From positions 248,001 to 305,327 of the forward strand of contig JBDOQK010000044.1 of NCBI GenBank assembly GCA_040437565.1: DNA of 57,327 nt, in the 5' to 3' direction. The notes below the pieces were generated by a model. It ran no database searches and had not been told where the DNA came from. It saw only the letters and a list, made by a program, of their open reading frames with translations. The position numbers and the translations under genes were made by a program. How positions within the stretch are numbered: position 1 is the first letter of the stretch; each line of letters begins with the position of its first letter. Positions 1-57,327 of the stretch are shown here, in pieces. Origin of the DNA: Albugo candida (taxonomy: Eukaryota).

Positions 1-1077
1 AGAAAAATGGCTGTTCCTCAAATTACATGTGCGGGCAAATATAATATTTCTCCCAAAACGAATATCCGAGGTTCTTTCTCGGGTGACTTGCTGTTACGAC
101 AAATTAGTGTGAGCTTGGGTAGTGCGTTCAACGTCGCACAAAAAGCTAAAATAGCTATTGATGTCTTATTGGCGTACACTGGAGTCACATTTCAGTTTGG
201 ATGCAAACGCGGAAATGTTCGTTTCGTTATACCGATATTCCTCGCACCGTTTTCTAACACAACCGCTTTGGGGGCATTTATTGCGGCTACGTCTCCTCAT
301 TTTGTATCCGCAATAGTGGCTCAGATCCTCAAACCCAAATTGCAACATCGTCAACGAGTGATCCGAAGACAATTTGAGGATAACAGAAATCGGCAGATTG
401 AAATTCAAAAGGATGTCGCGAGTAAACAGCAAATACTTATGCAACGTACTGCGTCTGAAAAACGTCAGCAAGAAATTGCAAGGAGTGTGGCAGCTCGAGA
501 TTCCTCAAATCAAACACCAATGAACTCGGGTTTAGTGATCTTACTCGCTCGATATGGCTGCAGTGTTGAGGACGAGGGGGTGAAACACGACCAAAGTGAC
601 GCAAGTATAGAGAACGAATGTCTGAGCTTTTCAGATCAAGAATCCGTCGAAAACAGTGAGGTTTTATATCAGGAAAGTGAAAACTTTGAGCGCGGTACCG
701 TTTCCCAATGGACAGATGTGACCATTCCGATACAATTTTTTGTGCAGGTGAGCGATTTGTGTACTATAAGCGGCGGTAACTGAATTTCTTTTCTCCAGAA
801 TGGTCGGTTAGAGCTCCCGGCACAATCGAAAGCGCACTTATTGGGGTTCTATAATCCTTGCGGTACCGCCAAACAAGATGCGTTAGTTCCGTCTCCGCAA
901 TTGTAAGCATGTTCTCGTATTGTAAACTCTGTAGTATTGTGACGTTATGTATGTAACAGATACATTCGCTATGTATACAACGATCTAGTTTATGAGGTTA
1001 CATTTGAGGACCACGAGCAGGTGCAATTGCCGTCCAAGTTCGCACGCGTTATGGGATCCGCAAAGTTGGTACAATGA
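1..1077 (+). CDS. DNAJC11: DNAJC11-like protein, 3' part (DUF3395-type C-terminal domain); 5' end lies outside the window. Exons 1-747, 799-902, 960-1077
   Basis: The open frame from base 1 gives GLVILLARYG...WTDVTIPIQFFV. GT-AG introns 748-798 and 903-959 splice in frame to NGRLELPAQSKAHLLGFYNPC...LYIRYVYNDLVYEVTFEDHEQVQLP, stop TGA 1075-1077. These motifs match the DNAJC11 C-terminal domain. Confidence 0.8.
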
Positions 1078-1129
1078 GGATACAGCGGTAACAATAAAGT
1101 TCGGATTTACAACAATGGGGCTGAAAAAA

Positions 1130-2406
1130 TTACATATTTGTCCAGCTGCTACTTCTTGCTTCACAGTTCTCGATATTATGATCAATAAAAGCACGAATTT
1201 TCAGCTCAAGCTCAGAGACAGTACTTTGAGGGACTGATGCTACAACTGAGAGTGAGCTGCAATTTGCTGTCATTTGAGTGGTACCTGTGAAGGTGTCTTT
1301 CATTTCTTTTACAATATCTTCCACTGAAACGTTTTGAATATTTTTGCGTTCATGTATTTCTGTAATTTGATGCAGTTTGATTGCGAGGTGTTGCGTGACA
1401 AGAAATTGAGTATGACACACCTTTACACTGTGCCTTTATTCCTTCAATCCATCCATACTCGATCAAACGCTCTTTTAGCAGTCCTTTGAGTTGGAGGCGC
1501 TTGTTTGATGTCAGAAACCGACGAGTCAATCGTGGCGCTAGATCCGTATCGCATAGATTGTGCGATGTAGGATGCCTTTTAATACGTTTTAGTAATTGTG
1601 TGTTTTCTACTCATTTGCTCGCATTGTTACTCACTCTTTCGACTCCATTGCGAGATTACGCTCCATATTCCTTATAACATAACTGTTCTTAACACACCGC
1701 TCTGATATCTGATGGGTCAGCCCATCGACAACCCGTCAATTACCGGTTTTATAAGCATGCCGGGCGTCGGTGATTATGTCGAATGCGCGTTGCAAGAACA
1801 CCGCTCCATTGTAACAAATCTACTGGAATCCATCAACACTGCGTCATTGTACGTGTCTCACGCATACCAATGCCTCATTTTCCAATTACATTTACGTTTA
1901 CGTTTAACAAAGACCTCCTTCGACGATAACAAACATTCGGTTACGCTCTGTTCAAGAACAAGTGCATCGGTTACTGGAATCCGATCGTCGACTCGCAACC
2001 GCGGTCAAAACTCGTACGCTCTTACACTACAATCGAGCTTCCACTGATCATACATTATAATGTCTTCCACTCTATTTTACATCTAGTGTGGACACATCAA
2101 ATCACACAAAAAACCCTTTTTCAACTTCAAAATGAGATTAAAGCCAAAGAAGAACGCGTTATCGAATATGCGACTCAATTACGCAACGCCCAAGTGGTAC
2201 GCTGACCTCTTTCCATTCCCATCAGCTCACTTGTCATCCAGGCAATACAGAATGTCTTTGAGAAGCATCAATACGTCCTACAACAAGTCAGAAAGCCAAA
2301 ACAAGAGCAAGGTCCATTTCCAGGCCTCAGGCTTAGAAGCTTTGGCCTTGAGCCTCTTTCTCACTTTCAATTTCAGTTTTTTTAGACCCTCAACTCCTCG
2401 TGGCAT
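1130..2406 (-). CDS. Probable multi-exon hypothetical gene; exon structure unresolved
   Basis: ATG at 2406 (MPRGVEGLKKLKLK) is followed by a GTGAGA donor. Short open stretches bounded by GT/AG follow, then a 96-codon terminal ORF 1130-1420. I could not build a fully phase-consistent model. Confidence 0.3.
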
Positions 2407-3185
2407 ACGCTCACCGAATTGCGGGGACCACAAGCGCACCGAAACACTGGCAGCCGGGCGTACGATCCCTTTTTCCTCTTTCTTCTTCTTTCTTCTCAAA
2501 TCTCACTTGAAAGCTTCCAATGTCGGGTTTCGCTCCACCAGCACCACAAGAGCAGATCATGCGTGCAGGAGTACTAAGCCGTGGAGTGATTGCCGAAACA
2601 GTGACTCGAGACGGCTTCAAACCCACAAGAATCGATGTGTTGACGGATTCGGATCTCTCAGGCGCAAATGATCTCAAGACTCCAATTGGTTTGGGTGCCA
2701 CCGATGCAGAAATTCGAAATCANNNNNNNNNNNNNNNNNNNNNNNNNNNNNNNNNNNNNNNNNNNNNNNNNNNNNNNNNNNNNNNNNNNNNNNNNNNNNN
2801 NNNNNNNNNNNNNNNNNNNNNNCTCACTTTCAATTTCAGTTTTTTTAGACCCTCAACTCCTCGTGGCATACGCTCACCGAATTGCGGGGACCACAAGCGC
2901 ACCGAAACACTGGCAGCCGGGCGTACGATCCCTTTTTCCTCTTTCTTCTTCTTTCTTCTCAAATCTCACTTGAAAGCTTCCAATGTCGGGTTTCGCTCCA
3001 CCAGCACCACAAGAGCAGATCATGCGTGCAGGAGTACTAAGCCGTGGAGTGATTGCCGAAACAGTGACTCGAGACGGCTTCAAACCCACAAGAATCGATG
3101 TGTTGACGGATTCGGATCTCTCAGGCGCAAATGATCTCAAGACTCCAATTGGTTTGGGTGCCACCGATGCAGAAATTCGAAATCA
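2360..3185. repeat. 363-bp duplication flanking an N gap (2360-2722 = 2823-3185); probable unmerged contig overlap
   Basis: Apparently identical sequence on both sides of the 100-N gap, offset 463; the ORF track shows duplicate ORFs. Confidence 0.9.
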
Positions 3186-3540
3186 AATGCCACCGGGATG
3201 GAAACCCGGTGATCCAGTAGATCTTCCTCTTGACGCACTCCTGCATTACATGGGTCGTAGTTTCTTTCAAGAGCATGGAATCACTCTTCCTGAATCTTGG
3301 CGTAATGGCGATGCGGTTCCTCCAGAAGCAATGGATCTCTTACGTAAGAAATTCAATCTTCCAGAGAAACGCAAAAGCGATGAAATGAATGTCAATGCGG
3401 AAATGTCTCAAAAGAAACGTAAGTTGGAAACCGATGATGAGAACAGCGAAGAAAGTAGCGACTCTGAAAGCAGCTCGGATCAAGACACTCCTCAAGGCAT
3501 TTCGTTAAGCTTTTCCTCTTCTTCCGATGAAGACGAATAG
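2983..3540 (+). CDS. Hypothetical 185-aa protein with a basic NLS-like motif (KKRKL) and an acidic/Ser-rich C-terminus
   Basis: Clean ATG-to-TAG ORF with protein-like composition and two similar PxxWxxGDxV motifs. It lies immediately upstream of the PP2C gene. Confidence 0.75.
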   Translation: MSGFAPPAPQEQIMRAGVLSRGVIAETVTRDGFKPTRIDVLTDSDLSGANDLKTPIGLGATDAEIRNQMPPGWKPGDPVDLPLDALLHYMGRSFFQEHGITLPESWRNGDAVPPEAMDLLRKKFNLPEKRKSDEMNVNAEMSQKKRKLETDDENSEESSDSESSSDQDTPQGISLSFSSSSDEDE

Positions 3541-3645
3541 TCATCTCAGCCACTAACGAGACTTAATATAAACTCTTTCCAACCGCCACGCCATTTTCTA
3601 TTTCGAGTCTGTTGGAAGACGTCAACAATCACATTTTCATTTCCA

Positions 3646-4779
3646 ATGGCGACACGTCAGAAAAATGGATCCATTTCATCACTTCCGTCCGAATCGAATG
3701 GAAAATCAATTAATTTCAATGTGATTTCTCCCAAAGGAATATCCAAAAAGACACCAAATGCTCACGTCAATGGAAAAGAGCCAACAATTGGACTTCAACG
3801 TCGTCGATTATCTGTTGTTAGTGATAACAAATTAGTCGAAGGATTGGCTCAAGTCACAACGTCAGAGACCGAATGCATTGAAAATGGATCGGGTGCCATC
3901 ACGTCCTTTGCTGGCGTTTCTAAGAAAGGGTATGCGCCATATAATCCACGCAAAAAGAATCAAGATTCGATGGTTCTACAATTTGATTCCGACACCAAAA
4001 CGCTCCTTTTCTGTGTGTTTGACGGACACGGAGAAGCCGGAGATTTAGTCTCACAAGCTTTACGCGATAAATTCCCAGCGGAATTGTGTAAACATCCAAA
4101 ATATCGCGTAAAAAAAGACCCCAAAGCGCTTCAATCGGCAATTTCCGACTCGCTTCAAATTGTGGAACGGAAAATATTGCGTGATTCGAATATCGACACG
4201 GAATTTAGTGGAACTACCGCAGTGATTGCACTCATCCGAGATCATGTGTTGATTACTGCTAATATTGGCGATTCTCGCATTGTTCGTGGGTACATGGACG
4301 CCGAGTCCACTATCCATTCGCAAGATATCTCTATTGATCATAAGCCTGATCTCCCGGACGAAAAAGATCGAATTCTTAAGAGCGGAGGACGGGTATTTGC
4401 TGTCGAGTATGATGATGGAGTTGATGGTCCTCCACGCGTTTGGCTGGGGCATTTGGATGTTCCAGGCTTAGCAATGTCTCGATCTCTTGGAGATGCAGTT
4501 GCTCACACGGCGGGTGTGACATCAGAGCCCGAGTTTTCCATTCATACACTGAAAGCATTGGATCGATGTTTTGTGATGGCGACAGACGGACTTTGGGAAT
4601 TTATGACAACAAAAGAAGTCATTGAGTTGGCTTTAAATGAAGAGAACCCCAAAGCAGCGGTCGATGTGCTGTTGGATGAAGCGAATCGTCGATGGATGAA
4701 AGAAGAGCAGGTTATTGATGATACGACTGTCATTGTGGTCTTTATGGATTTTCAGGATCAGAAGGAAGCAGCCAAATGA
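3646..4779 (+). CDS. PP2C/PPM-family Ser/Thr protein phosphatase
   Basis: Motifs NQD, FCVFDGHG, SGTTA, ANIGDSR, DHKPD, GLAMSRSLGD, ATDGLWE, DDTT; intronless, 377 aa. Confidence 0.95.
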   Translation: MATRQKNGSISSLPSESNGKSINFNVISPKGISKKTPNAHVNGKEPTIGLQRRRLSVVSDNKLVEGLAQVTTSETECIENGSGAITSFAGVSKKGYAPYNPRKKNQDSMVLQFDSDTKTLLFCVFDGHGEAGDLVSQALRDKFPAELCKHPKYRVKKDPKALQSAISDSLQIVERKILRDSNIDTEFSGTTAVIALIRDHVLITANIGDSRIVRGYMDAESTIHSQDISIDHKPDLPDEKDRILKSGGRVFAVEYDDGVDGPPRVWLGHLDVPGLAMSRSLGDAVAHTAGVTSEPEFSIHTLKALDRCFVMATDGLWEFMTTKEVIELALNEENPKAAVDVLLDEANRRWMKEEQVIDDTTVIVVFMDFQDQKEAAK

Positions 4780-4870
4780 AATGGAAGCTGAGGCGTTTAT
4801 TTGATTGATAAATTGCGGAATGAAATTGTTTGAGCGTTTTTGTATAAAAAGGAAACGGCATTTTCACCTT

Positions 4871-5739
4871 TTACCTCTTACCACACGCACTAAAATCGAA
4901 TCCACAAGCCATTGATACGATCAAATAAATGAGAAATATGCCGAAAAAGATCAAAAGTGCCCATAATTTCACATTCCGACGCCAAATTTGTTTTCTTAAA
5001 TGGTTGGCGGAATGCTCAAATTTCACAGACTGACGATTTAATTTATCCGTACGATCCACCAAAAGCTCAAATTTCTCGCCGCGATCCAACACTTTTTCTA
5101 CAATTATTCCAATTCAAGATGAGAATCAACTAGGAGCTCGTACGCTTACCAATATTTTCAACCATGACTTCTTTGACATCGTCAATTTGGCGTTGAACAC
5201 GTGTGACAGAGTCTGCATCTGGATTTTCATTGTAAAAGTCCTAATAGAGGCACATTAAGTCAAACAGAGGAGTTATACGACGCAATACGCACCATCAATC
5301 TCCGAATCTCATGCTGGAACTCTTCATTCATTGCGAATGCAATAGCTGTTATTCCTCGATCACCATATTTTGCAAGAAATCTCGACTATAAGGCACAATA
5401 AGAGACGCACCTTTAATCATTCTTTGAAGAGCTCTGTACCTTTAATTCTTCCAAAAACAAGTAAGAGACTCGGCGTTTATATTGCGCGTCCGCCATACAC
5501 AAATAAGTGACTTGATTGTCCACAATGTAATGGAACGTGTGACTGTCGTAAACGTACGACATGCGTCCATCGGTAGGTGGAATTTTTGCTAATAACACGC
5601 GCGTTACAGTCGGAAAATTTCCAGAAGTAGCGGTGTATTCAGCCAAAACGGATTTTCCACGCGAGACGAGAGCATATACCTATGTCATTTACGAGAAATG
5701 AGTACATTTTGATGACAGAAGAATTCTTACGATCGGCAT
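4871..5739 (-). CDS. VAMP7: VAMP7-like longin R-SNARE. Exons 5739-5731, 5679-5440, 5385-5293, 5240-5150, 5097-4871
   Basis: Four GT-AG introns splice in frame. Longin domain (MPIVYALVSRGKSVLAEY...FHYIVDNQVTYLCMAD), synaptobrevin coil ([26 protein letters not shown]) and a C-terminal TM helix. Confidence 0.93.
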
Positions 5740-6439
5740 TATCAAAATTGACTTATAGAATGTGCTGAAACGGTGTGGACTACTTCACTTTCGTTTGTGC
5801 TGAATTCTTCTCTCAAAAANNNNNNNNNNNNNNNNNNNNNNNNNNNNNNNNNNNNNNNNNNNNNNNNNNNNNNNNNNNNNNNNNNNNNNNNNNNNNNNNN
5901 NNNNNNNNNNNNNNNNNNNCTTTCGTTTGTGCTGAATTCTTCTCTCAAAAAGTATGAAATGGTACGACACGACACAAAAGTCGGTGTCTCGAAAGACACA
6001 ATGTCTCCGGTATCAATTTTAGAATTTCGTATAATGCGCAGTCATGCTCTGTTTGCTGGCTCTGCTTGAAACTGTAGCATTAGCCGTAATGGAACCTTCG
6101 GGGGATGAAGTCATTTCAAACGGCGTCTCGCAAACTGACATTTCTGAGTGCACGAGATGATATATGCATAATCTTTATGGCTACAATAGCATGGAATAGC
6201 GCTCCTTTGTGTTGAAACATCAATGCAACTCTCCGGGGGCGATCAAATCACAAACCCACTCTTCTGAATATCATAAGACAGTATGCGTACGGCAGGAGAA
6301 ATAATTAATTGCCGTTTGTCGAGTCTCGTGCAAAAATTCGTTTCGTATTTGGATTTTCAACGCCATCTTTTTATTGTCTATCCTTAGGCTTTACGTTTTC
6401 GCAACGTGCTTCCTCTTTTCCGTAGAGGTATTTATCTTC

Positions 6440-7080
6440 TCGGCCTCCCTCACTGTCTCTCCTCACTCCATTATGGATTCTGAATCGCTAATTTTGAGCA
6501 TCAATCATTATGTTCTATGTAGCGATGTTTCTCATTTGGCTGTGTCAATTTTCCTGTTAAACCCATCATCATCCGGGTAGTCATTTTATCACAATCCTTG
6601 ACACAACTTTCGACGACTTAATGACTCTCCTCGACAGATTGGATCCCTTCAACAATAACACTCCTCCTCGACTACGCAATGACATCTTCTCTTGAAGCCG
6701 TATGTCATTGACACAACGTCATGGATTCCGCTCGGTACTCCCGCTTCGGTACATCCCGGCGATTTGGAGCCCAAATGAATACGAGCACTTCTCGTTGACA
6801 CTTTCGAACATTGAATCAACATTTCGATCCACCTTCAAGAACTTTATAAACACATTGTACTCCGACGTATTGCCCTTCCAATAAAATTACGTTTCTAGAA
6901 CTTTCTCGCCTCTCCATCTATAAAGCTTTGCGTGTAACACTATAACACCTCCCCATGTATTCACATTGATCTTTCACCTTCTACACCGTCTTCGGCGTAC
7001 CATATCATAGTAGCGCTATCATTTCCATCGTCGTATTCTGACATCGGATGGCTCCATGATTCTCTTCTTCTTCAGCTATG
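6440..7080 (+). mobile_element. Highly decayed LINE reverse-transcriptase fragment
   Basis: Frameshifted peptides HYGF, TFDDL, IVLRRIALPI and LSFPSSYSDIGW occur in the same order as HYDFG, AFADDC, VILRSIDLPI and ITLPAACGDLGL in the LINE at 32.1-33.0 kb; similar C/T-rich strand bias. Confidence 0.5.
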
Positions 7081-8639
7081 ACTCGGCAATGTTTTGGTAT
7101 CGTTCCTATGTCTTTCTGACCTCCTGTAGCACTGCATCGCAACTACGGACACTTGTAAAGCGCACGGACCATATGAATTCTGTTCTTTTTACAAAATAGA
7201 GGTTTACGAACTTTAGACCTACTAGGAGCAGTAGTCTCGAATCACTTTTTACGTTTGTGGCAGAATCCTGCAAGTGCGCTGGCTTCATTGCAAATCACGT
7301 TATGTGCAAGTATGATCAAAATTACATCGTTTGACAGTGGCTTTCAAAGTTGCGACAGTATCGTTGTCTCGTTTCCATATTTGTGGAATCTTTTTGGCTC
7401 ATAATTCCTGAATAATTTGCCTCTGGATATATTGAGTTGAAGTGCTTCGCCTTCCATTACACCCATTCTCACATGTCTGATATTTTGTCTAACCAGTTCC
7501 GATGTATTCATGCCCTCTCACCCACTGACTTGGGCTTGTGATATCGTTTGATTTATCATTTTTTTCATTTATTTACCGTGAAATAAACCGTAAAACATTC
7601 AATGCACGTTAAACAAGTGCAAGTTCCCATAGATGATTGATGGAATGGGCGATAACTAAATCGCCAAACGATTCATGCGACCCTATCATGGCTTTACTCG
7701 ATATTAGAGGCAGTTGTATCAGAGAGTATGACAGAGATGATTCAGAAACATATTGGAATAAAAAGAGCTAGCTAATAGCATGCTGATATCGCTACTGTCA
7801 AGCCTCAAATGTGTATAAATCTATCTAGCAGAGAAGTGATCCTTGCCAGCATCGCCCCGTTACGATGCATCCGAGCTATTCTTTCTAAATCAAGCTGAGT
7901 CCAATTTCGTTTACGTGACGGTGATCCGATGTTGATAGCTGCCTATCACTAGAGCTTTCGTACGGAAATCATTTTGTTACTTCCATAGGCTCGAAATACT
8001 TTTCGATAATATCCCATATTCCCCTTTCCTGACAAAGGTTTTCGATATCATCAGCATAGACATCCTGAAGATGAGTTGATGCAAGAGAAGAGTACTTTGA
8101 CAAGGCAATATACACCACAACGTCAAGGATGTTATTAAACTGCGAAAAAATGTAGCATTGTTGATTTGCAATATTGCAAGTCAAGTCTTTCAGAGAAATC
8201 TGCGACACGACTCACCGGGAATTCGAGTGCAAGTTGGTCATTTGAACCAAATGGCTTGGCTTCTGCGGCATTATTAAACGCTTTGGTTATCTGTTTATTT
8301 GATTGCAGGGAGTGCATAATGTAGTGAGAGCGTGTGAAGACTGACGCACTTCATTTTCTTACTGTCGCTATTTGCAGCGGCCTTTCTTTTTTTCTAATCA
8401 AACGTACCATTTTCATTGTACCCGCACTTGCTCGTTTCCAAAAAACTTTACTAAACAAAGCGACGGAGATATTGTAGCTTAAAGTGAATGTAGCGTCGCT
8501 TCCGAGTTGACAGAACCAGTTCTGGCTTATACTTAGTTCCTTTCACTTTGCTATGCTTAGTCTGATACTACTTGACTTTACTTGCATGCGACACATCTTT
8601 TGTACACATAGGCATATGGCCATCTCATAGTGCGAATGT

Positions 8640-10530
8640 ATCCTCCGTACTTTCGGACGATGGGATGGTACCCTTATGTCATCTAATTTTCCCGTGATTC
8701 CCTTCCACTACGGTTATCAGGATATAACTATTGGCGAGCCCGGTAGGAAGCCCAATCTGATGTCTTTCCTTATGTGAGACTCGCGCAGCGATCCTTCAAA
8801 CACATATTCAGATGAATTATCCCTGGAAATGTGAACAAAGAGTACTACCGAGTACTGTTTGAGGCAGAATGCACATATCACTTGCTGTGAAGGTGTACTA
8901 TAAAAGCTATCGAACGTGATGTAGCTATAAGCTGGCCAAACTCGAGTGCTCAACCCTAAATGGGATTGAAAAAAGCGATCCAAATAGCTGGTGCTCTTCT
9001 TTTGTGTAAAACCTGGTGATGGAATCTTTAAGGCCACACACCTTTCGATACTGATTTTCGTGCGTCCATCTATCCAGAATGGCTTTTAAGATTTTTTATC
9101 CTGTGTGGATGCACCAAAAGCTACACGAGCTCGGTGGGGAGAGTAGAAAATGTCAGGAACCAATTCTGCGACATTTCGTCAAAAGTGTGACTCTTTTTAT
9201 CTTGTTAAAAATATCCACCTTCGTTCTTGCTTCGAATCCAAAAGAAAAGAATCGGATAAGAACAAACACCTGATGAATTTTAGGTTTTTGGATCTGTATC
9301 GAGAGCCTTTGTCGCACAGCTCAAACAAGACATTTGATGTTCCTAAGCATGATATGATACAATACATGTGCTATATAGCCCACCCGTGTATTACGACATA
9401 ATGTATTTCTTGGTGAGCTTCAATTGTCATGATTTCTTTCTTTCATAAGGCAGTTACACCTCTGAATCCAGCCTTTCTTTAATTTTTTACCCATGGAGGC
9501 ATGTAATACTGCTTAGCTTTCGCTCGTGTCATTGATGACTTGGTCGTTATGTCGATGACCAAACGAAGTATTTTTTCGCCGCTCCTATATTTCACTTGAC
9601 ACAGTCCATCGACGGGGATAAGGCCAGACTAATCGCCAAACAGTACAGATGTTCGATCTCTAGTTTTTTCAAGTGCATCACTTGACTTTGCACAACTTTT
9701 AGCGCTGATAGATACTTTGCGTCTTCTTTGAATTTAGCACGCCATTTATTTTGCCAGCGGTAATTCCTCGATACGCATTAATAGTATATATTCTTACGCA
9801 GCAAATTGGATGCCAAGCGCTCATACAGAATCAGCACAAAATGTGTCTTTGCAGTTTACAGGTATAGTTTTTGGAACGTAGATGCTAGGGAACACGCATA
9901 GCTCGGCTATATTTTTCTGGAACCCGAAATCTACGATAAGTCCGACCAGTGACCCATCCGCTGTGTGAGGCCAAAAACTCACGACACACAGCCTCTACCC
10001 TGTAACCGAAGATACCCATGCACGGAATGGATGAGTCAATATATTTCTGATCTTGCATTCCATATCTTCACCTTCAGTATAATCATAGAATGTTTACATC
10101 GAAGGTGATGGTTCCGAATCATGGCTGATATTTCGAGTGGTCTTTGCAAAACGTTCTTGTAACACAGTTCTGAGCTCGACATCTTCAGTTTTTATCATTA
10201 CAGAGCCCATTCACTTTGATCGCTGATAAATTTTGGACTCAATGTCAATTTCGTTGGGGATTCATTAGGAGCGTTTCGGCTAGATGGTGTTAGCGCATCC
10301 GAGTTTATATTAAAGGAACTTTCTCGCGATCAAACACATCCAGTGTGTGTTGCTTCAAAGAATTGAGTTTCTAGCATGTGCAAATGATTAACAGTCTAAA
10401 ATAGGTTGCAGCATTGAGTTACGAGGAAGAAAACAAAACAAATACTAACGACAGCGTTGATAAATGCATTTCTTTGAATAACACATACAGCGACATCAAC
10501 GCGGCTGCGGTCAGCACGGTCAACTTCATG
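8640..10530 (-). pseudogene. Decayed gene of a CxxCL-module family (paralog A); boundaries approximate
   Basis: Signal-peptide-like start MKLTVLTAAALMSL near 10529; EAVCREFLASHS at 9960-9995; TRVWPAYS...ICAFCLKQYSVVLFVH...SEYVF in ORF 8717-9037. Many stops and frameshifts. Aligns with the 19.2-20.6 kb region. Confidence 0.6.
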
Positions 10531-11927
10531 GTTACCAGCGCTTTTTGTTTGTTTAAAGGGCACTTTACTAAATATGGCTGGGTGATATTGCATCGGAAAC
10601 GTTTGTTACACTACCAATCACTTATTCTTTTGCATGTTGGTTCCATTTTATTTGCAATTCGATGACTAGAAGTATCATCTGCTCCATCGCGAAATTTTGC
10701 GGTCGATCGCAAGGTAAGAATACTTGATCAAGATGATGCAGGACGTGCTTTAAGGTTGAAGTGATTATATTTCACATTCACGGCATACTTATCATATGCT
10801 GTTAGGGATTCGATTGGATTACCATTCTTGTGCGTATGAAACACTGAACCATACTTGAGCACCATATTCATGAGGTAGGATTGCATACCAAGTCTTTCAG
10901 TTGATTAGTCACACCATGGAGGCCAGTTGTTTGAGCTTGTTTGAAATAGATGTCCAGCCTCTGCAGGTTATTCTCCTTGACATACTTCTCCCTCCTCCGT
11001 TTGGTAGTTCTTGAGTTTTCTACTTCTCAAGTGAAACTGTCACGTCAAGACAACGCGTTCTGAACATGAGTTACAACAGTTTGGCTAATTTCAGACAATC
11101 TACACTACTAGATATTTCCAAATGCGGTAAACCAGAAAGCTCTAAGCTCAATACCTGATCTGTTAGAACGTACTTGAAGTACTGTATGAGAAGAATCCAC
11201 GATATGCAAAGCGACGACTGTACTGTACATGAACAACCTTCCTTTGGACCGCACAAGCCGATGGATATATTCACCATCGCAGCACGTCGACATGGGAAAT
11301 GGTTCACTGGGAAAGCACATCTTCATGGTGGAAACACGCACTTAAAATGTGGCATCAGTTGGATTGGAGCATTTCAATATCAGACTTAAATGTTTCATAA
11401 CGCCGTCAGTACTACATGGAACAACCGATGTGGTTTCACTGCGACCAAAAGTTACATTACGAAGCTGCTACTCGTAATCCGAGTACGCAAAACGTTGGTA
11501 CAATCTTGGTATGGTGGACAAACCACATCGAACATTTCGGAAATCGTTTGCTACGCTTTTCTAGATCCGAAGTCTGCAAGACTTTTTTCGGGAAGGCGAC
11601 ACATGGCCAACGAAGGAAGATTTCGTCACCAACTATTACAACGACGAAGAGCTGAGCACAACGGATATGGCTGAAGAAAAGTTGCTGAGTCGACTTTACT
11701 ATGAAGTCACTCAGATTCTCCAGCGTATCCACTCGACGAATGGTGTCATCACTTGGATCACTCCAACCACAAGTGGCAGATCATTTTATGTGGGAGTAAA
11801 AACCAAGGAAAGGAAACATTATTTTCCNNNNNNNNNNNNNNNNNNNNNNNNNNNNNNNNNNNNNNNNNNNNNNNNNNNNNNNNNNNNNNNNNNNNNNNNN
11901 NNNNNNNNNNNNNNNNNNNNNNNNNNN

Positions 11928-12002
11928 ATATGTTATTCAAGATAGCCTAGGCAACTAGAGAAGTCAGTTAGTCTAATTCTAGTAATATAGACACCTTCAA
12001 CT
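11928..12002 (+). repeat. Terminus of dispersed repeat R1 (copy 1), truncated by the gap
   Basis: Near-identical to 25212-25286 and to the reverse complement of 57187-57260; ends ...GACACCTTCAACT. Confidence 0.9.
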
Positions 12003-12079
12003 GTATTGTTCATAATATGAGCTGTTGTGATTAGCGGACCGTAAGCAAATGTCAACTTGATAATAGACTTCCCTTTCTC

Positions 12080-25285: not shown

Positions 25286-28200
25286 TGAGCTTGAGAATTT
25301 TGTTTGGCTTGCTTTTAACACCTTGAGGTGGATAGATGAACACATCTTCTTCCAGATAACCGTTAAGAAAGGCCGTATCAGCATCATACTGATGAATGAT
25401 AAGCCCTTGATGGCAGCAAATTGCCAAGAAAATAAAAATTGAGTTTAAAATTCGCGTCCGGAGGGTACGTATTTGTGTAGTCAACACCATAAGTTTGTCG
25501 ATATCCGAGTGCCACCAATCTTGCCTTATACCGCTCATCGTCTTCGTTCGTTTAATTGTAGATACCCATTTGGCTCCGATAGCCTTTTTGTCTGGCTTTT
25601 TCGTTTCGACTTTCCACGTTTACTTTTCTTTCAGTGCTAGAAGCTCGTCCTGGATTGCACTATACCATAATTTCGATTTAGATGACTCCAGGACCTCTTG
25701 ATAGGATGATGCAGTTTCTATCTCTGCATTCCCTTGTTCGTATTCGATGCGATATCTTTTGGATGGACGTGTCATGGTGTCAGAATTTGTTACTGGAACG
25801 ATTGAAGTAGATTCTTCCACTGGTACTACTGCTTGCGACGATTGGTTTGGTGGAAGTGCCTGAGAGACATCGTACCCAATTTGAGGGTTTCCAGAAACCG
25901 GGTAGCTTTCGAAATTATCTAGTCTCCCCCTGGGCACAATGGCCTGAATGGTGTTAAAATTGTCTTCCGCGGAATCCATATCGACGTTGGGAGATGTCTG
26001 GTAAGCATTCAAAGATCGCTGCCCTGATTCGAATGTCTCGTCAACTCTTCGTTCGCATTTGTTGACGCTTTAGTCGGATCTACATCCATGCTCTCGACAT
26101 GCGGAATTGTCCTGATCACTATTTGTTCGCTTACTATGTCACACTGAGAATCATTTCGATTATGTCCGGATGATTTATCTCCAATAATAAGCTGAACATA
26201 TTTTTTCTCGGCTAATTCTTGAAATTGCGCTCAACCAGTAATCTCAATATTTTGCGACTCAATACGCGGAATCCTTTCATTTTTTCCGAACATCCGAGGA
26301 GCATACATTTGAGCGCCTTCTTATCCAACTTCATCCGTCTTGATTTCTCAATCTGAGCAAAACCTCGGGCACCAAATACGCGTAAATAAGTAAGACTTGG
26401 ATTGATCCAAAACACATCTCGTATGGTGTTTTCTATGGGTAAGCGACACACAAAACTCAATTTGTGACGTAAACTGCGGTATTCATGGCTTCAGCCCACC
26501 CCTTCTTCTCTACTTGCATCTGATTCATCATGGATCTTGCACGTTCCGTAATGGTTCGATTCATTGGTTCATCCAGTCCATTTTGCTGTGGCGAATACGG
26601 AACTGTTGTTTGGTGTATAATACCGGCACTTTTACAAATGTTCGCAAATCGATGTTGGGAGATTCGCCTCCATGGTCGGTTCGAATACACTTGATTTTCG
26701 AATTCAATTGGATTTTCCATCATTGCTTTCAAATGGAGAAGCCGATCGATCACTTCAGATTTGTGTCGAATGAAAGATGACACAACATATCTAGAGTAAT
26801 CATCAATGAAATTTACCATAAATCTTTCTCCACCTTGAGACTTCGTTTCCATTGGTCCCCTTACGTCACTTTGTATAAGTTAAAGAACGGACTTGCTTTT
26901 TACTTGACCATAGCGTGACTTTGGGATCGGTTGCACAAAAGATTTCCCATTGATACGTCCCTCACAGGCGACTTCTTCGATTTTTTCTCGTTTTGACATC
27001 GATCTCATCTTAAAACCATCAACACAGTGCTGTTAAGCTTCAATTTTCTTGGTAGGTAAATGTCTGAATCGGGCATGCCATACACAAGAACTTGATAATT
27101 GTTGATCATGTATCTCTTTACCGGAAGTGCTTACAAGTTCTCATTCAGTTATAGCACACTCCATCACATAAAGCTTCCACCTTTTTGTGACTTAAGTTAC
27201 AACTCGTTCATTGTCTCTGATTTCGCATATTCTTCTTGCAAAAGAGACATCAAGTCCTTTTTCTGCTAATGCTGGGCTATATAGCAATCGGCGATCCAAA
27301 TCTCGTACATATAATTCATTTTCAATCCGAATTGGACTTTTGTTTTTCAGAATAACTGGAAGTGTACCAATGCCTCCTGCTGAAACTTTGTTTCCATTGA
27401 CAATAGAGACATACGTATAGTTTTTGAGTGATCCGAGTTCACCGAACTCTTCTTTGAATGGGCACACATGGCTGCTTACTCCACTATCGAGCAGCCAACC
27501 TTCAGCCATCCATGCACACACTGTGAATGCTTGTTCATTGTACTGTTTCTTTTGTTTACCATTCTTCCAACAGTCTGCCTTTTTATGTCCACTTTTGTTA
27601 CATTAAGAGATTTTCTTGCGTCGAATCTTTCCGACTTCTTCTCCTGTCTCTTTTTTCCACCAATAGTGCATACTCCCGATGTAGCACTTCTTTTGCTTGA
27701 AGAAAATCGAAAAATCGATCCCTTGGACATTTTCGACAATTTTGATTATGGGATCGTACTCATCCGAGAGACTCCCAAACAATATTACAAATTGCTCATC
27801 CACATTAATCACATCCCCACAAGCTTGCATCGAAAGACATAATTCATTAAATTTCATAAAATGTTTCATAATATTTTGACTCTTTTCCATTCGGAAGTTT
27901 ATGAAGTCTTCGCCGGTTTCGTATCCTGTTGTGTATACTATCTCCAAGGTAGAAATTCTTTAGAATCTCCCATAAATGAGAGGTTGTACGAGCACCTATG
28001 ACCATTGCCTGAACTCTCGCGCTGATCGACATTGAGATGATCGCGAAGGCTTTGAGGTCGTTGACTTTCCAGACTGCCAAAGCTACGGGATCTTCGCTGA
28101 GTGACTCCTACTTGTCAATATGGCTCAGCAGACCCTACTTCATCAGCTTCATACGCGTATTGAGCTCACATATGGAGTAATTGTCCTCACCAAGGAGTTC

Positions 28201-28345
28201 GTCGACCGCGTTCTGAGTACCTGAGCTCATAACCTTTTCAGCAGTTTAGATGAAAACTTGAAAAGTAAGATATATTAAATGTAGGAGTTCCTTAATTCAA
28301 TTTACTAGATAGTCTAAGCCTTCTCGTACTAGACGCCCACAGCCA

Positions 28346-31300
28346 ATTATTGCGCAAGTGATATTCACACCGTACTTTAAAAGAGCAAATCATCAAATCC
28401 CTCTTCACACCCACTCCCCGGATTTTTTACAGCCTTCCGACCCCCTTTACCAACTTTTCCCAGCCCTTCAATCCCAGAAGCCCGTCTTTACAAGCTTTTC
28501 GTCTTCGGAAGCGTTCGACGTCAGCTTTTTTAGCCTTTCCTTCTTTGGAAGAATTCGACGCCGGTTTTTATCCGCCTTTCCTCCTTCAAGAACAGTATCA
28601 GCCCACTTCCCCAGCCATACTTTTTCTAGTAAAGACACAAGTTCATCTTTCCCAGCCTTTTCTTCCTCAATAGAAGACCAAGCTCGCTTTTACCAGCTTT
28701 TCCCTTATGAAGAACAGAACAGCGCCAACTTCTACCAGCCTTTCCTTCTCATCAGCCCGTTTTTATCAGCCTTTCTCGTCAAAGCAGCAGTCTGGTTTTA
28801 TTAGCCTTTCCTTCTTTGTACACAGCAGAGACCCGGCTTCTTAGCCTTTCCTTCTTTCCAGCAGGCAACTTCAGCCTTTACAGGCCTTTACTTCTTCGGA
28901 AGCAGTAAAAGACCACCCTTATGGCTTCGACCAAACCGTAGTCTAATCTCGACACATCATGGCGCAACAAATTCCGGAAAAAACACCCCCACAGAGTCCG
29001 TTATGTCCAAAATGAAGACGTGTTTCAATAGATTGAAGATGCCGTAGCATCTAATGCTTCATCCTCGACATTGAAATTGATGGCTTTACGTGAAGTACAA
29101 AAATCTCGCATCGATCCATGCGACAAGCTCGAAATGTTTATTCCGGCCCCAAGACTAAAGGCAACAATGAGATCCTACTCTCTCTACACCTCGAGGCACA
29201 AACGGCCACTTGGACTATGGCCTTGGACTCTTTGTGTGACTTTGTCAGCATCAAAGACAGAGAAATCAAAAACCTTGGCGGAACTGCAGTGCAATGTATG
29301 GGAAAACAGTTTGTGGTTCAACCATACCGTCGCTTTGGTGACTGGTACTTTGTTGAGTTCGACAAAGTACCAATGGGTCTGCCAGACGACTCCATCGTGA
29401 AACACCTTCTTCCATTAGGCATTCCCTTTATGGTGACCCCGAGCACCACGCCTGGCCATATCGAATCAAGGGATCGGATAGTTTGGTTCCNNNNNNNNNN
29501 NNNNNNNNNNNNNNNNNNNNNNNNNNNNNNNNNNNNNNNNNNNNNNNNNNNNNNNNNNNNNNNNNNNNNNNNNNNNNNNNNNNNNNNNNNCCCATTGTAC
29601 TCCTGTGAGCCGATCGCCCGTATGTTGGAGGAACCATGCCTCCACAAAGACCTGAAGAAACGGCTCTCCAACGGTGCCCGTCGAAAGCACATCAAGGATA
29701 CCCAAGTCCCCTTTATGGCACAACCTTTCATTGTAGCTCTTATTTTCTTGGCTCCCATTATCGAAAATCATGCAATGTTCATGGACCATGCAATCCTAAG
29801 GCCTATCAGCTTCGCCCCAAAGAACACTCATGGAGACGCTTCCAGTTTGGTCAGTCGACTCCATCGTCACTATGGAGAAAACGTACCATCAGTAGACGTT
29901 GTCTTCGCTACGGAATTCCCTGAAGAAGAAACTCAAACACTTGCTTCGGCTCTGGCTATCTTCGACCTTTACCTCCGCTCCTATGGTGCGACCCTGTGTA
30001 TGGATCTCCTCAGCGTTGTGGCTTTAACCACAGAGCCTCAACCTTCGTTTATCCAGCAAAGTCTTTTTTTACTTTGCGAAGATAGCGTCCCTATGGTTTT
30101 AGCCGCATCAGAGCTGGGCACATATCTGCTTACGACCGCGCCAAAATTTGTGGGAGACGTGTCTAGTCTCCTTCACTTCACATATTCGTGCGCGGAAGAC
30201 AATTTGGCGCACTCAAGTACTTCTTCCGGCGTGGATCTCGCAGTACACTCCGACTTATTTGCCTCTACCTCGACATCTTCCCCTTGCCTCTAAGCAGCCT
30301 TGGTCCTTCTCCGGTCTTTCCCTCAATTTGAACGGACTAAATTATGTGAAACCGTCTTTTTATCGCAAACTTCTACCTCAACACCGCCTTATTTCCCTTG
30401 AAAAAACCCGCTTCAGTACTGAAGACAGCAAAGACCGCGAAACTTACCTCTTCAACACCGTGGATTCCGGCACTGCTACTTTTTACTCTCCTCTGAACAG
30501 TCCCCATGTCGTGGGCTGTAGTGGAGTGGCCTTAATCTTACCATCCAGTCACCCCTTTGGACCCTTGCTCGACATTACTTCCCAGTATATTCCTACCACC
30601 AATCAAAGCCGCTACCTCCTGATCGATAGCACATTGGATCAACGGCGGCTTTAAATTCATGCGTTTTATGCACCAGCACAACTAGAAGCAAGAGCTTTTT
30701 TCTTCGATTCTCTTCCAAGCGATATTCCGGACGGTATTCAGCACATATTCTTAAGGGACATTTATGTCCCCTTCGATCCTGTTCAGGATTCCTGCACATC
30801 ACTCTCATTCATCATCATCTGGCCTTGTTGATGCTTGGAGAGCAACGTTCCCCGACATATAGGAATTTACCGGCCCGAGACGCCGAAATCGCATTGACTA
30901 CTGCCTCTTATCGTCCGATCTCTTTACCAACAACTAAGGTCATATCAAACATGACCCGGATACTCAATGTCATCTGGCGGATCACTTGCCTGTCATTTTT
31001 CGATTACAACATGCTGCCCACCCCGTTTGCTCACGCCTAACTTGGAAATGCCCTACTTGGCTTTCAAAGGTGCCTTACGTCCAAGACGTCCTAAAGACTC
31101 GACTTTCGCATCTAGTGAATCGACTTCGCTTTGAAGAACAGGACAACTCTGGCTCTCTATTCGACGAGCACAAGCGTTCAAACCTGCTTTTTCTTCGGCA
31201 TCAATTCCAAGCAATCAAGACTCACCAGCAACTCCAGCTTACACAGTTACGGGTGACTACCACACTGCCGCCCAACTTGCAGATCATGTTACTACGATTT

Positions 31301-34300
31301 CCAACACAGATCACGCACAGCTTCTTCGCACGGAACTTAACGAGGAAGAAACCAGGCGCAAAACACTTGGTTCCTGGCATCATTTCAACAATACAATCAG
31401 ATACAGTGAAAAAGCTACCAAATTATTTCTCCGACCCCTACTCCAGGTTTACGCCAAGTATGCATTCCATCCACTTAACGCATCGACGGATCTCAAGCCA
31501 CTTCCCCTGGCTGTAACGGAGGCGATTCATCGTAATTACTAAGCACAAATCTTTCAATCATCTTTAAAGGAATAGCTCTCCAGTGTTCATTACTGCAGAC
31601 ATGACTCAGTTCAGCTAAGCTCATTCCTCCAGCATACCATACAAACCCTTACCGATCACGATCGCGCAGTTCTCGATGCACCTTTTACGGCGAACGACTT
31701 TTACCGGTCAATCAAGACGTCACTTCGAAGCAAAGCTTCCGGATATGATGGCCTTCCAGTCGAATATTATCAACTTACAATATCGACTTGGGAACGGTTC
31801 TTTGAGTTAGTTTACCCCGCACAACTATCCAAAGGACGAATGACCAAGTTCCAACGAAGAGCTACAGTTACACCTATATATAAGAAGGATGACAGAAGCC
31901 TTCAAAGTAACTACCGACCTATTACTCTCCTCAATCATGACTCAAAGCTCGGTCCCAAGATTCTTACTTACCGCCTTCGCAAAGTCCTACCGAAGCTACT
32001 CCACACCGATCAAAGTGGCTTTGTTCAAGGAAGATCAATTCGACATACACTAGTGCGGTTTCAGGACATCCAACAACTCTGCCAGCAACGATTTTCCAAT
32101 GCTGGTGCTATCTTATTGGACTTCGCCAAGGCTTTTGACAGTGTGTTGTGGCCTACTCTTCACACTGTCTTAAACCATTATGACTTTGGAGCTACCTTTC
32201 GTTCATGGATCAAGAACTTTTACCACGATAACCTTATCGCTATAATAGTGAATGGTCGTGCAAGCAAGTTCTTTCAATTTGGAAGCGGATTTCTCAAGGT
32301 GATCCCCTTTCACCTTCGCTTTTTGTGCTCTTCCTGGAACCCTATATGGATTATCTCCGCGCAACGGCAGGTCACCTTGGCATACCCGTCCAACCTTCAT
32401 CAGTGCCTCAACACCTTGCAGCATTCGCGGACGATTGCATCGGTTTTCTCAAAGATTTCCGAGACACACCTCGCTTTATGGCCAAGGTCAAGGATTGTGC
32501 ACAAGCTACTGGTCTCCAACTCAATGCATCCAAAACTCAGTTATTTGGCTTTCAAGTACCTTCTCCGGATTCAGTGGATTCCTTGGCATTATTGCCTTGT
32601 CCTTTTTCTGCAGTGGTCCCCAAAGTCACGTTTCTTGGCGTGGAACAATACCAAAATCTCAACATAACTCAACGCTTCCCTTCCGTTCTCACCAAACTTC
32701 AAGCTCGACTTGTAGAATGGAGATTTCGAGGCAGGATACTGCATGGCCGCGCAGTGATCTTACGATCTATTGATTTACCTATTCTCTGGTACCCTTCGGC
32801 AGTTACGCCTCTTCCATCACATATTATCGAGTCGGTATGGAAGCTGTGCAAAGCCTTCCTATATCAACGGCCCATTGCTCTCAACAGTGAAATCAAGAGC
32901 TCGATGCATTCTAACAAAATTACGTTACCAGCAGCATGCGGTGATTTAGGCCTACCTTGTATCCGAGGTTTCTCCAAGCAATGCATCTTTTCCTCCTTAA
33001 AGACGGCATCGAGGCTTGTTCAGCCTGTAATCCCCCCTCCTGGTTCCTACCAGCGATTCTGTTAATGACGGAATCATTTGGTGGTACCAGTGCTGGTTTG
33101 GACTTACTCTATTCTCCCATCCATCTCTCAGCTATACCGCAATCTCGCTGGGCGTACCTTGGTCCCCTATGGTATTCAACCTTTTAACAATGGTATCGTC
33201 TCCTCCAAGGACCTTCCAACACTACTACCCATACTACCGATGCATTACAATCACCTTTATGGCGCCACTACCAGCGCGTGTTTGAACCGAAACAGCGCCC
33301 TATGGAACAAGCAAGTATACGTACTCGACTGCGTTATCAGCATGGATACCAAAATCTTTCCGACTTTATCGGTCACTTCGGTTCCCTGCCACTCACAAAG
33401 TTCTCAAAGCAGTCCTTCCCGTTACAGCTTTTCAGCGGAAAAGGGATTACATGGCCACACTCAACCTTTTCATCAAGTACTTTGAAACACTCTCCAGAGG
33501 CATCCCCACAGTACATGGTCCATTACTCCCTCAGCATATCGCTGCAGCATTTCATCAATGGTCTTTTGAAGACACATCTTTTCCTCGCGTTGGCAACCGA
33601 AGACACTATCACATGCTGCACCAACTACCGAAAATAGTGGTGCCTCCTGATAAAGCCTAGGAAGCAACACCGCCAACACAGTGGAATACTATGTGGAAGC
33701 GTGAACGGGCCCTCAATAAGGATGTGTTTCCAGTGTTTGCTGACCTTAAGTTCCGCCTCCAACACAATGGCTTAGGTCTCCGCGTCAGATATCGATACCA
33801 TACCTGTGATGTCCTTTGCTCCCATGGTTGTACTTCCCCCGAAACGGCCAAACACTTGTTCTGGGAGTATTCCATGGCTACAAATTTATGGTTTCATTCT
33901 CACTTTTCCATATTTGGCTGTCTAGAAGGCATCCTCACGTGGGAAACCGTAGTCTACGGCACCAACTTTGCCATTACAGCATCAGCTACCAGGACTTATG
34001 GTACTCACAATATCATTCGCGTCCTTGACGTTTTCCGTTGTATCATACTATAAACATTATGGCTTGCGCGCAATGCAGCTAACTTTCAGCACCAGGAAGC
34101 ATGCCCTGCGCAACTTTATCGTTTGGCACGTTGCTACCTCCGGGCTCATATTTGGCGCTTGAAGCACCTATCACCTACAAACGCTCAACTTATGGCCTTA
34201 TGTGACGTTTGTCTATAACGACATTTCACAAAGTCCGTTCATTACTGCGTTCCTCCTATGCATTGTCTACGCTCAACTCCTGACTTGATGGATTTAGCTT

Positions 34301-34714
34301 CAACGCTTTTTTCCATCACGACATACTATGGTACGAAATTACTTCCTACTTCCCTACAATTTGGACTTCTGCGGCACTTGGCCTTCCCAACTTTCATCAA
34401 GTCTTTCCATCCTTGCTTACATCACTACCAACTTACACGCTCAAACTTTGGCCTTCAGCGAAGCATATCTTCGATCATACCTCACTGTGGCCTTTTCATC
34501 GTTGCGGCACATTCTATGCCACTTCGTCTCATCAACTTTGAGATCCTCAAACTTGGATTGACTCTGTGACCCACTCTACTGTTCTCCCTTGTCATAAGAG
34601 ACAACTGTATGCGTCAGTAAGAGCTCCAGCATACAAGTATGTTGGAGCTATAAACTTCATAACCTTAGTTGTTACAACTTAGTTAGATTTAAACAGTGTA
34701 ATGAGATTTGACAA
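28346..34714 (+). mobile_element. Apparently full-length L1/Tx1-like LINE (ORF1 ~28960-30293; ORF2 APE-RT-zinc finger ~30300-34220), inactivated by frameshifts and stops
   Basis: APE: SLNLNGL, GCSGVALI, HAFYAP. RT: YRPITLLNHD, DQSGFVQGRS, LDFAKAFDSV, QGDPLSP, AFADD. Zinc finger CSHGCTSPETAKHLFW. Perfect 18-bp TSD ACTAGACGCCCACAGCCA at 28328-28345 and 34715-34732. Confidence 0.93.
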
Positions 34715-34900
34715 ACTAGACGCCCACAGCCACTAATTTATTGCCCAATAGCTGAGAGTTGATTAGCCTGATGTGTTCCTCGCTGGTTCAGGGACATCAG
34801 CTTTAACAGAAAGCCGCTTGGAAGAACTCAGTGACCAATACCGATCAGTTCCAACGAATAATTAACGAGCCAATGCTGATTCCATGTTAGGACCAAGTGA

Positions 34901-36697
34901 ATGCTGATCAGATTCAGATCTGATACGAATCTCTCGAATAAAGCGCTGTTCGTAACCGCTGGCCTTTCGTACATGCTTTCAAAATGCACACATGCGATCG
35001 GCACAAAACTCGCTACCTTCTGTAGTGATAAAAGAGCATATAAACCCTCAAATGGTCTCTGTTTGCGCTCTTTAGCAACAAATGTACCACGATTTGGAAG
35101 TATTCGAAAAGAATGGCACGCTTATATGGAGAAATTACATGATTATCCGCTATTACAACACATAGCTACAAATGTCGCGACATATTTCACAGAATCAAAC
35201 GAAATTGATCTTCATTTCCCACGCGACTTTCACGAACACTATCAGCTTGATGTGGTTCTTGGAGAGGGTGCATTTGGTTCTGTCTTCCGTGTCATCCCAA
35301 AGCTTTCTCAAAAAAGTGTATTTGCCGATTTGGAACTCGATTTAGCGGTCAAAATCATTCCAAAGAAGCGCATCATTCATTTCAAAGATTATGTGACGTT
35401 ACACCAAGAAGTACATATGATGGCATTACTAAGTGGTACACTCAATGTAGTCCACTTGTTCGGTGCCTACGAGGACAATAATGCGGTGTATTTGGTGTTG
35501 GAACACTGTTTAGGTGGTGATGTGGCTTCAGTGTTGAAAAGATCGGACGCTGATGGATGTAATTTGCCAACTGAAGCGCAAATCGCTACTTTTATGAGTG
35601 ATATATTACATGTTGTTTGGCAGTGTCACCTGCTGGAAATTTTGCATGGTGACTTGAAATTAGATAATTTTCTTTTTGCCACACCGTTTATTTCCGATGC
35701 AAAATATTTTCCGTTCCTCAAATTGACAGATTTTGGTGGCGCTTGTTTTCTTAGAAACGGCGAAACGCGTTACGGACTACGAGGTACACCGTTGTATACG
35801 GCTCCTGAGGTACTGACTTCTGCGTATTCACTTCCGGCGGATTTATGGAGTTGCGGAATTATCTTACATTGGTTACTTTCTGGTCATTACCCATTTACAG
35901 GACCTTTGATAGATGATGCAATTGTGCACCAAGAATTAGATCTGACGACAGAAATATTGTCAATTCGATCGACAGAAGCGAAGGACTTGCTTTGCCGGCT
36001 GCTTGAGAAAGATCCTAACAAGCGGATGACGGCGTTAGAAGCTCTCCATCATCCATGGCTTGCAAAACATAAAATTTTACATAAGAATGAAGGCGTGTCA
36101 TCTCTTAATGGTACAATGGTACAGCGTCTGCAATTCTATCGATCACTTAATCGGCTGCAGCAAGCTGTTCTTTTGGAATTGTCTCACTTTGTACCAATTG
36201 AATTGCGAGAGGACGTAGTTGTCCTATTCACCGAGTACGCCACTACGAGAACACTGGAAGCCCAGATCGGGATTCGTGAACTTGTATACTGTTTTGAACA
36301 AAGTGGGTATACCCTCACGCTTGGTGAGGTAAAAGCATGTTTGAATCGACTCGATTTGAATAGTGACGGTTACCTTTCACTGGACGAATTTTGCACGGCA
36401 TTTCTTGATTGGGCTCTTATACAGCAGCACGAACCAACGCAGTGGAAAAGTTTAGTCAACCAAGTATACACAAAACTAGACCGGGATTCAGATGCATGTC
36501 TTTCTTTGTCGGATCTCGCGGGATTGCATCCGTTCACACTATCGAATCAACGCGATCATTCAGATTTGAGACGCTGCTTTCAAGCCGTTGATACCGAAAG
36601 GAAAGGGTGGATTACATTACAACAGTTTGAAAGTCTATTGCATGTGCACAACGACAACTTGCATCATTATCCAAGTCGTGTAGTGCAAAGCGTATAG
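34901..36697 (+). CDS. Calcium-dependent protein kinase-like protein (kinase, junction, EF-hands); true start may be 34973 or 35126
   Basis: LGEGAFG, AVKII, HGDLKLDN, DFG, GTPLYTAPE, DLWSCG; junction MVQRLQFYRSLNRLQQAVL; EF loops DLNSDGYLSLDE, DRDSDACLSLSD, DTERKGWITLQQ. Confidence 0.92.
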   Translation: MLIRFRSDTNLSNKALFVTAGLSYMLSKCTHAIGTKLATFCSDKRAYKPSNGLCLRSLATNVPRFGSIRKEWHAYMEKLHDYPLLQHIATNVATYFTESNEIDLHFPRDFHEHYQLDVVLGEGAFGSVFRVIPKLSQKSVFADLELDLAVKIIPKKRIIHFKDYVTLHQEVHMMALLSGTLNVVHLFGAYEDNNAVYLVLEHCLGGDVASVLKRSDADGCNLPTEAQIATFMSDILHVVWQCHLLEILHGDLKLDNFLFATPFISDAKYFPFLKLTDFGGACFLRNGETRYGLRGTPLYTAPEVLTSAYSLPADLWSCGIILHWLLSGHYPFTGPLIDDAIVHQELDLTTEILSIRSTEAKDLLCRLLEKDPNKRMTALEALHHPWLAKHKILHKNEGVSSLNGTMVQRLQFYRSLNRLQQAVLLELSHFVPIELREDVVVLFTEYATTRTLEAQIGIRELVYCFEQSGYTLTLGEVKACLNRLDLNSDGYLSLDEFCTAFLDWALIQQHEPTQWKSLVNQVYTKLDRDSDACLSLSDLAGLHPFTLSNQRDHSDLRRCFQAVDTERKGWITLQQFESLLHVHNDNLHHYPSRVVQSV

Positions 36698-37416
36698 TTT
36701 AGCTATATCTATACCGCGTGTATACAGACGGAACAACACGTAAATGAAGGACTACGGGATCGTTATACTCGCAATTTTTATATTAAAATTTGTCAAGTGC
36801 ACATAGTTTCATGTAAATATAGAGAAACACATATTGCTTGTAACCGCCGACTGATCGTTAATGTGTCGTACCGTCGCGGCAGAGATGTAAGATATTAACT
36901 CAAAGGCAGCCAATAAGCTGTAGTGAGTTCATTCAACGGTCGTGACAGATCGTTTACGCGTATAGCAAAAAAAAAACACGGTTCATTGTGATATAAAGTA
37001 AGATCCTTTCGACGAAATGGTATTGAGTTGCGACACGCAATAGGATTTTATTGCACAACGAGCTGTGTTCTCCCCTATCCGTTCCCATTCTAGTATACGC
37101 TGAGAATTAATCTTACCAAGCCTCAAATAGTTTTCGTTTTTTTGTTGCACCTACTAGCCCTGCATCCGTACCAAGTATTCATTTTCACAGCGTTTCACTA
37201 TCCCCATTTCCACAATCCAAAAGCATCAAACACCAAAACTTGATATTTACTTCCGGGTGGTACCAAAACGATACCAATACTGCTTTGTTGAACATTTTTT
37301 CTATTCCGCACGATAAATTTCGAGTGTTTCCTTTCCTTCCTTTAAATAGGCTTTGAGTTCCATTCGAACAGATAAAAGAAACTCACACACTTCAAACAAG
37401 TAAACCGCTTCATAAA

Positions 37417-40400
37417 ATGGATCGAGTACGTACTCCATCGCGTCGGCGAGCAGATTCCAACTATTTTGAATTGGATGCGGATCGTCGACGAACGAAATCG
37501 GATCGCGTGGAGTGTTTTAGCCAGCGTATTGAATCTCTCAACATCACTTCTATACACGCAAGTCAGAGTGTCGGTGATCTCGATAATGACGAGATATCCA
37601 TCGATTCTTGTTGCAACTTGTTACATGCGAAATTTGGTTTTCAGGAAGGATCGATCGCGAATCAGCGGGAGCACGTGTTGTTATTATTAGCCAATGCAAA
37701 AGCACGTACAAGCTTATCGGAGCCTGTGGACCACTATATTAACCAATTACATGCCAAGTTATTCTCCAACTATAAAGACTGGTGTCAATTTCTTACGACC
37801 AAAACAGCTCATTTCGAATATGATCGACAAAAAACACAAATTCGGCATCCTTTCCATATGGAAATAATGCTTTATTTTTTGATATGGGGTGAGGGAGCCA
37901 ATTTACGACACATGCCAGAATGCTTGTGTTATATATATCACAAAATGCTGCTTCTACTGAATGAAAGGATTGCATCGTCAATTACGCAAGAAGAGGGATG
38001 GTTTTTGAATGAAATTGTACGTCCAATATGGAAAGTATGCAGTAATATGCAACGTCGCAATACACTTGGAAAACCACTGGAACATGTCCAAGTTTGTAAT
38101 TATGATGATATCAATGAGTATTTCTGGAAATCGTACTGTTTACAAGTGGACGTAACCAAAGTTGGGTACGAAATGACGCAATCACACGGCAAAACATTTT
38201 ACGAGCATCGAAGTATATTTACATTTATGCTCAACTATTACCGTATTTTCCAATTCAATTTCATGTTTTTACTTGCGCTGATCGTATTGGCTTTCGCAGT
38301 CACAATATCACCCAATGGCGGTCACGATGGATTTACTCAGTTTGGTCGTATGGGAGACACCGTCTCACCATTCACATCTCAAGACCTTGGACTCGCTTTA
38401 CTATCGCTTCCATTTGGACTCGCTTTACTCTGTCTTTTCAAATGTCTATTGGAATTGGCTCATACCGCTCACATCGTTTGTTCTCACGAGCCATCTTCCT
38501 CTTCCTCTCGGTCGTTCACATATTTTACAGCGCTCTGGGTTCGAATACTATGGCATTCAGGCTTTAGTTTTCTGTTGGGACTGATGATTGTGATCCCTTT
38601 TCGTGACGCTTCCAATACGAAATTGCTCGATTATTCGATTATAGCAGTTTTGGTATATTTGGTTCCTGGAATCGCTCTCGTGTTTGTCAATGCATTTCAT
38701 CCTCAATTGATATATGCAACAGCTATGCGGAAATTCGTTCGTGAAGGTAACACGTGTTACGTGGGTCGACGAATGACACCTCCACTCTCTTATCGCGTTC
38801 AATACACTGCCTTTTGGCTCATTCTATGGACACTAAAAGCTATCGTATCGTACTTTATTCTCGTTCGACCACTTATGCTTCCGTCATTGGCAGTCTTTCA
38901 AATGAAACTCAACTATAAAGTATCGTTGGTCTCATTCAGTAATATCGGTGTCTTAGTCGCATATTGGGCACCGAGTGTCTTTATTTTCAATTACGACACA
39001 CAGATTTACTTTACAATTTTCCAAGCTCTTCTCGGTGCATTCCAAGGCTGGCGGATGAAAACGGGCGAAATTCGTGGAGAAAAAGAAATGAGCAAAGCTT
39101 TTCGATTAGCTCCACAATTATTCGATCAGAAAATTGTCACGGGATTAGCACGATCTACTGATGCGACTGCGAATGGAATGCAATCGACTGGAAAAGCAGG
39201 AACGGTGGCTGCGTATGAGAGCCAAATGATGCTCCGTTTTGTGGTTGTATGGAATGAAATCGTCAATTCATTTCGGGAAGGCGATTTGTTGGATGATAAA
39301 GAAGCAGCAATCTTACAATATGATATTCGAAGCAATGGCGAAGTCTTTGAGCCCGTGTTTCTATCTGCTGGGAAATTGTCAGAAGCATCCGTTTTAGCGA
39401 TTCGCGCCGGGAAAGAAGGGAAAGGCGAATCACAATTCCAAGTGAGTTTAGTTGAAAGTGATTGTTTATCGGCTATTCGAAGCTTTTTTACCGCCAGTTG
39501 GTATGTTCTCGAGACACTTTTCGGAAGTCAAGATGGCAATGTGCTCGATGGAATTCGAATGATTGAAGAGATTGCGTCCAACGGCGCATTTATGCGATCA
39601 TTTATGGTCACTGAGCTTGGACGACTTCGTGTGGCGGCTTTAGACGTCTTGGAAGATATCTTGGATCTTCCAGATCCCGACACACAATCAACTCACATTC
39701 CGGGCGCATACGTTCACAATATGGGCGTCATACGTAATTTTGTGAGTAAAATGGATGCGCTTTTGTCGAGTTTGGACGCATTTTGCACTGCACCCGAGCT
39801 ACAAGGCAAATTTCTCCACACGAAATTCTGCTCGAGTTCTTCGGGATACGTGATCGCAGCTCAAGGATTAGTGAATTTGTATCAGAGCGATGTCGCAATG
39901 GGTGCAGCCACACGTGCGTGTCTCCTCTTGTCACTCGATAAAGCTGAAGCAATGCCGCGATGTCTCGAAGCTCGTCGACGTTTGGGATTCTTTATGAAAT
40001 CTTTAGTTATGGAAATCCCACAATTGAGCTCTATCCGCGAAATGCGTTCATTCTCAGTCGTGACGCCTTTCTACGCGGAAACAGTTTTATTCTCGATACA
40101 AGATCTCAACAATCCGCTGGTGAATCATCCAATCTTTCAGAATGTCGAGGAAGGCGGGAAAAATCTGACAATTCTCAAATATTTGAACAAAATTCATCCG
40201 GAAGAATGGGAGAATTTTTTGGAAAGAATTGACGTTGGAAGTGCTGAAGAAGCACAACAGCATTTTCCACAGGAAATCCGGCTTTGGGCATCGTATCGTG
40301 GCCAAACATTAGCACGAACTGTCCAAGGAATGATGCTATACGAAGAAGCAATAAAGATCCTTCATTGGCTCGAAATCGGCTCTGGGCACGGTCGAACTGC

Positions 40401-43400
40401 AGAACAGAAGCAACAACAATTACAAGATATGGTACGGCTTAAATTCTCTTACGTATGCGCCTGTCAAGTGTACGGGAAGCATCGAGCGGAGAATCAAGCA
40501 CAAGCCGATGATATCGACTATCTTTTAAAGGAGTATCCAAACCTCCGAGTAGCATATGTCGACACTCTGACGGATTCGACTACCAGCAGTAAAGTGTATG
40601 ACAGCGTATTGATCAAAAGTCAAGGTCCTGAAATCGTCGAAGTGTATCGCTTTCAGCTTCCCGGGGATCCAATTATCGGTGAAGGAAAGCCTGAGAATCA
40701 AAACAATGCCGTTCACTTTACACGTGGAGAATTCGTGCAGACAATTGATATGAATCAGCAACACTACTTTGAAGAGTGTTTGAAAATGCCTCAGCTCCTT
40801 CGAACGGCAGAACTTCATCCTTGTAAATTACCAGTTTCTATCATTGGAATGCGTGAGCACATCTTTACAGGCAATGCTTCCTCATTAGCGAAATTCAAAA
40901 CCTGGCAAGAATTAGTATTTGTGACACTATCACAACGTGTTTTGGCGACTCCGCTTTTCGTCCGAATGCATTACGGGCATCCCGATATCTTTGACAAAGT
41001 GTTTGCATTGACACGAGGCGGTCTCTCAAAAGCGAGTAAGGGAATCAATCTCTCGGAAGACGTATTCGCAGGATTCAATGCGACCTTACGCGGCGGTGTT
41101 GTGACACATGTCGAGTTTATGCAATGTGGAAAAGGCCGCGATGTCGCGTTATCGCAAATCTCCATGTTTGAAGGGAAACTGGCCAACGGTGCAGGAGAGA
41201 CATCTTTAGCACGAGAGGCGCATCGAATGGGTCAATTTATGGATTTTTTTCGGCTCAATTCGATGTATTACTCACACACGGGCTTTTACTTTGCGACTTG
41301 GATGACAATTGTCACCACATTTGTGTACATGTACTCGAAAGTATATGTCGCGTTGGCCGGTGTGCAGGAACAAGTGATTCTCAAGATGAATAGTACGGAT
41401 ATTCTCACACGCAATGAGGTATTTGGATTCCCGCGTCGAGCGTATGAAGACAGCAACGATATCATCAACACGCAGTATTACATTCAGGCCGGTTTGTTTC
41501 TGTCTCTTCCTCTGGTTATGGTGTACTTTGGCGAAATGGGCATACGGCACGGGTTTCTCCGTTTGATTGAAATGATCATCACTGGTGGACCGTTCTTCTT
41601 CATCTTTCAAGTCGGCACAACAATGCACTATTTCGATAACAATCTCGTGCATGGAGAAGCGCAGTACAAAGCGACTGGAAGAGGGTTCAAAATCACTCGG
41701 GAATTGTATGTGTTGCTGTATAAAGCGTACTCTGCCAGCCACTTTCGACGGGCGTTTGAGCTTATTGGATTGTGTCTTATCTATTGGATTTTTGGCGACT
41801 TTCATATTTGTCAAACAGAATTTCTTGTGGAGAACTCATTTGCTGCCGATTTTTGTGAAACAGCGCAAGGCTTTGGGGTGCAGACATTTGCCATTTGGAC
41901 CATTGCGATCACATGGATCCTCGCTCCATTCCTCTTTAATACGGATGGACTCGATTTCGAGAAGACAAAAGCCGACGTAAGAGCGTGGGCAACGTGGATG
42001 TACGCGGAAGAAGATTTCTGTGATCAAGATGGGACCATGAATGGAGGCTGGATCGGATGGTGGAAGAATGATCTCAAATTGTTCCATAACTCGAGACCAA
42101 TTGCCCGCTTCACAGTCATTCTTCGTGAGAGTCGTCATTTCCTTCTTATGTGGTACATTATCACATTGCGATGGCAAATGATCGTTGTTGGGATTGTTGC
42201 CGGCTTTGTGTTGCTGACGCTAGTTTGTCTGAGACTTGCCAGTGTTGTCGGCGGCAGAATGAGAGAATGGAAACCACGCAATCGATTAGTGGCGTATTGT
42301 CTCACATTAACTATTGTGGTGATCAGCTGCGTGTTGTCAGTTTTATTTGGTTTCGACGCCGATGGAAAGGATGTCATGGCCTTGTTTTTCGGGTATATGG
42401 CGGGATTGTATGGGCTCAATGAGACAGCGAGGATGTACAGTTTCGCATCGACATCTATTGCGTTCAGTATCGCGTTCCAACAATTAGCATTTCTATTCGA
42501 TTTTCTATTCTGTTCCGCGATGATTATCCCTCTTTTCGTCATGTCGGGTGTTCCATTTCTCAATATCATTCAGACGCGGATGATGTACAACAAGGGATTC
42601 TCACAAGTCGTATCGGCTTCTTCGCAATATGCGTTCTCGTTGGCGGCGTTTATGGGCATTTTGGGCGGCGGAGGATGTGGATGGATTTTGTACGTTTTCT
42701 CAGTGTTGGAATCCTCGCCGGAATTCATCAGTTACGCGACGAATTTCGGGTTATTGGACGGGAAAGCCGGTGATGGGACATTTACATACGTCTTTTTCAT
42801 TGCGTGCATTGTTGCGTCTCTGGCGGGAGGTATATTGAATTTCTTTTGTGGACGTCGACTTGCGATCGTATGCGGTGGATTAGTGACTGTGATTGGAATG
42901 ATTTGTATCACTGCTGCAGCGTCACAAGGCGACGGGATGTTACTTACGGGTGTCGCGCTTATGGGCTCATCCATTGGTATCGTTCTGCCGACAATCGCTG
43001 TGTATGTGTATGAGATATCGACACGCGAAGTTCGGAGTAAATCGCTTCTGATTCTCGGGACAGGTTTCATATTGGGAACACTTGTGGGCACAATTTGTAT
43101 GTCTTCCAATCACGAAGTCGGATGGGTTTGGCAGATCTTTGTAGCGACAATTGCGTTGTCATTGGTGACGCCTTCAGTGTATCTGTTCCCTGAAAGCCCG
43201 TATTGGATTTACATGCGTCACGGGTTGGATGCTTGTGAGCGCTGTTTGATCATTCTCCGACGTAAGGAAGGCGTCACAGAAGAGCTCAAGAGCATCCGAG
43301 AAGAGACGCTGGTGGATGCACGAGGCAGTTTGATGTACAAATTGAGTTTGGGATTGACACTTGTACTTCTTTCCGGATTCTCTCACGGAGGTCTCACGGT

Positions 43401-44091
43401 GTATATGTCGCACGCTTTAGAGTCTGTGGCGAACACGTGGGATTTCTATGCGAATTGTATCGCGTTACAGCTGGTTGGGGCCATCATGTCGTTCTTTGTG
43501 ATCGACCGAACAAGTTTGCGTCGATTACTATTGGGCACACTATTTCCCATTGCGATATCTGTCGCCGTTTTGGGATTCTACGCTACCACTACAACGTGGT
43601 CCGATCGATCGGCTCTTATTCTATTGCAAGTGGTGGGGCTTGTGCTCTACTTTTTCATCGGACTTGGGACATCGACAGCGCTTTGGGTGTCGTGTATTGG
43701 CTTATTTCCCACCAAACAACGCGCTGGGGTCGCGATTGCATACTTTATGGTGTACTTTTCTGTCACTTTGGTCGCTGTGTATGTACGTTCAAATTACTCC
43801 AAAGGCCAGTGGATGGAGAGCATTTATTTGTTTGTAATGGCGGGAATGTGTCTGATTGCAATGGCTCTTCTTTTTGGGGCTGGTGACTTGAAAAATGGTC
43901 TTATTAGCACGAAACGAGAGATGGAATCCGAACAACTTCGACTTCGTAGAACGCGTTCGGGACGACCGAGTGGACGATCTGTTGGAGTTGCGCGAAGTCG
44001 TAATATTAGTCGATCGAGAAATCGATCGCAAGTCTCCAAAAGCGGATATCAGTTGTATGAGTCACCGGCTGCTTCGGCAGCTCCAATTTGA
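37417..44091 (+). CDS. Beta-1,3-glucan (callose) synthase, GT48/FKS family, with a C-terminal MFS sugar-porter-like domain
   Basis: FKS1 domain (FGFQEGSIANQREH, YFLIWGEGANLRHMPE, NYDDINEYFW). Catalytic region: RLWASYRGQTLARTV, GEGKPENQN, QTIDMNQ, HYGHPD, LSEDVFAG, QCGKGRD, YKATGRGF. From ~42630 many TM helices with GRR, YEIS...R, PESP, DRxxxRR and LFPT..R. One uninterrupted 2224-aa ORF. Confidence 0.96.
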   Translation: MDRVRTPSRRRADSNYFELDADRRRTKSDRVECFSQRIESLNITSIHASQSVGDLDNDEISIDSCCNLLHAKFGFQEGSIANQREHVLLLLANAKARTSLSEPVDHYINQLHAKLFSNYKDWCQFLTTKTAHFEYDRQKTQIRHPFHMEIMLYFLIWGEGANLRHMPECLCYIYHKMLLLLNERIASSITQEEGWFLNEIVRPIWKVCSNMQRRNTLGKPLEHVQVCNYDDINEYFWKSYCLQVDVTKVGYEMTQSHGKTFYEHRSIFTFMLNYYRIFQFNFMFLLALIVLAFAVTISPNGGHDGFTQFGRMGDTVSPFTSQDLGLALLSLPFGLALLCLFKCLLELAHTAHIVCSHEPSSSSSRSFTYFTALWVRILWHSGFSFLLGLMIVIPFRDASNTKLLDYSIIAVLVYLVPGIALVFVNAFHPQLIYATAMRKFVREGNTCYVGRRMTPPLSYRVQYTAFWLILWTLKAIVSYFILVRPLMLPSLAVFQMKLNYKVSLVSFSNIGVLVAYWAPSVFIFNYDTQIYFTIFQALLGAFQGWRMKTGEIRGEKEMSKAFRLAPQLFDQKIVTGLARSTDATANGMQSTGKAGTVAAYESQMMLRFVVVWNEIVNSFREGDLLDDKEAAILQYDIRSNGEVFEPVFLSAGKLSEASVLAIRAGKEGKGESQFQVSLVESDCLSAIRSFFTASWYVLETLFGSQDGNVLDGIRMIEEIASNGAFMRSFMVTELGRLRVAALDVLEDILDLPDPDTQSTHIPGAYVHNMGVIRNFVSKMDALLSSLDAFCTAPELQGKFLHTKFCSSSSGYVIAAQGLVNLYQSDVAMGAATRACLLLSLDKAEAMPRCLEARRRLGFFMKSLVMEIPQLSSIREMRSFSVVTPFYAETVLFSIQDLNNPLVNHPIFQNVEEGGKNLTILKYLNKIHPEEWENFLERIDVGSAEEAQQHFPQEIRLWASYRGQTLARTVQGMMLYEEAIKILHWLEIGSGHGRTAEQKQQQLQDMVRLKFSYVCACQVYGKHRAENQAQADDIDYLLKEYPNLRVAYVDTLTDSTTSSKVYDSVLIKSQGPEIVEVYRFQLPGDPIIGEGKPENQNNAVHFTRGEFVQTIDMNQQHYFEECLKMPQLLRTAELHPCKLPVSIIGMREHIFTGNASSLAKFKTWQELVFVTLSQRVLATPLFVRMHYGHPDIFDKVFALTRGGLSKASKGINLSEDVFAGFNATLRGGVVTHVEFMQCGKGRDVALSQISMFEGKLANGAGETSLAREAHRMGQFMDFFRLNSMYYSHTGFYFATWMTIVTTFVYMYSKVYVALAGVQEQVILKMNSTDILTRNEVFGFPRRAYEDSNDIINTQYYIQAGLFLSLPLVMVYFGEMGIRHGFLRLIEMIITGGPFFFIFQVGTTMHYFDNNLVHGEAQYKATGRGFKITRELYVLLYKAYSASHFRRAFELIGLCLIYWIFGDFHICQTEFLVENSFAADFCETAQGFGVQTFAIWTIAITWILAPFLFNTDGLDFEKTKADVRAWATWMYAEEDFCDQDGTMNGGWIGWWKNDLKLFHNSRPIARFTVILRESRHFLLMWYIITLRWQMIVVGIVAGFVLLTLVCLRLASVVGGRMREWKPRNRLVAYCLTLTIVVISCVLSVLFGFDADGKDVMALFFGYMAGLYGLNETARMYSFASTSIAFSIAFQQLAFLFDFLFCSAMIIPLFVMSGVPFLNIIQTRMMYNKGFSQVVSASSQYAFSLAAFMGILGGGGCGWILYVFSVLESSPEFISYATNFGLLDGKAGDGTFTYVFFIACIVASLAGGILNFFCGRRLAIVCGGLVTVIGMICITAAASQGDGMLLTGVALMGSSIGIVLPTIAVYVYEISTREVRSKSLLILGTGFILGTLVGTICMSSNHEVGWVWQIFVATIALSLVTPSVYLFPESPYWIYMRHGLDACERCLIILRRKEGVTEELKSIREETLVDARGSLMYKLSLGLTLVLLSGFSHGGLTVYMSHALESVANTWDFYANCIALQLVGAIMSFFVIDRTSLRRLLLGTLFPIAISVAVLGFYATTTTWSDRSALILLQVVGLVLYFFIGLGTSTALWVSCIGLFPTKQRAGVAIAYFMVYFSVTLVAVYVRSNYSKGQWMESIYLFVMAGMCLIAMALLFGAGDLKNGLISTKREMESEQLRLRRTRSGRPSGRSVGVARSRNISRSRNRSQVSKSGYQLYESPAASAAPI

Positions 44092-47000
44092 GTGTAGCGA
44101 ATAGGACGAAATTTGTATTGCGTGAATTTATGGTATCGATTGAATACACCGTTTTTTGTATTCTGTTTTTGTGAGAATTGGATGTTGTTGTCAGTATCCA
44201 TCGGATGATACAGAAGGCTCAAAAGTTGTTGAAAAGATCAGTTTGTGCGGTTTTGAATCAGCGAACACTGTAAGAACACTCTGAATTGTTAAATGCTGCA
44301 GAGAGCATTGGGATCGAGACATAGGACCACAAAGAGAACATCCACAAATAACGGGTTTCCAGTTGTTGAAGTGAGGTGTTCATCAGCCTTTGATGTTAAA
44401 TTCTGATGAACACGCTCTCCTTTGATGAAGCAAATCGGCACTGCGTTTCAATCAAACAGCGCTGCCGTCCGATCTTTTATGACGCATTCGTTCTAAAGGG
44501 GGAAGTGATACATGTAAGAGGCTTTCTATTTGTATATCGCAATGCTCAACCCAGCATGGGCTCTGATCAATGCGTTAGAATTGTTCTGTATGGCTGCCGT
44601 TTGTTTTGTGATACGTAGAGAAGCTTCGTTACGTTTGCCACAGTGCGAATTTTCTTTGCTTTAATGTGCGAGCCGTCCTTTCCTATTGCAGCAAGAATCT
44701 AGCAAGCTATATCGGAAAGGATGAGAGCAAAGGGACCCCACATCATAGTAAGTCTACCAGACTGGTGCAGGAGCTGCGTCTGCTTGGTCTATTTGGCTCG
44801 AGGAAAATACTGAATCATATACGCGTTCGTAGTCGAGCGTATGAATCGAAGGCAATTCAATGGCGTCTTTGGGCTTCGCTTAGCAATCGAATCAAAAGAC
44901 AGCAGATGGATATCGCAAACATGCTCACGAATTGTTGCATTGATACTAAAGCAGTCGCAAGTGGTCAGTCGGGTGCAGCATATGATTGCGTCTTTTTTCA
45001 CAATATACGCAATTGTGTCGCTGGAGCGTCGTTGGATGAGCTCCTGAAAAAGTTTCCAATGATTATATTCTTTATACTTTACAAATTTGAGCTTAGATGA
45101 ATGGTCAAGAGAGCGGAAGAGAATTCTTTTTCCAGCCAGCTGTGATAGTCAGATCGATGCAACATCGATATGTACCCAAAAGTTGAAATGACGGCTTGAA
45201 TCAATCTATTTCTTGGACCCTCCTTTTGTCAATGACCAGCGATAGACTTGCAGAAATCAACAAATTGAAAAGTATACACACCATCAAAGCACAAGAAATT
45301 TTACGAATGTCAAAATTGTCGCTACTTCTTCATCAGTGTACGCGTCCATATCTCAGATTATAAGAGGGGTCCTAAAAGGTTGCGTCGAAAATTAACAAGG
45401 TATTTATCGATTTTCTTTATCTGGGCAGAGGGAGGCAAGCAAGCTATTTCACTTGAAACTTTGGCAGCATAAATGCAGCCCATAAATGATGTTTACACCG
45501 AGGGATGAAGCGTGTTGAGTAATGAGATGATACCAGTGGGTCACATTTTATCAGCTAATGCATACAAGTAAATCCTTGAGAGATACAAGAACACAGCAGC
45601 GCACATCACTATATATGTCATCATCAATGCCTATCCGTTGGATGGACTCCAGCTCAGTACAAAAGACCCTGTACCCATACACAAAATGAATACAGCATAA
45701 AGTCATTTGCGGTGCTAGTGGAGCTCTAGAGACTTCTAATAGTATTAATTGTATCCTGGCACGAAACCTTAATACTTCAAGAGAACGAACAATCAATGTG
45801 ATAACGGATTTCCTTCACTTTAATGAGACTACGGCAACAGTACCGGACGTGCTTTGCTCTGTGTCAACAGATCGACACTCATTGCATTATATCGAACTAC
45901 TTCGTCTGTATTCCTCATGAGTAGAATAGCCTTACTCATACGGGACATCTTTCTCAAGTGCTTGCGTCGAGCCAATCGTTCTCTCTGATAGCGACTCCAA
46001 CTCAAGCACCCAACTGAATTCTACGATTCCTTCTCATTAGTACATGGTATGTTCGGCTATAACCATACCTATTTGCTGATACTCTGTCTGGATCGAGAAG
46101 TAACGGCTACCGCGAGTCATCTTCGTTCTTGGAATTTGTGGCAGTGTGTCCCTGTATTTATTTTTCACGTTTTGACGATTCGACCTCAATAACTTTTGCT
46201 TTCAGTAGTAGTCATCATAGCTACATGTGACCAAAGCTTATTCAACCACCTGTCACTGACCCAATGTCGTCCTAATTTGTCGTGACTTACTTTGCGTGGA
46301 ATGGTTCCGACGTTAAATATTTTTGATGAAACAAGCGTTTGTATGGAATCGTTTGCTCACGGACGTATATATTGCAGTAAATGCTTACTATGTTGTGTAT
46401 CATTTTGTTTCTGATGCTTGTTGCACATGATCATATGCTATCGAGGCCATCCTTGCTGCTTATTCCGAAAGAAATGCGAGTGAGACACGAAGATGATAGT
46501 AAAAGATCCGTAGTAGCATTACACAACTAGATTGCATGCCTACAAGATTGAATGACTGAGAGAGCTGTTATCATGATATATTGTCCATATTGTGTCATTT
46601 AAGGACGACAGAATGGCACCATATACATGAAAAGCAGGGTTTACTGATGATCATTTTGACTTAATAGTATGCAATCAATAAGATAATAAGTGAATTGCGA
46701 CTCGGTCTGACCTTCGAAGTCATGGCATCTGACTGCTTCTGTTGATACGAAAATGAAAAAATCGAGACCTTGATTAGGACAACGAGATTCGATATGAAGC
46801 ATCAAGTTCTAAACGATAATTAGGTGAACAGAAAAGCTTACAATGGCACACTCGATGATACCAAAGTGCTTAAAACAAGCAGACTGTATCCATTGACCAG
46901 GGCATGCTAGCCGACTGGATATATATCGTGGCCAAATACGAATAGAAGCATAGGAATGGACGAGTTCACTTGCATTGCTTTCATCAATGTCCAACGGTAC

Positions 47001-47738
47001 AATTGGAGCTAGCCCTTGTTCTTGCGTGTGACAGATACCTCACTCAAAGGATTCTGAGATTAGATGCAGGCTCGAGATACGAGGTGCGCCAAAATACTGA
47101 AAGAAAATTGCGGCCGCTTTATGATTATTTTTTGTATCCCTTTGCATAGCTGCTGATGTGAAATGGAACCCACATATCCATCCTCCACACCAAATATCTC
47201 GAGGATTGACAGCACTCTTTCGCGCAAAGTTCTCTCGCTTATTTGATTAGTATGAACGTTGGATAGAACTTAATCAGGAAGGTGTATCAGTACGGACACT
47301 TGCAGCAACAAGCGGTAGTCTTCTACCGGCATACCTCACAAACAAATGTGACCCTTTTCTTGCCACTAGAACATGGACTGATGGCTGCAGAAAGAGCATT
47401 AAAATCAATATCTAGATAAACATCCATACACGTATGTTATTCATCAAAATTTTACTTCTCGATTTCATCGGGAAAATGTGGCACTGATTAGCTTCATCTA
47501 CTTTGCATCATAGACCATAGAAACTAATTCATATTGGTGCCAGCTTGACAATGCTGTCAATGCTTGCAAACGCGAAGCCAGTGCGTTGACTTGTATCGTA
47601 TTTCCACCCCGCGAATTCATCGCATCCACTTCATGACGCTGTATCGAATGGTCGTGTTATGTGCAAAAGCCAAAAATCTTGAATTTTGCTTCTTTCGTAT
47701 TTCATATTTCTTACTGAAATTTCCTAATCACTTATTAT

Positions 47739-48200
47739 GATGCACTGATAAGTAAGTACTTGTTTTTTTTCTCATTTACAATTCACAGGTAAAGGAGACG
47801 TAACGGTGGATGTGGAGGGCGGGATTTTAGAGAAAAAGAATCAATTTGAGAGCGAACCTGCCTGGGCGTGGACGACTAAGCAGGTGAAATCATTAAGGAG
47901 CTTCAAATCTCTCATCATTNNNNNNNNNNNNNNNNNNNNNNNNNNNNNNNNNNNNNNNNNNNNNNNNNNNNNNNNNNNNNNNNNNNNNNNNNNNNNNNNN
48001 NNNNNNNNNNNNNNNNNNNGATGCACTGATAAGTAAGTACTTGTTTTTTTTCTCATTTACAATTCACAGGTAAAGGAGACGTAACAGTGGATGTGGAGGG
48101 CGGGATTTTAGAGAAAAAGAATCAATTTGAGAGCGAACCTGCCTGGGCGTGGACGACTAAGCAGGTGAAATCATTAAGGAGCTTCAAATCTCTCATCATT
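47739..48200. repeat. 181-bp duplication flanking an N gap (47739-47919 vs 48020-48200); probable unmerged overlap
   Basis: Identical except G47805 vs A48086. Confidence 0.9.
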
Positions 48201-50418
48201 TGCTACACAAGAAATGTGTAGCGAAGTGCACCGAAATAGTGAATTCATGATCAAGAACCTTTTCCAAGTGAAGTTTTGATCGATCTGAGGAGAATTTAAT
48301 CGTTTAGAGTCGTGCGAACTGTACCCGTTCTCGAGGTTGTCGTCAGTACAAATTATCAATAATCGAATCAATGAGGAAAAAATTTACGCCCTAGGGAGTA
48401 TCCGCAAGCTATCTAGATAGGACTGATCATGGTTCTTACTTTAGGTGAGAAGCATGAAGTGCCAAACGATTCTGAAGATTCTTTGTGTCACAAGAATCTA
48501 AGTTTTGAACTTGCCCCGTGTATTTATACTACCAAGACATAGCATATAGACCACTCATCATACCCTAAATGATGTCGGATTCAAAGTAAAACGAGATTGA
48601 TCAGAACTTTGTCGACTGTTTCTTCTGACTGCAGTAATGTATTTTTGCGATCATATCGATCATATCTCGGAAAAGACTATCACTCGCTCTCACAGTATAA
48701 ATCAACATCCTGGAAAGAAGCGGCGAGTTTGTCGCGAAGAACAACTTGTGTAGGCTCGAGATCAATGTACTAAGAGCGAGCCGCGAATTGAAGGAGCGTC
48801 TTTTTCGAAAAAGGCATAATTCTAGACATTTGTCTCATAGTGTGTTTGCATCAGCACATACTGTCTTCGTACATTGCAAGATTTGATCATTCAGGTATGC
48901 TAAAGACCTGGATATCAAATCTGAAATAATACAAGTACGATAAATGGCCGACTGACATTTTATCTATCATACTACAAGCAGGATGGTTGCAGTAAAAATA
49001 AATTTGTACAGATTTTCTGCGCACTAAATTGGTTCTTCCAGATGGGTAATCGACTGATAGAAATGGGTGCGCGAATCAAATGATTGTGATCAAGATCTAC
49101 TCATTTGACCACCTACAAAATATTTTTTGTTTCATTTCACATCAATGACCAGCACATCAGATTCAGTATTGCAGATAACTAAATGAATTGAGGCGTTGTT
49201 GAGCATTTCTTTTATTGATTTTTACGCAATTAGCTGAAGTCACAGAGTGAAGATACACATTGATGATCAATTTGCAAAATTCTCAAGAATAGAATAAACG
49301 GAAACTGATATCTCACGCAAGTTTGAACGTAGAGAGCCATACGTATAATGACGATCAACTTGATATGACACAAGAGAGCTAGGGTGGAAAGAACGATAAA
49401 TGCACCTTTCCGTGGCGTATTTCAAGTAAAGGCTGGATACGGATAGAAAAAAACATATCACCAGCACCAGATCAGAACCAAAATAAGAGACACGCCTTCA
49501 TCGATACAGAGTCCATTTGTTGGTTTTGCACCAGTTCACTGAAACAGCAATTTGATATTATATACGACTACACTCAAGCAGAGTTGTATGACAAAATCTC
49601 ACGTGATGGCCTACCGACCTAAATTCTAAAGCTTGCATGGGTACTCACCGCATGTTGAGATAATCGATTTTGAGACGAGGAAGCTATGTATGCGTCTGAT
49701 ACATGGACATAATTCATACCGAATCTCAGTAAAGGGCAAGATTGTATCTATCGTGACAATTGGTAGTCTCGTGAGCGATCCTCAGCTACAGATAAAGTAA
49801 ATCCGATGGATACTTTGTATATTCTTCTCGCATGTACATGCAATTGCTTGCGTGTGGACATTTCAACAAATCGTTTTGTTTTATTCAATCATTAAAGCGC
49901 AGACTATGGGGGGAATTGACAATCCAAATGCTTTCTCGCTCTGTATTCGACCTTATTGGATTTCTAGACAGGAATAAGAGCCGGAGAATACCATCATACG
50001 TGCTCTACTCCTGTGTAGTAGCACACACGCAGCCAAAGAGACTCATGAGCATTCAATCGAGCGCTTATACTTGCGGCTGTACGGTTATCGGATCAGATAG
50101 CATGTATTGACATCCTCGGTCACATATNNNNNNNNNNNNNNNNNNNNNNNNNNNNNNNNNNNNNNNNNNNNNNNNNNNNNNNNNNNNNNNNNNNNNNNNN
50201 NNNNNNNNNNNNNNNNNNNNNNNNNNNTATTGACCAATGATCGTGTCGAATGAAAGTGGAACGCTGGATAGAGCAATAAATTGGGTATCAAGTGGGGGGA
50301 TGCTCCAAAGTTGCCGTCGATTTCCATAATAACTTCCACAATTTCCATCTTCTTTACGGTTGGATGGCTCGATTGTTTCGAATCACGGGGAAGTTCTGCC
50401 CATTATTGAATCTGCTCC

Positions 50419-52249
50419 ATGCGATCATTAAGAGCTATACGCGTACTCGCATTGGTATTAGCATGCTACATGGATGCTAGTGATGGTGAAGAGCTTACAA
50501 GAGAATACATCTACACCATTCCAGTTAGAGAAAACCACATATACCGATTTGGGAGGGATACAGAAATTGCCAGATGTGCCTTCTGGACTTTGCAGGGGTC
50601 AGTCGGGCCTCTTTACTCGGCAAAACGTTGGAGACTATAAGGATGATGATTACCTCTACGAGTCTTGGGTTTGAACTTATCGTGACACGTTGCGATAACG
50701 TCCTACGCTGCAACTCCCTTGAGTTGATAGACCAGCCAATGCTCGAAATCACAAACCACGCACATGCATTTGATCATCGTAAATCGATACGGTCAGCAGC
50801 AAGCACTTTCGGATTCGAGCAACTCTTACGTCAAACTGTTTGTGTGATCCGTTACCACGTAGATTTCGACGAGGATTGCAGAACATGCCTGCGAGAAGCA
50901 AGTGATTGTAAAAGTTTTGGTGAGTTCCTATTTACGAATAAGGGCATACTCTACTCTGCTACTATACTGCACACATCGCATAGCAAAGATACAATTAATC
51001 AAGCTTGCAAAGCATTTGATGCCTGTGGAAGAATGATCAAAAGCAAATTCTTGGATCAAACATGTCACGAGATCCATTATGCGAAAGCCTCGGAGTTTTA
51101 TAGATTAAGTTCTTTGAGAGAAGATCAACGTGAAAATGAGTTGAAGTCAGGAGCAGAAAGGCAAGAACGTGAGCTAAAAAAAAGATTCAACAAGTCAGCT
51201 GTACTGTGTCAAGGTTACAATCGAGTTGCGAGCACTTCTTTCACTACATGAAAAGTTGGTGACATGTATGAAATGCTGGGGAAGTCACTCATACAGTACT
51301 GTACATTTACTTGATATTAGGCTTGGAAGAATTCCGAGATTACTTCTAAAGGGAACGTGGACCTCATTTGGTTGGTTTGAGTGTAGAAAACTTTGTCGCG
51401 CAAGCCGTTTCTATCCGACGCAAATGTGCTACACAGATTACGACAAACAGTTTGTTACGCCATCAATCAAAAAAAAATCAAATATCTTTGTATATGCCCA
51501 AATCGATCAGAAAGGATATTAATACCGATGATTAAAGCGGGTGCGTCATGGCATACCATCAAAGCAAACATATGTTTAAACACATCCTACTCAGTCGATA
51601 TTATTCATTTACTGCTGACGGAATCGAAAGGAAATATAATTGTAGCAAGTGCTTGGAACTGCCGACAGGACATTCAGTATCACCGCTCTCCAATATAGTA
51701 TCCCTGATTACAGTCAACGGTGTTTATCAGAAGAGAAAAATTGGTCAGTGCATTTCTGAAGAAAAATGCAGTAGGATCGCGTTTATTCCCGATGAAAATT
51801 GTGTTGAAGATCTGCGGACAGCAGCCAAACTGACACATAAAAAGAGGGAGAGGTCATATGTGAATGCTTGGCTAAACGAGAATGAAGAAGGCTCACGACA
51901 ACCATCGAATATGGAAAGCATTTCAACCCGGTCTAGTGGATTGATTACCGTTGGGATGGCTAGATATACTCATCCAATGTGTCTGCTTTGTCTGGCTCTT
52001 CTATAAGAAGTAATAATGGTATCGACCGTAAAAAGCTACGTCTGGATGTTAAGGAGAGAGGGACAAAACGAAAACTTACCGGTGTGTCATTTGTGTGAGA
52101 TTGCTGACAAAACCATGAAGCTTAATGTTCGTTCAATGAGACAGATATCCGCCGCAAAGATCCAATATCACGTATTGGAAGCGATACAATCAGACCTAGA
52201 CTACGACGGACTGATATCGGTTTGGCAACTTCCAATTGACGGCCCGTAG
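50419..52249 (+). pseudogene. Frameshifted CCG (CX2CX5G)-class secreted effector-like gene with repeated Cys modules
   Basis: Signal-peptide-like MRSLRAIRVLALVLACYMDASDG at 50419. Frameshift between 50529 and 50567, then CQMCLLDFAG (50568-50597). Further modules CRTCL...CKAFDACG, CMKCWGSHS, CSKCLELPTG and CLLCL...SYVW lie in successive ORFs 50574-51251, 51226-51522, 51548-52006 and 52016-52249. Confidence 0.8.
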
Positions 52250-52330
52250 AGTAACTTTCGACTGGGTGTGACTTTCGAACGACCCGTCGAGTAACTTTCG
52301 ATTGGGAGTGACTTTCAAATGACCCGTCAA
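52241..52330. repeat. 40-bp tandem repeat, ~2.2 copies
   Basis: GGCCCGTAGAGTAACTTTCGACTGGGTGTGACTTTCGAAC / GACCCGTCGAGTAACTTTCGATTGGGAGTGACTTTCAAAT / GACCCGTCAA. Confidence 0.85.
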
Positions 52331-53179
52331 CTAAGGTGATTGTGGTGGTCAATTTGACTATTAACTTCGAAGTAAAAATAATCACAAAACGTGTCTCATA
52401 TATCGTGCCTTACTGCGTTGCCTCTCATGCTTTAGACATGTTCGTTAGCCCCAAAACCGCCACACTATTTGTACATGCTGGGATTCTATCTCTTTATGAA
52501 CCTTCATGAAGTCCCAATTTCATTTCGCTTAGACTTGACGTTTTCTTCGTATCTATCCCATCGATCTCCTTAAAAGATGCTTTGAGTCGACCGTTCAGCC
52601 CGACAAGCTTGAGTAGATCTGGAATCATTTTCATCCTAAAGAACGGTTGGTGTATGAGTTCGACCACAACACATAGCCCCAACAAATACTCGAAACATAT
52701 AGCTCCTAATATTGAAAATTTCATTCTATGTCTTTTTTATCATGGGAGCTGAATAGCGTGAAATAGAATCACTAGGTATGAATAAGGTGAATTTCTCATC
52801 ATTAGTATTGAGCTCGGGGCAACTACCACTCATTGCTACTTTAGGTTAGTCGCTTAAACTTGGTAATTATGTAGATGTACGAGACATGTAGATAAAAGGA
52901 ATGATTAAGGAGGTAAAAATCAAGCAAGATTCCATCATCCCAATAGCGTCCGATCTTCAACGGACCTGTTTGCGCTGGCATCTGATCGTGTGTTCCTTTT
53001 CTCAGATTGATGAGATCAGCATATATGCTATTGAGTACACTCAGGATCACGATTATCTTGACTTTCTTCACTTTGGTAGAGTTGTGCTTTTAGAAAAACT
53101 CAAACGCACAGCTCAGTGAATTGCCACGTGAGACGCGATGGAGATATTGAATGATGTAGTACAGAGCAGTGGATACTTC

Positions 53180-56100
53180 GGTTAGTTACTAGCACTAGCT
53201 CTGCTTCAAATAAATGAGAAACTAAATGTATTTCGAACTTATGATTTTCGAGTTACCTCGTATGTCCGTTACCACCGATCGCTCATATACACCCAAGAGG
53301 TCCTCCGTCCACGCTTAAGGTCGCGCCCTTTCAACGCTCCTTTCCAAGATGTCCTTAGACCAGCGAGATCGTCTTGTGCCGCTCTATCAGTAGCGGCGCA
53401 GAAAATGTCTTACTGAGGAGATCAGCTCGCATGAAACGGGAATCGCAATACAGCACCTTTTCTTGCTGTCACCTTTGATGAACTTTAGACGTACAGTGAT
53501 GGGTTTTCTCTTGCTGCGCTCTCTTCACCCTGTATCAACTTAATCGCAGCTTGGTTGCCAACATGCATCAACATCGGCTTGGTCACGCGAACTTCAATTG
53601 AATCAAGAAATTCATTCAGTCCTACATTCCGCGCCATAAAGATAGNNNNNNNNNNNNNNNNNNNNNNNNNNNNNNNNNNNNNNNNNNNNNNNNNNNNNNN
53701 NNNNNNNNNNNNNNNNNNNNNNNNNNNNNNNNNNNNNNNNNNNNNGAAACCGCCCCAGACCATGATACCACCCCCTCCACTTTGACGGCTATAAGATGTC
53801 CTTGCTTCAAGCCGGATATCGTGCCAATAATACTTGCAACCATCTGGTCCGTCCAGCGTGAACCGCTTCTCGTCTGAAAAGATGATCCTGCCCCAGTTTG
53901 TGCAATCCTTGATCTTCTGTTTGGCCCATTCAAGTCGTGCCGTGTGGTGGCGCTTCGTGAGTTTCGGCGTGGGTTTCATTTTCTTGTAGACAAGATGAGG
54001 CGCTCGCTGGAGCAAGCGCTGAACGGTCCTCTTGCTCACCTGTGGGCTCACGGTGTTGGCGATGGCAGCAGCGGACAAATCACCGCTGATTGCGGTATTG
54101 ATGATGCACCGCACATCACGCGGCCCGAGTTTCGGCTTCCTTCCAGGGCTCTTTTCATTCCATAGCCATCAGAATTTCTTAGGTAAGCGTGGACGACGTT
54201 TATGGAGCGGCCTAGGCTCGTAGCAATCGTCCGTAGAGTTTCTTTGTTAGACCTGAGGGCGTCAATTTGCCCTTCTCGTACTCGGTCAGAGCCGGCTTTC
54301 GCCCCATGGCTTCGCTTCAAGAAAACACTAAACTCGACTAGGAGCACGCAGAAAACATTCAGAAGAATCCATCCATGTTGACTAAAGGCGAAGAAAGTGC
54401 GTTGTCTACCTGTGTGGTCGAGTGGTGGTGGTGTACACTATCAATATGTCTCGCAGGTCTGTGTACCTTCCCGCCAAATATCCCACTTCCGCTTATCCGA
54501 TCAGCACAAACAAAACGCCAAAATGATTGGCTCAACGTAGGAAAATGTTTCATTCAATTAGCAGTCAAAACAAAGGAAAACTAAGCACAATTCAGAAAAT
54601 AACGGCTGTCCCTATATTTATTGCGCGGAGTGTAACAGGTCAATCGCCACCTGCGATGCAGCTATAAACTCTGCCTCCATTGTACCTAACACCACGCTCA
54701 ACTTTTCTCGACACGTACAGCTGACAGCCATATAATTCAAGCATATAACTACTCCACTTACAGATATTCGATCAGCGCGGTCTGCCATGTAATCCGCGTC
54801 ACCGTAGCTTTCAAGAACGACTTCTTGTGAACTATCTTTCCAATTTTTCTTCTTAAGGCAAACTTCAGGTCGACGGTACCCTTTAAGTACCGAGCAATTC
54901 GCTTTGTCCACCGCCAATTGCGATACCTTGGCGCATGCAGTTTCTGGATGGCCGAGTGCACATCGAATGCAATGTCCGGCCTTCTACTTCGAGACAACCA
55001 CAGTAGACTCCAAATGACCGATTAAAACATCTTCACAGTCGGTTTCGTTCTGGTATAGCATCGCCGTCGCTTGGCAGTAAATCGCCCTCGTCATCTCCGT
55101 CTTTTTCTTTGCCAATAGATGTGCGTGCAGAATTCGCTTGTTCCAGAAATAGTATAGAAAGCACTTCGCGAATGCACTGCGTTTGCTCCACCAGATACCC
55201 ATTATCCTTGGCCTATGTCACACCAATGACCAGAAACTTTGTCATTTCACTAACATCCTTTTGCGTCAAGTACCTTCATGTCACTAAAGAATTGACTTGC
55301 GTTGCAGACCCTTCAAGCAATTACCAAAAGGTCGGCCGCGGAGACGCCCACCAGAACAATGGTTTATGCATCACCTCTCGAGTATAAACATCTGTCACTG
55401 AAGCACTAAACGAATGCAAACTTCACAATTGTTTCATGCCACAACTGTGCCCCAACCCTCCCTCCATCCTAGTTCATCCCTTACAGGTTTTTTCGAGGCT
55501 TCAGCTCCACCATGTTCTTATCACTTGCCCAATATCTTCAAGTTTTCCTTGTCTAACTCCATTCCATGCGGTACATGAAGAGCGATCTAGATGCCTTCCT
55601 CTATCTTCTTTAATACAGGCAATACACAAAACACCGCATCGAACAGGCACCCTCCATGCTCGCTCCAATGCTAGCACCTGCTTTGCTGCCGTAATTGCCA
55701 TCACGGCACTCCAAGTCGTGGTGTACTTAACACCATATTACTGCTCGTTTACGCAGGCCAAGAGTCTCGCTTTAAATCACTCAACATCCCATCTGCGTGC
55801 TTTTTGGTTATAGAGACCCATTTGGAATGTAGAAGCTTCTGGCCAGGACTTCAAAGTGTTAGTTTCCACGCTCCGTTTCATTTTAGCGATTCAATTACGG
55901 AACTCATCATTTCGCGCCACAGACCAGCATCTACAGAGTGTACTGCTTCCATTTTATGTATTCGGATCTTCGACCAAGAAGACCATTGCAACCGGTACAT
56001 GTTTAACGCCACGCACAGAGTGATCATACGAGTTTCATTCCAGTCATCTGTGCGGTATTCAGACTTCCTCACCAATAGTTTAGACATTCATACTTTACCG

Positions 56101-57186
56101 CGTGACCCACGATTGGACGATCTTTTTGGAATTGTCAATACACTATTTCCGCTTTGCAGCCTCCTTACTTTCTTCCACATCTTTGGGCTAAATCAGGATC
56201 CTCCCAGCCTAGATGTTTCTCCCATTGACAACTATCGTCAATACCCAGTCTCCCCATTATTAATATGCTGCGTCGTGATGACCAATGGTTCGCGTGGTAG
56301 ATCCACCTTAAATCCTTTGGTCTCGTCGTACTGCCCCACAGTTATCCCGACCTAAGCGCGCGATTTTCCGCTAATGCTTTCCAGGATTGCGATAAGCTGT
56401 GCACGAGCTTCGAAACACCATCGCATCAGCAATACCGGGCTTCTTACAGTCAGGACTTTGAACGGAGAAGCCAGCTTTAAATTTGCGCTGCCTGGGCTGT
56501 GATTCAGAATATAAGTTTCGTATTGCACTACACCACCCCAGATGTGGAACGGCAAGCCACTGGCAACATCATTCACCGTGCCATATTAAGAACAGTCTTG
56601 TGCATGCGTTCTGGCTTTCCATTGCATGCTTGATTGCCGTCTTCGCTAACTTGTCTGGTTACTCCAAGGGCCTTGGAAAGCATGTCGAAGTTCTGATATT
56701 CACCACCGCGGTCCATTCTGAGGATGGGCACTTCGCAATCAAATGTGCGCTTGAAAAAATTCAGAACATATTGCGACATCTTCGCAAAAAGATCCTTCTT
56801 TCTCGCAACATATACTCTGCAGTAGTGGACGCGTGGTCAATGAAGTTGGTCATATACCGGTTACCGCATCGGTCCGTTGGAGCCATGGGACCCTTTACGT
56901 CGCTGCAGGTAACCCCTCCAGTCTGATTAATACGGTAACGCGTCCCACTGTACTTCTTGAAGTGTGCCTGCTTACATTGCTTACCTTAAGTGCAGGGAAT
57001 GCATCTTGGTCGCTTTCTGACGATTAGCTCAATTCACGAGCTTTCACTGTCTGCCATCTTTTTCACCGTGTCATACACGAGATGAACAAGGCGCTTATGC
57101 AGTTCCAAAAGCGTGCACTTCACCGATACGATAGATTTAACATTAGTATCTGCAGCAGATAGGGCCGCAGGGTTCCGCCCGAGCTC
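53180..57186 (-). mobile_element. Decayed Ty1/copia element (pre-integrase, integrase, RT, RNase H, PPT, 3' LTR from ~53336; left edge approximate)
   Basis: LHKRLVHL, SDVKGPM...NFIDH, LRMDRGGEY, NGKPERMHKT, RPDIAF, RIARYLKGT, TMEAEFIAAS, VGNQAAIKLI. Purine tract GGAAAGGAG precedes CGTTGAAAG. Confidence 0.88.
53625..54632 (-). mobile_element. Tc1/mariner (Tc3-like) transposon inserted at a TA in the copia RNase H; transposase 54307 to the gap, two frameshifts
   Basis: TIRs CATTCCGCGCCATAAAGATAG and CACTCCGCGCAATAAATATAG (18/21). TA at 53623-53624 and 54633-54634. HTH region, FSDEKRFTLDGPDG, IMVWGGF. Removing the element restores host DLLGLNEFL. Confidence 0.93.
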
Positions 57187-57327
57187 AGTTGAAGGTGTCT
57201 AGATTACTAGAATTAGACAAACTGACTTCTCTAGTTGCCTAGGCTATCTTAAATAACATACATACATATAAAAAACGTTTCGTGAAATACCTGTGAGAGA
57301 TGATAGAATGTCGTCTCGTTGATAATC
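57187..57327 (-). repeat. Terminus of dispersed repeat R1 (copy 3), running off the window end; interrupts the copia element
   Basis: Reverse complement is highly similar to 25146-25286. Confidence 0.9.

Follow-up and report, generated by a model that had tools for sequence, protein, structure and literature searches.

A forward-strand gene in the window (the whole stretch of 57,327 nucleotides that was analysed) is almost certainly an intronless oomycete gene in which a single polypeptide combines a GT48 β-1,3-glucan synthase with a complete 12-helix, sugar-porter-derived domain at its C-terminus, and which is a member of the family of MFS-bearing synthases already described from oomycetes and Pseudofungi. 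The features of this gene are compiled in Table 1. The GT48-MFS architecture has already been published, and nothing in this gene is architecturally new; what is added here is the loss of the hexose signature in 73 proteins, a pattern of conservation on the cytoplasmic side of the domain, and a placement of the fusion before at least four paralogue clades.

Table 1. Features of the synthase-MFS gene (positions in the window, residues of the ORF product, basis of assignment)
Feature	Position	Strand	Basis
Whole ORF, GT48 synthase with C-terminal MFS domain	37417..44091 (stop codon included)	+	translation, Pfam, alignment
FKS1_dom1, residues 149-243	37861..38145	+	Pfam, E 8.1e-28
N-terminal transmembrane block of synthase, hydrophobic segments at residues 277-523	38245..38985	+	hydropathy
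Glucan_synthase (PF02364), best stretch, the catalytic core, residues 945-1534	40249..42018	+	Pfam, E 2.5e-183
C-terminal transmembrane block of synthase, residues 1291-1729	41287..42603	+	hydropathy, AlphaFold2 model
Nearly invariant junction PLFVMSGVPFLNIIQTRMMYNKGFSQVVSASSQ	42529..42627	+	alignment, translation
Sugar-porter-like MFS domain, residues 1730-2180, 12 TM and intracellular helices	42604..43956	+	Pfam, profile, AlphaFold2, Foldseek
GRR, motif A, TM2-TM3 loop	42850..42858	+	G 70/73, R 71/73, R 72/73 fused proteins
YVYEISTREVR, cytoplasmic end of TM4	43003..43035	+	E1866 in 73/73 fused proteins
PESPYW sugar-porter motif after TM6	43189..43206	+	P 73, E 72, S 73, W 73 of 73
SGFSHGG, TM7, in the columns of GLUT3/GlcP QQxxGxN	43372..43392	+	alignment
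DRTSLRR, TM8-TM9 loop, second-half counterpart of motif A, degenerate in the gene's own clade	43504..43524	+	D2030 in 71/73
WVSCIGLFPTKQR: TM10 Trp W2090 (71/73) and LFPT..R motif	43684..43722	+	alignment, translation
Arg/Ser-rich C-terminal tail	43957..44088	+	pLDDT <50

The reading frame runs uninterrupted from ATG to stop over 2224 aa, with no internal stop codon in its translation, and the closest in-frame stop upstream lies at 37354. Homologues of 2220-2240 aa align with the product from end to end, so that an intron is not required. Contigs from two runs span the junction (40761-44150 and 40761-44513) with neither indels nor joints inside the gene, the run type 'RNA' being the tool's guess and a contig not amounting to proof of a single transcript. 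An earlier note, made from the letters alone, had described one intronless ORF in which the synthase passes straight into a multi-TM domain, and this description is borne out by the translation and the homologue alignment; the domain start proposed there, ~42630, lies near the observed start of MFS TM1 at about residue 1735 (~42619).

In the synthase part, which the earlier note had called complete, Pfam recognizes both FKS1_dom1 and Glucan_synthase. Its assignment to GT48 follows from PF02364 above the gathering score (611.9 bits, cut-off 37.2), from the N-terminal FKS1_dom1 (PF14288), and from homology to the solved FKS1/GSC2 enzymes of yeast, which the family profile matches at E 1e-127 to 1e-131. 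At the junction the last synthase helix leads directly into MFS TM1 without a low-complexity linker, a segment that ranks with the best-conserved parts of the whole protein.

For the C-terminal region the earlier note had predicted a PF00083 hit at about residues 1735-2170, and Pfam indeed places Sugar_tr at residues 1759-2149 (E 5.8e-25; 88.5 bits, cut-off 22.3), together with MFS_1 at residues 1787-2116 (E 5.3e-15). Hydropathy and AlphaFold2 secondary structure agree on 12 TM helices plus intracellular helices within residues 1735-2181. GlcP (PDB 4LDS) is matched, well beyond what chance would give, by the family profile at E 3.5e-25 and by a domain-only profile at E 6.7e-21, the sugar-porter matches covering family-profile positions 1742-2187. 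Modelling and TM prediction, both suggested beforehand, returned a 12-helix MFS fold made of two six-helix halves and an intracellular helical domain. For residues 1280-2224, AlphaFold2 (26 sequences used) gave a mean pLDDT of 71.4, with 10-residue blocks of the MFS part mostly at 72-92, while an earlier model of the domain alone was poor (pLDDT 54.5). Among the best 50 Foldseek matches listed for the longer model, all are MFS proteins; the best solved structures among them are sugar porters, and STP6, GLUT3, STP10, GLUT1, PfHT1, XylE and GLUT7 are matched at TMt 0.70-0.78.

GRR after TM2, E...R after TM4 and PESPR after TM6, with their counterparts in the second half, are the cytoplasmic signatures of sugar porters. 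Across the 73 fused proteins the first-half cytoplasmic motifs are invariant or nearly so, and the second-half ones are degenerate in the clade of the present gene, where Gly replaces the (A)ELFP glutamate in 28 of 29 proteins (the other clades keep Glu, 44/44), and where a PETKG-like motif is not recognisable. The column of GLUT3 N315 is polar in the same clade (Q 21/29, E 8/29). The motifs listed in the earlier note (GRR, VYEIS..EVR, PESP, DR...RR, LFPT..R) are all present in the translation; its picture of complete sugar-porter hallmarks holds for the N-half and the cytoplasmic motifs but not for TM7 QQ...N, the Glu of ELFP and the PETKG-like motif.

The TM7 motif QQxxGxN (Q280/Q281/N286 in GLUT3, Q250/Q251/N256 in GlcP) takes part in sugar binding. 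In the corresponding columns the ORF product carries S1986, G1987 and G1992, and across the 73 fused proteins the QQ...N signature is absent, with Q in 0/73, Q in 0/73 and N in 2/73, these columns being aligned with less certainty in the more distant clades. As a control, 65 free-standing sugar-porter hits on the same profile gave Q in 31, Q in 34 and N in 26, with 12 gapped. As this control gave no clean result at the TM5 and TM10 sites, the loss of the substrate site is argued from TM7 alone. Judged by these residues, none of the 73 proteins examined has a canonical hexose binder in its MFS domain. Identity across the 73 reaches 90% or more at 31 positions, which lie nearly all on the cytoplasmic face, in the intracellular helices and at Gly/Ser/Ala of TM1, plus W2090, the facing of conserved residues towards synthase or cavity being read from the helix/loop assignment rather than from model coordinates. 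TM7 is the least conserved MFS element among the 73 (0.38), the cavity helices TM7, TM8, TM11 and TM2 vary most across clades, and no region of the protein is less conserved than the C-half of the MFS domain (0.56, compared with 0.82 in the catalytic part). The conservation of the domain is thus assigned to its cytoplasmic side, the intracellular helices and the glycine-rich TM1, and not to the central cavity.

As to distribution, 73 of 75 relatives of at least 1900 aa match the MFS profile, and every one of them with an organism name is an oomycete; this survey, which the earlier note had advised, is complemented by a search with the C-terminal region, in which 31 of 31 near-length hits carry PF02364 plus PF00083 (27 with an organism name, all oomycetes), and by the MFS region of a second clade, with PF00083 in 42 of 48 hits (36 named, again all oomycetes). 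The domain was free-standing in none of the hits seen. Two short hits labelled callose synthase, P0033 and P0034, lie on contigs only 3.2 and 1.8 kb long. In the tree, which was built on the catalytic core with 42 named rows, four peronosporalean paralogue clades and the Saprolegniales are all MFS-bearing, and the ORF product falls inside a 12-row clade (FastTree local support 99), paired with Albugo candida (support 91), its nearest named relative at 68% identity over the whole protein. Within the catalytic core the highest identity is 89%. By this topology, the GT48-MFS fusion predates at least four deep paralogue clades. The suspicion that the architecture is oomycete-wide rather than new agrees with the 73/75 relatives, with the tree, and with two papers: a 2018 Hyphochytrium genome paper gives the same fusion across Pseudofungi (PMC5795050), and a 2024 Saprolegnia membrane proteome already describes MFS-bearing synthases, three of which were detected and were enriched in detergent-resistant membranes (PMC11302233).

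What the MFS domain does can be rationalized in several ways. The one-chain synthase with a transporter-like module proposed at the outset is upheld by the ORF, the Pfam domains, the relatives and the tree; we tentatively favour, somewhat short of even confidence, the reading from sequence that this module is a transporter-derived accessory of the synthase, structural or regulatory, rather than a hexose importer. Synthesis from cytosolic UDP-glucose and extrusion through the enzyme's own helices are established for GT48, and the GT48 part of the fusion would likewise make glucan and, like FKS1, use its own membrane domain to extrude it. The MFS part would no longer be a hexose transporter, with TM7 QQ...N gone and the cavity-lining helices least conserved. 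Selection would have kept the cytoplasmic face (GRR, E...R, PESxxW and the intracellular helices), the glycine-rich TM1 beside the synthase and the TM10 Trp. With TM1 and the cytoplasmic face the module may dock on the synthase, or signal to it, and a conformational switch might have been retained. A more specific version, which we regard as rather less likely than not, is that of a 'pseudo-transporter': a sugar porter captured before the oomycete radiation would have lost monosaccharide binding and then persisted over hundreds of millions of years in each paralogue clade, serving the glucan synthase as an obligatory subunit, structural or regulatory, that communicates with the catalytic domain through its intracellular helices and cytoplasmic face. 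If PMC5795050 is right, capture would precede the oomycete-hyphochytrid split. The explanation as a whole, gene identity and accessory mechanism taken together, has in our judgement an even chance of being correct.

It counts against the accessory reading that loss of the hexose signature is compatible with transport of another substrate, and that motif A with the PESPxW/E...R network would also be expected of a working rocker-switch transporter. A working transporter of changed substrate (for instance an oligosaccharide, a different sugar or a derivative of one), coupling local solute flux to glucan synthesis, would account for the complete 12-TM sugar-porter fold, for GRR, E1866/R1873 and PESPYW being invariant or nearly so, for the TM10 Trp kept in 71/73, for the polar residue at the N315 column, and for retention of the domain throughout oomycete history in four paralogue clades. 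We nevertheless consider it unlikely, as TM7 QQ...N is missing from 73/73 yet is recovered in the free-standing controls, the cavity helices are the least conserved ones across clades, the gating motifs of the C-half are degenerate in the gene's own clade (E to G, 28/29), and UDP-glucose is cytosolic, so that import is unnecessary.

Less probable again is direct help of the MFS domain in extruding nascent β-1,3-glucan across the membrane. The domain does adjoin the last synthase helix via the nearly invariant junction, and an aromatic residue, the TM10 Trp, is retained although the monosaccharide site is lost; however, MFS proteins work by alternating access and are not open conduits, and the cavity lining is poorly conserved. 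Extrusion was suggested, as a speculation, by the authors of PMC11302233, yet according to the same paper FKS1/GSC2 and the group-1 oomycete synthases function without an MFS domain. That the fusion is an artefact, with adjacent synthase and transporter genes read through by chance or arranged as an operon-like pair, is very improbable. Such read-through was raised as a theoretical caveat in PMC5795050, and the RNA status of the bridging runs is a guess. Against this stand the absence of stops and frame changes over 6.7 kb, a junction among the protein's best-conserved stretches, the same continuous architecture in 73/75 long relatives, the contigs of two runs that cross the junction without indel or joint, and the position of MFS TM1 right after the last synthase helix, which leaves no space for a terminator, promoter or start.

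β-1,3-Glucan is a main wall and storage polymer of the oomycetes, which include major crop and fish pathogens. A lineage-specific membrane domain that is absent from host enzymes makes the synthase a plausible selective drug target, an argument also made in the 2024 paper (PMC11302233). The fusion is among the few domain-architecture characters joining oomycetes with hyphochytrids. If the pseudo-transporter reading were true, cell-wall synthesis could be targeted through a domain that is specific to the pathogens and missing from plants, animals and fungi. Signature loss, cytoplasmic-side conservation and the age of the fusion together narrow the experiments that are worthwhile.

Among known systems, the closest are the 'group 2' oomycete synthases (Saprolegnia parasitica SPRG_15364, SPRG_09073 and SPRG_20212), which in PMC11302233 show the same FKS1_dom1-GT48-Sugar_tr/MFS order in one ORF and from which the present protein, the orthologue of a further lineage related to Albugo, has no architectural difference; proteins of its own clade from Albugo, Lagenidium, Pythium, Phytophthora, downy mildews, Achlya and Aphanomyces are 51-68% identical to it overall. 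Yeast FKS1/GSC2 (PDB 7XE4, 7YUY, 9WZS and others) and the plant callose synthases share homologous GT48 catalytic and membrane regions, but the solved FKS1/GSC2 chains (1876-1931 aa) match the family profile in the synthase part only. Fungal and plant enzymes lack the domain according to PMC11302233, as the earlier note had stated for fungal FKS and plant CalS/GSL. Structures of SV2A and SV2B appear among the Foldseek fold matches. SV2A, a transporter-like MFS protein that is not known to transport a solute, offers a functional analogy only, in the idea that an MFS fold can persist in a role other than classical transport. With the sugar porters (GlcP 4LDS, GLUT1/3, STP10, XylE) the fused domain has in common the 12-TM fold, the intracellular helices, GRR, E...R, PESPxW and the TM10 Trp, although free-standing members are only ~25-30% identical to it, and where they carry QQ...N in TM7, the fused domain of the gene's clade has S-G...G.

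The gene at 37417..44091 on the plus strand of the window is a single ATG-to-stop open reading frame of 2224 codons, with the closest upstream in-frame stop at 37354. Within this frame no stop, the presence of which an earlier note on this DNA had named as speaking against its reading, and no frame change separates the glucan synthase part (37417-42603) from the MFS part (42604-43956, residues 1730-2180). The order of the Pfam matches and 12 hydrophobic segments across residues 1740-2154 (hydropathy) bear out the one-frame architecture of synthase plus MFS domain proposed there, and all the sugar-porter motifs that it listed were recovered by translation. The position of these elements, together with that of neighboring genes, is compiled in the table. 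The third-position GC of the MFS part (0.506) is higher than that of the synthase part (0.433).

Features of the synthase-MFS gene and of the surrounding window
Feature	Window position	Strand	Residues	Remarks
ORF of 377 aa	3646-4779	+		PP2C phosphatase domain, E 1.8e-35
Reverse-transcriptase ORF	31840-32667	+		RVT_1, E 3e-15; overlapping ORF 32346-33065
Gene directly upstream, 598-aa protein	34901-36697	+		protein kinase domain (E 3.4e-50), then EF-hands
FKS1_dom1			149-243	Pfam, E 8.1e-28
Glucan_synthase			945-1534	Pfam, best stretch, E 2.5e-183
Junction PLFVMSGVPFLNIIQTRMMYNKGFSQVVSASSQ	42529-42627	+		nearly invariant, 28 aligned proteins
Sugar_tr			1759-2149	Pfam, E 5.8e-25; 88.5 bits, curated cut-off 22.3
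MFS_1			1787-2116	Pfam, E 5.3e-15
GRR motif	42850-42858	+		translation
YVYEISTREVR motif	43003-43035	+		translation
PESPYW motif	43189-43206	+		translation
DRTSLRR motif	43504-43524	+		translation
WVSCIGLFPTKQR motif	43684-43722	+		translation

Logan contigs of two sequencing runs, both guessed to be RNA, cover 40761-44150 (X1) and 40761-44513 (X3) and cross the junction without indels and without joints inside the gene. Although the run type is guessed and a contig is not proof of one transcript, these contigs lend weak support to one gene. The rival reading of the fusion as an artefact of the gene model is regarded as highly improbable. Two further runs contributed short low-depth pieces only (X5) and one piece of 159 bases (X11). 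Between the upstream kinase gene and the synthase gene, gaps are left uncovered at 36775-36980 (X1) and 36730-36805 (X3), and contig depths are unequal between adjacent genes. Gaps, unequal depth and a GT..AG skip would fit an RNA origin of the runs; holes in coverage prove nothing, and the coverage pattern was therefore excluded from the evidence. The contigs of both runs break at 40761-40776 inside the gene, with the loose ends 40678 and 40709 in common, perhaps through branching of the assembly graph at a stretch common to paralogous synthase genes. At the gene start, contigs begin 436 nt (X1, 36981) and 611 nt (X3, 36806) 5' of the ATG; should these be RNA runs, this would mean an unusually long 5' leader or a second, adjoining transcript. 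On the 3' side of the gene, X3 skips 44504-44614 (GT..TA, 59 other letters intervening) and 44747-44833 (GT..AG), which may represent introns of the adjacent gene or a strain difference.

The protein encoded directly upstream has a calcium-dependent-kinase-like architecture. The reverse-transcriptase ORF, located in a GC-richer and strongly C-skewed stretch at 28-34 kb, is probably a retroelement remnant. The 11 ORFs of at least 200 aa that the standard code yields in the window, counted from ATG and with open ends permitted, are all on the plus strand, which may reflect chance or co-oriented genes.

An AlphaFold2 model of the C-terminal domain alone, based on eight sequences, was poor (mean pLDDT 54.5, pTM 0.58) and too weak for use. 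It was replaced by a model of residues 1280-2224 (945 residues, 26 aligned relatives) with a mean pLDDT of 71.4, in which most 10-residue blocks within the MFS part reach 72-92. The last synthase helix leads directly into TM1 of the MFS part; the helices then follow as TM1-TM6, three short intracellular helices, TM7-TM12 and a C-terminal helix. A Foldseek search of the PDB returned MFS proteins only among the matches listed (ranks to 50), with target-normalised TM-scores of 0.70-0.78 for the sugar porters STP6, GLUT3, STP10, GLUT1, PfHT1, GLUT5, XylE and GLUT7. The glucose transporter GlcP from S. epidermidis (4LDS) was matched by the domain sequence alone (E 1.1e-13), by the eight-sequence domain profile (E 6.7e-21) and by the whole-family profile (E 3.5e-25); the last also matched yeast FKS1/GSC2 across the synthase part (E 1e-127 to 1e-131). 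In view of these fold and sequence matches, the objection that the C-terminal region might lack an MFS fold, likewise raised in the earlier note, falls away. The synthase TM block 1280-1729 alone found no match among PDB sequences at E ≤ 0.001, and a protein atlas yielded generic Sugar_tr clusters only (score 0.89, below the 0.9 mark). Complex prediction between 1280-1729 and 1730-2180 gave no answer (score 0.00 in both runs) and carries no weight for or against a contact. The C-terminal tail (43957-44088) is rich in Arg/Ser (…RSRNISRSRNRS…), with pLDDT <50 in the model; an RSRN.SRSR-like pattern also occurs in its clade consensus, and the segment could serve in regulation or be phosphorylated.

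Searching proteins of near length with the C-terminal 525 residues gave 31 others, every one carrying precomputed PF02364 and PF00083. All 27 organism-named matches are oomycetes, from the genera Albugo, Lagenidium, Pythium, Globisporangium, Phytophthora, Nothophytophthora, Plasmopara, Hyaloperonospora, Peronospora, Peronosclerospora, Achlya and Aphanomyces. An exhaustive phmmer search of the MFS domain against 1.84 billion representatives produced 668 matches (E ≤ 0.001); the best 150 of these include three proteins of at least 1900 aa, all GT48+Sugar_tr from Aphanomyces and Peronosclerospora, and no fused form outside the oomycetes. P0186, a very divergent fused homologue with 33% identity to the window protein, was rejected as a candidate non-oomycete fusion, its relatives being Globisporangium, Pythium and Phytophthora. 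A search based on P0186 opened two further clades and returned 48 proteins (named ones oomycete, 36/36; precomputed PF00083 in 42/48). The long oomycete synthases P0211, P0212, P0213 and P0225 share 37-44% identity with the P0186 MFS region at 94-98% coverage and have no precomputed Sugar_tr; the MFS domain of some paralogues seems to have diverged too far for Pfam to recognise it. No Hyphochytrium sequence was found in the homologue searches.

A FastTree phylogeny of the catalytic core, built on 42 named rows with 33 unnamed or unlabelled rows left out, resolved four peronosporalean paralogue clades and Saprolegniales sequences, every one MFS-bearing. The window protein falls into a 12-row clade (support 99), adjoining Albugo candida (support 91); identity to the nearest Albugo candida protein is 89% in the core and 68% overall. 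Because the MFS domain is present in all four paralogue clades and in the Saprolegniales, the fusion predates both the duplications and the Saprolegniales-Peronosporales split, and the suspicion of the earlier note that the architecture is oomycete-wide proved correct. No donor lineage of the MFS domain can be named from the nearest free-standing matches, which share ≈ 25-30% identity with it and come from widely separated taxa (a myo-inositol cotransporter-like protein of an acoel worm, a plastidic glucose transporter 4-like protein of a plant, a yeast protein, unnamed metagenome proteins). The fusion is real and of ancient origin, and its MFS domain has a sugar-porter fold.

The special feature of the domain concerns TM7. 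The MFS parts of 73 fused proteins (from 75 proteins of at least 1900 aa) were aligned to one profile, and 65 free-standing sugar-porter matches, 12 of them gapped, were aligned likewise as control. At the columns of GLUT3 Q280, Q281 and N286 (Q250, Q251 and N256 in GlcP), which the structural literature assigns to sugar binding, PDB alignments place S1986, G1987 and G1992 of the window protein. Gln occurs at the Q280 column in 0/73 fused and 31/65 free-standing proteins and at the Q281 column in 0/73 and 34/65, and Asn at the N286 column in 2/73 and 26/65. As Q/Q/N is recovered in the controls, the TM7 columns are correctly placed; judged by sequence, the canonical TM7 substrate signature has been lost. 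Substitutions in TM5 (GLUT3 Q159) and TM10 (GLUT3 E378), visible in the PDB alignments, were set aside as evidence, since the free-standing controls vary at these columns as well.

TM7 is also the least conserved element among the 73 fused proteins (mean 0.38), and within the window protein's own clade the C-half of the MFS part shows the lowest conservation of the whole protein (0.56 versus 0.82 in the catalytic region). The 31 positions with at least 90% identity over the fused proteins lie nearly all at the cytoplasmic face, within intracellular helices or among small residues of TM1. Retained are GRR (70/73, 71/73 and 72/73), E1866 (73/73), PESxxW (P, S and W 73/73, E 72/73), W2090 in TM10 (71/73), several residues of the intracellular helices, and D2030, F2097, G2161 and E2168. 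The Glu of (A)ELFP is replaced by Gly in 28 of 29 proteins of the window clade, whereas it is kept in 44/44 of the other clades. On these alignments, conservation is concentrated on the cytoplasmic side of the MFS domain.

UDP-glucose is cytosolic. With respect to function, we infer that the MFS domain is not a hexose importer supplying the synthase. Our tentative preference is for a transporter-derived accessory module of the synthase, structural or regulatory in nature, which would act with the synthase via its cytoplasmic face and TM1. That the domain is a working transporter for another substrate is possible, if less probable; here the retained GRR and PESxxW motifs stand next to a poorly conserved TM7. 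A direct contribution to glucan extrusion, put forward as speculation in the 2024 Saprolegnia membrane proteome (PMC11302233), is considered improbable. In a full-text literature search, no functional work on the MFS part by knock-out, truncation or transport assay came to light.

PMC11302233 describes the MFS-bearing group as conserved across Saprolegnia, Aphanomyces, Phytophthora and Albugo and as lacking in other eukaryotes, and it reports the detection of three such Saprolegnia proteins in plasma-membrane and detergent-resistant fractions. Along similar lines, the 2018 Hyphochytrium genome paper (PMC5795050) cites a 2011 paper in which the synthase-MFS fusion is among 53 oomycete fusions, and claims its occurrence in hyphochytrids on the basis of its Table S2. 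The architecture is thus already known; what is new in comparison are the residue-level observations.
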